Part shown: positions 1 through 54,707 of the stretch, one piece after another
How positions within the stretch are numbered: position 1 is the first letter of the stretch
Layout: each line of letters starts with the position of its first letter
Assembly: GCA_964509365.1 (NCBI GenBank)
Contig: CAZDWN010000005.1
Span: forward strand, 1-54,707
DNA: 54,707 nucleotides
Source of the DNA: an uncultured Pseudomonadales bacterium
GTDB taxonomy: Bacteria > Patescibacteriota > Microgenomatia > UBA1400 > UBA12028
Reading direction: 5' to 3'
Notes under the pieces: model-generated
The model's input: the letters and a program-made list of their open reading frames with translations, nothing else
Told to the model about the DNA's origin: nothing
Databases searched by the model: none
Position numbers and translations under genes: made by a program

Positions 1-58
1 ATAGTCTTCCGGCAACGGATCGCGAAAATAGGTCAAGGCCAAAACAAAGGGTTTTATA

Positions 59-88
59 TTGACTTCACACACTTCATTCTTCTACACT
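59..88 (+). promoter_or_regulatory. candidate sigma70-type promoter
   Basis: TTGACT (59-64), 18-nt spacer, TACACT (83-88), upstream of ORF 156..440. Hexamer match only. Confidence 0.3.
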
Positions 89-104
89 GAATACATAGCA
101 AATC

Positions 105-136
105 CGCCTTCGTCCGTCAGCTGACAGACTACGGCG
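105..136. repeat. imperfect 32-nt palindrome (possible operator or hairpin)
   Basis: CGCCTTCGTCCGTCAGCTGACAGACTACGGCG, centred on the perfect palindrome GTCAGCTGAC (116-125). No T-run follows. Confidence 0.4.
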
Positions 137-155
137 AGACAAGGGAGTCACGTGT

Positions 156-440
156 ATGAAAAAAGTCGCAAAAAAGAAATCATCCAAAGTAGTCGCCTCA
201 AAAAAGAGTGTCGCTCCAGTCGCTCAAACACATCGAGCCGGATACACTCACTCAAAAGTGTTTAGCAACAACGCCCTGATGGGTCTGGCAGTGTTCTTTG
301 CACTCGTTGGCCTCTTTGTCGTCATGATGTATCAGAAGCAAGCGATGGAGTTTGATCGCTATCAGACAGCCCACAATCAGGAATCTCTCCAATACCTGGC
401 TAAACCATCGACGCCAGCTCCAAAAATGATGAAAAAATAA
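156..440 (+). CDS. small Lys-rich single-pass membrane protein (hypothetical)
   Basis: 94-aa ORF with AAGGGAG 8 nt upstream of the ATG. Lys-rich N-terminus, then one hydrophobic helix (LMGLAVFFALVGLFVVMMY). Confidence 0.6.
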   Translation: MKKVAKKKSSKVVASKKSVAPVAQTHRAGYTHSKVFSNNALMGLAVFFALVGLFVVMMYQKQAMEFDRYQTAHNQESLQYLAKPSTPAPKMMKK

Positions 441-461
441 GGTGTATACTCACCTCTATTC

Positions 462-1526
462 ATGACAGATACGCATGTTTCTCCATTTGATGAAGCCGTC
501 TATGGAAAGCCTTCGACTTGGTTTTCGCATATCGTGATTGTGAGATCAGACGTGAAGCGAGAGTACTTTCTTACTGACGATGCGTATGAGGCGGAAGCCG
601 AATGCATCGATCGAGCCGAAGTGGTCAGGTCAGAAATTGAGAGTCTCGGGATACGCACGACAATTGTCGTCGCTGATGACAATCTGTCTGATAATTTGTT
701 GAAACTCAAGCCCAATCTTTGCATCAATTTTACTGACTCAGTCCGTGGGCACATGCCATCATGCGCTGGAATCCCTACGATTTTTGATCTGCTGGGTATA
801 CCATATGTGGGAGCCAACACGTTGTGTCTCTCAATCAATTGCAATAAATACTTGACCAAGACATTGCTGCAGGCATGGGAGATCCCAACTCCACAGTTTC
901 AGTTGTTTCACAAAGCCACACAAGAGCTCGAGTACGATTTGCGCTATCCGCTTATCCTCAAACTGAATGAAGAGCATGGTTCCGTGGGTATCTCCGAGGC
1001 ATCTGTAGTGACCAATGAGAAAGAACTTCGCGCTCAGTTGCAGTTCCTCATCTCGACATACAAGCAACATGTCTTAGTCGAAGAATTTATCGAAGATGGA
1101 AGAGAGCTGACGGCGCTTGCTCTCGAGTCGGATAAGCTTCGAGTCAATATGAGTGAGCGAGTGTACGAAAAAATTACCGAAAATTTTAAGCTGATTACGT
1201 TTGAGTTCAACTACGCCGATGAGCATGGCATCCCGGTGACGTTTGAGCACAAGCAATTTATCGATCACTCGGGGAAGATTCGTGCAGATATCCGAAAGGC
1301 CTTTGAGATCCTCAAGATGGATGATATCGCCAGGTTTGATATTATGCTGGATAAATATGGGAACCACTACATTATCGACTGTAACAGTAATCCATCGTTT
1401 GGCCCAAATGAGGCAGTGGCAAGTATCGCCAAAGTGAACGGAAAGTCATTCCAGTCAGTCCTCGTCCAGGTACTTTGGCGAAACATGATGGACCTCAAAG
1501 AGCCCTCCACCAGCCTGACAGCGTAA
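462..1526 (+). CDS. ATP-grasp family ligase (D-Ala-D-Ala ligase-like)
   Basis: 354-aa ORF. The central and C-terminal parts show an ATP-grasp pattern (YPLILKLNEEHGSVGISEASVV, LVEEFIEDGRELT, FDIMLDKYGNHYIIDCNSNPSFG). Confidence 0.65.
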   Translation: MTDTHVSPFDEAVYGKPSTWFSHIVIVRSDVKREYFLTDDAYEAEAECIDRAEVVRSEIESLGIRTTIVVADDNLSDNLLKLKPNLCINFTDSVRGHMPSCAGIPTIFDLLGIPYVGANTLCLSINCNKYLTKTLLQAWEIPTPQFQLFHKATQELEYDLRYPLILKLNEEHGSVGISEASVVTNEKELRAQLQFLISTYKQHVLVEEFIEDGRELTALALESDKLRVNMSERVYEKITENFKLITFEFNYADEHGIPVTFEHKQFIDHSGKIRADIRKAFEILKMDDIARFDIMLDKYGNHYIIDCNSNPSFGPNEAVASIAKVNGKSFQSVLVQVLWRNMMDLKEPSTSLTA

Positions 1527-1539
1527 GCTCGCTGGCTGC

Positions 1540-1568
1540 TGGCGAGAAGAGCCTCTCTCTGGTATAAT
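1540..1568 (+). promoter_or_regulatory. candidate extended -10 promoter of rpsA
   Basis: TGG-TATAAT (1560-1568) matches the extended -10 form TGnTATAAT. Weak -35 TGGCGA (1540-1545) at 17-nt spacing. Confidence 0.45.
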
Positions 1569-1601
1569 TGACGCTTCTCAAAGAAAGGGGAAATTTATCG
1601 T

Positions 1602-2774
1602 ATGCCGAAGAAAAAAGTAACCACAGAAGCCGAAGCTAGCGAAACAACCGCAGCAGAGCCAGTCGTCGCACCTCAAAAGAAAGAGGTCGCAAAAGCAAAA
1701 ACCATGGATGAGCTTCTCAAAGCCACCGGGTACATGCTCAAATCTCCAAAGAAAGGAGATCTGGTTACCGGAATCGTAACCTCACTTTCACGAAAATTCG
1801 TCCAAGTTGATATCGGCGGAAAAACCGAAGGAATTGTCACTGACAAGGAATTCGAAGCGGCCGTCGATTTTGCCAGAGAGCTGAAAGTCGGCGAGACCGT
1901 CAAAGCCTTCGTCGTCTCAGCTGAAAATGATCGAGGTCAAATCTTGTTGTCATTTAAGAAAGCTGCAGTCGACCAGAAATGGGATGCCTTCAAGTCAGCT
2001 ATGGATGACGGCACGATCGTCACTGTTCGCGGCTTGGAGCTCAACAAAGGTGGAATGATCGTCTCGTACGAAGGAGTCCGCGGATTCGTCCCGACTTCTC
2101 AGTTTGGGAAGACTGTCATTGGCGAGCTCGAGTCTCTCTTGGGAAAGAGTTTCAAAGTGAAGATTATCGAAGTCGACCGAGAGAAGAATCGATTGATTTT
2201 CTCAGAACGTCACGTCTCTGAAGAGGAACTCATCAAGCAGAAGACCGCCGCTTTGGATGCAGTAAAGGTTGGAGAAGTGTACGAGGGCGTCGTGTCAGGA
2301 ATCCTGTCATTTGGAGCCTTTGTAACTCTCTGTGTGCCTATGGAAGATGGCAGCCAAGGACATATCGAAGGATTAGTCCATATTAGCGAGATTTCTTGGG
2401 AGAAAGTCGAAGACCCAAATAAATACGTCAAAAGTGGAGATACAGTGAAAGTCAAAGTCTTGGCAGTTGATCAAGCTTCTGGCAAACTCACTTTGTCTAT
2501 CAAACAGACCAATGATGATCCATGGGCAATCGCAAAGGAAAAATACCCAGAAGGAACGGTCGTCGCTGGAGTAGTCTCCCGAGTCGCCCAATTTGGTATC
2601 TTTGTTCACTTGGAAGCAGGTATTGATGGTCTCGTCCATATCAGTAAAATTGTAAACATGGAGATGCCACGAGTCGGTGAAGAAGTCAGTGTCACGGTCG
2701 AAAGTGTTGACCCAGGTGCCAGACGTATGAGCCTCTCGATCACTCCGACAGAAGTGCCAGTAGGATACAAGTAA
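1602..2774 (+). CDS. rpsA: 30S ribosomal protein S1
   Basis: 390 aa with four tandem S1/OB repeats (GDLVTGIV.., G.IVTVRG.., GEVYEGVVSGI.., GTVVAGVVSRV..) and repeated GxxGLVHIS motifs. GGGGAAA SD upstream. Confidence 0.9.
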   Translation: MPKKKVTTEAEASETTAAEPVVAPQKKEVAKAKTMDELLKATGYMLKSPKKGDLVTGIVTSLSRKFVQVDIGGKTEGIVTDKEFEAAVDFARELKVGETVKAFVVSAENDRGQILLSFKKAAVDQKWDAFKSAMDDGTIVTVRGLELNKGGMIVSYEGVRGFVPTSQFGKTVIGELESLLGKSFKVKIIEVDREKNRLIFSERHVSEEELIKQKTAALDAVKVGEVYEGVVSGILSFGAFVTLCVPMEDGSQGHIEGLVHISEISWEKVEDPNKYVKSGDTVKVKVLAVDQASGKLTLSIKQTNDDPWAIAKEKYPEGTVVAGVVSRVAQFGIFVHLEAGIDGLVHISKIVNMEMPRVGEEVSVTVESVDPGARRMSLSITPTEVPVGYK

Positions 2775-2786
2775 GGAGCAAAAACT

Positions 2787-2942
2787 ATGAGTAAGCAACG
2801 AATGATCGTCATGGACGACCAGCTACTGGTCGATATGGATCTTCTGTTCAATGCCATTCGCGAAGCGAACGGTGACTGGCAGAAAGTCGAACAGGAAATG
2901 CAAGCCTACCTTGAGGCAGTCCAAGGAATGATTAAAGAATAA
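2787..2942 (+). CDS. small hypothetical protein (51 aa, below the ORF-track cutoff)
   Basis: ATG at 2787 preceded by a strong AAGGAG SD (2773-2778). Frame open to TAA 2940-2942 (MSKQRMIVMDDQLL...QGMIKE). An intrinsic terminator follows. Confidence 0.5.
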   Translation: MSKQRMIVMDDQLLVDMDLLFNAIREANGDWQKVEQEMQAYLEAVQGMIKE

Positions 2943-2948
2943 TCAATA

Positions 2949-2983
2949 AAAGCCCACAAGTAGAAATACTCGTGGGCTTTTTA
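2949..2983 (+). terminator. rho-independent terminator after rpsA and the small ORF
   Basis: AGCCCAC (2951-2957) pairs with GTGGGCT (2972-2978), with inner AGTA/TACT pairs, then TTTTT (2978-2982). Confidence 0.75.
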
Positions 2984-2990
2984 GTTGTCT

Positions 2991-4694
2991 ATGAAAAAAA
3001 ATCCAACTCTTCCTACTTCACTAGAGAATCAACTCAACTCCTTTTTGACTTTACAATCGGAGCGAGTCATGTCACGCCAACTAAGTAATGGTGCGAAAAA
3101 AGAGATGGGTAAGATGTTTGAGTGGATTCGTTCATTTGGAGAAATGTATGCTTTGTCACGAATCCATCGAGCATTGGACGTCGTCAGTGATGACGTCAAA
3201 AAGGCACAAAAATTAGCTAGAGCCTACATTGGAGAAGGAAATCATGATTTTTTTGCCACCTGTGTTGATGGGAGAAACATGCCTACTGTCATGTTCACCA
3301 AACCTCCTCATGTCGGTGGAGTATTGAGAGCGCCTGCAGGTGCTCTCACTGGCTTTATGGAAGGACAGAAAAGTCAAAGCGTGTTCATTGATGATGATTC
3401 TTTCGTAGTTAAACAAATTCAGAAGCTCCTCATTGAGCGTGCAGGTGAAACAATCTTTTATGGATTAGATTCACATTTGGGCTGCGCTGCACGTGGATTG
3501 ATCCATTCCACTGAGGGAGGAAAACAGCTCGATGCAGGACTCCGAAGCGATGTCAAAAGCAAATTAATGACCGCGCGGGGAATAATTCAGTTGCGAGAGA
3601 AACTCGTATCCAACGGTGTTCAAGCGGCAGAAGTCATACCAGTCTTTTTTTCTTACGACCCACATAGTGGTGGAGTCGTATCCGGATTAGAGATGTACGT
3701 GGACGATCCCCAAGTCTCAGAAGAAGGATACACCGACTCGATTCTCGATACGCTCGCGATTGAAGGCAAGATTATTAGGACAATAGACCTTTTAGAAGAT
3801 CCAGAGATATTGCAGCAATTGAATGCGGTGATTCAACCGAGCTCAAGCAATTTTGAGGAGAGATTTGCACAAAGCATGCTGGCAAACTGGAAGGCTGTGA
3901 CTTCACTCTATGACGGTGGGGCAGGTGTCATCTTTGAGAAGATTCTCAAACTATTGGTGCAAGCTTACACGAAGGGGGAGTGGATAATTTCTGATCATGA
4001 CAACATCCAGCTGCACCAGATTTCAAAACGTGCCATCAAACAAAAAGCAAAGTTTCTGCTCAAGAATTTATTGACTCGATATTCCATAGCAGGAGCATCA
4101 CATAAGTGGCCGTACGGGAATCACAAGGAAGATATGGTTGTGATTACAGACGGAGGATATGCACCATTTGAGAAGATCAATGCTTTTGCTGTTTTCTCGA
4201 GGGATTTGAATGCCTTACTTCCAAACACAAAACTGACAATTGACCTTATTCGAGGTTTTCGAAAATCCGGAGGAATAGTCGACCCTGTTGTTGAGTCAAA
4301 ACTGTCGGCCGAAGAATTTTGGAGTGCGCCCGTCTTAATCACAAACAAGGCAGTTTTTAGGCAAGCAAGCGACAAAGCATGTGAAGTTATGGAAAATGTC
4401 GACTTGGCATCAGTATTTTCAAATATAAACTGGGATGATACGAGTGTGCTTTCGTGGAAGAAATCAGATATCGCTGATCTCCTCTTAAAGGTCCATCAAG
4501 TAACACCAGTTTCTTTGCCAATGACTGATAGTCTCGGCTACGTAGATGTGCTATTTGAATTATTTGATAGAATGCGAATCATGATGAAAGACAAATACTT
4601 TCGCCATATGATTTTGAATGGAAATATTGTGATCTTGAACCTCATTGTTGATGCAGATCGCAAGCCCATCGTGATAGTCCCATTTGTGATTTAA
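2991..4694 (+). CDS. uncharacterised CsoSCA-like / beta-carbonic-anhydrase-motif protein
   Basis: 567-569 aa (ATG 2991, or TTG 2985 in the track). It has TCVDGR (Cys codon 3261) and, 71 residues later, SHLGCAARG (His 3474, Cys 3483), which together form the CxDxR...HxxC beta-CA zinc-site signature. AT-rich codons. No SD, and the start abuts the upstream terminator. Confidence 0.8.
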   Translation: MKKNPTLPTSLENQLNSFLTLQSERVMSRQLSNGAKKEMGKMFEWIRSFGEMYALSRIHRALDVVSDDVKKAQKLARAYIGEGNHDFFATCVDGRNMPTVMFTKPPHVGGVLRAPAGALTGFMEGQKSQSVFIDDDSFVVKQIQKLLIERAGETIFYGLDSHLGCAARGLIHSTEGGKQLDAGLRSDVKSKLMTARGIIQLREKLVSNGVQAAEVIPVFFSYDPHSGGVVSGLEMYVDDPQVSEEGYTDSILDTLAIEGKIIRTIDLLEDPEILQQLNAVIQPSSSNFEERFAQSMLANWKAVTSLYDGGAGVIFEKILKLLVQAYTKGEWIISDHDNIQLHQISKRAIKQKAKFLLKNLLTRYSIAGASHKWPYGNHKEDMVVITDGGYAPFEKINAFAVFSRDLNALLPNTKLTIDLIRGFRKSGGIVDPVVESKLSAEEFWSAPVLITNKAVFRQASDKACEVMENVDLASVFSNINWDDTSVLSWKKSDIADLLLKVHQVTPVSLPMTDSLGYVDVLFELFDRMRIMMKDKYFRHMILNGNIVILNLIVDADRKPIVIVPFVI

Positions 4695-4706
4695 AGGTAA
4701 AAGAAT

Positions 4707-5723
4707 ATGTCAGAAAAAAGAACTTTCCATAATTTTCGTGATGCCGTAAAACGAATTGCGAATGAACAGAACTATGATCTCACCGATCCCGCCATGCGTG
4801 CTTTTTGTATGGGCTTTGTTGTGGGTTTGATCGATCAAGGAAAGGTTGATCTCTTGCATGACGAATATGTTCGCGGTAAAGAAGCTGGCGAAAAAGTATT
4901 GGCACGAAGAGATAATTTTTATGCGGGACTTGTTAAAAGCCCAGATCTCTTACTTTCCACGACAGATTCTGTTCATATCGCTGGAGGTGTCTTACCAGTG
5001 GTATTTGGCGAAAAGGAAAATCAACTTTGGCGAGAAATTGTGATAGCAGCTGGTGAGAAGAAATCTATTCAATTTGTGCATCAAGATTTCTCTTTACAAG
5101 AACTTGAGCTTATTGGCGAGTTCGCACGATTTTTGCAAGAAAAGGGAAAAATCCCAACATGTGTAGATGAACGACTGTGGTATGCAAATGGAGAGTACAC
5201 GAAATTGGTTCATTGCGATTGTGGAGCCTGTAAAGGAATTGGACAAGTAATTGGCGCAAAAAGCTCTGTTGAAGACATGCTACATCGAGAGTTTGCTCCA
5301 GGATCAAATAAAAGACCAATCCAACCTGGTATGAGTGATCACAGAAGTACTACCATTTACGTCGACCTGGGCAAAGATTCTCGCACGCTCAACAGAGAAG
5401 CCAGATTACACGCTCGATTTGAGGCGGGACTCCCATTTCATGCGAGTTTTCCAATAGAGTTGCTGAAAGCGTTCATTGTGTTGAAGCGAAAATCAAAAGA
5501 AGGATTTTCGGATGAAAATCAACAAATCCTCATTCAGGCCTGGACCAAATTTAATGTTGGCGTCCCGCGTGCAATAATAGGCGGTCATAATAGAGATGCT
5601 CATCTAGCGGACAATACGCAAATAGTGTTAAACACAAGTGGAGTGGCAAAATCAGGACTTCTCAATACTGTAGTTGAGCAGATCGAGTCTGTACCCCATG
5701 AAAGAGTTCTTCGTATTGCATAA
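4707..5723 (+). CDS. uncharacterised protein with a compressed CxDxR / HxxCG motif pair
   Basis: 338 aa, starting 12 nt after the previous stop, with AAAGG upstream. It has TCVDER (Cys codon 5160) and, 17 residues on, HCDCGACKGIG. Confidence 0.75.
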   Translation: MSEKRTFHNFRDAVKRIANEQNYDLTDPAMRAFCMGFVVGLIDQGKVDLLHDEYVRGKEAGEKVLARRDNFYAGLVKSPDLLLSTTDSVHIAGGVLPVVFGEKENQLWREIVIAAGEKKSIQFVHQDFSLQELELIGEFARFLQEKGKIPTCVDERLWYANGEYTKLVHCDCGACKGIGQVIGAKSSVEDMLHREFAPGSNKRPIQPGMSDHRSTTIYVDLGKDSRTLNREARLHARFEAGLPFHASFPIELLKAFIVLKRKSKEGFSDENQQILIQAWTKFNVGVPRAIIGGHNRDAHLADNTQIVLNTSGVAKSGLLNTVVEQIESVPHERVLRIA

Positions 5724-5734
5724 ATACTCTGAAA

Positions 5735-5764
5735 TTGACTTTCATAGACCAGTTTTGCTATAGT
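5735..5764 (+). promoter_or_regulatory. candidate sigma70-type promoter
   Basis: TTGACT (5735-5740), 18-nt spacer, TATAGT (5759-5764). Predicted TSS near 5771, just before the ATG at 5778. Confidence 0.5.
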
Positions 5765-5951
5765 CTCCCATAAGACTATGGCAGTCCAAGAACGTGAGTC
5801 TCTTCACCAAAAGAGGCAGCTTGCGTCACAGACAGAGGCGCTTGCACCAGCCTGAATACGAACACTGGCTACACCCGAAGCCACCCCATCTCAATTTCCT
5901 GCGTCAATTTTTTCTGCTTTACCAAAACAACTTCTCCCGTACCTTGATCAA

Positions 5952-6623
5952 ATGGGGATCATCCGTCTCGTGAAGGAAGGCTATCGCTTGCAAGGGACGG
6001 ACGAACAAATTTCTACATGGGTAGAAGAAGAGTTTACGCAAGATCTTCGTGACCCGCAGGTTCTCCTTTCGATGCATCCAAATAGACCTGAACAAGTTGG
6101 AGCGCTCCTCATCGTGGGTCGACCAACGTACATCGGTCGGAAGGGCCTTGAGATCGGTGGTGTGATTATTGCTTCCGATCACCCGAACAGAGGTGTCGGT
6201 GGTGCAGCTGACCAACTCATGCGACATGCAATTGAAAAATATGACCCACATTTTGTCATCGGCGCAACTATTAACATTAAAGCCATGCTGTTGCGGAATC
6301 GCGTCACTGAGCCTATGGGATTTAGCAGCATGGCTGGGCGAATTATGTTAAATGAGAACTGGGATGCGCAGATGCTTTATGAAGCTGAGCAAATAGAAGA
6401 ACGTTATGTTCAAGATCATCAGGGAAAGCGACGAAATGCAGTGATCGTCGAAGTGTCTTCTGAGTATCTTGAACCTATTCATCCGTCAATGAAGCGGACA
6501 TATCCAAAACCGTACGATGAGATCCAAGAACAAATCTTTTTTCATCAGCAACTGCTTGGTACAAAGGGAACCGCGAGCGTGATATTACTTTCCATTAAAC
6601 AGAGAGAACGCCTACAGATGTGA
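5952..6623 (+). CDS. GNAT-family N-acetyltransferase (putative)
   Basis: 223 aa. IIASDHPNRGVGGAADQLMRHAI fits the GNAT acetyl-CoA motif R/Q-x-x-G-x-G/A. No SD. The frame is open upstream as far as TGA 5853. Confidence 0.55.
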   Translation: MGIIRLVKEGYRLQGTDEQISTWVEEEFTQDLRDPQVLLSMHPNRPEQVGALLIVGRPTYIGRKGLEIGGVIIASDHPNRGVGGAADQLMRHAIEKYDPHFVIGATINIKAMLLRNRVTEPMGFSSMAGRIMLNENWDAQMLYEAEQIEERYVQDHQGKRRNAVIVEVSSEYLEPIHPSMKRTYPKPYDEIQEQIFFHQQLLGTKGTASVILLSIKQRERLQM

Positions 6624-7028
6624 TAACAGCCACGGAACGTAGATTCCAGCTAATACTCCCTGGAAAGTTCCCCAAGCCAAATCAATAATTGTGATGTCGA
6701 GTGGCCAGTCTTTGACAAACGACAAACTCGTGAGGTCATACGTGGCATACATGACAAAACTCACAAATGCTGTGATCGCGACAACAGATACACTTGGCCC
6801 CCCATAGATTTTTGAAGCCATACTGGCGACGACAAACAGTCCAGCAGCGATGGTGGCTTGCGTCAAGAGTCCGACTGGAAGATTGAAGACTATAGAGTTG
6901 TTCTTCACTTTTGCCAAATAGGAAAGCTTTTGAAAGTAGAGGCGATTTGAGACGAATCCAAGCCAGATCATGTCGACGATGATAAAAATAATGATACTCG
7001 CGAGCAGGGGAAGGATTTTAAATTGCAT
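6612..7028 (-). CDS. DUF2177-like integral membrane protein
   Basis: Preferred start is MQFKILPLL at 7028, which overlaps the fur stop (ATGCAATTTAA). Motifs DMIWLGFV, TYDLTSLSFVKDWP and IIDLAWGTF are typical of DUF2177. Four predicted TM helices. Confidence 0.7.
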   Translation of the reverse strand: MQFKILPLLASIIIFIIVDMIWLGFVSNRLYFQKLSYLAKVKNNSIVFNLPVGLLTQATIAAGLFVVASMASKIYGGPSVSVVAITAFVSFVMYATYDLTSLSFVKDWPLDITIIDLAWGTFQGVLAGIYVPWLLSHL

Positions 7029-7383
7029 GTGCACAAGTATGACACAAACCAAACAATGTTGTGTGGTGATGATGGACTTCAAAACCCTCAATTGTTGTCG
7101 GGCTATCGGTCACACAGTCTATCTTTTGAATGCTGCCGCATCGCTCGCAGACAAGATGGTCATGATGTGACTCCCGTAATTCATACACGATGGTCTGACC
7201 AGTGAGGGTCTGTTTGCACAAGATTCCATCTTCAGAAAGTTTCTCCAGCGCTCGATACACCGATGTTTTATTGACCGACACTCCTCTTGCATCAAGTTGC
7301 GTGAGAAGATCAGGCGCCGACAAAACGTGCAGTGATTGCAGCACAGCGATGATTTCAGCGGAGAGAAGTGCGGGGCGTCCCAT
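7018..7383 (-). CDS. fur: Fur-family metalloregulator
   Basis: 121 aa with an N-terminal winged helix (VYRALEKLSEDGIL), then HHDHLVCERCG and a C-terminal CHTC. This is the Fur/Zur pattern. Confidence 0.85.
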   Translation of the reverse strand: MGRPALLSAEIIAVLQSLHVLSAPDLLTQLDARGVSVNKTSVYRALEKLSEDGILCKQTLTGQTIVYELRESHHDHLVCERCGSIQKIDCVTDSPTTIEGFEVHHHHTTLFGLCHTCAHAI

Positions 7384-7401
7384 AGAAGAGACAATTATAC
7401 G

Positions 7402-7938
7402 CTACTTGAGTAGTGGTAGGGCAGCATCTTGCACCGACAAGATCGGGGTCGAATTTGGGAGCAGCGGCCACTCGACTGCGATCGTTGGATCATTCCACAT
7501 GATGCCGGTACTACTTTCCTTGTTGTAGACGCCACCGGCAATCTTGTACGAGAACTTTGCTTCGCCTGAAAGCACGTAAAACCCATGAGCGAAACCGGCG
7601 GGAATATATAACATCTGATGATTCTCTTCAGAGAGAGTCTCGCCTATCCAATTCCCGTAGGTAGGTGACTGCGGGCGCAAATCAACAGCGACATCAAAGA
7701 CTTCTCCAGCGACGACACTGACTAGTTTTGCCTGCGCATAGGGATCTTTTTGAAAATGAAGCCCTCTTAAAACTCCCTGCTTTGAAGTACTCAAATTGTC
7801 CTGAATAAAGGAATCGTGAATACCAAGTTGCTCAAACTTTGCTTGATTGTAGCTTTCAAAGAAACTACCTCGCTCATCGGTAAATACATCTGGGGAAATC
7901 AGGAGTACATCGGGGATTTTTGTTGGTGTTACGTTCAT
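7402..7938 (-). CDS. rmlC: dTDP-4-dehydrorhamnose 3,5-epimerase
   Basis: 178 aa. IPDVLLISPDVFTDERGSFFESYN, VLRGLHFQ, GEVFDVAVDLR and IPAGFAHGF closely match RmlC/RfbC. Confidence 0.9.
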   Translation of the reverse strand: MNVTPTKIPDVLLISPDVFTDERGSFFESYNQAKFEQLGIHDSFIQDNLSTSKQGVLRGLHFQKDPYAQAKLVSVVAGEVFDVAVDLRPQSPTYGNWIGETLSEENHQMLYIPAGFAHGFYVLSGEAKFSYKIAGGVYNKESSTGIMWNDPTIAVEWPLLPNSTPILSVQDAALPLLK

Positions 7939-8018
7939 AATCTTGGCCTAGTATACAAAACAATTGAAGAATCATCTAGCCTTATCCTACTGTTCTGGTA
8001 TAGCATGGATAGTACGAT

Positions 8019-9716
8019 ATGTTACTTTCCACTCCACAAGTCGTTCAGATACTGACCGCGTCAGGCAAAATGGATGCGAAGACGGCGGCTGAGTATGAAG
8101 CCAAAGCCAACGAGGCCAAAAAGCCACTCGATGATTTTTTGATAGAAAAAGGAGTCTTGAGTGATGAAGATCTAGGCAAGCTGACTGCCAGTGTCTTCAA
8201 GCTGCCGTTCATTAATTTGACGTCGGCGACTATTTCAGACGAAATTTTTCAATTGCTTCCTGAGCGCCTTGCTCGCACTGAGCACGTAGTCGTTTTTGCA
8301 AAAAATGACAAATCCATCAGTGTTGCGATGGTCGTGCCACGACAACTTGAGCTTTTTTCAATGCTGACGAAAAAAACGAGTAGAAGTGTCGAAATTGCAG
8401 TGGCTACAAAAAAGGACATTGAGACTTCACTGAAGTTATACAAACGCGATCTGCAGAAGGTGGTGGATGCGCTCATTGCTGAAGACATGCCCACCTATGG
8501 ATCACAAGGTGAGACTGATGATCCTCCAGTCACGAAGATCGTCGACGCACTTATCAATTCTGCGTATCAAGATAAAACTTCCGATATTCACATGGAAGCT
8601 CGCGAAAAAGATGCCATCGTGCGTCTGCGCATCGATGGTGTCTTGCATGATGTCTTGACGGTCAGTAAATATTTGCATGATCGCATGGTGACACGTATTA
8701 AGGTCCTCTCCAGTCTACGTACTGATGAGCACTATAGTGCTCAAGATGGGAAAATGCGTATTGATGTCGGCGCCGAGAAACTTGATATTCGTGTCTCGAT
8801 CATTCCCATTGTCGAAGGTGAGAAAGTGGTTCTCCGTTTGCTCTCGACCAAGACAAAACAATTGACATTGACCGACTTGGGTATGAGTGAAGCAAATTTG
8901 GCGACCGTTAAACATGCCTATACTCGATCGTACGGTATGATCCTCTCCACAGGTCCGACGGGTTCAGGGAAGACAACATCGATCTATTCCATGCTTTTAC
9001 AGATCAATACTCGAGAGAAAAATTTGACCTCGATTGAGGATCCAGTTGAGTATCGTATCGCCGGCGCGAATCAAGTGCAGGTGAATACGAAAACAAATCT
9101 CACGTTTGCCAATGGATTGCGCTCACTCTTGCGGCAAGATCCAAATATCATCTTGGTGGGAGAAATTCGTGATAATGAGACGGCCGGTATCGCGGTCAAC
9201 GCGGCTTTGACGGGTCACTTAGTATTCTCGACATTGCATACCAACGATGCCGCCACAGCAATCCCGCGTTTGATCGATATGAAAGTAGAGCCATTCTTGG
9301 TGGCTTCGACTGTGAACATTATTATTGCTCAACGTCTCGTTCGCAAGATCTGCGATGTCTGTCGCATCTCACATACGATAACCACCGAAGAGTTGTCGAA
9401 AGATCTCTCAGCAGAGATGATCTCCAAACATTACACTCCAGTCGGAAGTAATGGGGAGATTCGTATGTACAAAGGGAAAGGGTGCAAAGCATGTCATCAA
9501 ACAGGATACCAGGGTCGACTGGGAATCTATGAAGTCCTCGAAGTGAGTAAACCAATTCGTGAACTCGTCGCCAAACACGCGGACTCTGATGTCATCATGC
9601 AACAAGCTGTGAAAGAAGGAATGACAACGATGCAAGATGATGGATTGCAAAAAGTAGCGCAAGGACTCACGACGCTGGAGGAAATCCTTCGGGTTACAAA
9701 AACCGAACTTGCGTAA
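8019..9716 (+). CDS. pilB: type IV pilus assembly ATPase (GspE/PilB family)
   Basis: 565 aa with Walker A GPTGSGKTT, the Asp/His boxes (LRQDPNIILVGEIRD, TGHLVFSTLHTN) and the tetracysteine CDVC...CKAC. Confidence 0.9.
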   Translation: MLLSTPQVVQILTASGKMDAKTAAEYEAKANEAKKPLDDFLIEKGVLSDEDLGKLTASVFKLPFINLTSATISDEIFQLLPERLARTEHVVVFAKNDKSISVAMVVPRQLELFSMLTKKTSRSVEIAVATKKDIETSLKLYKRDLQKVVDALIAEDMPTYGSQGETDDPPVTKIVDALINSAYQDKTSDIHMEAREKDAIVRLRIDGVLHDVLTVSKYLHDRMVTRIKVLSSLRTDEHYSAQDGKMRIDVGAEKLDIRVSIIPIVEGEKVVLRLLSTKTKQLTLTDLGMSEANLATVKHAYTRSYGMILSTGPTGSGKTTSIYSMLLQINTREKNLTSIEDPVEYRIAGANQVQVNTKTNLTFANGLRSLLRQDPNIILVGEIRDNETAGIAVNAALTGHLVFSTLHTNDAATAIPRLIDMKVEPFLVASTVNIIIAQRLVRKICDVCRISHTITTEELSKDLSAEMISKHYTPVGSNGEIRMYKGKGCKACHQTGYQGRLGIYEVLEVSKPIRELVAKHADSDVIMQQAVKEGMTTMQDDGLQKVAQGLTTLEEILRVTKTELA

Positions 9717-9727
9717 CACGTATATCT

Positions 9728-10786
9728 ATGGCTACCTCACTCGCTCGAGTCTATCTCAACAACAACGAAAAGATTGGTCTGATCAGTAATTTGGCGACCA
9801 TGCTCACTGCTGGCGTGCCGATCTTAGAGTCAGTCAACTCACTGCTCGAGGACTCAAAAGGGGGAGCAAAGATCCTTTTGGAAACCATGCGTGATGATCT
9901 TTCCCAAGGTGAGCGGCTGTACGTCACATTTTCAAAATTTCCCAATACGTTTAGTAAAGTGACCGTCAACTTGATCAAGGCAGCGGAAGAGGCTGGGAAC
10001 CTCAATGTCATTTTGCATGATCTCAAATCAAGTATCCGGAAGGAGATGGAGTTTACTGACAAAGTCAGGGCAGCATTGATCTATCCACTGATGATCATGG
10101 TCGTATTTGTCGGTGTGCTTCTCATGATGCTCGTCGTCGTCATCCCAAAGATCTCGACGGTCTTTTTACGACTCAAAGTAGACCTCCCATTACCCACGAA
10201 AGTCCTCATCTTTCTTTCTAATCTTGTTCTCCACAATACAGTGCCATTGGTTTTAAGCTTTGTATCCATTATTGGTATTTCCTTTTTCCTCTATCGGCGC
10301 AATCGAAATATTATTTTGACTCCGCTCTTCGCTATGCCACTGATCTCAAATTTGATCCTTGGGATTGATCTCACTCGATTTTCACACAATCTCTATCTGC
10401 TTCTCAACTCAGGTATCCCCATCACGCAAGCTTTGGAGTTGTCTGAAGAAGTGGTGATGAAAAAAGAGCTTCGAGCGATCATTGCCAACGCTCGTGATAT
10501 GGTGACGAGTGGGAAAAAGATGTCGGATGCATTTAAAGGGAAGAAGACTATCATCCCTTCGATAATGACAAAACTTGTCGAAGTCGGAGATAAGACCGGT
10601 ACCTTGGACAAGTCCATGCAAGATATTTCTGAGTATCTAGATTATGAAGTCTCAGAGCGACTCAAGACCGTCACTGTTATCCTCGAGCCAGTGATGCTTA
10701 TCATGGTGGGAGTCTTGGTTGGAGGCATGATGCTTGCAATCATCGCTCCAATCTACGGCCTGATCGGCCAAGTCGGCGGACGATAG
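9728..10786 (+). CDS. pilC: type IV pilus platform protein (GspF/PilC family)
   Basis: 352 aa with two T2SS-F repeats and three TM segments. Lies immediately downstream of pilB. Confidence 0.9.
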   Translation: MATSLARVYLNNNEKIGLISNLATMLTAGVPILESVNSLLEDSKGGAKILLETMRDDLSQGERLYVTFSKFPNTFSKVTVNLIKAAEEAGNLNVILHDLKSSIRKEMEFTDKVRAALIYPLMIMVVFVGVLLMMLVVVIPKISTVFLRLKVDLPLPTKVLIFLSNLVLHNTVPLVLSFVSIIGISFFLYRRNRNIILTPLFAMPLISNLILGIDLTRFSHNLYLLLNSGIPITQALELSEEVVMKKELRAIIANARDMVTSGKKMSDAFKGKKTIIPSIMTKLVEVGDKTGTLDKSMQDISEYLDYEVSERLKTVTVILEPVMLIMVGVLVGGMMLAIIAPIYGLIGQVGGR

Positions 10787-10790
10787 GGAC

Positions 10791-11162
10791 TTATTGCAAC
10801 AGCTCTTTGATCTTTTTGAGCAAAATATCTGGAGTAAAGTCACTTTTGACGATGGCACCAGCGGCCCCCTTTGTCATTCCATCTTGGACTGCAGGATCAT
10901 CATGCAGACTGGTAAAGAGAATGATTTTTCCATTTTTCGCTTTCGCAGGATGAGCCTGCAGCTCTGCCAGGATCCCGATGCCATCAATCTTGGGCATCAT
11001 GACATCGAGAAGCACGAGGTCAAATCCTCCTTCTTTCATGAGCGTAAGACCTTGCTCACCATCCGAAGCGGATTGCACCTCGTAGCCCTCAGTTGTTAGA
11101 GTATCAGTAAAGAGTGTTCGGACGGACAAATCGTCGTCCACAATAAGAATTCTTTTTGCCAT
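10791..11162 (-). CDS. stand-alone response-regulator receiver (CheY-like)
   Basis: 123 aa. KRILIVDDD...DLVLLDVMMPKIDG..., with a conserved Lys region and no output domain. Confidence 0.9.
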   Translation of the reverse strand: MAKRILIVDDDLSVRTLFTDTLTTEGYEVQSASDGEQGLTLMKEGGFDLVLLDVMMPKIDGIGILAELQAHPAKAKNGKIILFTSLHDDPAVQDGMTKGAAGAIVKSDFTPDILLKKIKELLQ

Positions 11163-11199
11163 GCCCGTACTGTACTATGAATATGTACGAATTTCAAAT

Positions 11200-11682
11200 A
11201 TGCATAGTCGTGGTTTTACACTCATCGAAGTTATTGTAGTACTCGGCGTACTGGCCACACTGATGGTTTTTGCAAGTGTCAACGTCTTGCAGTTGCAACG
11301 TCACACGCATGTCCAGACCACAGTCACGCAATTGGCTGCTGATCTCTATGAGCAGCGCCAGCGTGCGATGAGCGGCGATACGCAGGGGCGCTCCACCATT
11401 GATTCCTATGGAGTGTACTTTCGATCGAGTAGTTACGTGTTGTTCCACGGTGCCACATATTCAGCTGTCAGTGCAGACAACGTGACCATTCCGATCCAAA
11501 GTCCGATTCAAATGAGCTCGACGACATTTGCCAATTCCCAAGTCATATTCTTGAAAGGAAGCGGAGAGATCTCTGGGTACTCGCCAAACGCAAATAGCGT
11601 CACACTCACGAATACAACAAATTCCGAAGCAGTTCAAATAGTCTTAAACAAATATGGCACTATTACCTCAGATCTCCCGTAA
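11200..11682 (+). CDS. minor pseudopilin (prepilin-type N-terminal methylation domain)
   Basis: Preferred start MHSRG|FTLIEVIVVLGVLATL is a class III signal with Glu at +5. The track ORF begins at 11161. Confidence 0.8.
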   Translation: MHSRGFTLIEVIVVLGVLATLMVFASVNVLQLQRHTHVQTTVTQLAADLYEQRQRAMSGDTQGRSTIDSYGVYFRSSSYVLFHGATYSAVSADNVTIPIQSPIQMSSTTFANSQVIFLKGSGEISGYSPNANSVTLTNTTNSEAVQIVLNKYGTITSDLP

Positions 11683-14080
11683 TGCGGGAGTATCACTTGT
11701 CGAGTTACTTCTCGCGGTCGCGATCGCGGGTTTGGTCATGCCCGCAATAATCAGTGGGTTTATCTCATCCAGACAAGGTCTCGTGCAACAGTCACAACGA
11801 GAGATCGCTGTGACGTATTATCGGGAAGCTCAGGAGGCGGTGAGAAGTGTGCGCGAAGCAGGCTGGAGTGCGTTTGCTGTCAACGGGACGTACTATCCTC
11901 GAATAGTGAGTGGTGCATGGAAGCTAACTGCAGGGACACAAACGATTGGTGACTACACAAGAAATATCGTCATCAGCGATGTCCAACGAAATGTCGCTGG
12001 TCAGATCGTCAGTTCTGGAGGAACGTATGATCCATCGACGAAGAAAATAGTCATTACCGTCGGTTGGAATATTCCCTATAGCTCAAGCATGACTTCCACA
12101 TTGTATTTAACGAGGTATTTGAATAACTTATCGTATCTTCAGACATCGCAAGCTGATTTTAATGGCAACACGCTGACGCAAACTGCCGTGACGAATACGG
12201 CTGGGGGAGAAGCGCAGCTTTCAAATAATCAAAAAGCAAAATGGTGCTCACCATCATTTGCGAGCACGACGATCGATCTTCCCGACGGTCCACCGGTCGC
12301 AGTCTCTGCCACAGCGAGTGCGGTCAGCAGTGCGATCCCAAATGACGTATTTACGGTGACGTCACCGTACGCGACAAGCTCGACCAAACTTGCGTATGTC
12401 CAGGTCCCCGCAAATATTGATCCACCGACCGCGAGTCTTAAAGGCACGTTTACTTTAGATCCCACCAAGTATAGTTCGGCTGGCCTCGTGCCAACTGGCC
12501 TTGGGCTTGATAACAATTTTGTGACCAATTCTGTCAAATATTACAAGTCATCTGGCGGAAAACTCTATGCACTGATTGGGACGACACTTCCGAACAAGGA
12601 AGTGATCGCTATCCAAATCAACGATGGCACTGGCGATGCATGGCAAGATTCTGTCAATCATATCTATAAATACTGGACATTTTTTAACACACGCATGTAT
12701 CAGGGAAACAATACGTCGACTCCAAATCAAGACCAAGCTCCATATGATTATGGAGTCGTATCGATTGATGTGCTGGGAAGTCGAGCCTATGCGTTGTCTG
12801 GTGGATTTCTCTACGTCATTGACCTCTCCAACATCGACAGTAAGTCTGCGTCGGTCGGACTCGATATGGTCGGATGTCGCATCGAAGTCGATGGGGATGA
12901 TTGTAATCCGACGACGAGTAAAGTCAGAAAATACGCTGCAGGAAGTACTGGGACCAATTGGAGTGCGGAATCGACAGGACAAACTGGCTGTATGGATGGA
13001 GGTTCAGTGCAGCGCTACGCCGATAACGATGTCTTTCCGATCCAAGTTGGGGCAAATACCTATGTCTATATAGCGGTCGGGGCGGGTACTGATCCAGAAC
13101 TTGATATCGTCAATGTCACCACAGTACCGACGAGTGGCACTTCTCCAAAAATAAGTCAAAGTACCTGTGGGACGATCGCTAGCGGCAATGCCAGTTGGAA
13201 ACGTATTAGCTCTCTTGATTTCAATTCAAAATCAGGCACGCAAGAGTCGTCAAACTCTGTGTTTGGGAATACGAGTGGGACTCGTGCCTACATCGCCTCA
13301 AATGGAGGGGTCGATGGAAATGGCGACGGACAACCAGATAGTGATCAGTTTTATGTCGTCGACACAACCAATAAAAGTTCCCCAAAGTTTTTGACAGGGA
13401 CGCCAGCAACAGGGGCGACCAGTGGATACTATAACGGTGACACCACCAATATTCAGATGTTTCCCACTCGATCACTTACCGTGCTCAATGGCCAGCGAGT
13501 GGTCTTAGTAGGGAAAGATGGATTTCCTGCCGACGGCACTGAACCAAAGGAGTACCAAGTGTTAAATCTCGATACTGAAAGCACCCCAAACTATTGCGGA
13601 GGCTTAAACTTTATCTCAGGCTTTAATGACTTGACGTCAGTGACAGAAGCGGATTTTGATACGTTTGTGTATATGGTGGCCAATACCAATGAGAAACAAT
13701 TGAAGATTATTCAGGGAGGTCCCGATGGAACCTATTCAAATACCGGGACCATGGTCTCAAGCCCTCTCAATGCTGGTTTTGATACGACTTTCAATCGCTA
13801 TATGGCTACGGAGACGCTGCCTACAAATACGACACTCAAGTTTCAGTTCGCAGGCGCTGACCCAGTCGCTGGTAGCTGCACGGGGGCCAGCTATACCTAC
13901 ACAGGCCCTGATGGCTCCACTGGTACGTACTATACCGCGACCACCAGTGCGATCTTTGTCGGGACAAGTGGTGGGTATAAAAACCCTGCGCAATGTTTCC
14001 GTTACAAAGCTTTTTTTGATACGACTGATTACAATGCCACACCGGTACTATCCGATATGACCATCAACTACTCACCATAA
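11654..14080 (+). CDS. giant pilin-like protein with LVIVD/beta-propeller-like repeats (candidate pilus tip adhesin)
   Basis: 808 aa. The N-terminus ..SRNAG|VSLVELLLAVAIAG is pilin-like. The body has recurring LVIVD-type strings (GFLYVIDLSNIDS, QFYVVDTTNKSSPKF, YQVLNLDTESTP). The start overlaps the previous gene. Confidence 0.8.
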   Translation: MALLPQISRNAGVSLVELLLAVAIAGLVMPAIISGFISSRQGLVQQSQREIAVTYYREAQEAVRSVREAGWSAFAVNGTYYPRIVSGAWKLTAGTQTIGDYTRNIVISDVQRNVAGQIVSSGGTYDPSTKKIVITVGWNIPYSSSMTSTLYLTRYLNNLSYLQTSQADFNGNTLTQTAVTNTAGGEAQLSNNQKAKWCSPSFASTTIDLPDGPPVAVSATASAVSSAIPNDVFTVTSPYATSSTKLAYVQVPANIDPPTASLKGTFTLDPTKYSSAGLVPTGLGLDNNFVTNSVKYYKSSGGKLYALIGTTLPNKEVIAIQINDGTGDAWQDSVNHIYKYWTFFNTRMYQGNNTSTPNQDQAPYDYGVVSIDVLGSRAYALSGGFLYVIDLSNIDSKSASVGLDMVGCRIEVDGDDCNPTTSKVRKYAAGSTGTNWSAESTGQTGCMDGGSVQRYADNDVFPIQVGANTYVYIAVGAGTDPELDIVNVTTVPTSGTSPKISQSTCGTIASGNASWKRISSLDFNSKSGTQESSNSVFGNTSGTRAYIASNGGVDGNGDGQPDSDQFYVVDTTNKSSPKFLTGTPATGATSGYYNGDTTNIQMFPTRSLTVLNGQRVVLVGKDGFPADGTEPKEYQVLNLDTESTPNYCGGLNFISGFNDLTSVTEADFDTFVYMVANTNEKQLKIIQGGPDGTYSNTGTMVSSPLNAGFDTTFNRYMATETLPTNTTLKFQFAGADPVAGSCTGASYTYTGPDGSTGTYYTATTSAIFVGTSGGYKNPAQCFRYKAFFDTTDYNATPVLSDMTINYSP

Positions 14081-14104
14081 GAAAAGAGACAAGAGAAAAA
14101 ATGT

Positions 14105-14602
14105 ATGAAAGTGAAAACAAAACAGCAAGGTTTTACATTGATAGAGCTGCTCATCTACATGGGACTCTTGTCAATATTTATGGTGGTCATGACCGATTTG
14201 TTAACGCAGCTACTCGACTTGCGCACACAATCGACCGCGCAAACGTTTGTCACTTCGGATGGAAATTTTTTGAAGGATCGATTGTCATATGACATCAGAC
14301 GAAGCAGTGCGATCGTGACTCCGGCGACGGTAGGGACGACGGCCTCGCAATTTGTGATCACGATTGGGGGTGCAAACTATACCTATGCAGTCACCAATTC
14401 TGCACTAGGTGTAACGACGGGAGGAGTCACCACGTTACTCACAACGAGCGACGTATCAATAGCGTCGTTGTCAGCGACTCGTATCGGGAATGGAACGAGC
14501 AAAGACACGATCAAGCTTTCGTATACGCTCGTGAGCAAACGCACTGCGCATAACTTGCCAGTGGAACAGAAATCATATGCGTTGACGATCGGAGCACGAT
14601 GA
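14105..14602 (+). CDS. minor pseudopilin
   Basis: 165 aa. MKVKTKQQG|FTLIELLIYMGLLSIF is a prepilin signal. Confidence 0.85.
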   Translation: MKVKTKQQGFTLIELLIYMGLLSIFMVVMTDLLTQLLDLRTQSTAQTFVTSDGNFLKDRLSYDIRRSSAIVTPATVGTTASQFVITIGGANYTYAVTNSALGVTTGGVTTLLTTSDVSIASLSATRIGNGTSKDTIKLSYTLVSKRTAHNLPVEQKSYALTIGAR

Positions 14603-15006
14603 ATTTGTGTCAAACTTTTCCATTGAAAAAGAAATCAGGCCAAGCAGGGCAAGCTCTCGTCGTATTGTTAATGTTCGTCACGGTTGCGATGATGGTCAGC
14701 GTCGCGGCGACATTGCTCTCTTCGTACGCGCTGAGTGCGACTACGAGACTCGAGCAGTCTCAAACTGCTCTCGATGTCTCCGAAAGTGGTATGGAGAATG
14801 CATTGCTGCGACTGCTTCGTGATCCATTTTACGGTGGCGAGACATTGACACTGCCGTCGGGTGTCGCCACAATAACAGTAACGGGAGGAAGTACCAAGAC
14901 GATAACGAGTGTCGGCACTGCTGGTAACTTTATGCACACCACGGTGGCGACGGTCCTGTACTCGAACGGAGTGTACTCCATTACATCTTGGTCGGACTCG
15001 TATTGA
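14599..15006 (+). CDS. PilX-like minor pilus protein
   Basis: 135 aa. Its ATGA start overlaps the upstream stop. N-terminal GQALVVLLMFVTVAMMVSVA resembles a PilX_N-type anchor and lacks Glu5. Confidence 0.65.
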   Translation: MNLCQTFPLKKKSGQAGQALVVLLMFVTVAMMVSVAATLLSSYALSATTRLEQSQTALDVSESGMENALLRLLRDPFYGGETLTLPSGVATITVTGGSTKTITSVGTAGNFMHTTVATVLYSNGVYSITSWSDSY

Positions 15007-15007
15007 T

Positions 15008-16066
15008 ATGAAAACAAATGAAAAACCACTGGCGATTTTTGTGCTCGAATCAAACGGTGTCGTCATCTATTCGCAAAAACAACCTCAAGGAACTTCGATT
15101 CAGTTTCCAGCTGGACTGATAGAGCACATGGAGATTCTTAATTTTGATGCAGTGAGAGATCTCCTCGCTCAAGCCTGTGCGACATTAGAACTCAAAGATA
15201 CGCCGGCTCTATTAGTCTTTGGTCAGTCGCTCCTTTTTGAGAAACAAATTGAAGTCCTCCCAGAAGATAAATTGCAGCTTGCTATTGATCAGTTTCGCGA
15301 CTCCACACCTTTTGAGCGAGTCGCATCGCATGCATACAAGAACGCGAAAGGATCACTGGTTGTCAGCATGAATCGTGATTTTTATGATTCATTGCGACAA
15401 GTGCTTGAGCGATGTAGTGTCCACGTCATCGGTATTTTGCCACAACAGATTTTCGTGGGAATTGCAGGGGCAGCTCCTCTGCAACAAAAGACATTGCTGA
15501 TGTTGACGACCAAAATTGATGAGCTCGTCGCGGAGTCGATGGTACTTCATAAAGTTGTGCCAAAGACGCTACAGGAAAAACAAGAATATATTTCGAAAAA
15601 ATACTCAGGTCTCGTGGTCGTAATCTTTGTGCTGTTCTTGCTCGGTGTCTTTGCGCTCACTGGATACATTCTCCAATCACAATTTAAATCTGCGCGAAAA
15701 ACAGCGCCAACTCCTGCTCCAACTCCAGTAGTACAAGAACAAATAAAAGATACCCCGCTGCCTCTAGCGACTCCAGAAGCGATAGCGAGTTCCTCGGCGA
15801 TCATCATAAAAATAGCGTCAGTACCTGAAAATGCATCGGTAGCTGCGCAACTGAGTAAACGACTCAAAGCAGAAAATTTCCCGCAAGTCACTATCCAATC
15901 ACAACCGGGTCTGCAAGGCAATCAACCGTTAGTCGTTTTCAAATCTAGTCTGGCAAGCGCCAACCGAAATGCGATCATCACTGTGATCAAAGAAATCTTT
16001 CCAAATGTCTCCATCCAGGAACTCTCAGAGCTGAGCTCTGATGTCTCTATCACTCTAGGAAAATAG
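15008..16066 (+). CDS. bitopic pilus-assembly membrane protein (PilM/N/O-like role, hypothetical)
   Basis: Preferred ATG at 15008 (MKTNEKPLAIF), 2 nt after the upstream stop. About 200 aa of cytoplasmic domain, one TM (GLVVVIFVLFLLGVFALTGYIL), a Pro/Thr linker and a C-terminal domain. Confidence 0.65.
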   Translation: MKTNEKPLAIFVLESNGVVIYSQKQPQGTSIQFPAGLIEHMEILNFDAVRDLLAQACATLELKDTPALLVFGQSLLFEKQIEVLPEDKLQLAIDQFRDSTPFERVASHAYKNAKGSLVVSMNRDFYDSLRQVLERCSVHVIGILPQQIFVGIAGAAPLQQKTLLMLTTKIDELVAESMVLHKVVPKTLQEKQEYISKKYSGLVVVIFVLFLLGVFALTGYILQSQFKSARKTAPTPAPTPVVQEQIKDTPLPLATPEAIASSSAIIIKIASVPENASVAAQLSKRLKAENFPQVTIQSQPGLQGNQPLVVFKSSLASANRNAIITVIKEIFPNVSIQELSELSSDVSITLGK

Positions 16067-16154
16067 TGATGTATGGGCTTGACAAGGACTTTCTTTTTGA
16101 CGTACGCTGGATAGTAGAGAAAGGTTATTCATTTATTATTCAATAGAGGTACAT

Positions 16155-16619
16155 ATGTCCCATTCTGCCCTTATCAAAAATGCACAAAAAGGTTTCACCC
16201 TTATCGAACTTTTGGTGGTTATCGGTGTCTTGGCCGTCTTGCTCGCTATCGTTTTGATCGCCATCAACCCAGCTCGACAGTTCAGTCAATCAAATAATAC
16301 CAAGCGCGCCAGTGATGTGAACGCGATCTTGAATGCCGTCGATCAATACGCTGCCGACAACAAAGGTGCGATCCCAACGAGTATCACTACGACTTCACAG
16401 ACTATCAGTAACACGGGAGCGGATATTTGTGCACCGATCGTACCAACTTACATAGCGGCATTGCCAGTTGATCCTTTGACAAATAATGGTGCTGCTGTCG
16501 CTACCTGTTCAGGTACGTACACAACCGGATATACCATCATCAAGAGTGCGACGGACAACCGTATCACTGTTACTGCTCCAGCAGCAGAACTCGGTGCCAC
16601 GATTAGTGTCACGCGATAA
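16155..16619 (+). CDS. pilA: major type IV pilin
   Basis: 154 aa. ..NAQKG|FTLIELLVVIGVLAVLLAIVLIAINP. It has its own intergenic upstream region and a strong terminator. Confidence 0.85.
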   Translation: MSHSALIKNAQKGFTLIELLVVIGVLAVLLAIVLIAINPARQFSQSNNTKRASDVNAILNAVDQYAADNKGAIPTSITTTSQTISNTGADICAPIVPTYIAALPVDPLTNNGAAVATCSGTYTTGYTIIKSATDNRITVTAPAAELGATISVTR

Positions 16620-16631
16620 TAGACAAGAAAT

Positions 16632-16665
16632 AAAAAAAGCCCTCGGTTTGTACCGGGGGCTTTTT
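16632..16665. terminator. bidirectional rho-independent terminator (pilA on +, hsp20 on -)
   Basis: A7-GCCCTCGG-tttgta-CCGGGGGC-T5. The stem is flanked by an A-run and a T-run, so it can work on both strands. Confidence 0.8.
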
Positions 16666-16734
16666 GGATTCTGTCGTATAGATCCTGAATAGTTGAGATT
16701 GCATCTCAGCTTTCAGGATGGCCTGGCCTGCAGC

Positions 16735-17130
16735 CTAGGCCACTTTAATTTTTCTTGGCTGTGCTTTTGCTGATTTTGGAAAGGTTAAATGCAAGACTCC
16801 ATGTTCAATCTTGGTGGTAGGATCGGTGCCCATGTCGACATCGGTCGGCACAGAGAATTGATACGAGAATGACGATTGAGATCGTCTGAAGTACTTCTTG
16901 CCTTCATTTTCTTCTTTCTTGGTTTCCGCCACGATACGGACTACGCCTTTTTCAAACGTAATATCGATATCTTTTGGATTGACGCCTGGGACTGCGGCTT
17001 CGACGAAGACATTTTTCTCATCTTCAGCGACCGAAAGTCCTGATGGCATATTACTAAAAAACGACCAGTCATCATTTTCATCCATGAGTGAAGGAAGAGA
17101 AAAGTATGAACGGGGAACGAGGTACGACAT
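16735..17130 (-). CDS. Hsp20/alpha-crystallin small heat-shock protein
   Basis: 131 aa with the alpha-crystallin domain pattern (VAEDEKNVFVEAAVPGVNPKDIDITFEKGVVRI...GVLHLTFPK). Confidence 0.9.
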   Translation of the reverse strand: MSYLVPRSYFSLPSLMDENDDWSFFSNMPSGLSVAEDEKNVFVEAAVPGVNPKDIDITFEKGVVRIVAETKKEENEGKKYFRRSQSSFSYQFSVPTDVDMGTDPTTKIEHGVLHLTFPKSAKAQPRKIKVA

Positions 17131-17243
17131 AGTGCGTCTCCTTTATTACAATAGAATTACTATAATCCACATTTCTTCATCCACTCCTGTACGCAGGTGA
17201 AAAATAGGATTAGCAATAAAATAACATGACTGCTAAGTGGTGT

Positions 17244-17270
17244 CAAGCACTCAGTTTGCGTGAGTGCTAA
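17244..17270. promoter_or_regulatory. CIRCE-type inverted repeat (HrcA operator) upstream of hsp20
   Basis: CAAGCACTC-N9-GAGTGCTAA against the consensus TTAGCACTC-N9-GAGTGCTAA. The right arm is perfect and the left arm matches 7/9. It lies about 115 nt upstream of the hsp20 start, and a TTGACA overlaps its promoter-proximal arm on the minus strand. Confidence 0.7.
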
Positions 17271-17286
17271 ATAAAATCCGAACGTA

Positions 17287-17318
17287 CCAAAAAGCCCTCG
17301 ATTTGATTCGAGGGCTTT
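17287..17318 (-). terminator. rho-independent terminator of the lipoprotein gene
   Basis: AGCCCTCGA-tttgat-TCGAGGGCT, followed by a T-run on the minus strand (plus-strand AAAAA at 17289-17293). Confidence 0.7.
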
Positions 17319-17336
17319 CGTTTGTACTTCTACCGA

Positions 17337-17888
17337 TTAGTACCCTTGCGGTTGTGTCATCGTATCTGGAGCAGTGGTTGGTTCCATTGCTGCTGGAGTA
17401 GTCGCTGGAGCGACCAGATCTCCACAAGCAGTGTAGACACTCATTTCTTTTGCCGACTTGTGTACATTGACCAAGAGACCACCGGTCCATAGCTCGGACA
17501 TCGGCGCATCGATTGTGGTTTCACTCATCCCATTGACCACATCGGTGAGTGGATACTTAACGTCACCTGGCTTGGTGCACATCCCTGTATGAATATGCGC
17601 AGGTTGTGCTGCGGTGAATTTTCCTCCAGTGAGCGAGATTTCAACTTTTGTTTTGCCTTCACCAAGATCGGTGAATGTGGCTGTCCCTGTTTGACCACTA
17701 TTCTTGACTGCTGATATCTGGACGACGACAGGTGCCGCCATAGTCGGCGCAACTTGCATCTGCGTCTCTGGCTGTGTTTGCGCAGTCGTATCGCTTGCTG
17801 GCATCGTCGTGTCAGTTGTCGGTGTGGTGGTCGTGGAGCAACCCGCAAGAATGAGTGCCGTCGTGGCTAAAAGTATCAATTTTTTCAT
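17337..17888 (-). CDS. lipoprotein with CHRD-like domain
   Basis: 183 aa with lipobox LILAGC|S and a Thr/Pro-rich linker. The pattern GTATFTDLG...PAHIHTGMCTKPG...LLVNVHKS resembles a CHRD domain. The functional call is tentative. Confidence 0.7.
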   Translation of the reverse strand: MKKLILLATTALILAGCSTTTTPTTDTTMPASDTTAQTQPETQMQVAPTMAAPVVVQISAVKNSGQTGTATFTDLGEGKTKVEISLTGGKFTAAQPAHIHTGMCTKPGDVKYPLTDVVNGMSETTIDAPMSELWTGGLLVNVHKSAKEMSVYTACGDLVAPATTPAAMEPTTAPDTMTQPQGY

Positions 17889-18032
17889 AGAACCCCTTTG
17901 ATCAAACTAGCGAATACGTCATTTGCATACAATACAGACTTAGCCCATCCTTTGTCTAGTCTTTTTTGATATGAGAACTGAAAGAAACATGCAAGAAAAA
18001 AATATGGTAGGATGTGGAGATAAAAGGACACT

Positions 18033-18470
18033 ATGAGTATTCAACAAACCATCCAATCACAACTCAAAGATGCGATGCGCGCACGCGACGCAGTCAAACT
18101 CGAGACACTTCGCTATGTGCTCTCAGAGCTCAAGTACTCACAAATCGAAAAACAACATGAATTAAGCGATGAAGAAGCAATCGAAGTGCTTTCTCGCGAA
18201 GTGAAGAAGCGTAAAGACGCAATCGAGCTGTTCCACAACTCAGGTCGCGAAGAGCTTGTCACAGAAGAAAAAGCTAAATTGGAATTTATTACGACACTAT
18301 TGCCTGAGCAATTGTCTGAGGAAGCAATCGCCACCGTGGTGGATGAAGTCATCGCATCAGTAGGTAAAGAAAATATGGGGATGGTGATGAAAGAAGTGAT
18401 GGCAAAACTCAAAGGAAAAGCTGATGGATGCAGTGTCTCGCAAATTGTACAAACCAAAATGAAAAGTTAA
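18033..18470 (+). CDS. yqeY: GatB/YqeY domain protein
   Basis: 145 aa. LKDAMRARD..KLETLRYVLSELKYSQIEK...SREVKKRKDAIELF is typical of YqeY. Confidence 0.85.
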   Translation: MSIQQTIQSQLKDAMRARDAVKLETLRYVLSELKYSQIEKQHELSDEEAIEVLSREVKKRKDAIELFHNSGREELVTEEKAKLEFITTLLPEQLSEEAIATVVDEVIASVGKENMGMVMKEVMAKLKGKADGCSVSQIVQTKMKS

Positions 18471-18476
18471 ACCCCT

Positions 18477-19325
18477 ATGACACTTTCAGATTTCACTACT
18501 CCTGAAGGAAATTTTGCGATCGCTCCATTTGATCATCGAGCTTCACTGGCTGAAAGTTTACATCTAGACTTGCACAATGCAGGGGACCAAGAAAAATTCC
18601 TCGAGCTCAAAAAATTATTTATGAGAGTGTTCAGTCCTCATGTCTCTGCGGTGCTTACTGACCCTGAATACGGAGTAAAAACGCTTGATGTGAAGCGAGC
18701 TGGTTGTGGACTGTTTCTCTCACTCGAAGAATCCGGATACTCTGGTGATCACGATGCGATGACTACTCTCAAAAAGGACTGGGGGGTGGACGGAGTGAGG
18801 GAGCATCAAGCGGGAGCAAAGCTCCTCGTCTACTACAATCCTCAAAGTCAAACTGCCCCACAAAAACTTGAGTTAGTGCGAAAGCTGTTTGTAGAGTGCA
18901 AAGACAAGGAAGTCGTCTTCTTAGTCGAACCGGTACTCTATGCCCTCACTGACAAAAAGCAGTGGGACTCAGAAATGGACCCACAGTGGAGTGAAGTGTA
19001 TCTCGAAGTTTGCCGCCAGTTTGCGCCATTTTGCGATATTCTCAAAATTCAGTATCCCGGGAGTCAAGAGGCTTGTGCAACCGTCTCGACATTTCATAAA
19101 AATTGGATTTTATTGTCACGAGGTGTCGGTTTTGAAGTCTTTTGCCAATATCTCACAACTGCAATGCGGCAGGGTGCTCGAGGATACGCTGCAGGGAGAG
19201 CCGTCTGGCAAGAGATTCAAACGATGAGCACTGGAGAAGAATGGCAAAAATTTTTGGAAACTACCGGAGTTGATCGATTGAAACAGCTCAATGAGATACT
19301 GAAAACTTCAAGACTTGTGGCATAA
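18477..19325 (+). CDS. class I aldolase of the LacD / tagatose-1,6-bisphosphate aldolase family
   Basis: 282 aa. The strings AIAPFDHRASL, VLTDPEYGV, GLFLSLEESGYS, AKLLVYYN, FLVEPVLY, DILKIQYP (Schiff-base Lys region) and AAGRAVW are collinear with LacD as I recall it. Confidence 0.75.
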   Translation: MTLSDFTTPEGNFAIAPFDHRASLAESLHLDLHNAGDQEKFLELKKLFMRVFSPHVSAVLTDPEYGVKTLDVKRAGCGLFLSLEESGYSGDHDAMTTLKKDWGVDGVREHQAGAKLLVYYNPQSQTAPQKLELVRKLFVECKDKEVVFLVEPVLYALTDKKQWDSEMDPQWSEVYLEVCRQFAPFCDILKIQYPGSQEACATVSTFHKNWILLSRGVGFEVFCQYLTTAMRQGARGYAAGRAVWQEIQTMSTGEEWQKFLETTGVDRLKQLNEILKTSRLVA

Positions 19326-19388
19326 TCCTACTTTCTGAAACTGATTCAAAACCTCCTTTTAGCTTGGTACGCGAAAAACAAACGAGAT

Positions 19389-20285
19389 TTGCCGTGGAGG
19401 CGATTCCCCTCCTCACCAAGGAGGGGTCAGGGGAGGTCGAACGGTTGGCTACGTGACCCCTACACTATTTTGGTCTCGGAGCTCATGCTCCAACAGACGC
19501 AAGTTGTCCGAGTACTTCCGAAGTTTGCACACTTCATCGCCCGATGGCCCACGATCGATGCACTTTCACAAGCAAAGCTCTCCGAAGTGCTCACCGAGTG
19601 GCAAGGCCTAGGGTATAACCGGCGCGCTAAACATCTATTGGAGACCGCCAAAATCGTCACGCAAACAAACAACGGAGTTTTCCCAGTTACTCAAAAAGAA
19701 CTCCTTGCACTTCCTGGCTTTGGTCCATATATGGTCTCAGCGCTTCGTGTATTTGCTTTCGGAACGCAAGATGCCGTCATCGATGTAAATATTTCGCGCG
19801 TTTTATCCCGTGTAGAGACAGGTCTTCGGCCCGTCTCTACCAAAGAGATTCAAGAAATTGCAGAACAAAATATTCCAAAAAATCGAGCTGACGAGTGGCA
19901 TCAAATGCTCATGGATTTTGGCTCGCTCATTTGTAAAGCCAAAGCTCCCAAATGTGACGAGTGTCCCGTGGCACGGCTGTGTCTCGCGAATAGAGAAGCC
20001 AAATCTCTGGGGTTTTCTGACTTCGCCTCTTGGCTCTCAGTCCAATTAAAAGTAAAGACGCAGTCAAAAAAAGATATTGGGAAAAAATTTGAAGAGACAG
20101 ATCGTTATTTTCGAGGAAGAATCATCGATTTGCTGCGTTCGGGTGATCGACCAATGGAACACGTGTGGGAACATTTGAGCGTCGTGCATTCGCTTGACAA
20201 TCGAGTGCGCTTTGGCAGGCTTATTGAAGGCTTGGTCGTGGATGGACTGATAAAGATACAGGGGAATAGTGTTTCTTTGGCATAA
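19389..20285 (+). CDS. HhH-GPD / Fe-S adenine DNA glycosylase (MutY-like, no NUDIX-type C-terminus)
   Basis: SELMLQQTQV, GLGYNRRA, LPGFGPYM and the 4Fe-4S motif CKAKAPKCDECPVARLC. The track start is TTG 19389, but the conserved ..LLAWYAKNKRDLPWR is encoded in-frame upstream (frame open from 19326). The true start is therefore probably CTG/ATT at about 19335-19344. Confidence 0.8.
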   Translation: MPWRRFPSSPRRGQGRSNGWLRDPYTILVSELMLQQTQVVRVLPKFAHFIARWPTIDALSQAKLSEVLTEWQGLGYNRRAKHLLETAKIVTQTNNGVFPVTQKELLALPGFGPYMVSALRVFAFGTQDAVIDVNISRVLSRVETGLRPVSTKEIQEIAEQNIPKNRADEWHQMLMDFGSLICKAKAPKCDECPVARLCLANREAKSLGFSDFASWLSVQLKVKTQSKKDIGKKFEETDRYFRGRIIDLLRSGDRPMEHVWEHLSVVHSLDNRVRFGRLIEGLVVDGLIKIQGNSVSLA

Positions 20286-20309
20286 GCGTTATACAATAGG
20301 TAGGCAACT

Positions 20310-21164
20310 ATGGGTTCGCTGTTTGTACACATCATTTACCAGCCGTTTTTAAATGTCCTTGTTTTCTTTTATTGGATGCTCGGGCAGATTCCAGGCACCA
20401 AAGCTGACATGGGCGTGGCAGTCATCTTGATGACGATTGTGCTCCGTGTGATCATGCTTCCGATCGCGATCGCTTCAGATCGAAGCGAACACGAGCGAGA
20501 GGAGATTTCCAAGCAAGCAAAGCTTATTTCATCTACGTATCATAGTGATCCGATCGCGCTCAATCGAGAGCTAAAAAATCTCATGAGAACGAAGCCAAGA
20601 GTCCTGGTCTCAGAATTTTTTGAGTTTTTGATCGATATCGCTATTATTTTCATGTTGATTCGTATTTTTACGACGGGACTTGAAGGTGCAGATCTAAACC
20701 TCTTGTATCCGTTTATTCCGCATCCGCCGACTCCTTACAACTTGCTGTTTCTTGGGAAAATTGATTTGGCACATCCGAGTATCTTACTCAACGTGATCCA
20801 ATCACTCTGTATTCTATTGACTGAAGTCATTGCTGAATATACGTCACCATTTCGCAATATCTTGTCGATGGAGCGACCTGCAGTCCAATTCAATCCTGTC
20901 ACGAACGCAAAAAACAGTTATGCCTGGGAGACTCGATCGCGCGTCAAGTCACTTCAATTTTTCTTGCCCATCGTGTCGTTTTTAATCTTCATGTTTTTAC
21001 CGGCTGGGAAAAAACTCTTTATTATTACCGCGCTTATCATTTCGATGATTTATATGATCCTCAAAGCGATCAGGCGAAAGTTTATAGCGATGAATCCTGC
21101 TCCTGTTGAAGCGCCAGAACCGGTAGCCACATCGAGCGATACCCCGAGCCCAGAGCACCACTAG
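20310..21164 (+). CDS. yidC: membrane protein insertase YidC (short form)
   Basis: 284 aa. PFLNVLVFFYWMLG...GVAVILMTIVLRVIMLPIAI is the YidC/Oxa1 core with multiple TM helices. Confidence 0.85.
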   Translation: MGSLFVHIIYQPFLNVLVFFYWMLGQIPGTKADMGVAVILMTIVLRVIMLPIAIASDRSEHEREEISKQAKLISSTYHSDPIALNRELKNLMRTKPRVLVSEFFEFLIDIAIIFMLIRIFTTGLEGADLNLLYPFIPHPPTPYNLLFLGKIDLAHPSILLNVIQSLCILLTEVIAEYTSPFRNILSMERPAVQFNPVTNAKNSYAWETRSRVKSLQFFLPIVSFLIFMFLPAGKKLFIITALIISMIYMILKAIRRKFIAMNPAPVEAPEPVATSSDTPSPEHH

Positions 21165-21201
21165 TGACTTTTTGTCTTTTCGTGAGTTACAATAACACCC
21201 T

Positions 21202-21852
21202 ATGGAATTTGATCGTCTTGTTGTGTCGTTTCTCGTCGACGAAGTGGTCGGAGGTTTTTTTATCTCTGTCCCACCTGGTCACATCGCTTGTGTCTATGAC
21301 AGAGGACGAGGTGTCTTACCACACACATGGGGACCAGGTCTTCATCTGAAAATCCCGTTTTGGCAAGTGGCCAAACTCTTCAATGCGCAAATCCTTGAGT
21401 ACACCATCAGGCGTGGAGTCACGATCGACCACACGAACAAAGAAGCACTGATGGATGAACCAGTCATGACGACGAGTAAAGACGGATTTGAGCTCGAGAT
21501 CGAAGCGTCAGTGCTTTTCCGCATTGATAAAAAGAATGCTCCAGAACTTTGGGAAAATATTGGAGAGAATCTCGTGAGTAAAGTCGTGCGTCCAACTGGA
21601 CGTAGTCGCATCGCTGCAGTCTTTGCGAGTCTCACCACTCAAGAAATTAAAGCCAATCGTACGAGTATCGAGAATGCGCTCAAAGAAGAGATCAATTCCT
21701 ATTTTCATGACAAGGGACTCAATTGCGAAGGCGTCTTGCTTTCACAAGTTCGCGTGAAAAAAGAAGGCGAAGCAGTGGCCAAGCCTCTCATTGCTGCAGA
21801 AACTGTCATCAAACCCACCGAGCACACCGTCGTCACCGCTTTGAATGGATAG
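21202..21852 (+). CDS. SPFH/band-7 (prohibitin/HflC-like) protein
   Basis: 216 aa. VPPGHIACVYDRGRGVL...GPGLHLKIPFWQVAKLFNAQILEY...TSKDGFELEIEASVLFRI. Confidence 0.85.
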   Translation: MEFDRLVVSFLVDEVVGGFFISVPPGHIACVYDRGRGVLPHTWGPGLHLKIPFWQVAKLFNAQILEYTIRRGVTIDHTNKEALMDEPVMTTSKDGFELEIEASVLFRIDKKNAPELWENIGENLVSKVVRPTGRSRIAAVFASLTTQEIKANRTSIENALKEEINSYFHDKGLNCEGVLLSQVRVKKEGEAVAKPLIAAETVIKPTEHTVVTALNG

Positions 21853-21865
21853 TGCATAGCACCAC

Positions 21866-21894
21866 TTGACATAAAAAAATTTCTTGCTAAAAAT
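21866..21894 (+). promoter_or_regulatory. candidate groESL promoter
   Basis: TTGACA (21866-21871), 16-17-nt spacer, TAAAAA/AAAAAT (21888-21894). Confidence 0.45.
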
Positions 21895-21909
21895 AGCAGT
21901 TATGACGCG

Positions 21910-21928
21910 AGAGTGATAAAGTCACTCT
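21910..21928. promoter_or_regulatory. perfect 7-bp inverted repeat between the promoter and groES (candidate operator, not CIRCE)
   Basis: AGAGTGA-taaag-TCACTCT. A second small inverted repeat, TGCTA-aaaa-TAGCA, lies at 21885-21898. Confidence 0.4.
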
Positions 21929-21983
21929 ATTCTTCGCATCAATTTCGTATATACTAGAAAAATATTTTGAAGGAGGCTTTGTT

Positions 21984-22295
21984 ATGTCTGTCGCTATTTC
22001 ACTCTCACAAATTAAACCAATGCCTGGATACGTCCTCGTCGAGCCAGCAAAAGCAGCGAAGAAAACAGATTCAGGTATTTTCTTGCCAGACTCACACGAA
22101 GAAAAAGCACAACACGGCACAGTGATTTCAATTGGTGGTGATACTACTGATGACAAAGGAAACGCAGTTACGTCGCCTGTGAAAAAAGGTCAGACCGTCA
22201 TTTACAAGAAGTGGGGCGGGAATGAATTCAAACTTGGTGAAACCGAGTATCAATTTTTCAAATTTGAAGACGTTATCGCAGTAATCGAAAAATAA
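21984..22295 (+). CDS. groES: co-chaperonin GroES
   Basis: 103 aa. IKPMPGYVLVEP...SGIFLPDS..., GAAGGAGG SD upstream. Lies immediately upstream of groEL. Confidence 0.93.
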   Translation: MSVAISLSQIKPMPGYVLVEPAKAAKKTDSGIFLPDSHEEKAQHGTVISIGGDTTDDKGNAVTSPVKKGQTVIYKKWGGNEFKLGETEYQFFKFEDVIAVIEK

Positions 22296-22408
22296 AAAGT
22301 ATCCACCGTCGCGATTGCGACTTCGCACTTTTGGGCCTATTCGGCCATATTGCGAGTCGATCGCTTTGGCGGACATCATATTACTTATTAACATAAAAAG
22401 GAGTTCGT

Positions 22409-24037
22409 ATGGCAAAACAGATTTTATTTAATGATGATGCGCAAGCAAAAATGCTTATGGGCATCCAGAAATTATCGCAAGCAGTCGTCACTACTCTGGG
22501 ACCTCGTGGAGGAAACGTCGCGATCGACAAATCATGGGGAGCACCAACGGTCGTCCATGATGGTGTCAGTGTCGCAAAAGAAATAACACTTCCTGACCCA
22601 TTTGAGAACATGGGTGCGCAGCTCGTCAAGGAAGCAGCAAGCAAGACAAATGAAGCTGCTGGCGATGGGACCACGACTGCGACATTGCTCGCACATCAAA
22701 TCACTGCCATGGGAATGAAAAATATCGCAGCCGGCGCCAATGCAATGCTTCTCAAACGAGGCATAGATCGAGCGGTCACTGCAGTCGTCGATGAACTCAC
22801 CAAGATGGCAAAGCCAGTCAAACCAGATGACTGGGTGAAAGTTGCGACCATCTCCGCTCAAAATGCCATCATCGGCGAGAAGATCGCTGAAGCGATCAAA
22901 CTCGTCGGCAAAGATGGAGTCGTCACAGTCGAAGAAGGAAAGACAGACGAAATTCGCATCAAGCATACCGAAGGTATGTCGATCGAACGCGGCTATGCAT
23001 CACCATACTTCGTGACGAGTACCGACAATATGGAAGCAGTCATGGAAGATCCTTACATCTTGATCACTGATCAAAAAATCAGCTCGATCCAAGATCTGCT
23101 CCCGTTCCTGGAAAAACTCATGAAGATCTCGAAGAATTTGGTCATCATCGCTGATGATATCGATGGTGAAGCATTGACCACGCTCATCGTGAACAAGATG
23201 CGAGGAGTATTTAACGTCTTGGCGATCAAAGCACCTGGATTCGGAGACCGGCGAAAAGCGATGCTCCAAGATATCGCTTCGCTCACCGGAGCCAATCTGA
23301 TCTCGATCGACACGGGTCGCAAGCTCGATAGCGTCGAACCAGAAGATTGCGGACGCGTCGAAAGTATCCGCGCCACCAAAGATGAGACGACACTTGTCGG
23401 CGGAAAAGGGAAGAAATCAGATATTGATGCGCGAGTTTCTCAAATCCGCAAAGAGATGGACAAGACGACATCAGAGTTTGACAAAGAGAAGTTGCAAGAG
23501 CGATTGGCAAAGTTGACTGGCGGAGTCGCTGTCATCGAAGTCGGTGCGGCAAGTGAGACGGAGATGCGAGAACTCAAAGAACGCGTGATCGACGCCAAAG
23601 AGGCGACGAAAGCGGCGATCGAAGAAGGAGTCATTGCTGGAGGTGGAGTGAGTTACCTCTATGCTTCAAGAGTCCTCGATGTCATGCAGGCTGATGATGA
23701 AGATGAACTCTCAGGAATTAAGCTCGTCAAAGCAGCGCTCCTCATGCCGTTGAAGACACTCGCTGAGAACAGTGGTGCAGATGGTGGAGCTGTCGTGTAT
23801 CAAGTGATGGCAAAAGCTGATAAAGACTGGGGCTTCAATGCGCAGACACTCAAATTTGGAAATATGATCAAAGAAGGAGTCATTGACCCGGCAAAAGTAG
23901 CCAAGCATGCCCTGAAGAATGCCGCCAGTGTGGCAACTATGATCCTGACGACCAAAGTCCTGATCACGGATATCAAGGAGCCAAAAGCTCAGATGCCAGC
24001 AGGCGGAGGCATGGGTGATATGGGAATGGGTATGTAG
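22409..24037 (+). CDS. groEL: chaperonin GroEL
   Basis: 542 aa. AAGDGTTTATLLA, the VAVIEVGAASE.E..E motif and a C-terminal GGMGDMGMGM tail. Confidence 0.97.
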   Translation: MAKQILFNDDAQAKMLMGIQKLSQAVVTTLGPRGGNVAIDKSWGAPTVVHDGVSVAKEITLPDPFENMGAQLVKEAASKTNEAAGDGTTTATLLAHQITAMGMKNIAAGANAMLLKRGIDRAVTAVVDELTKMAKPVKPDDWVKVATISAQNAIIGEKIAEAIKLVGKDGVVTVEEGKTDEIRIKHTEGMSIERGYASPYFVTSTDNMEAVMEDPYILITDQKISSIQDLLPFLEKLMKISKNLVIIADDIDGEALTTLIVNKMRGVFNVLAIKAPGFGDRRKAMLQDIASLTGANLISIDTGRKLDSVEPEDCGRVESIRATKDETTLVGGKGKKSDIDARVSQIRKEMDKTTSEFDKEKLQERLAKLTGGVAVIEVGAASETEMRELKERVIDAKEATKAAIEEGVIAGGGVSYLYASRVLDVMQADDEDELSGIKLVKAALLMPLKTLAENSGADGGAVVYQVMAKADKDWGFNAQTLKFGNMIKEGVIDPAKVAKHALKNAASVATMILTTKVLITDIKEPKAQMPAGGGMGDMGMGM

Positions 24038-24039
24038 TT

Positions 24040-24075
24040 TGTCATCCTGAGCAGCCTGGTACACCAGGCGGTCGA
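24040..24075 (+). repeat. short hairpin repeat element, copy A
   Basis: TGTCATCCTGAGCAGCCTGGTACACCAGGCGGTCGA. It matches the reverse complement of 26265-26300 at 31/36 positions, and the stem differences are compensatory. Confidence 0.6.
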
Positions 24076-24128
24076 CCGCGTGCCGCCGAAGCTTTAGCGG
24101 TGGAGCAAAGATAGTTTTTGAAACTTTG

Positions 24129-24163
24129 AAGCCCTTCTCGGTGTCCACCGGGAGGGGCTTTTT
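24129..24163 (+). terminator. rho-independent terminator of groESL
   Basis: AAGCCCTTCTCGG-tgtcca-CCGGGAGGGGCTT, then TTT(GG). Confidence 0.75.
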
Positions 24164-24296
24164 GGTGCCCTCAACAGTATTCCAAAAAGAAGGCGAATAA
24201 ACAAGGTCGAATGGGATCGTCTCAAATACAGCTATAGGATACAGTTTGTATCCGTATTACCTCAAGTAGAAGGCTAGTATATCACATCTTATAGCC

Positions 24297-24324
24297 TTGA
24301 CTTTTTAGCAGTTTGGTGTAGACT
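24297..24324 (+). promoter_or_regulatory. candidate promoter for a long leader or ncRNA
   Basis: TTGACT (24297-24302), 16-nt spacer, TAGACT (24319-24324). Hexamers only. Confidence 0.3.
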
Positions 24325-24709
24325 GTGCTAGGTCAAAGTCAGCTCGAGGGAATACCAGAGAGTCTTGATAGTTAAACCAATATTCCCTCAAACGTGTGTT
24401 TTTCGAATTAAGTCTTCTTCAGCGAGGAAGGTTTAGTCCGGAAAATTCCGGCAAGGGAGTACTAAAACACTTGAGCTATTCACTTACGAGTAGATTCAAG
24501 GATATAGACCACTCTTGGTGTGAGCTCTTTAACATTGCGAGAGAACAAAATAAAAACCTCATGGAGCACGAAGAGGAGATGGATTTTGGGTCTTTGACCT
24601 ATTTCTGCCTCCTGCTCGTGCTTCATGAGACTTCGGATAGAGACGTCGTGTCCAAAGTCTGTTGAGGCGATTACCATTTTTAGGGGCAATGCCCCAAAGG
24701 AGACTCGAA

Positions 24710-25477
24710 ATGAGCAAAAAACGTGTTTTGTTGGCAGTTTTTGCGACGATTGTAATTTGGCTCGCCGCAACCGCAGTCTCGGCCAAAATCGATTGTGTCT
24801 GCCCAGCGGGCTGGCACATCGTTTGGAATAACGGAGTCCCTCACTGTGAGCGGAATCCGCGGAAACCAGGCCCACCTCGACCAAAACCGAGTGGGACACC
24901 AAAACCGTCACCAACGCCGAAGTGCAGTGAGTGTCAACACACTCCCACTGCCACAGCAACCGCGAGTCCCACTTCCAGTGTGACTCCCACAGCAAGTAGC
25001 ACTCCAAGTGCTACGCCGACTGGGGATAATACCCCTACGGTCACGCCAACATCGACTCCGAGCAAGACTCCCACGCAGGAGCCAACACCTTGTCCAAAGG
25101 GTTGCGTTGCAGTTGACCCGTTGGCTCTACAATGCGTAACCCACCTTGCAACAGGCATTAAACACTTGTTCGATGGCAAACGTGAGTTGTATGAAGGTTC
25201 AGACTGGAGTCAACTGCTGGAGGGGACGAAAATAACGTTGACGGTCTATGACGGGCATTTGCGAAACAGTATGTTGGATGCAGTTCTCATGGACGGTGAA
25301 AAGTTACAAATACAGATGCAAGTAGGTCTGTATGTTGTGATCACTGATCCCAGTGGAAACTGGTATCAGCAGAACTGCTACAGAATCGCCCACGGCGATA
25401 CCGGTCCGAAAAAAGATGTAGATGTGCGGTTCAGTCAAGTGGACGTGGTGGCAATAGTGCCATGTCCTAAACAGTAA
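24710..25477 (+). CDS. secreted Cys-containing protein with Pro/Thr-rich linker (hypothetical)
   Basis: Preferred ATG at 24710, with AAAGGAG 7 nt upstream. Signal peptide MSKKRVLLAVFATIVIWLAATAVSA, then about 90 aa of P/T/S repeats, then a globular C-terminal domain. Confidence 0.75.
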   Translation: MSKKRVLLAVFATIVIWLAATAVSAKIDCVCPAGWHIVWNNGVPHCERNPRKPGPPRPKPSGTPKPSPTPKCSECQHTPTATATASPTSSVTPTASSTPSATPTGDNTPTVTPTSTPSKTPTQEPTPCPKGCVAVDPLALQCVTHLATGIKHLFDGKRELYEGSDWSQLLEGTKITLTVYDGHLRNSMLDAVLMDGEKLQIQMQVGLYVVITDPSGNWYQQNCYRIAHGDTGPKKDVDVRFSQVDVVAIVPCPKQ

Positions 25478-25580
25478 TTCTCTCAAAATGTTAACCCCCG
25501 GGGTAAAACCTGGGGAAGGGAATCTCGATATGCTGACAGGATTAAACGTCCTGAAGGCGTACAGAGAAACCGATTAGACT

Positions 25581-25617
25581 CGAGCCACCAAGGTGTAAAA
25601 ACCAAGGTGGCTCGTTT
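25581..25617 (+). terminator. probable terminator hairpin
   Basis: CGAGCCACC ... GGTGGCTCG (9 bp), then a weak T-run (TTTC). Confidence 0.5.
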
Positions 25618-25641
25618 CATATCTAGACGTATAATCTCCAT

Positions 25642-26253
25642 ATGACTCTCCAAGAAATCTATTCAACATATAAAATCCCTCCAAATTTAGTCCGGCATCA
25701 GCTCCAAGTGGCGGCAGTAGGAAAGTATGTCTGTGATCATTGGATTGGCCCCGAGCTGGACAAGGATCTCATCCTCAAGACTCTTCTCTTGCATGACCTA
25801 GGAAACATAGTCAAGTTCAAACGCCCATTTTTGGGGGAATTAGAGCCTCAAGCGGCATATTGGGAGGAAGTCCAAGCTGACTTTGTCTCGCGCTATGGCA
25901 ATGATGCAAATGATGCCACTGAACTCATCCTCAACGAGCTCGGACTCTTGGATGTCCTCGCGGTGTTAGTCGAGATGAAAGATGTCTGGGAACATCCTCG
26001 TGGGAATCTATCCTGGGAAGCTCGAATTTGTGAGTATGCTGACTGCTGCGTCACGCCAGTCGGGATCGAAGGATTTGAGATGCGTATGGCTGATCTCGAG
26101 CGAAGGTATGGTCACGGCAAGGAGACAATAGTGCAGATCGCGATGCGTGAAAGTGCAAAAAAAGTCCAAGAAAATGTGGACACTGACTTGAGTACGTTGT
26201 CCAAGATTGATTTTGAAAAAGAAATGGAAGAATTACAGACTATACGCTTTTAG
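25642..26253 (+). CDS. HD-domain phosphohydrolase
   Basis: 203 aa with LLLHDLGNIVK (the HD motif). TATAAT at 25630-25635 ends 6 nt before the ATG, and there is no SD, so the mRNA may be leaderless. Confidence 0.8.
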   Translation: MTLQEIYSTYKIPPNLVRHQLQVAAVGKYVCDHWIGPELDKDLILKTLLLHDLGNIVKFKRPFLGELEPQAAYWEEVQADFVSRYGNDANDATELILNELGLLDVLAVLVEMKDVWEHPRGNLSWEARICEYADCCVTPVGIEGFEMRMADLERRYGHGKETIVQIAMRESAKKVQENVDTDLSTLSKIDFEKEMEELQTIRF

Positions 26254-26264
26254 AAAACTATCCT

Positions 26265-26300
26265 TCGACCTTCTGGAGTACCAGAATGCTCAGGATGACA
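26265..26300 (-). repeat. short hairpin repeat element, copy B (inverted orientation)
   Basis: The reverse complement reads TGTCATCCTGAGCATTCTGGTACTCCAGAAGGTCGA. The stem TTCTGG/CCAGAA replaces GCCTGG/CCAGGC of copy A. Confidence 0.6.
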
Positions 26301-26309
26301 GAGTTGAGA

Positions 26310-26338
26310 TTGTTTCAAGCTACTTGAAGTGTTACAAT
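26310..26338 (+). promoter_or_regulatory. candidate promoter of the tmRNA-like RNA
   Basis: TTGTTT (26310-26315), 17-nt spacer, TACAAT (26333-26338). The predicted TSS near 26345 is just before the GGGG start of the RNA. Confidence 0.5.
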
Positions 26339-26348
26339 AACGGTTCGC

Positions 26349-26630
26349 GCGGGGTAGTGTACGGCTGCACGTGAGGCTCGACAAAATGGGCCACTCCTCC
26401 TGACTAACGTCTTGAGGGTGAATCTTGGCTATATCGGGGAAACCTTCTTCCAATTCAAAACTGGAATGGCAATCCCGAGGAAAGACTCACCGATGAGGTG
26501 AGAATCCGTAGAGACTATACGCCGAGGCTTGGGGAAACTCAGGTAAGATATAGTCCGATACTCCAGGAAACTGGAGATAACAGATTGCATAATCTCGCAG
26601 ACAAGGTTCGACTCCTTGCTCCGCAACAAC
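26349..26630 (+). ncRNA. ssrA: structured ncRNA, most likely an atypical tmRNA
   Basis: The 5' end GGGGTAGTGTACGG..GGCTCGAC (26351-26382) resembles the tmRNA 5' consensus. The 3' end has a perfect T-arm CAAGG-TTCGACT-CCTTG (26602-26618) followed by CTCC. There is an internal GNRA hairpin CTCCAG-GAAA-CTGGAG (26561-26576). The region has its own promoter and terminator and no credible ORF. Anomalies are listed in findings. Confidence 0.55.
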
Positions 26631-26639
26631 GCGATAGAA

Positions 26640-26663
26640 AAGACCACCTTAGGGTGGTTTTTT
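26640..26663 (+). terminator. rho-independent terminator of the ncRNA
   Basis: ACCACC-ttag-GGTGGT, then a T6 run. Confidence 0.8.
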
Positions 26664-26675
26664 CATATTTTGAGA

Positions 26676-26684
26676 TGATATACT
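26676..26684 (+). promoter_or_regulatory. candidate extended -10 element for the tRNA
   Basis: TGATATACT fits TGnTATAnT and ends 13 nt before the tRNA 5' end. Confidence 0.4.
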
Positions 26685-26697
26685 ATCTACTCAAGTT

Positions 26698-26770
26698 GTC
26701 AGGGTAGCTCAGCTGGTAGAGCACCACATTCATAACGTGGCGGTCGTGGGATCGAAGCCCACCCCTGACA
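26698..26770 (+). tRNA. tRNA with CAT anticodon (elongator Met, or Ile2 if lysidine-modified)
   Basis: Manual cloverleaf: acceptor GTCAGGG/CCCTGAC, D arm GCTC-AGCTGGTA-GAGC, anticodon loop TTCATAA, T arm GTGGG-ATCGAAG-CCCAC, discriminator A. CCA is not encoded. There is one A-C mismatch at 31:39. Confidence 0.85.
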
Positions 26771-26780
26771 CAACTTCCCT

Positions 26781-27095
26781 TTATGGAGTAGGAGAGGGGA
26801 TCTGCAAGATGATCTCACCAGGCTTTTGCATATTGAGTTCGTCACGAATACGTCGTTCTTCCTCCAGAGGACTATTGGCCTGATCGAGCTTCTTTAGGAG
26901 TTCTAATCCTTTGGTTTCCTCTTGTTTCAAGCGTTCTTCAGCTTGTTGCTTTGCCAAAAAAGCCTGTTTGGTCTCCATCGCAGACCGAATCAGTCGAATA
27001 CCGATCACTAGGCATCCTATTGCCCAGAGGAGTAAGAAAATTCTGTTTGAAAAAAGCTTCGATAAGAGGGATGTGCGTTCCTCGATCTTTCTCAT
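26781..27095 (-). CDS. septum formation initiator (FtsB/DivIC family)
   Basis: 104 aa with an N-terminal TM helix, a coiled coil, and IRDELNMQKPGEIIL, which is typical of DivIC/FtsB. Confidence 0.8.
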   Translation of the reverse strand: MRKIEERTSLLSKLFSNRIFLLLWAIGCLVIGIRLIRSAMETKQAFLAKQQAEERLKQEETKGLELLKKLDQANSPLEEERRIRDELNMQKPGEIILQIPSPTP

Positions 27096-27205
27096 TGACT
27101 ATAGGCCTTTTCGCTGATATTATAAGTCTCTTGAGGAATAACCGGAAAACGTATTCCAGCCCTCAACTATTTGTACAGGATATTGACTAGAATTGCGAGT
27201 ACTTC

Positions 27206-28084
27206 ATGGACACAGAAGCCAAACTTTCCGACTTTCACGCCCAATTTTTACAGGATCTTCAGACCAAAGGCCGTGCCGGCGCAACCGTCGTCGCCTATGG
27301 AAAAGATATTGAACAATTTTTGGCATTTTTAGCAACCAAGCTTCAAAAAGTGACGATTGCGAGTGTCGAAAGTGCAGATATTGAAAGTTATAAGGGCCAA
27401 TTGGCGAGTGAAAATTATACGGATAAATCAATTTATCGAAAAATTAATTCGATCAAATCGTTCTTCCGCTTCTTGCGTGGGATTGGTGTCATCGCCGAAA
27501 ACCCTGCAAATACCGTCTCTCACCCAAAGTATGACTTGGCGGACCCTCGAGTCTTGACCAAGCTTGAGTATCGCGCGCTTCGAGACGCATGCCGAGCTGA
27601 CAAGCGTATCTCGACCATCGTCGAAGTGCTGTTACAGACAGGTATGCGTATCAGTGAACTGGCAAACCTTGAAGTCGAAGATGTCGATCTTGAAAATCAA
27701 ACGATTACGGTCCGTCCGCAAGAGTCGCACGGTCAACGACAGATCCCTTTGAATAATGCTGCAGTCAGTGCGATCAAAGAGTATTTGGAAATTCGTCCAA
27801 AAACTCGCCAAAAAGCGTTGTTTGTCACCAAGACGTGCCGACCTTTCCTGGTCCGTAACATCCGTACGGCAATTGACCGGTATTTCAGACTCGCAGGTAT
27901 CAAAGATGCAAAGGTCAACGATCTTCGTCATACGTTTATCGTCCAACAACTTGCCGCCGGTACTCCTCTGGTGTACGTCAGCCAATTGGTCGGACACAAA
28001 CGCATCACAACGACTGAAAAATACCTCAAACTGCTTCAAAACAATGCAGACTTCCAGACACAGATGAAGGTGGAAGAGCTCTAG
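27206..28084 (+). CDS. tyrosine recombinase, XerC/XerD type
   Basis: 292 aa with an N-terminal SAM-like domain, then the catalytic residues ...TGMRISEL..., LRHTFIVQQL, GHKRITTTEKY. Confidence 0.88.
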   Translation: MDTEAKLSDFHAQFLQDLQTKGRAGATVVAYGKDIEQFLAFLATKLQKVTIASVESADIESYKGQLASENYTDKSIYRKINSIKSFFRFLRGIGVIAENPANTVSHPKYDLADPRVLTKLEYRALRDACRADKRISTIVEVLLQTGMRISELANLEVEDVDLENQTITVRPQESHGQRQIPLNNAAVSAIKEYLEIRPKTRQKALFVTKTCRPFLVRNIRTAIDRYFRLAGIKDAKVNDLRHTFIVQQLAAGTPLVYVSQLVGHKRITTTEKYLKLLQNNADFQTQMKVEEL

Positions 28085-28147
28085 ACTGTACCAAAGCGCT
28101 CCTATTGGCTATAATGGATTTCCTAAACTGTAACCAAAGGATCTGTT

Positions 28148-30355
28148 GTGTCTCGTCGTCGTCGAAAATCACCGATTAAATTGCAAATTCGTGAAGATCT
28201 TATGTATACCTTGGGAGGGATTGTTTTTTTCATCCTCTCAGGTCTCGTGATCCTTTCCTTTGGAGGGAAAGGATATGTTTTTACCGTCCTCAATATGCTC
28301 CTCCGACGCTGGTTTGGGGGAGTCGCATTGATGGTCCCATTTCTTTTCTTCTCTGCTGGTCTGTTACTGATACGCGTCAAATGGGCGTTTGGCAAAGCTC
28401 ACACATTCTTGGGAGCGCTGCTCTTGTTTGTCGGGAGCTTGATCTTATTTTCAGGTGGAAGTCTCGGTATTCGATTGTTTGAATCGATGGCGTCAGTGAT
28501 CACTCCCGCCGGTACGAGTATTCTTGCAATCGGTATCTCCTTTGCCGGCATTTTGATCATGACAGACAATAGTCTTGGAGAGTTACTTCACTTCTTTGCG
28601 AGTATCTTTGAGCTCGTGCCGGCAGCGAAGCAACCACTCATGGCCAAACAAAAACTGCTTGAAAAAAATGAAGACAAAAATGAATCAGATGAGGAAGTTG
28701 TCGAAGAAAAACGACCGGTATGGAATGATCACAAGCTAGATGTCCTCGCGACCCCAGTCTCAAAAGCACTACCGGTAGCGCCTCCTGCCAAACCTCCAGC
28801 GCCGGCTTATGACCCAGAAAAAAAGATCGAAGTGCTCAAGACCAGTTCGCCAAAAGTGGTCGCCGCAATCAAGCCGGAAGTCCCCGAGCAAGAACCTCTC
28901 AAAGTGTGGACACTGCCTCCAGTCTCTCTTCTTGATCCGAAAACTGGTGGAAAAGCTGATCGCGGTGATGTCAACGCAAACGCCAATATTATTGAGAAGA
29001 CTCTTGATGCCTTTGGCATCTCGGCTCGAGTCGTCGACTTTAAAGCTGGACCAGCAGTCACTCAATATTGTCTTCAAATTGGCACGGGGACAAAGTTGTC
29101 AAAGATCACCTCACTTGCAAATGATCTTGCGCTTGCGCTTGCCGCTCCCACCGGTCAGATCCGTATTGAAGCTCCAATCCCAGGCACGTCTTGGGTGGGT
29201 ATTGAGATTCCAAACATCAGTAGTGAGTTCGTCACCCTGCGGACGATGCTGGTATCTGAAGAGATGAAAAAGAGTCACTCCAAGTTGGCAGTTGCGTTAG
29301 GCTTGAATGTCTCAGGGAAACCAGTAGTGATCGATATTGCCAGGATGCCACATGCACTGATTGCTGGTGCTACGGGTTCAGGAAAATCTGTCGCCATCAA
29401 TGCATTTATCGCGAGTATTTTGTTCCGCGCAAGCCCAGATGAAGTGAAGTTTATTATGGTCGATCCAAAGCGTGTCGAACTTTCACAGTACAACGATATC
29501 CCTCACTTGATCACTCCAGTTATCACCGAGACAAGTAAAGTGCTTGGGACACTCAACTGGGCGGTGGACGAGATGACCAGACGCTACAAACTGTTTGCTG
29601 AAGTCGGAGTCCGCAACATTGAAAGTTACAATGAAATGGCGGGTTTTCATGCTCTCAATTACATCGTGATTGTCATCGACGAACTTGCTGACATCATGCT
29701 CATGGCTCCAGCTCCGGTCGAAGAAGCCATTACTCGATTGGCGCAAATGGCTCGTGCCGTCGGAATTCATCTTTTACTCGCCACGCAGCGTCCATCGGTC
29801 AACGTCATTACTGGCTTAATCAAAGCGAATGTGCCGACTCGAATTGCTTTCAATGTCTCGTCGATGGTCGACTCTCGTGTCATCTTGGATACTCCTGGGG
29901 CGGAAAAACTGCTTGGTCGAGGTGACATGCTCTATATTCCACCAGAGCAATCCAAGCCAACTCGTGTCCAAGGGACCTTTGTCGCCGATCATGAAATCCG
30001 AAAAATGATTGATTTCATCAAATCGCAAGGCGTCAATCCGACATACATGGAAGAAATTACTCAGAAATACCAGACGACTCCAATCATTGGTGGAACTTCG
30101 AAAGAAGGTGGCGGAGAGAATAAAGACGAACAAGTGATGCTCGATGCTATCCGAGTTATCTTGCAGTACAACAAAGCGAGTGTCTCGGTCCTGCAAAGAC
30201 GACTATCACTTGGATATGGACGTGCAGCGAGAATCATGGATATCTTGGCTGAAGAAGGCATCGTCAGTGCTCAGGATACGCCGGGGAAAGGGAGAGAAAT
30301 CTTCGCCAGTCGCGCGCAGGAGTACCTCACCCAACGTGAGGCAGGTTCACAATGA
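28148..30355 (+). CDS. ftsK: DNA translocase FtsK/SpoIIIE
   Basis: 735 aa (GTG start) with N-terminal TM helices, a Pro-rich linker, Walker A GATGSGKS, Walker B VIVIDELAD and a C-terminal gamma wHTH (SVLQRRLSLGYGRAARIMD). Confidence 0.93.
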   Translation: MSRRRRKSPIKLQIREDLMYTLGGIVFFILSGLVILSFGGKGYVFTVLNMLLRRWFGGVALMVPFLFFSAGLLLIRVKWAFGKAHTFLGALLLFVGSLILFSGGSLGIRLFESMASVITPAGTSILAIGISFAGILIMTDNSLGELLHFFASIFELVPAAKQPLMAKQKLLEKNEDKNESDEEVVEEKRPVWNDHKLDVLATPVSKALPVAPPAKPPAPAYDPEKKIEVLKTSSPKVVAAIKPEVPEQEPLKVWTLPPVSLLDPKTGGKADRGDVNANANIIEKTLDAFGISARVVDFKAGPAVTQYCLQIGTGTKLSKITSLANDLALALAAPTGQIRIEAPIPGTSWVGIEIPNISSEFVTLRTMLVSEEMKKSHSKLAVALGLNVSGKPVVIDIARMPHALIAGATGSGKSVAINAFIASILFRASPDEVKFIMVDPKRVELSQYNDIPHLITPVITETSKVLGTLNWAVDEMTRRYKLFAEVGVRNIESYNEMAGFHALNYIVIVIDELADIMLMAPAPVEEAITRLAQMARAVGIHLLLATQRPSVNVITGLIKANVPTRIAFNVSSMVDSRVILDTPGAEKLLGRGDMLYIPPEQSKPTRVQGTFVADHEIRKMIDFIKSQGVNPTYMEEITQKYQTTPIIGGTSKEGGGENKDEQVMLDAIRVILQYNKASVSVLQRRLSLGYGRAARIMDILAEEGIVSAQDTPGKGREIFASRAQEYLTQREAGSQ

Positions 30356-30984
30356 AGTCGGTTGGCGAAGTCTTACGATCCACTCGTGAAAAAAAGAAAA
30401 TTTCGTTGGCGACAGTGAGCAGCCAGACGTCTATCTCCCAAGAATACTTACACGCAATCGAGCAAAATGCATTTGACACACTGCCAAGCGATGTGACGAC
30501 TCGCGGATTTCTCTCATTGTATGCGCTCGCTCTCGATATGGACCCCAAGACGATCATTTCGTTGTATCGCCGAGACGTGCCAGTCCAACCTTCAGATTTA
30601 CCTAGTCTGCACCGAAAGTTTTTTGTCTTCGGCCATGACCGATTGTTGCGATATGTCTTGCGTGCATTACTGGCAGGAGTTGCCATCAGTGTTACATTGT
30701 TTATGGCGATGTTTGTCATACGCCTGCGTCAGGCGCCTCCACTGACCATTTCGACACCAAAAAATGAAGCCCATGTGATCTCTCCGGTATTGATCCGAGG
30801 TAGTACCACGAGCGATGCCGTCGTCCAAATTGACGGGGAAGCAATTGGCGTGAATCAAGACGGAGTGTTTATGCATGAAGTGGATCTCGATCCAGGGCTC
30901 CACGTGCTCACCGTCAAATCGATAGGGCGCAATCGCAAAGAGCGAGTCAGCCAACTGGTGGTGACAGTAGACGAAGAGAAATGA
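30352..30984 (+). CDS. RodZ-like HTH membrane protein
   Basis: 210 aa. Its ATGA start overlaps the ftsK stop. It has an XRE-type HTH (ISLATVSSQTSISQEYLHAIE), one TM helix and an Ig-like C-terminal domain. Confidence 0.7.
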   Translation: MKSVGEVLRSTREKKKISLATVSSQTSISQEYLHAIEQNAFDTLPSDVTTRGFLSLYALALDMDPKTIISLYRRDVPVQPSDLPSLHRKFFVFGHDRLLRYVLRALLAGVAISVTLFMAMFVIRLRQAPPLTISTPKNEAHVISPVLIRGSTTSDAVVQIDGEAIGVNQDGVFMHEVDLDPGLHVLTVKSIGRNRKERVSQLVVTVDEEK

Positions 30985-30996
30985 TACGATACGAAT

Positions 30997-31266
30997 ATGT
31001 ACGACCCACTCACTCTCATCCTTTCGATCGCAGTCATTTTGCTTATCGTCGTCATCGTCGCATTTTTGGCGATTCTTATCATCGTACTGTTGTCGGTCAA
31101 AAAAACGCTTGCACAGCTTCAAAACGCGATCTCAAATGTGGAAGACACCGCGCTTCGTTCGCTGGCTCCATTACTGTCATTTAAGGCAATGTTTTCTGAC
31201 ACCAGACAATTTGTGTCGGCAGCTTCAAAAGTGGTGAAGGTCCTCCAGGGAAAAAAGTCAAAGTAA
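30997..31266 (+). CDS. small membrane-anchored protein (DUF948-like)
   Basis: 89 aa with an N-terminal TM helix (LILSIAVILLIVVIVAFLAILIIVLL) and a helical tail. Confidence 0.6.
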   Translation: MYDPLTLILSIAVILLIVVIVAFLAILIIVLLSVKKTLAQLQNAISNVEDTALRSLAPLLSFKAMFSDTRQFVSAASKVVKVLQGKKSK

Positions 31267-31284
31267 CCTGATATAATTCCTTTC

Positions 31285-33084
31285 ATGACTGCAAACGACC
31301 TTCGTTCCAAGTACCTTGAGTTCTTCAAAAAAAACGGGCACACGATTATTCCGTCGTCTCCACTCGTGCCTGAAAATGATCCGACGACACTTTTTACCAG
31401 TAGTGGCATGCAGCCACTCGTCCCGTATTTGCTCGGTCAACCTCATCCAGAAGGAAAACGCCTTACTGATTCTCAAAAATCATTTCGTAGCCAAGATATT
31501 GAAGAAGTGGGCGACAATCGTCACACGACATTTTTTGAAATGCTCGGTAATTGGTCACTTGGCGATTATTTCAAAAAAGAACAGCTCCCGTGGTTTTATG
31601 AATTTTTGACGAAAGAAGTGGGCTTGGATCCAAAAAACATTGCGGTGACTGTATTTGAGGGAAACGAAAGTGTGCCAAAAGATACAGAGTCAATCGCAAT
31701 CTGGAAAAGCCTGGGAATTTCAGAGGATCGCATCTTTACTTATGGTGCGAAAAAAAATTGGTGGTCTCGCTCCGGGACACCAGACAAGATGCCAGCTGGT
31801 GAGCCTGGAGGACCTGATAGTGAAGTCTTCTTTGAATTTACTCATATCTCTCATGATCCAAAGTTTGGGGATACCTGTCACCCAAATTGCGACTGTGGCA
31901 GATTTATGGAGATAGGGAACTCTGTCTTCATGCAATATCAAAAACAAGCTGATGGAAGTCTGAAAGAACTGGATCAAAAAAATGTTGATTTTGGAGGTGG
32001 ACTCGAAAGAATCTTAGCAGCAAAGAATAATGATCCTGACGTCTTCAAGATCGATATCTTGATCGGTCTAATTCAAAAAATTGAGTCGATGTCAGGAAAA
32101 ACCTATGGGACTGATGAACTCATCACCCGGTCGATGCGAGTGATCGCTGATCACGTCCGCGCTGGAGTGATGCTCGCTGCTGACGGAGTCTTGCCGAGCA
32201 ATAAACAACAGGGATATTTCGCGAGGCGATTGCTGCGCCGCTCGATCAGATTCGCTCACAACCTCGGGATTACTCAAAACTTTTTAGGCGAGCTGGTCCC
32301 AGTTGTCGTCGAAAACTACAAAACGCAATATCCAAGTGTCGTGGCTCAGGCAGTGATGATTCGCGAGCAATTTGAGATAGAGGAAAATAAGTTTCGAAAG
32401 ACGCTTTCAAAAGGGCTTCGAGAAATCGAAAAAATCCCAACTCTCGATGGCAATATTGCCTTTTCGATGTATGAGACGTATGGTTTCCCACTCGAACTCA
32501 CGCAAGAAATAGCGGTTGAGCGAGGTCAAGTGGTCGATAGTGATCAATTTCAAAAAGAATTTGATAAGCACAAAGAGCTTTCACGCACATCATCAAGCGG
32601 GATGTTCAAAGGTGGTTTGGCAGATCAAGGCGAAGTCTCTTTGAAATATCATACAGCGACACATCTCCTGCAAGCAGCCCTTCGGAAAGTCCTGGGAGAA
32701 CATGTCGGACAAAAGGGAAGTAATATCACCGGCGAACGACTTCGCTTTGACTTCTCACATCCAAAAGCGCTGACTCCAGAAGAAAGACAAGCGGTCGAGG
32801 ATCAGATCAATGAGTGGATCAAACTTGATCTGCCAGTCACCAAAGAGATGATGAGTAAGGAAGAGGCCCTCAAATCCGGAGCCATTGCGTTTTTTATTGA
32901 AAAATATCCAGACACCGTTTCTGTGTATTCGGTTGGGAACGATCCAAAGACTGACTGGGTCTCCAAAGAGTTATGTGGTGGCCCACACGTCGAACACACT
33001 GGTGTGATTGGCCCGATCACTATCTTCAAAGAAGAAGCAGTCTCCGCCGGCGTCCGCCGCATCTACATCAAGCTGACCGCGTAA
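31285..33084 (+). CDS. alaS: alanine--tRNA ligase, short form lacking the C-Ala domain
   Basis: 599 aa. N-terminal class II core (DPTTLFTSSGMQ, FFEMLGNWSLGDYFK) and editing-domain motifs HTATHLL and CGGPHV. The protein ends right after the editing domain. Confidence 0.9.
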   Translation: MTANDLRSKYLEFFKKNGHTIIPSSPLVPENDPTTLFTSSGMQPLVPYLLGQPHPEGKRLTDSQKSFRSQDIEEVGDNRHTTFFEMLGNWSLGDYFKKEQLPWFYEFLTKEVGLDPKNIAVTVFEGNESVPKDTESIAIWKSLGISEDRIFTYGAKKNWWSRSGTPDKMPAGEPGGPDSEVFFEFTHISHDPKFGDTCHPNCDCGRFMEIGNSVFMQYQKQADGSLKELDQKNVDFGGGLERILAAKNNDPDVFKIDILIGLIQKIESMSGKTYGTDELITRSMRVIADHVRAGVMLAADGVLPSNKQQGYFARRLLRRSIRFAHNLGITQNFLGELVPVVVENYKTQYPSVVAQAVMIREQFEIEENKFRKTLSKGLREIEKIPTLDGNIAFSMYETYGFPLELTQEIAVERGQVVDSDQFQKEFDKHKELSRTSSSGMFKGGLADQGEVSLKYHTATHLLQAALRKVLGEHVGQKGSNITGERLRFDFSHPKALTPEERQAVEDQINEWIKLDLPVTKEMMSKEEALKSGAIAFFIEKYPDTVSVYSVGNDPKTDWVSKELCGGPHVEHTGVIGPITIFKEEAVSAGVRRIYIKLTA

Positions 33085-33085
33085 C

Positions 33086-33114
33086 TTGATTTCTCTTCTC
33101 ATTCTGCCCATAAT
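33086..33114 (+). promoter_or_regulatory. candidate promoter
   Basis: TTGATT (33086-33091), 17-nt spacer, CATAAT (33109-33114). The string ATAATGGATTT is shared with 28111-28121 upstream of ftsK. Confidence 0.4.
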
Positions 33115-33160
33115 GGATTTTGGATGACCCTCGCCACGCGGGGTATTTTGCAGATCCTTT

Positions 33161-35188
33161 ATGCAGTTTCCTTTTTTTAACAAAAAACAGCATCAGTTCA
33201 TCTACACGTTGCTTGTGAGCAAAAAGACAGTCGGAGCATGTGTCTGGCATGTGGAGAAGGGTGCGATCCTCGTCGATGGGATCTCTGACCTCATCCTCTG
33301 GGACGAAGAAAATGAGGACTCGCTGTATGACTCCGCTGATAAGGCGGTCGGGAGTCTCGGTGAGATCAATGCCACGCAAGTCTTGTTATCTCTGCCCGAC
33401 GACTGGGTCCAAGGTCAAAATATTCACCCAAAGCGAAAAGGCCTCTTGCGAGCTCTTACGGAGAAACTAGAACTTTCGTCAGTTGGGTTTGTCGTCACGA
33501 TGGAAGCGGTGATAGCGAGTTTGAAAGAAAAATCCACGACGCCGCTCAATCTCGTGTGTGCTTGTGTGGAACCTGATGCCTTTATCATGGCGATCGTCAC
33601 GCAATCACAGTCGAGTCCAATTTTGCGAATTGGCCGAAGTGACAAAGTCACTGATGATTTCTTAGAAGGATGCAGCAGACTGAAGATCAGCGGTGTCCCT
33701 CCACAAATGTGTATCATTTCACTCTCTGAATCAGAACAAGCGCTCTCGGTGATGAAACAAGAGTTGGAAGGGTACCAGTGGGATCCGTCTATCTTTGTCC
33801 AGTCGCCGACAATCAGGCTCGAATCTCCAGCGTTCGTATTGAGCGCGGTGACGCAAGCTGGCGGCAACGAAGTCCTGAAAGCAATGCCTGAACTTCGCGC
33901 AGCAGAGACAGCCGAGGAAGAGGAAATTCAAGCGCCAGAGTTCACTTCTGTGCACAGTGATCCTCATCCCCATCCTGAGCCAGTGATCCTCCCATCAGTC
34001 ATTTTAGATGCACACACTGACCCTGAAGATACAAATCAGTTACGATCGCGACGGATTTTAATCCTGCCGGTGATCCTTGGAGTCGTCATCATCGGTTTGG
34101 CATTGTGTTACTTTGTCTTGCCTCCAAAACTGCTTCATGCAAATCTCACGATCAAGCGAAAAAGTACTACCATCTCTGGAGATGCGGTCGTCACCGTGCA
34201 AACTGACGACTCAGCGTCATCGAGTGCCGTGGTGCGCGGGGCGCTGTTGCCAATCAATGAATCTGGCGAGATCGAAGTCCCGACCACGGGTCAAAAAAAG
34301 ACAGGTGAAAGTGCGAGCGGCACAGTGACACTGTTCAATCTGACGAGCGCATCCAAACAATTTAAAAGTGGGACGAGTTTAAAGACGGGAAAACTTTCAT
34401 TTGTCACCAACGAAGATGTGACCGTCGCATCGGCAAGCACGGGTGCAAATTACGAAAAGATTCCTGGGAAAGCGAATGTGAAAACCAAAGCATCGGCGCC
34501 AGGAGAAGAAAGCAACATCGGGAAAGATCTCGAATTCTCGGTTGGTGGATTTGATGCGTCGGCCTTTATCGGAAGATCAGAAAGTGCATTTAGTGGGGGG
34601 ACGAGTCGAACAGTCGCCTCGGTGACACAAAAGGATCAAGATGCTGCGTCCGTCCAATTGACGAAGACGCTGGAGCAAAAAATTGCCGATGACGTCACTG
34701 GGCGCTTGGATAGCACGCAAGATGGATTTTTGCTCGGAGCAATCGGTGTCTCAGGAAAAAAATATTCGAAGGCTGTCGGTGATGAGGCAAGTTCAGTATC
34801 GCTCAGTATGAATGCCAGCGCATCGGCGATGGTCTACAGTAAGCTTGATGCACTCGCCGCAGCATCATCGAGTCTCAATGCCACCATACCAGTGGGAGCA
34901 AAACTCGATCAAAGTGCGTTGACGATCTCAAGAACTGACGTCCAAAAACTTTCTCCTCAATCTGCAAAAGTATCTATTAGCGTCAATGGAAAAATCACTC
35001 TCCCTGTTGATGCATCGCAATTTGCATCAATCACCGCGGGCAAAAGTATCGAAGATGCTCGCACATTTTTGGACAACCAAGCGTCAGTGGCGACATATAA
35101 TTTGACGCTGTCGCCGGCATTTTTGACTCCATTTATCAAAACGTTGCCAACTGATGCTTCAAAAATTACCGTCACTATCGTGGAATAA
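33161..35188 (+). CDS. large bitopic membrane protein (hypothetical surface protein)
   Basis: 675 aa. About 260 aa of cytoplasmic domain, an acidic linker, one TM helix (ILILPVILGVVIIGLALCYFVL) and a 340-aa Ser/Thr/Ala-rich extracellular part. No confident family assignment. Confidence 0.75.
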   Translation: MQFPFFNKKQHQFIYTLLVSKKTVGACVWHVEKGAILVDGISDLILWDEENEDSLYDSADKAVGSLGEINATQVLLSLPDDWVQGQNIHPKRKGLLRALTEKLELSSVGFVVTMEAVIASLKEKSTTPLNLVCACVEPDAFIMAIVTQSQSSPILRIGRSDKVTDDFLEGCSRLKISGVPPQMCIISLSESEQALSVMKQELEGYQWDPSIFVQSPTIRLESPAFVLSAVTQAGGNEVLKAMPELRAAETAEEEEIQAPEFTSVHSDPHPHPEPVILPSVILDAHTDPEDTNQLRSRRILILPVILGVVIIGLALCYFVLPPKLLHANLTIKRKSTTISGDAVVTVQTDDSASSSAVVRGALLPINESGEIEVPTTGQKKTGESASGTVTLFNLTSASKQFKSGTSLKTGKLSFVTNEDVTVASASTGANYEKIPGKANVKTKASAPGEESNIGKDLEFSVGGFDASAFIGRSESAFSGGTSRTVASVTQKDQDAASVQLTKTLEQKIADDVTGRLDSTQDGFLLGAIGVSGKKYSKAVGDEASSVSLSMNASASAMVYSKLDALAAASSSLNATIPVGAKLDQSALTISRTDVQKLSPQSAKVSISVNGKITLPVDASQFASITAGKSIEDARTFLDNQASVATYNLTLSPAFLTPFIKTLPTDASKITVTIVE

Positions 35189-35196
35189 ATACATCT

Positions 35197-36015
35197 ATGG
35201 CAGTCATGCGATATACCAAGCAACGTCCGCAAGTCGTCCATCCGCATGAACGAACAGTGAGAAAAAAAGCTATTGCCAGGCGAATGTTTTTTTTGCATCA
35301 AGCCGGCCCCACATTTCTCGTGATTGTCGGTCTATTGGTGCTCTCAAGCGTCTTTGTCCCAATTCTGCTCTCTCGACTGTTTCCAGAAACGCAAATACAG
35401 GCAGATGCGCAGGAATTGAGTGATGAGAATGCAACGAGCCAGACGACTACTGCATTGGCAATCCACCATGAGGAACTGCTTCCGACGATTGCTCCGACGC
35501 CCGTCGTCATCGCCGAGACACTTGATTACACAGACCTGGCTGACTGGTTTCCTGAACACGTCGTGCCAGTGATCGCACCTCAGGAGGCGAAGACCTATCT
35601 GCTTTCTATTCCGAAAATCGGCATCCAAGATGCTTCGGTCGTCTATGGAGGGAGAAACTTAGATCAACATCTCATTCAGTATCCTGATACGGGCATGCCT
35701 GGTGAAGTCGGCTCTCCAGTCATCTTTGGGCACTCCATTCTTCGACAGTTTTATAATCCAAAACTAGACAATCCAAGACGCTACATCTCCATCTTTTCAA
35801 CGATCATGACACTGAAAATCGGTGATCCAATTTATATTCGCGATGGTACAATCACGTACACATATCGAGTAAAAGAGAAAACGGAAGTCAAGCCAACTGA
35901 CCTATTTATCTTAGATCAAGATAAAAACTCCAGAGAACTCAAACTCGTCACATGTACTCCAGAAGGCACGACCTTGCGCCGCGGAGTCGTAACCGCAGTA
36001 TTAGATGAAAACTAA
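35197..36015 (+). CDS. sortase-family transpeptidase
   Basis: 272 aa with an N-terminal TM anchor, the catalytic His context (SPVIFGHS) and the Cys motif LKLVTCTP with a downstream Arg. Confidence 0.8.
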   Translation: MAVMRYTKQRPQVVHPHERTVRKKAIARRMFFLHQAGPTFLVIVGLLVLSSVFVPILLSRLFPETQIQADAQELSDENATSQTTTALAIHHEELLPTIAPTPVVIAETLDYTDLADWFPEHVVPVIAPQEAKTYLLSIPKIGIQDASVVYGGRNLDQHLIQYPDTGMPGEVGSPVIFGHSILRQFYNPKLDNPRRYISIFSTIMTLKIGDPIYIRDGTITYTYRVKEKTEVKPTDLFILDQDKNSRELKLVTCTPEGTTLRRGVVTAVLDEN

Positions 36016-36016
36016 T

Positions 36017-36433
36017 ATGAATATCTTGTGCTTGGATTACGGTACTCGCCGTATCGGAGTCGCTCTTTCTACCACTCCACTCGCAGAACCTCTTGAAATT
36101 ATCAGCAACCAAACGAAAACTGCGAGCGATGTCGTGACATCACAAGCGCTCGATGCAATCTTGCGACTTGTGGACCAACATGCGATCGCATTGATCGTCG
36201 TCGGCATTTCTGAAGAAGCGATGTCGGCCAAAACGCGTGAATTCATCCAAGCTCTCTCGACGTTTACATCGATCCCAATCGAAGAAATGGATGAAACGCT
36301 CTCGAGCTTTCAAACATACGCCCAAATGAAAACGATGAAGAAATCGAAACGCGATGGCAATAGAGATCATTTCGCTGCCGCGAATATCCTCCAAAACTAT
36401 TTGGACACGCATGAAGAACAAATGGTAAACTGA
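36017..36433 (+). CDS. ruvX: Holliday-junction resolvase-like nuclease RuvX/YqgF
   Basis: MNILCLDYGTRRIGVALS at the N-terminus. ATG 36017 follows the sortase stop in a TAATATG arrangement. The track ORF begins at 36005. Confidence 0.85.
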   Translation: MNILCLDYGTRRIGVALSTTPLAEPLEIISNQTKTASDVVTSQALDAILRLVDQHAIALIVVGISEEAMSAKTREFIQALSTFTSIPIEEMDETLSSFQTYAQMKTMKKSKRDGNRDHFAAANILQNYLDTHEEQMVN

Positions 36434-36440
36434 GTCCTTC

Positions 36441-37418
36441 ATGGGAAAAATCACCACCACTGTACTCACTGTCTTGGTCTCACTTCTTTTCGTCGCTCTT
36501 GTGCTCGCAGGAGGGTCAATTTGGTATGTCACCAGTCCACCAGGCACGTCGACGCAGACTTCATCCTTTATCGTCGTCAAAGGAGACACAGTGGCGAGTA
36601 TCGCCACAAAACTCGCTGATCAAGGGTATCTTCGCAAACCACTCATACTTCGTGTCTTGTATAAGATGAACGCGGGCAACCAGGCAATCCAGCCAGGGAC
36701 GTATAAACTGAGTCAGTCGATGAGTCCGCAAGTCATCCTCTCGACTCTGTTGTCAGATACCCAAGATGCTTGGGTCACTCTCAAAGAAGGCTGGCGATCG
36801 GAAGAAATGGCTGAAGAGATCGCGGGGTCATTGCACTCGACGTTTTCCCGGACGGAGTTTATTGTGCTGGCAAAGCCAGTAGAAGGGAAGTTGTTCCCCG
36901 ATACGTATTTGCTTTCAAAAGACATGGATGCAGCAGCAGTCTTTGCGAAGCTGACGAGTACCTTTGAAGATAAATATGCGAAAGCGATGACGACTGAAGG
37001 TCCTGGAGTCCTGCCGAAAGCGCAGACGATAGTCTTGGCATCTTTAGTCGAGCGAGAAGGGAGAGGGGACAAAGATTCCCGTATGGTTGCAGGTATTCTG
37101 AAAAATCGAGTGGATGCAGGCATGCCACTGCAAGTAGATGCGACTCTCCAATACGCAAAAGGCTACGACAGCGTCAAGAAAACCTGGTGGGGAGTGCCAA
37201 AGTCTGCAGACAAAGACTCGACCAGTCCTTACAATACCTATAAGTTTGCTGGCCTCCCGCCTGGAGCGATCTGTAATCCGGGCTTATTGTCTCTCGAGGC
37301 GGCGCTCAATCCGACTCCCTCGGAGTATTTGTATTATTTGCATGATACGCAGGGTATTCCACATTATGCCAAAACCTATGAGGAACACCAGCAGAATATA
37401 GAGAAGTATCTGCGCTAA
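36441..37418 (+). CDS. mltG: endolytic murein transglycosylase MltG (YceG family)
   Basis: 325 aa with an N-terminal TM helix, a LysM-like segment (IVVKGDTVASIATKL), ASLVEREG and QVDATLQYA. Confidence 0.88.
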   Translation: MGKITTTVLTVLVSLLFVALVLAGGSIWYVTSPPGTSTQTSSFIVVKGDTVASIATKLADQGYLRKPLILRVLYKMNAGNQAIQPGTYKLSQSMSPQVILSTLLSDTQDAWVTLKEGWRSEEMAEEIAGSLHSTFSRTEFIVLAKPVEGKLFPDTYLLSKDMDAAAVFAKLTSTFEDKYAKAMTTEGPGVLPKAQTIVLASLVEREGRGDKDSRMVAGILKNRVDAGMPLQVDATLQYAKGYDSVKKTWWGVPKSADKDSTSPYNTYKFAGLPPGAICNPGLLSLEAALNPTPSEYLYYLHDTQGIPHYAKTYEEHQQNIEKYLR

Positions 37419-37424
37419 TCCCAC

Positions 37425-37453
37425 TTGTGTCTTGTGGAAAACTCTGGTATAGT
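37425..37453 (+). promoter_or_regulatory. candidate promoter upstream of the rpoB leader
   Basis: TTGTGT (37425-37430), 17-nt spacer, TATAGT (37448-37453). Confidence 0.45.
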
Positions 37454-37543
37454 CAATAAACTCTATTTCCCGATACATTTTAGATAAGGCTTGACACAAT
37501 GGCAGAGTTCGGAACGCAAAGTTTGTAACCGCAAACAACTGGA

Positions 37544-37572
37544 AACAAGGCAATACTGTTGCCTTGTTTTTT
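37544..37572 (+). terminator. intrinsic terminator/attenuator hairpin in the rpoB leader
   Basis: AACAAGGCA-atactgt-TGCCTTGTT (9 bp perfect), then a T-run to 37572. It ends 55 nt before the rpoB ATG. Confidence 0.7.
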
Positions 37573-37626
37573 CTGTTGTCTTAAATGTCTATACGACTCT
37601 ATTAGTTTAGAGAGGGGCTGTCTTCT

Positions 37627-40600
37627 ATGAAACAAACTCGTCAATACTGGGGAAAAACCGATCTCAAGCTCCCAGAGCTTGATTTGACCAAGGTCCAAAG
37701 AGAATCCTACAAATGGTTCTTGGATCAAGGTATTCGTGATGCACTTGATGAGATCAACGGAAATAACGGTATTGAAGACTTCACCCGTAAGAACTGGCGT
37801 TTGACCTTTGGTGAATACACGCTCGGAAAAGCCAAAATCTCTCCATCGATTGCCAGACACAAAGCGCTTACCTATGACGTGCCTTTGCGAGTCGAAGCAC
37901 AACTTCTCAACAAACAAACCGGCCAAATGACCAAGCAAGAAGTCTTTTTGGGAGATATTCCAAAAATGACTCCAAACGGGACATTCATCATCAATGGGGT
38001 CGAACGTGCCGTCGTGAACCAATTGGTTCGTGCTCCTGGTATCTTTTACTCTACTGATCTGGATCCAAACACTGGTCGAACTCTTGCGTATGCAGAGCTT
38101 CGTCCTATGCGAGGTTCTTGGCTAGAGATGAACGTCGGTCGTGGTGATGTCATCACTGTAAAGATCGATAAGCATCGAAAAATCCCCGCAACTACATTAC
38201 TTCGTGCATTAGGCTATGCCACCAACGAAGAGATCACCGCTTTATTTACTGATACCGATACCAACCCAGATCATCAATTCATCGCCAATACGCTCGAAAA
38301 AGATTCAAGTGTGACGACTGCACAAGCGTTGCTTGAAATTTACGAAAAGATGCGACCTGGTGAACCAGCAGTCCTCGAAAATGCGCAAGATCTTCTCAAT
38401 GAGTTGTTCTTTGATCCTCGCCGCTATGATCTCGGTCGAGTTGGTCGCTACAAATTGAACCGACGACTCAAAGTCGATGTCGCTAATGAAAAAGGAAACC
38501 ATATCCTGACTCGAGAAGATATCGTCGCAAGTTTGAAATACTTGATCACTCTGCAAAATGGCCAAGGAAAAGTCGATGATATCGACCATTTGTCCAACCG
38601 CCGTGTCCGCCGAGTCGGCGAGCTGGTGTTGACCAACGCGTTCCGCATTGGACTCTTGCGACTCGAGCGTGCCATCCGCGAAAAGATGTCTCTTTCGAAA
38701 ACCGACGAGCTACTGACTCCAAGTTCCTTGGTAAACGCTCGCCCGTTGATTGCAACCATCTCTGAGTTCTTCCGCCGAAACCGCTTGTCCACTATTTTGG
38801 ACCAAGCAAACCCACTTTCAGAAGTCGACAACTTGCGACGTTTGTCTGTCATGGGTTCGGGTGGAGTCACTCGTGAACGCGCGAGTTTCTCAATGCGTGA
38901 CATCAATGCTTCGCAATACTCACGTATTTGTCCAGTGAGATCTCCAGAAGGTCAAAATATCGGTTTGGTGACCTATATGTCACTGTATGCTCGCATCAAC
39001 GATTATGGATTCTTGGAAGCTCCATATCGCAAAGTCGAAAACAAAAATGGCAAGATGACCATCAGTGATGAGATCGTCTATATCGCCGCTGATGAGGAAG
39101 AAGATTACGTTATCACGCATGCAGGGATCGACATTGACAGCAACAACGTCATTACACAGGAATGGGTCCCTATCCGTACTGGCAATGACTTTATTGAAGG
39201 TCCTGTCGAGCGCGTCCAGCTGATTGACGTCGTCCCACGACAAGTCGTCGGTACATCCGCATCCTTGATCCCATTCGTCTCACACGATGAAGCCATCCGT
39301 GCGTTGATGGGCACTCACATGCAGTGTCAGGCCGTTCCATTGTTGAAACCAAGTAGTCCAGTCGTCGGTACAGGTATGGAGGCTTCAGTGTCTGCATCCA
39401 TGCATCGTTCGATCTATGCTCGTCACGCTGGAAAAGTAGAGTATGTTGACGGTACCAGAGTCGTCATCACGGTCGATGAGAAAGACTTGGCAAAAGCCAA
39501 AGAAGCTTCGCTCACCGATGAGTTGGAATACGTCCACATGGAAGGTAAAAAAGAAATCTACAGTATCACCAAGTTCTACCGAACTGCACAAAGCACTTGC
39601 TTTACTCAGAAACCTGTCGTCAAGATCGGTCAAGTGATCAAAGCCGGTGAGTTGTTGATCGATGGTCCTTCATCGCAAGATGGAGAACTTGCGCTCGGAC
39701 AAAACCTCTTGATCGCGTACACCTCCTACGAAGGATTGGGATACGAAGACGCTATCATTATCTCCGATCGATTGGTCAAACAAGACTTGCTCACATCTAT
39801 CCATATCAATGAATATGAGTGTCAAGTGATGGACACCAAGCTTGGACCTGAAGAGCTCACTGGTGATATCCCGAACGTCTCAGATATCGAACGACGTAAT
39901 TTGACCACCGAAGGCATCGTTGCGATCGGTAGTGAAGTCAGTCCAAATGATATCTTAGTCGGAAAAATTGCTCCGAAGGGAGAGACCGAACTCACTGCGG
40001 AAGAGAGACTCTTGCGAGCAATCTTCGGAGAAAAAGCTCGAGAAGTTCGCGATACCTCATTGCGTATGCCGCACGGAGAGTACGGGACAGTCATCGACGT
40101 CAAGGTCTTGGACCGCGACAAAGGTGATGAACTCGACCCAGGCGTCAACAAAGTCGTGACGGTCAAAGTTGCGGTGATCCGCAAAGTGACTGTCGGAGAC
40201 AAGCTCGCCGGACGTCACGGAAACAAAGGTGTTATCAGTAAGATCGTGCCACAGGAAGATCTCCCATACTTGGAAGATGGTACCCCAGTCGACATTATCA
40301 TTTCACCATTGTCTGTCTTGGCTCGTATGAACCTTGGACAGCTCTTGGAAGCACACCTCGGATGGGCAGCACAAAAACTTGGATATAAAGTCGCTGTGCC
40401 GGTCTTCGAAGAAGTGCCTGAGAGTCGAATCACTGGAGAGCTCGAGAAAGCTGGTTTGCCAGTCTCAGGAAAAGTCCGTCTCTATGATGGAAAGACTGGA
40501 GCTGCGTACGGAGAAGATTCAGTCGTCGGTGTCGGATATATCTTGAAGCTCATCCACATGGTTGATGACAAGATGCACGCACGTTCGACCGGACCATACT

Positions 40601-41100
40601 CACTCGTCACGCAACAGCCATTGGGTGGAAAAGCTCAAATGGGTGGACAGCGTCTCGGAGAAATGGAAGTCTGGGCATTGGAAGCACATAAGGCAGCCTA
40701 CACACTGCAAGAAATGTTGACGATCAAATCAGACGATGTCTTTGGCCGCACAAAAGCCTTCGAAGCAATCGTGACTGATCAACAGATCCCAGCGAGTAGC
40801 ATCCCAGAGTCCTTCAAGGTCTTGATGCGAGAATTGAACTCTTTGGGTCTCGATGTCGTCATGGAAGAGCCAGAGATTATTGAAGCCGAAGAGCCAAAGG
40901 AAGTCGGGGCACGAGAACTTCTCACTGATGCCAGTGGGCAGACCATGGTCGCAGATGACCCAAATATGGTGATCGATCCGACTGAAGTAGACCCAGACGA
41001 AGGGGGAGAGAAGACGGGCGAAGAAGATGACTTTGAAGTCGCCCAGGATGTAGCCGAAGAACGCGAGCCAAGTGCCGAAGACCTAGTGGAGGGAGAATAA
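37627..41100 (+). CDS. rpoB: DNA-directed RNA polymerase subunit beta
   Basis: 1157 aa with canonical blocks (GTFIINGVERAVVNQLVRAPG, SQLSQF-type region, GDKLAGRHGNKGVISKI, GGQRLGEMEVWALEA). It has an acidic C-terminal tail of about 75 aa. Confidence 0.98.
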   Translation: MKQTRQYWGKTDLKLPELDLTKVQRESYKWFLDQGIRDALDEINGNNGIEDFTRKNWRLTFGEYTLGKAKISPSIARHKALTYDVPLRVEAQLLNKQTGQMTKQEVFLGDIPKMTPNGTFIINGVERAVVNQLVRAPGIFYSTDLDPNTGRTLAYAELRPMRGSWLEMNVGRGDVITVKIDKHRKIPATTLLRALGYATNEEITALFTDTDTNPDHQFIANTLEKDSSVTTAQALLEIYEKMRPGEPAVLENAQDLLNELFFDPRRYDLGRVGRYKLNRRLKVDVANEKGNHILTREDIVASLKYLITLQNGQGKVDDIDHLSNRRVRRVGELVLTNAFRIGLLRLERAIREKMSLSKTDELLTPSSLVNARPLIATISEFFRRNRLSTILDQANPLSEVDNLRRLSVMGSGGVTRERASFSMRDINASQYSRICPVRSPEGQNIGLVTYMSLYARINDYGFLEAPYRKVENKNGKMTISDEIVYIAADEEEDYVITHAGIDIDSNNVITQEWVPIRTGNDFIEGPVERVQLIDVVPRQVVGTSASLIPFVSHDEAIRALMGTHMQCQAVPLLKPSSPVVGTGMEASVSASMHRSIYARHAGKVEYVDGTRVVITVDEKDLAKAKEASLTDELEYVHMEGKKEIYSITKFYRTAQSTCFTQKPVVKIGQVIKAGELLIDGPSSQDGELALGQNLLIAYTSYEGLGYEDAIIISDRLVKQDLLTSIHINEYECQVMDTKLGPEELTGDIPNVSDIERRNLTTEGIVAIGSEVSPNDILVGKIAPKGETELTAEERLLRAIFGEKAREVRDTSLRMPHGEYGTVIDVKVLDRDKGDELDPGVNKVVTVKVAVIRKVTVGDKLAGRHGNKGVISKIVPQEDLPYLEDGTPVDIIISPLSVLARMNLGQLLEAHLGWAAQKLGYKVAVPVFEEVPESRITGELEKAGLPVSGKVRLYDGKTGAAYGEDSVVGVGYILKLIHMVDDKMHARSTGPYSLVTQQPLGGKAQMGGQRLGEMEVWALEAHKAAYTLQEMLTIKSDDVFGRTKAFEAIVTDQQIPASSIPESFKVLMRELNSLGLDVVMEEPEIIEAEEPKEVGARELLTDASGQTMVADDPNMVIDPTEVDPDEGGEKTGEEDDFEVAQDVAEEREPSAEDLVEGE

Positions 41101-41101
41101 T

Positions 41102-44803
<3,702 letters not shown>

Positions 44804-44829
44804 GGCCGAGTCGAATAGTATTGAAAATA

Positions 44830-44863
44830 AAAGCCCTCCGACTTTCCGTCGGGGGGCTTTTTG
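44830..44863 (+). terminator. rho-independent terminator of rpoBC
   Basis: GCCCTCCGAC-tttcc-GTCGGGGGGC, then T5. Confidence 0.8.
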
Positions 44864-44872
44864 GTAGAGGGA

Positions 44873-44901
44873 TTGTCTACGTGTACCAGGTGTGGTACAC
44901 T
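44873..44901 (+). promoter_or_regulatory. candidate str-operon promoter
   Basis: TTGTCT (44873-44878), 17-nt spacer, TACACT (44896-44901). Confidence 0.4.
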
Positions 44902-44979
44902 ACACATCTCTCTGAAGCATGGACTACTCGCCGTTTACGGTGAGAAGTAAGAGGGACAATAGTTGTTACTCAATTTATT

Positions 44980-45004
44980 GCGACCATATGCTGGTCGCTT
45001 TTTT
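44980..45004 (+). terminator. terminator-type hairpin abutting the rpsL SD (candidate attenuator)
   Basis: GCGACCA-tatgc-TGGTCGC, then T6. The SD AGGGAGA and ATG 45016 follow directly. Confidence 0.6.
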
Positions 45005-45015
45005 ATAGGGAGAAT

Positions 45016-45435
45016 ATGCCGACAATCAATCAATTGATCCGCAAAGGCCGCGGATTTAAAAAGACCCGCATCAAAGCCACCGCTTTGCGCAAGTCCTACA
45101 ACAGTAAGACCCGAGAGATCGTCAAGACTGCCAACCCACAGAAGCGTGGTGTCTGTACAGTCGTGAAGACAATGACTCCAAAGAAACCAAACTCAGCTTT
45201 GCGTAAAGTCGCTCGTGTCCGATTGAGTAACAAGCAAGAAGTCACTGCATACATCATGGGCGAAGGCCACAACTTGGCTGAGCACAGTATCGTGCTCGTC
45301 CGTGGAGGTCGTGTGAAAGATCTTCCAGGTGTGAAGTATCACATCGTCCGAGGGAAGTTTGACGCTCAAGGCGTCGCTAACCGCAAGACCAGTAGAAGTA
45401 AATATGGAGTGAAACGACCAAAAGCCGCGAAATAA
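45016..45435 (+). CDS. rpsL: 30S ribosomal protein S12
   Basis: 139 aa. [12 protein letters not shown]..., [16 protein letters not shown]. Confidence 0.98.
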
Positions 45436-45441
45436 TATTAT

Positions 45442-45921
45442 ATGTCAAGAGCACACACACAAACCAAACGCACTGTTGTCGCTGATCCAAAATATGGATC
45501 GCTCAAGATTGCTAAACTGATCAACCGTACCATGATGGACGGAAAGAAATCATCGGCTCGGACGCAAGTCTATGGCGCCTTTGAGATCCTCGAACAAAAA
45601 CTCAACAAACCAGCAGTCGAGATTTTTGAGGACGCACTGCACGCAGTCAGTCCACAAATGGAAGTCCGCTCACGCCGAGTCGGTGGAGCAGCCTACCAAG
45701 TCCCTATGCCAGTTCGTGGACCTCGAGGTTTCTCGTTGGCCATCCGTTGGATGATCGAAGAAGCTCGCAAACGCCCAAGTAGTACCTATCACTCATTTGC
45801 AGAGAAACTTGCAGCTGAGATGATGGATGCAATCAAAGGTGAAGGTGGCACGATCGCGAAGAAGAACACCATGCACCGCATGGCAGACGCGAACAAAGCA
45901 TTTGCACACTTTAGATGGTAG
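45442..45921 (+). CDS. rpsG: 30S ribosomal protein S7
   Basis: 159 aa. ...DPKYGS..., VEVRSRRVGGAAYQVP, ANKAFAHFRW at the C-terminus. Confidence 0.97.
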   Translation: MSRAHTQTKRTVVADPKYGSLKIAKLINRTMMDGKKSSARTQVYGAFEILEQKLNKPAVEIFEDALHAVSPQMEVRSRRVGGAAYQVPMPVRGPRGFSLAIRWMIEEARKRPSSTYHSFAEKLAAEMMDAIKGEGGTIAKKNTMHRMADANKAFAHFRW

Positions 45922-45927
45922 CCTCCT

Positions 45928-46338
45928 ATGAGTATTGAAGGATATCAAAAAACTCACGAGATCCACTTGAGGATTTTTGACGAAGAACTTGCACAAACTT
46001 TGCTCGATTTTGTCGCGCAACATGCTGATAGAATTAGAATTGAGAGGAATCAGATAGTACTAGGAGAGGATGATTTATCCCTTGATAGGTTGTCACAGTT
46101 TATCGACGCATATCACAGTAAGCATCCAGATATAAGTATAAACTCAATCACTAGTCTGAAGAACAGCTTACAAAGAACTTTTGACAACATGATTGAAGGG
46201 AAATATATCACAGCACTTCTGGATGAAACTCAAACGATAGAGAATAGTGATCTGATTCTCATGTTTTTGTCTATTCGGAATTTTGGTGAAAAAAGACTCG
46301 CTCTCTTACGAGAAGTATTAAAAGAAGCTTATAAATAA
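45928..46338 (+). CDS. hypothetical protein inserted between rpsG and fusA
   Basis: 136-aa ORF that fills the whole rpsG-fusA gap. It uses AGA/AGG/ATA codons, unlike its neighbours. The C-terminal SIRNFGEKRLALLREVLKE looks like a helix-hairpin-helix. No SD. Confidence 0.55.
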   Translation: MSIEGYQKTHEIHLRIFDEELAQTLLDFVAQHADRIRIERNQIVLGEDDLSLDRLSQFIDAYHSKHPDISINSITSLKNSLQRTFDNMIEGKYITALLDETQTIENSDLILMFLSIRNFGEKRLALLREVLKEAYK

Positions 46339-46349
46339 TAAATATAAAT

Positions 46350-48500
46350 ATGGCACAACAAACCGTCAAAACAACCAAACGTGATATTCCTCTCGATCGA
46401 ATCCGCAATATCGGTATTATTGCGCACATCGACGCCGGAAAAACCACGACTTCAGAGCGCATCCTGTTTTACACAGGGAAGTCGTACAAGATTGGTGACA
46501 TTGATGACGGTGATACACAAATGGACTGGATGGAGCAGGAAAAAGAGCGAGGAATCACCATCGTTTCTGCTGCGACCACGACATTTTGGACCCCAGTCCT
46601 CGATACCGCAGCTCCTCATGAGCCATATCGTATTAACTTGATCGATACTCCGGGCCACGTCGACTTCACTGCTGAAGTGGAACGCTCATTGCGCGTCCTC
46701 GATGGCGGTGTCACAGTGCTTGATGGAGAAGAAGGTGTCCAAAGCCAGTCAGAGACTGTTTGGCGCCAAGCAGATAAATATAACGTCCCTCGTATTTGTT
46801 TCGTCAACAAAATGGATAAACTTGGAGCTGATTTCTTGCGTACGGTCGAAGATATCCGCAACAAGTTTGGGGTGAAGCCTGCCGTCATGGCGCTTCCAAT
46901 CGGAGCAGAAAATACGTTCCGTGGAATCGTGCTAGTGCTTGATCAAAAATCACTCATTTGGGAAGGTGATGAAACTGGTGCAAAATACACTCTTGGTGAT
47001 ATTCCAGAAGACATGAAAGAGCAAGTCGCAGAATATCGCGGCAAGTTGATCGAAGCGATTGCTGAGACTGATGATTCATTGCTCGAGAAGTATTTCGCAG
47101 GTGAAGAGATTGATGTCAATGTTTTGAAGAAAGCATTGCGAAAAGCGGTTATCGATTACAAACTTGTTCCGATTTTCTGTGGATCGTCACTTCGCAACAA
47201 AGGTGTCCAACCATTGCTTGATGCTGTCGTCGAGTACTTGCCATCTCCTGTCGATATCGGAGAAATCAAAGGCACCAACCCACAGACAGATGAACCAGCA
47301 TCCAGAAAACTCGTTCCAGAAGAAAAATTCTGTGGACTCGCATTTAAGATCCAAACCGATCCACACGTCGGACGTATTACGTACGTTCGTGTGTACTCGG
47401 GAAAACTGACCGCAGGCACCTATACGTATAACTCATCAAAAAGTGAGAAAGAGCGTATCGGTCGATTGCTTCTCATGCACGCAAACCAGCGTGAAGAAAT
47501 TGCCGAAGCATGGGCAGGTGAAATTGTCGCTATCGTCGGTTTAAAGAATACGAAGACCGGTGACACCCTGTGTGATGAGAACTTCCCAATTATCTTGGAA
47601 GGTATCTCATTTGCTGACCCAGTCATCTCCATGGCGATTGAACCAAAAACAAAAAATGACCAAGAGAAGATGGGTATGGCTTTGGGTAAACTGTTGGAAG
47701 AAGATCCGACATTCAAAGTGGCTCACAATGAAGAGACCGGCCAAACCACCATCGCTGGTATGGGCGAACTGCACCTGGAAATCTTGATCGATCGTATGAA
47801 GCGTGAATTTGGAGTCGAAGCGAATACTGGTGCTCCACAAGTCGCATACAAAGAAGCGATCAAACAAAAAGCAGAAGGCGAAGGAAAATACATCAAGCAA
47901 TCAGGTGGACGTGGACAATACGGACACTGCTGGCTCAAAGTCGAACCGAAAGATCGCGGTACAGGCTATGAGTGGATCAACGAGATCAAAGGTGGAGCGA
48001 TCCCTCGTGAATTTATCAACCCAATCGAAAAAGGTGTCAAAGAAGCCATGGAAAATGGCGTGCTCGCTGGATTCCCAATGGTTGATATCAAAGTCACCGT
48101 TTTTGACGGAAGTTACCACGAAGTCGACTCGTCTGAAATGTCATTTAAGATCGCAGGATCGATGGCTTTCCAGGCTGCAGTCAAGCAAGCTGATATGTGT
48201 CTCCTTGAGCCTATCATGCAAGTCGAAGTCACTACTCCATCTGAATTTATGGGAGATGTGATCGGTGATTTGTCGAGTAAGCGCGCACAAATTCAAGGCA
48301 GTGACCAACATGGGACAGCTGTGGTGATCAAAGCATTGGTCCCACTTTCAGAGATGCAAGGCTACGTGACGACACTTCGAAGTATGACCCAGGGACGTGC
48401 CGCATCAGTCATGATCCCAAGTCACTACGAAGAAGTCCCACAAAGTATTGCTGCAAAAATCATCGAGAAAGCGAAACCAAGTGGACGTGTGATGGCATAA
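46350..48500 (+). CDS. fusA: elongation factor G
   Basis: 716 aa. NIGIIAHIDAGKTTTSERIL, DTPGHVDF, NKMDK. Confidence 0.98.
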   Translation: MAQQTVKTTKRDIPLDRIRNIGIIAHIDAGKTTTSERILFYTGKSYKIGDIDDGDTQMDWMEQEKERGITIVSAATTTFWTPVLDTAAPHEPYRINLIDTPGHVDFTAEVERSLRVLDGGVTVLDGEEGVQSQSETVWRQADKYNVPRICFVNKMDKLGADFLRTVEDIRNKFGVKPAVMALPIGAENTFRGIVLVLDQKSLIWEGDETGAKYTLGDIPEDMKEQVAEYRGKLIEAIAETDDSLLEKYFAGEEIDVNVLKKALRKAVIDYKLVPIFCGSSLRNKGVQPLLDAVVEYLPSPVDIGEIKGTNPQTDEPASRKLVPEEKFCGLAFKIQTDPHVGRITYVRVYSGKLTAGTYTYNSSKSEKERIGRLLLMHANQREEIAEAWAGEIVAIVGLKNTKTGDTLCDENFPIILEGISFADPVISMAIEPKTKNDQEKMGMALGKLLEEDPTFKVAHNEETGQTTIAGMGELHLEILIDRMKREFGVEANTGAPQVAYKEAIKQKAEGEGKYIKQSGGRGQYGHCWLKVEPKDRGTGYEWINEIKGGAIPREFINPIEKGVKEAMENGVLAGFPMVDIKVTVFDGSYHEVDSSEMSFKIAGSMAFQAAVKQADMCLLEPIMQVEVTTPSEFMGDVIGDLSSKRAQIQGSDQHGTAVVIKALVPLSEMQGYVTTLRSMTQGRAASVMIPSHYEEVPQSIAAKIIEKAKPSGRVMA

Positions 48501-48583
48501 AATCTTTCTTCTCTTTTTTGAGGAAATGATATATACTCACTACTCGTAATTACAATAGTAAATAATTATAAAGGAATCTATTT

Positions 48584-49762
<1,179 letters not shown>

Positions 49763-49768
49763 GATCTT

Positions 49769-49803
49769 GTCATTCTGGCTTGTCCAGAATCATTCCGAAT
49801 CTG
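49769..49803 (+). repeat. short hairpin element related to copies A and B (weaker)
   Basis: TGTCAT-TCTGG-cttgt-CCAGA-ATC... It shares the TGTCAT lead and the TCTGG/CCAGA stem, and lies 7 nt after the tuf stop. Confidence 0.4.
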
Positions 49804-49805
49804 AT

Positions 49806-49836
49806 AAAACCCCCGTGTACAAAGCGGGGGTTTTTG
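49806..49836 (+). terminator. rho-independent terminator of tuf
   Basis: CCCCCG-tgtacaaag-CGGGGG, then T5. Confidence 0.8.
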
Positions 49837-49861
49837 GTATCCTCCAGTAAAGGAGCGAAGT

Positions 49862-50083
49862 ATGGGAAATGAAGTTTTGTCTGACGAACTTGTCACTAAA
49901 ATAACTGACGCAGTAAATCATGGCCTAGCTGAGGCGGTGAGAGACCTTTTTGAGGCAGCTCCTGATCTGGACAGGACTGTGGCTCGAGCACTTCTTCAAG
50001 TCTCCTTTCAAAAGGCACCAAACATCGTAAATCGGAGTTTGTCAGTTACCGATGAGGATATTCGAAAAGCCGTACGCTCCTAA
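49862..50083 (+). CDS. small hypothetical protein between tuf and rpsJ
   Basis: 73 aa with a strong AAAGGAG SD 7 nt upstream. Acidic and predicted helical. No family recognised. Confidence 0.55.
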   Translation: MGNEVLSDELVTKITDAVNHGLAEAVRDLFEAAPDLDRTVARALLQVSFQKAPNIVNRSLSVTDEDIRKAVRS

Positions 50084-50103
50084 ATTCCCCTCTGGGATAC
50101 CCC

Positions 50104-50132
50104 TTGCCACCAGGGTAAGATTTTGTTATACT
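50104..50132 (+). promoter_or_regulatory. candidate S10-operon promoter
   Basis: TTGCCA (50104-50109), 17-nt spacer, TATACT (50127-50132). Confidence 0.55.
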
Positions 50133-50170
50133 ACCTTTCTTGCTCATTGAAATAGAACTTAGGCAAATAT

Positions 50171-50500
50171 ATGGCACAAGGGAAAACCACCTCTGAAAAG
50201 CCGCGTATCCGCGTCCGACTCAAATCATTTGATAGTCGAGTAGTAGATGACGCTGCAAAGAAGATCGTCGATACCGCTGTATCGACTGGTGCAAAGGTCG
50301 TCGGCCCAGTCCCCATGCCAACTCACCGAAAGAGTTTTACTGTTCTTACATCCCCTCACGTGGATAAGAACGCCCAAGAGCACTTTGAGATTCGCACCCA
50401 CAAACGCATGATCGATATCATGGAGCCAACAGGCAAGACCATTGATGCATTAATGCATCTCGAGCTTCCAGCTGGGGTAGGAATACAGATAAAAATGTAA
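50171..50500 (+). CDS. rpsJ: 30S ribosomal protein S10
   Basis: 109 aa. IRVRLKSFD...LD..., [19 protein letters not shown]. Confidence 0.97.
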
Positions 50501-50557
50501 GTTGTTGTATATCGCCCGCCGATGAGGTGGGAGTAGATACACAAGGTTCGGCTACTG

Positions 50558-50580
50558 CCGCCCTTGTGGGCGGTTTTTTT
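50558..50580 (+). terminator. terminator-type hairpin between rpsJ and rplC (candidate attenuator)
   Basis: CCGCCC-ttgt-GGGCGG, then T7 ending at the base before the rplC ATG (50581). Confidence 0.6.
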
Positions 50581-51288
50581 ATGGTTAATCAAATTATAGG
50601 CACCAAACGACATATGACTCAGGTCTGGACCACTAGTGGTACCAGGATCCCTGTGTCTGTTGTCCGCTTTTCAGACTGCACTGTCATCAAAGCCGGGAAC
50701 AAGGACGGAAAGTTGGTCGTCGGCGCAAAAGCCAAAAAACTCAAGAATGTCGCCAAGCCACAACGTGCACAGCTTGAAAAGCTCAGACTCAAAACCGGTT
50801 TTATCAAGATGGTTGAGATCAGTGTCGATGGTGAAGACATGAGTTTGGCCGCTGGGACCCTCCTAACACCAGATAAGGTATTGACTGTCGGTGACATGGT
50901 CAAAGTGACCGGTATCAGTAAGGGAACTGGATTTACGGGTGTCGTGAAGCGCTGGGGATTTAAGGGCGGACCACGTACCCACGGACAAGCTGACCGAGAG
51001 CGTGCACCAGGATCTATTGGATCAGGTACGACTCCAGGTCGCGTCTACAAAAACAAGAAAATGGCCGGACGTGCTGGAAATGAACAAGTGACTGTGATCG
51101 GACTTCAAGTCGTCGCTATTGATGGCAATGATGTCTGGATCAAAGGCTTGATCCCAGGTGCAATGAATGGCATCGTCACCGTAACCAAACTTGGAACTGG
51201 AAAATTTGAAGGAATCTTGAATGGTCCAAAGGTGAAAGTCGATCAGGCGATCAGTGGATCAGAGAACACAGAAACAAAATCGGAATAA
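50581..51288 (+). CDS. rplC: 50S ribosomal protein L3
   Basis: Preferred ATG 50581 ([16 protein letters not shown]), with [10 protein letters not shown] and [12 protein letters not shown]. The track's upstream GTG extension runs through the hairpin. Confidence 0.95.
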
Positions 51289-51289
51289 T

Positions 51290-52003
51290 ATGAAAATTCA
51301 GTCAGTCAATATCAGTGGAAAAGCAGGCAAAGAGATCGATAGTCCGATCTTTGATAATGCTGGAAGTGCCACATTGGTTGCCCAAGCTGTCCGCGTGTAT
51401 TTGGCGAATCAGCGATCTGGAACTGCAAAAGCAAAGACTCGATCAGAAGTGAACCGAACCAAAAAGAAGTGGTTTAAGCAAAAAGGAACTGGAAATGCCC
51501 GTCACGGTGCACGTACCGCTCCTATTTTTGTCGGTGGTGGTGTCGCACATGGACCTATGGGAGACACAAACTGGAAACTCTCAATGAGTAAGACGATGCG
51601 AATGCGAGCACTTGAGACAACTCTCGCCTTGCAGGCAGGGAAAGAAAATGTCATGGTTGTCGAAGGTTTTGACACTCTCTCTGGAAAAACCAAAGAGATG
51701 GTTACAGCCCTCGAGAATATGAAGTTGACTGGAAAAGCGATCTTGGTGATCGTCCCGACTATCACTGATGAAGTGATGCGAGCGACCGACAATATCGAAA
51801 ATGTACTCGTCATGCAGGCGAAAGATGCAAGTACGTACGTCGTCGCTAGAGCACAGAAGATCCTGATTACACCAGAAGGATTAAAAGAACTTGAGACTCG
51901 ATTTACGAAAGTCGCAAAGCGAGAAAAAGTCGCCGAGACGAAAGAACTTGTGAAAAAACCAGCCGCAAAGAAGGTTACCAAAAAGGCAGTCGCGACTGCA
52001 TAA
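51290..52003 (+). CDS. rplD: 50S ribosomal protein L4
   Basis: Preferred ATG 51290, in a TAATATG junction with rplC. KQKGTGNARHG, PIFVGGGVAHGP. Lys-rich C-terminal extension. Confidence 0.95.
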   Translation: MKIQSVNISGKAGKEIDSPIFDNAGSATLVAQAVRVYLANQRSGTAKAKTRSEVNRTKKKWFKQKGTGNARHGARTAPIFVGGGVAHGPMGDTNWKLSMSKTMRMRALETTLALQAGKENVMVVEGFDTLSGKTKEMVTALENMKLTGKAILVIVPTITDEVMRATDNIENVLVMQAKDASTYVVARAQKILITPEGLKELETRFTKVAKREKVAETKELVKKPAAKKVTKKAVATA

Positions 52004-52006
52004 TCT

Positions 52007-52303
52007 ATGAATCCGTTCATTTTAAAACGACCATTGATCACTGAAAAGACGTATAAATTGGCACAAGACAAAGTCTTTACGTTTGAAGTGGATCCAAAGT
52101 CGACCAAAGGTCAGATCCGAGAAGCAGTCGAAGAGACATTTGGAGTCAACGTCCTCTCAGTCCAAACTGTTATCCTCATGGGGAAAATCAAGAAGACTGG
52201 GAAGAAGCGAATGGCGACACAACGAAGTACAAAGAAGAAAGCAATGGTTCGTATTCAACCTGATCAAACCATCGAAGTGTTTGAAATTAAACCTGAAAAT
52301 TAA
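52007..52303 (+). CDS. rplW: 50S ribosomal protein L23
   Basis: 98 aa. ILKRPLITEKT..., FEVDPKSTKGQIREAVEETFGV. Confidence 0.95.
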   Translation: MNPFILKRPLITEKTYKLAQDKVFTFEVDPKSTKGQIREAVEETFGVNVLSVQTVILMGKIKKTGKKRMATQRSTKKKAMVRIQPDQTIEVFEIKPEN

Positions 52304-52317
52304 TAGATAAACGTACT

Positions 52318-53154
52318 ATGGCACTGAAAGCTCGAAAACCAACGACCCCGGGACAACGCCATCGCAAAGATGTCGATATCTCGACTTTGAGTAAAAATGG
52401 ACCGGAAAAGTCATTGTTGAAAAAAGGTGTCTACAAGAGACAAGGACGCAATAACACTGGTATAATCACCGTTCGCCATCGCGGAGGTGGAAACAAGCGC
52501 AAGCTCCGTGTTATTGATTTCCGTCGTGATAAGGTCGGTGTTGCTGCAGTCGTCACCTCTATTGAGTACGACCCAATGCGCACTGCTCGTATTGCATTGG
52601 TGACATACGCAGATGGAGAGAAACGTTATATCTTGGCTCCAGATGGGTTGACCGTCGGGAAGTCAGTGATGAGTGGAATGGAAGCTGATATCGCAGTCGG
52701 AAATGCGATGCCAGTGTCTCGCATCCCAGTGGGAACACCAATTCATAATATTGAATTGACCCCAGGAAAAGGTGCGCAATTGATCCGCTCAGCAGGAAGT
52801 AGTGCGTTGATCCAAAGTAAAGAAGGCGCCTACGTTACGATCGCATTGCCAAGTAAAGAAGTACGTTTGGTCAAAGCCACTTGTATGGCAACGATCGGAC
52901 AAGTCGGCAATGTGGAATGGAAGACATCGACATTTGGAAAAGCCGGACGCAAACGACACTTGGGTTGGCGACCAGCAGTTCGTGGAACTGCACAGCACCC
53001 AGCGAGTCACCCACACGGTGGTGGAGAAGGTCGATCAGGCGTTGGTTTGAAATATCCGAAGACTCCATGGGGCAAGCATGCACTTGGTACGAAGACTCGC
53101 AGTCACAAACGTTATAGTAGAAAGTTGATCGTCAAAGATCGACGAGTAAAGTAA
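52318..53154 (+). CDS. rplB: 50S ribosomal protein L2
   Basis: 278 aa. GRNN.G.ITVRHRGGG.KR, HPHGGGEG. Confidence 0.98.
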   Translation: MALKARKPTTPGQRHRKDVDISTLSKNGPEKSLLKKGVYKRQGRNNTGIITVRHRGGGNKRKLRVIDFRRDKVGVAAVVTSIEYDPMRTARIALVTYADGEKRYILAPDGLTVGKSVMSGMEADIAVGNAMPVSRIPVGTPIHNIELTPGKGAQLIRSAGSSALIQSKEGAYVTIALPSKEVRLVKATCMATIGQVGNVEWKTSTFGKAGRKRHLGWRPAVRGTAQHPASHPHGGGEGRSGVGLKYPKTPWGKHALGTKTRSHKRYSRKLIVKDRRVK

Positions 53155-53160
53155 AAAAAT

Positions 53161-53445
53161 ATGTCACGAAGTAGCATCAAGGGACCATACATTGACGAGA
53201 GACTTTTGGAGAAAGTGAATAAACAAAAGTCATCTGGAAAAAAAGAAGCGATCAAGACGTGGAAACGCGCCTGTCAAATCGCTCCTGAGTTTGTTGGTCA
53301 CACATTTGCAGTTCACAATGGCAAAAAGTTTATTGAAGTATTCGTGAACGAATCAATGGTAGGTCATCGATTGGGAGAGTTCTCTCCGACTCGTACCTTC
53401 CACGGTCACGGAAAGATGGTCAAGCGTACCTTAACCAAGACATAA
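53161..53445 (+). CDS. rpsS: 30S ribosomal protein S19
   Basis: 94 aa. [11 protein letters not shown]..., [26 protein letters not shown]. Confidence 0.97.
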
Positions 53446-53452
53446 AAAGTAT

Positions 53453-53923
53453 ATGGAAATTATTGCAAAACAAACCTACATCCGTGGTGGTCAGCAAAAA
53501 CTGACTGACATTACACGTGTAGTGAAGAAAATGAGCATTGCCAAGATGCGTTTGCAATTGCAGCAAATGAACAAGCATGCAGCGAAGCGAATTTTGGAGA
53601 CATTGAATCAAGCGGTAGCCAATGCTCAAAACAATCATGGGATTAGCGAAGATAAGCTCGTATTAAAAGAGATGTTGATCCTGCGTGGACCTCACTACAA
53701 GCGAATGCGACCAGTGAGTCGTGGTATGGGACATGCCATCTTAAAACGAACCAGTCACATCTATATCAAACTTGAGAGTAAAGAAGAGACAGAGAGTAGT
53801 ACGCAGCCAGTAGTAAATAGCAAGGTAGAAGAGACAAAAACTGAGGAAGTGAAACCAGTAGTAAAAAAAGTTAGTACAAAGAAACCCGCTGCCGCAAAAG
53901 CTAAAGCGGGCAAGGCAGAATAA
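53453..53923 (+). CDS. rplV: 50S ribosomal protein L22 with Lys/Glu-rich C-terminal extension
   Basis: 156 aa. The L22 core (..YIRGGQQKL.., MRPVSRGMGHAILKRTSHIYI) is followed by a charged tail of about 45 aa. Confidence 0.93.
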   Translation: MEIIAKQTYIRGGQQKLTDITRVVKKMSIAKMRLQLQQMNKHAAKRILETLNQAVANAQNNHGISEDKLVLKEMLILRGPHYKRMRPVSRGMGHAILKRTSHIYIKLESKEETESSTQPVVNSKVEETKTEEVKPVVKKVSTKKPAAAKAKAGKAE

Positions 53924-53926
53924 TAT

Positions 53927-54583
53927 ATGGGACAGAAAGTTAATCCACACGTCTTCCGACTTGGCAATCTCTACACTTGGGATTCGCTCTGGTTCGCTGA
54001 ACCACGTGGGTACAATACCTATGTGCTCGAAGATGTCAAGATCCGCAAGTTTTTGAGCGCAAAGCTTGCAAGTGCTGGATTGGTGAAGATTGAGATTGAA
54101 CGATCAGTGAATGCCTTGAAACTTCGTTTCTTGGTGAGTCGCCCTGGAGTTGTCATCGGTCGAGGTGGTTCGAACTTGGACCAACTCAAACAAGATGTGG
54201 CAAAACTATTGAAGATTAACTTGAATGATAAAAAAGCCATGAAAATCGTCATTGACGAGATCATGGAAGAGAAGCGACCAGATGCTTCCGCCAAACTCGT
54301 CGCTGAGCGCATCGCTGACCAATTGGTGAAGCGATACCCACAACGACGAGCAGTCAGCCAAGCATTGGAAAAAGCAATGGGAGCTGGAGCAAAGGGAATC
54401 AAAATCGTGTTATCAGGTCGTATCAATGGTGCGGAAATCGGTCGCCGAGAGAAGTATGGGACAGGGACCGTTCCGACGCAGACGTTGAGAGCTGATATTG
54501 ATTACGCACACGTGCCTGCAAAGACACGATCTGGATATGTCGGAATAAAGGTTTGGATTCATAAAGGAGAGAAGAATAGCTAA
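53927..54583 (+). CDS. rpsC: 30S ribosomal protein S3
   Basis: 218 aa. MGQKVNPHVFRLG, the KH domain, and GRINGAEIGRRE. Confidence 0.97.
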   Translation: MGQKVNPHVFRLGNLYTWDSLWFAEPRGYNTYVLEDVKIRKFLSAKLASAGLVKIEIERSVNALKLRFLVSRPGVVIGRGGSNLDQLKQDVAKLLKINLNDKKAMKIVIDEIMEEKRPDASAKLVAERIADQLVKRYPQRRAVSQALEKAMGAGAKGIKIVLSGRINGAEIGRREKYGTGTVPTQTLRADIDYAHVPAKTRSGYVGIKVWIHKGEKNS

Positions 54584-54584
54584 G

Positions 54585-54649
54585 AGCTTTTAGCTTTTAG
54601 AAAAATACAAGAAATGTGCTATCAGCTACAAGCTAATAGCTACAAGCTA
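54585..54649. repeat. short tandem repeats in the rpsC-rplP spacer
   Basis: AGCTTTT x2 (54585-54598), and AGCTACAAGCTA x2 with a 14-nt period (54624-54635 and 54638-54649). TAGCTTTTAGCT is a near reverse complement of AGCTACAAGCTA. Confidence 0.7.
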
Positions 54650-54653
54650 GACT

Positions 54654-54707
54654 ATGTTGCAGCCAAAGAAAATGAAATACCGAAAGATGTTCAAAGGCAA
54701 ACGCGAT
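54654..54707 (+). CDS. rplP: 50S ribosomal protein L16 (5' fragment, truncated by the window end)
   Basis: MLQPKKMKYRKMFKGKRD matches the L16 N-terminus (MLxPKRxKYRK). The frame runs off the window. Confidence 0.9.
   Translation, partial: MLQPKKMKYRKMFKGKRD

Follow-up and report, generated by a model that had tools for sequence, protein, structure and literature searches.

We propose that the first of two adjacent genes described here, gene A, encodes a CsoSCA-like zinc enzyme with a single active lobe, and that the second, gene B, encodes a distinct and probable zinc protein that is not an obligate partner of A. We put the probability of this joint explanation at about 0.6. Both genes lie on the plus strand of a 54.7-kb window, by which we mean the whole stretch of DNA that was analysed. 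Gene A (2991..4694) is an open reading frame of 567 aa counted from an ATG, and gene B (4707..5723) is an open reading frame of 338 aa. The positions of these reading frames and of their motifs in the initial annotation proved exact to the base (in A, C91 at 3261, H162 at 3474 and C165 at 3483; in B, C152 at 5160). A TTG at 2985 would provide an alternative start for gene A and a product of 569 aa. As the N-termini of the homologues are conserved, the sequences support the ATG at 2991 as the start of gene A and not the database gene call at M27.

Protein A is recognised by its predicted fold and not by sequence searches. Homologues of A fall into 91 clusters, and A itself had no match in Pfam, NCBIfam, PADLOC or PHROGs, nor with PF08936, PF00484 or PF10070 at E <= 1. 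These three families were also absent among the Pfam families listed for 49 A homologues (best 25 of 35), of which one unrelated DUF alone was matched by more than one member. Membership of PF08936 or PF00484, for which HMM searches had been suggested, is therefore not seen for A at the sequence level. Searches of PDB sequences with phmmer (A) and with a profile of the 49-homologue alignment (A1) were likewise negative, returning no match and no CsoSCA chain, and hhalign of A1 against the beta-class carbonic anhydrase (beta-CA) Can of E. coli gave a probability of <1%. The AF2 model of A (pLDDT 91.1, pTM 0.89) was compared with the PDB by Foldseek, and the top five matches were all CsoSCA chains from three entries (9g4t, 8thm, 2fgy), with E values of 1.3e-6 to 2.2e-5, a probability of 1.00 and TM-scores of 0.47-0.55 normalised to the target. 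The best match was 9g4t (E 1.3e-6, probability 1.00, TM 0.45/0.55), followed by the Cyanobium CsoSCA 8thm, by 2fgy, and then by the tandem beta-CA 1ddz (1e-3) and many single-domain beta-CAs. Against CsoSCA, A reaches moderate TM-scores with an rmsd of 9.5 A. These matches agree with the suggestion that A resembles CsoSCA more than an ordinary 200-aa beta-CA.

In the AF2 model, A consists of an N-terminal helical region (residues ~9-80), a lobe with the putative zinc site (~84-340) and a second lobe without ligands (~346-567). This arrangement fits the three-part CsoSCA fold, which comprises a helical N-terminal domain, a beta-CA catalytic domain and a degenerate beta-CA-like C-terminal domain. 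The two-lobed layout that had been suspected from the sequence is thus visible in the model. The second lobe repeats the strand-helix pattern of the first, in both alignment A1 and the AF2 model; a profile-profile comparison of the two lobes gave no significant match. Given CsoSCA as the best fold match, a second lobe without ligands and the absence of a sequence family, A is predicted to be a sequence-orphan, non-carboxysomal, CsoSCA-like pseudo-dimer.

The putative active site of A is formed by two motifs in the first lobe. C91-V-D93-G-R95 (3261..3275, plus strand), directly after strand 84-90, would supply the first zinc ligand and the Asp-Arg dyad. D160-S-H162-L-G-C165-A-A-R168 (3468..3494, plus strand), placed where strand 154-160 ends and helix 166-174 begins in the model, would supply the second and third ligands (HxxC), 71 residues separating C91 from H162. 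Among the 49 homologues in A1, which share 27-62% identity, C91, D93, G94, R95, D160, S161, H162, C165, A166, A167 and R168 are invariant. In 37 further loci, every full-length copy of A has CxD[GR]R and D[SA]HxxC with a Cys-His spacing of 69-73, and the D[SA]HxxC motif is retained in all copies, tandem paralogues included. We examined, by sequence and secondary structure, whether the chain has a single site and found the motif residues, invariant in lobe 1, to be missing from the corresponding positions of lobe 2. In the second lobe, the first strand with its loop, V383-VITDGGYAP-F393 (4137..4169, plus strand; strand 380-386 in the model; residues 383-394 are VVITDGGYAPFE), has D387 at the position of the first lobe's Cys, and the His and Cys ligands are absent there. 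With an Asp in place of this Cys, and judging from the positions of the secondary-structure elements, the second lobe appears to have lost its zinc ligands. Its own invariant residues in A1 are H378, E380, G389, P392 and R424.

These observations suggest a mechanism for A. The protein would be a cytosolic, single-chain zinc enzyme with two beta-CA-type lobes, binding zinc through C91, H162 and C165 and keeping these ligands and the D93-R95 dyad in the first lobe only, the second being a degenerate copy. A zinc-hydroxide would attack CO2, interconverting CO2 and bicarbonate, or a closely related small linear molecule, and the enzyme may support reactions that need bicarbonate or CO2 in this tiny-genome bacterium of the Patescibacteria (CPR; Microgenomatia-type), whose window sequence contains no carboxysome genes. 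The activity of A as a carbonic anhydrase or related hydrolase, and its physiological role, are what we infer from this picture. As beta-CA scaffolds have been repurposed before, in COS and CS2 hydrolases, CO2 hydration is a default guess only. It is also conceivable, though we consider it unlikely, that A and possibly B represent a repurposed beta-CA scaffold acting on a substrate other than CO2 (COS, CS2, a cyanate-related compound or another small heterocumulene), perhaps at successive steps of a pathway. The family is too diverged for any CA HMM, the second lobe of A has the invariant residues listed above, and the COS and CS2 hydrolases provide a precedent; moreover, the radiation of CxDxR...H...CG proteins beside A homologues is easier to account for if there are several substrates than if there is a single housekeeping CA. 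Set against this, the full Cys/His/Cys and Asp-Arg set of A is exactly what CO2 hydration requires, genes for sulfur, cyanate or other pathways are not consistently adjacent, and A and B are mostly found apart.

Protein B carries the same type of signature in a different setting. In B, C152-V-D154-E-R156 (5160..5174, plus strand) directly follows strand 149-151, and H169-C-D-C172-G-A-C175 (5211..5231, plus strand) stands where helix 173-181 begins. A further invariant His, H212 (5340..5342, plus strand), lies just ahead of strand 216-220. An alignment of 52 B sequences (A2; 20-64% identity) shows C152, D154, R156, H169, C172, G173 and H212 to be invariant; E155 is nearly so, as are N283, H294 and N295. 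Hence the CxDxR...HxxC(G) signature of beta-CAs is present and invariant in both families, as CVDGR and HLGC in A and as CVDER and HCDCG in B. As had been noted, the His follows the Cys of B after only 17 residues, and the five-residue signature is packed into 21. The B family comprises 61 representative clusters (E <= 1e-3) of unannotated proteins of ~280-350 aa. A search of JGI metagenome loci with B alone as query found no match; a search of this type was productive with a sub-alignment (A3), and a later homologue search with A2 returned only 3 proteins, none of them new.

No relationship of B to the carbonic anhydrases was detected. B had no match in Pfam, NCBIfam, PADLOC or PHROGs, nor with PF10070 at E <= 1, and no member of A2 had a Pfam match. 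The hhalign probability of A2 against E. coli Can was <1%, and the profile-profile comparison of A2 with A1 gave no significant match. The AF2 model of B (pLDDT 94.3) had no Foldseek match at E <= 1e-3 in the PDB or the viral BFVD; the best E was >= 0.15 and the probability <= 0.23, with no CA among the matches. The proposal that both proteins are built on a beta-CA or CsoSCA scaffold, for which structure prediction had been suggested, is thus upheld for A by the Foldseek result and not for B, where similarity was detected in neither sequence nor fold. By these comparisons, B is a family separate from that of A and is not detectably a beta-CA. B is probably also a zinc protein; its motif may have arisen by convergence or may hold zinc in a structural role.

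A purely structural role has also to be weighed for both proteins, in which the motifs are structural zinc sites or vestiges in non-catalytic proteins such as pseudo-enzymes or regulators. Such a role would fit the lack of sequence similarity to active CAs and the position of the Cys and His of B, just 17 residues apart on a loop. We regard it as extremely improbable, since the Asp-Arg dyad is invariant in both families and would be roleless in a purely structural site, and the predicted CsoSCA-like fold would place the residues of A in catalytic positions.

The arrangement of the two genes suggests that they are expressed together. The spacer between them, AGGTAAAAGAAT (4695..4706, plus strand), is 12 nt long and contains an SD-like AGG. 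A scan of this spacer found neither a terminator nor a promoter, so A and B are probably co-transcribed. A strong hairpin with a GC core followed by TTTTT lies at 2948..2981 on the plus strand (the terminator scan listed it on the minus strand) and stops 10 nt short of the ATG of gene A; its fold is -21.7 kcal/mol with a z of -6.25. An Rfam scan of 2600-6100 found no credible family, the top match scoring 26.7 bits where the gathering score is 60. The hairpin looks like the terminator of the unit comprising the ribosomal protein S1 gene and a small ORF, and it sits in the leader of gene A; because of this position, expression of A-B would probably depend on read-through or on a promoter upstream of the hairpin. 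In our preferred explanation, the protein co-transcribed with A would belong to a different, faster-evolving family, with the same five-residue catalytic signature in 21 residues on a fold without a detectable relative.

Conservation of the pairing is limited. A and B are adjacent in three loci only (the window, L007 and L046), always in the same order and with spacers of 12 nt in the window and 10-11 nt in the other two; the B proteins of these loci share 34-36% identity. The other ~35 distinct A loci have no B-family gene within ~10 kb, and in ~13 distinct B loci the sequence examined contains no A, several of these loci being on contigs of <2 kb. Searches for B by tblastn and HMM in an initial set of A loci gave matches in the window, L007 and L008 only. 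As the B HMM had no match in the GTDB loci L009-L045, the CxDxR proteins next to other A genes are not of the B family. The description of B as a dedicated partner of A therefore applies to the adjacency within the subclade of the window and fails elsewhere: with most A genes lacking B and most B genes lacking A, B is not an obligate partner. On the evidence of these loci, the pairing is an adjacency specific to one lineage, within a variable region that follows the S1 gene, and not an obligate two-component system.

These data also bear on whether A and B might form a dedicated heteromeric enzyme in which B supplies or regulates the active site, by analogy with beta-CA dimers, whose active sites are inter-subunit. 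The constant order and 10-12 nt spacing in three loci, despite the divergence of B, would be consistent with such an enzyme, as would the finding that elsewhere B or another CxDxR protein either fills the slot of A after the S1 gene, a small ORF and a 200-aa gene, or adjoins A. We nevertheless consider a heteromer quite improbable; besides the many loci in which each gene occurs without the other, B evolves ~2x as fast as A, and A is already an internal pseudo-dimer in its model and would need no partner lobe.

Further CxDxR...H...CG proteins, including one group termed family X, adjoin A homologues. A profile-profile comparison of family X with the first lobe of A gave an E of 0.004 and a probability of 9%, anchored on the motifs alone, and is not significant. 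A bolder joint reading, which we hold to be doubtful, is that the B family is a new structural class of CA-type zinc enzyme, its pentad (Cys, Asp, Arg, His, Cys) having either arisen by convergence or been drastically reduced, on a fold that has no relative in the PDB. B, A, family X and the other CxDxR...H...CG proteins downstream of S1 would then make up a radiation of enzymes, derived from beta-CAs and diversified in substrate, that is specific to Patescibacteria, and A would be a deep sister lineage bridging CsoSCA, a pseudo-dimer with one site, and the canonical beta-CAs with their HxxC.

The composition of the two genes had raised the possibility of horizontal acquisition. Among 39 window genes with a mean GC of 0.473 (sd 0.022), A (0.427) is third-lowest and B (0.422) lowest, and the GC3 of B is 0.32 (z -3.4). 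AGA/AGG codons make up 0.32 of Arg codons in A and 0.36 in B versus 0.16, and ATA accounts for 0.21 (A) and 0.24 (B) of Ile codons versus 0.10 (z 1.3-1.7). The low GC and the codon enrichment are thus real; however, they are modest, neither gene is an outlier in overall codon-usage distance, and some other window genes without a role in translation or transcription match A and B in AGA/AGG or ATA use. The sole integrase-like gene of the window is at 27206-28084, and neither an integrase nor repeats flank A-B. Synteny also speaks against a recently acquired island: the S1 gene precedes A in the window and in L004, L005, L006, L013, L030 and L031, and L046 keeps the downstream order of the window (Fur, RmlC-type epimerase, PilB, PilC). 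All named records with A homologues are Patescibacteria MAGs. We therefore judge recent transfer of the pair to be very unlikely.

The absence of carboxysome genes from the window, as first described, was borne out by the Pfam scan. The scanned ORFs encode housekeeping, pilus or no-hit proteins only, and none is a RuBisCO, a BMC shell protein or a bicarbonate transporter; the scan took in most window ORFs of at least 150 aa, and a few at 6.6-11.7 kb were read by eye only. Similarly, no cso operon, RuBisCO, CsoS2 or shell gene is present among the annotated neighbours of six A homologues.

CsoSCA was formerly taken for a CA class of its own because it is so diverged. Relatives outside carboxysomes were recognised only in 2024, and within the Pfam family only (PMC11086599). 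Protein A may represent a third lineage, invisible to sequence methods, which would combine a pseudo-dimer with a canonical HxxC motif and provide a new outgroup for the origin of the carboxysomal enzyme; if A is indeed a bridge between beta-CAs and CsoSCA, it bears on how CsoSCA arose. A further implication would be that inorganic carbon is handled in some Patescibacteria by an enzyme annotated as hypothetical; full-text literature searches yielded no paper that connects CsoSCA or carbonic anhydrase with a Patescibacteria/CPR family of this kind. Protein B, with a confident predicted fold without a structural relative and an invariant beta-CA-type signature, could reveal a new way to build an active site. 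Should both prove to be plain CAs, the gain would be one of annotation for a poorly annotated phylum.

Several known systems invite comparison. DabA (PF10070/DUF2309), a subunit of the DAB inorganic-carbon pump, is a large, diverged, non-carboxysomal protein with a beta-CA-type Cys/Asp/His/Cys site. We rejected a DabA-like pump subunit, as neither A nor B matches PF10070 and no DabB-like membrane partner is evident next to A in loci with Pfam-annotated neighbours. A defence system or phage gene was rejected on the lack of PADLOC and PHROGs matches and the housekeeping context. Canonical beta-CAs (PF00484; E. coli Can, Porphyridium 1DDZ) share the order of CxDxR and HxxC with both A and B and, with A, also the secondary-structure context of the motifs (strand end; strand end and helix start). 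The fused two-domain 1DDZ is the next fold match of A after CsoSCA (E 1e-3). However, canonical beta-CAs have no HMM or profile similarity to A or B and have two active sites per dimer or pseudo-dimer, where A is predicted to have one; B differs from them further in its short Cys-His spacing and in having no beta-CA fold match.

Non-carboxysomal relatives of CsoSCA are a category already known (PMC11086599). Pulsford et al. (2024, PMC11086599) described a non-cso orphan clade within the CsoSCA Pfam family. It consists of pseudo-dimers with one predicted zinc site, encoded outside carboxysome operons and reported to adjoin genes for permeases and for NAD- or [Fe-Ni]-hydrogenases. Its members belong to PF08936 by sequence and are shorter than the carboxysomal forms, whereas A has no PF08936 match, is 567 aa long and is encoded near ribosomal protein S1. 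CsoSCA itself (CsoS3, PF08936; 2FGY, 8THM, 9G4T) is the best fold match of A but differs in having no sequence-level similarity to it, in being encoded beside RuBisCO, CsoS2 and shell genes in a cso operon, none of which occur among the scanned window ORFs, and in its hosts, A being from a Patescibacteria-type bacterium. The carboxysomal forms are described as having a 'hook' in the N-terminal domain and hexamer features (PMC11086599). The ligands of HnCsoSCA, C173/H242/C253, are spaced Cys-x68-His-x10-Cys (PMC12646314). The Cys-to-His distance is thus similar in the two proteins (69 in HnCsoSCA and 71 in A, with 69-73 across the A family), whereas A, with Cys-x70-His-x2-Cys, has the canonical beta-CA HxxC and not the H-x10-C of CsoSCA. 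In both, ~500-570 aa make up a helical N-terminal domain, a beta-CA lobe that is catalytic (in A, by prediction) and, at the C-terminus, a degenerate lobe (PMC12646314; for A, from the model). CsoSCA also has one Cys/His/Cys site and one Asp-Arg dyad in each chain, as A is predicted to have, and the presence of a single zinc site in each pseudo-dimer has been called the defining feature of CsoSCA (PMC11086599).

Both genes of the pair are present as the initial annotation described, and its observation is confirmed, every codon coordinate proving exact on checking against the sequence. Gene A (2991-4694, +) is an ORF of 567 aa counted from the ATG, with a TTG at 2985 that would add two residues, and gene B (4707-5723, +; 338 aa) follows after a 12-nt spacer with an AGG inside it. 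The signature residues are C91, H162 and C165 in A (codons at 3261, 3474 and 3483, +) and C152 in B (5160, +), with H169 17 residues further on. The database gene call for A begins at M27, giving 541 aa; as the first 26 residues are kept in homologues, with Q14 and Q22 nearly invariant in the alignment, we place the true start at 2991. Homologues of A fall into 91 clusters, and an alignment of 49 of these (27-62% identity) has C91, D93, G94, R95, D160, S161, H162, C165, A166, A167 and R168 invariant. The motifs CxD[GR]R and D[SA]HxxC, 69-73 residues apart from Cys to His, recur in every full-length A copy among 37 additional loci of GTDB species representatives. Tandem, diverged paralogues of A (25-28% identical) were seen in two Levyibacteriota MAGs (L038, 6836-10392; L042, 1279-4612), and both members of each pair keep CxD[GR]R and HxxC. 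For B, a word-indexed search found 1 relative whereas exhaustive HMMER found 61 representative clusters; across an alignment of 52 of its sequences, 20-64% identical, the invariant residues are C152, D154, R156, H169, C172, G173 and H212, and E155, A174, N283, H294 and N295 are nearly so. Judged from sequence, the motifs of A and B are more than chance.

The initial annotation likened A to CsoSCA, the carbonic anhydrase (CA) of alpha-carboxysomes. Membership of the CsoSCA or beta-CA families did not emerge from HMM searches: A has no Pfam or NCBIfam match, PF08936 (CsoSCA) and PF00484 (beta-CA) are absent among the Pfam families listed for 49 A homologues, phmmer and a family profile found no match among all PDB sequences, and hhalign found none to Escherichia coli Can. 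By these searches, A is outside the CsoSCA sequence family. The likeness in architecture is borne out by the predicted fold. An AlphaFold2 model of A (pLDDT 91.1, pTM 0.89) gave five PDB matches at E <= 1e-3 with Foldseek, all of them CsoSCA chains; the best was 9G4T from H. neapolitanus (E 1.3e-6, probability 1.00; TM 0.45 query-normalised, 0.55 target-normalised), and the others were three chains of Cyanobium 8THM plus 2FGY. Next came 1DDZ, the fused two-domain beta-CA of Porphyridium (E 1e-3), and then many ordinary beta-CAs (E 0.2-1.5). In the model, C91 directly follows strand 84-90, with H162 and C165 placed after strand 154-160 and before helix 166-174; the zinc ligands of beta-CAs sit at these same places. 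A second strand-helix series (380-386, 397-402, 448-455, 546-553 and 559-563) repeats the pattern of the first lobe, with D387 at the position of the first-lobe Cys and, in model and alignment, no His or Cys past the third strand. As the second lobe is without ligands, each internal pseudo-dimer would hold one putative zinc site. Pulsford et al. (PMC11086599) regard a single zinc site per pseudo-dimer as defining for CsoSCA. The Cys-to-His spacing of 71 in A is close to the 69 of HnCsoSCA, whose ligands are C173, H242 and C253 (PMC12646314), whereas A has the canonical HxxC between His and Cys where CsoSCA has its own H-x10-C. We rate A as a member of the beta-CA superfamily with a CsoSCA-like architecture; on the predicted model it would be built like CsoSCA, and we infer that it may also work like it. 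Any catalytic function of A and B is putative.

The initial annotation had also raised a new enzyme pair built on that scaffold, and for B the evidence points the other way. The B model is more confident than that of A (pLDDT 94.3, pTM 0.92), yet Foldseek at E <= 1e-3 returned nothing for it from the PDB or from a viral structure library; its best fold matches reach a probability of <= 0.23 and include no CA. Pfam scans of B family members gave nothing below E 0.017 and no family matched by more than one member, and comparisons of the B profile with the A profile and of B with E. coli Can were both negative. The local context of the signature, in predicted secondary structure, resembles that of beta-CAs: strand 149-151 leads into CxDER, and HxxCG opens helix 173-181, after which come a helix and a strand. 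In beta-CAs the two motifs are separated by a segment of ~55 residues, whereas in B there is a 12-residue loop. The site in B could have arisen by radical reduction of a beta-CA core or by convergence. Because the Asp-Arg pair is invariant, we favour a putative catalytic zinc site over a purely structural one. B represents an uncharacterised family.

A and B are not the only proteins with this signature in these genomes. Proteins adjoining A homologues in loci L001, L004, L005, L006, L010, L028, L034, L039 and L043, from other genomes and metagenomes, have their own CxDxR followed by H...CG, and the B homologue of L008 adjoins another. Unannotated CxDxR neighbours of A or B homologues lie at L008 1177-2067(-), L006 7230-7976, L011 5333-6148, L012 11506-12330, L039 1710-2516, L028 4212-4901(-) and L043 7525-8673(-), with further ones at L005 6663-7910, L004 2608-3759, L034 3179-4459(-) and L001 6871-7836(-) and of ~305 aa in L040/L043. 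Among 279 ORFs of at least 100 aa in the first loci, CxDxR is nearly confined to A, B and those neighbours. Seven neighbours share weak similarity and are grouped as family X (CxDxR..PGxxG..HTDxH..GCG; pairwise BLAST E 1e-8 to 1e-5), whose profile aligns with the zinc lobe of A only at E 0.004 and a probability of 9%; five CxDxR neighbour proteins scanned against Pfam had no credible match. These observations suggest that proteins derived from beta-CAs may have radiated specifically in this lineage.

The proposal that A and B form a dedicated pair stands for one subclade and fails beyond it. The two are also adjacent, with 10-12 nt spacers, in L007 (A 68% and B 36% identical to the window) and L046 (63% and 34%), the latter sharing the window's downstream order of Fur, dTDP-sugar epimerase, PilB, PilC and response regulator. 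The pair is conserved within this subclade, where B diverges ~2-fold as fast as A. Outside it, a B-family gene was found in 0 of 6 Logan/NCBI and 0 of 37 GTDB loci carrying A. B occurs without A in other settings: behind a series of S1 gene, small ORF and conserved 200-aa protein (L049-L052), in the interval from S1 to radA (L048), beside purine genes (L047), and after a response regulator, histidine kinase and small secreted protein (L057, L058, L062). Since they separate outside the subclade, A and B are independent families and not an obligate pair; the usual place of both is a variable stretch downstream of the gene for ribosomal protein S1. The last of these arrangements, found for a subgroup of the B family, is a conserved block of OmpR-type response regulator, histidine kinase, ~155-aa secreted protein and B (L057 65-3626, L058 5524-9521, L062 5330-9441). 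In L058 and L062 it is followed by a ~200-aa methyltransferase-type gene, Pfam-confirmed in L058, and further downstream by a large protein, with an HtrA-like protease in L058. At these loci, the block gives a hint that B may have a regulated role related to the envelope.

The window is an ordinary segment of Patescibacteria chromosome, encoding a D-Ala-D-Ala-ligase-like ATP-grasp protein, S1, type IV pilus genes, GroEL, FtsK, AlaRS, RpoB/C, S7, EF-G, EF-Tu and ribosomal proteins. No carbon-fixation or microcompartment gene was found among its Pfam-scanned ORFs, in agreement with the carboxysome-free context noted initially. Directly after the S1 gene, a 51-aa ORF (MSKQRMIVMDDQLLVDMDLLFNAIREANGDWQKVEQEMQAYLEAVQGMIKE; 2787-2942, +) has an AAGGAG ribosome-binding site; the ORF recurs, highly conserved, in this position in L004, L005, L006, L008, L048, L049 and L051. 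A strong terminator-like hairpin with a GC core and U-run follows (2948-2981; -21.7 kcal/mol, z -6.25), ending 10 nt before the A start codon, and could be a regulatory leader. As there is no room for a promoter between hairpin and start codon, A and B probably owe their expression to read-through or to a promoter within the small ORF. In relatives, the small ORF is separated from A or B by a gene of a well-conserved ~200-aa family with the start MxYVITCGDEGVQINEG (L005 4130-4735, L013, L026, L049 3539-4147, L051 3078-3674); this family is not in the window, and the one member scanned had no Pfam match. A 223-aa ORF after B (5952-6623, +), with its own promoter-like site (5735-5764), has no match in Pfam, NCBIfam, PADLOC or PHROGs and no counterpart in L001-L052 by BLAST or among genes within six of B in L055-L068.

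Horizontal acquisition of the pair, as first proposed, draws on composition, which is only partly unusual. GC is 0.427 in A (third-lowest) and 0.422 in B (lowest; GC3 0.32) against 0.473 (sd 0.022) for the window's 39 genes, and AGA/AGG and ATA codons are commoner in both; the overall codon-usage distance of A and B is no outlier, and some other window genes without a role in translation or transcription use AGA/AGG or ATA equally often. Named A records all come from Patescibacteria MAGs (Pace-, Roizman-, Beckwith- and Levyi-bacteria, Microgenomates, Peribacteria), and the position of A downstream of S1 is conserved. Together with the hairpin, these two points lead us to favour vertical inheritance, probably with low expression, over recent transfer. 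Many GTDB records with A (L010, L011, L013, L018, L019 and others) are titled 'uncultured Gammaproteobacteria' or 'Pseudomonadales'; these titles look like placeholder mislabels, and at least L013 has the same order of S1, 200-aa gene and A as L005.

In summary, the initial interpretation is partly supported: it was right on the architecture of A and the missing carboxysome context, and wrong or unproven on a beta-CA-like fold for B, obligate partnership and horizontal acquisition. In full-text searches we found no paper tying CsoSCA or a CA to such a Patescibacteria/CPR family. Non-carboxysomal relatives of CsoSCA have already been described, as PF08936 members in other gene contexts (PMC11086599); A differs from these in that it is not detected by PF08936 and lies beside the gene for S1.
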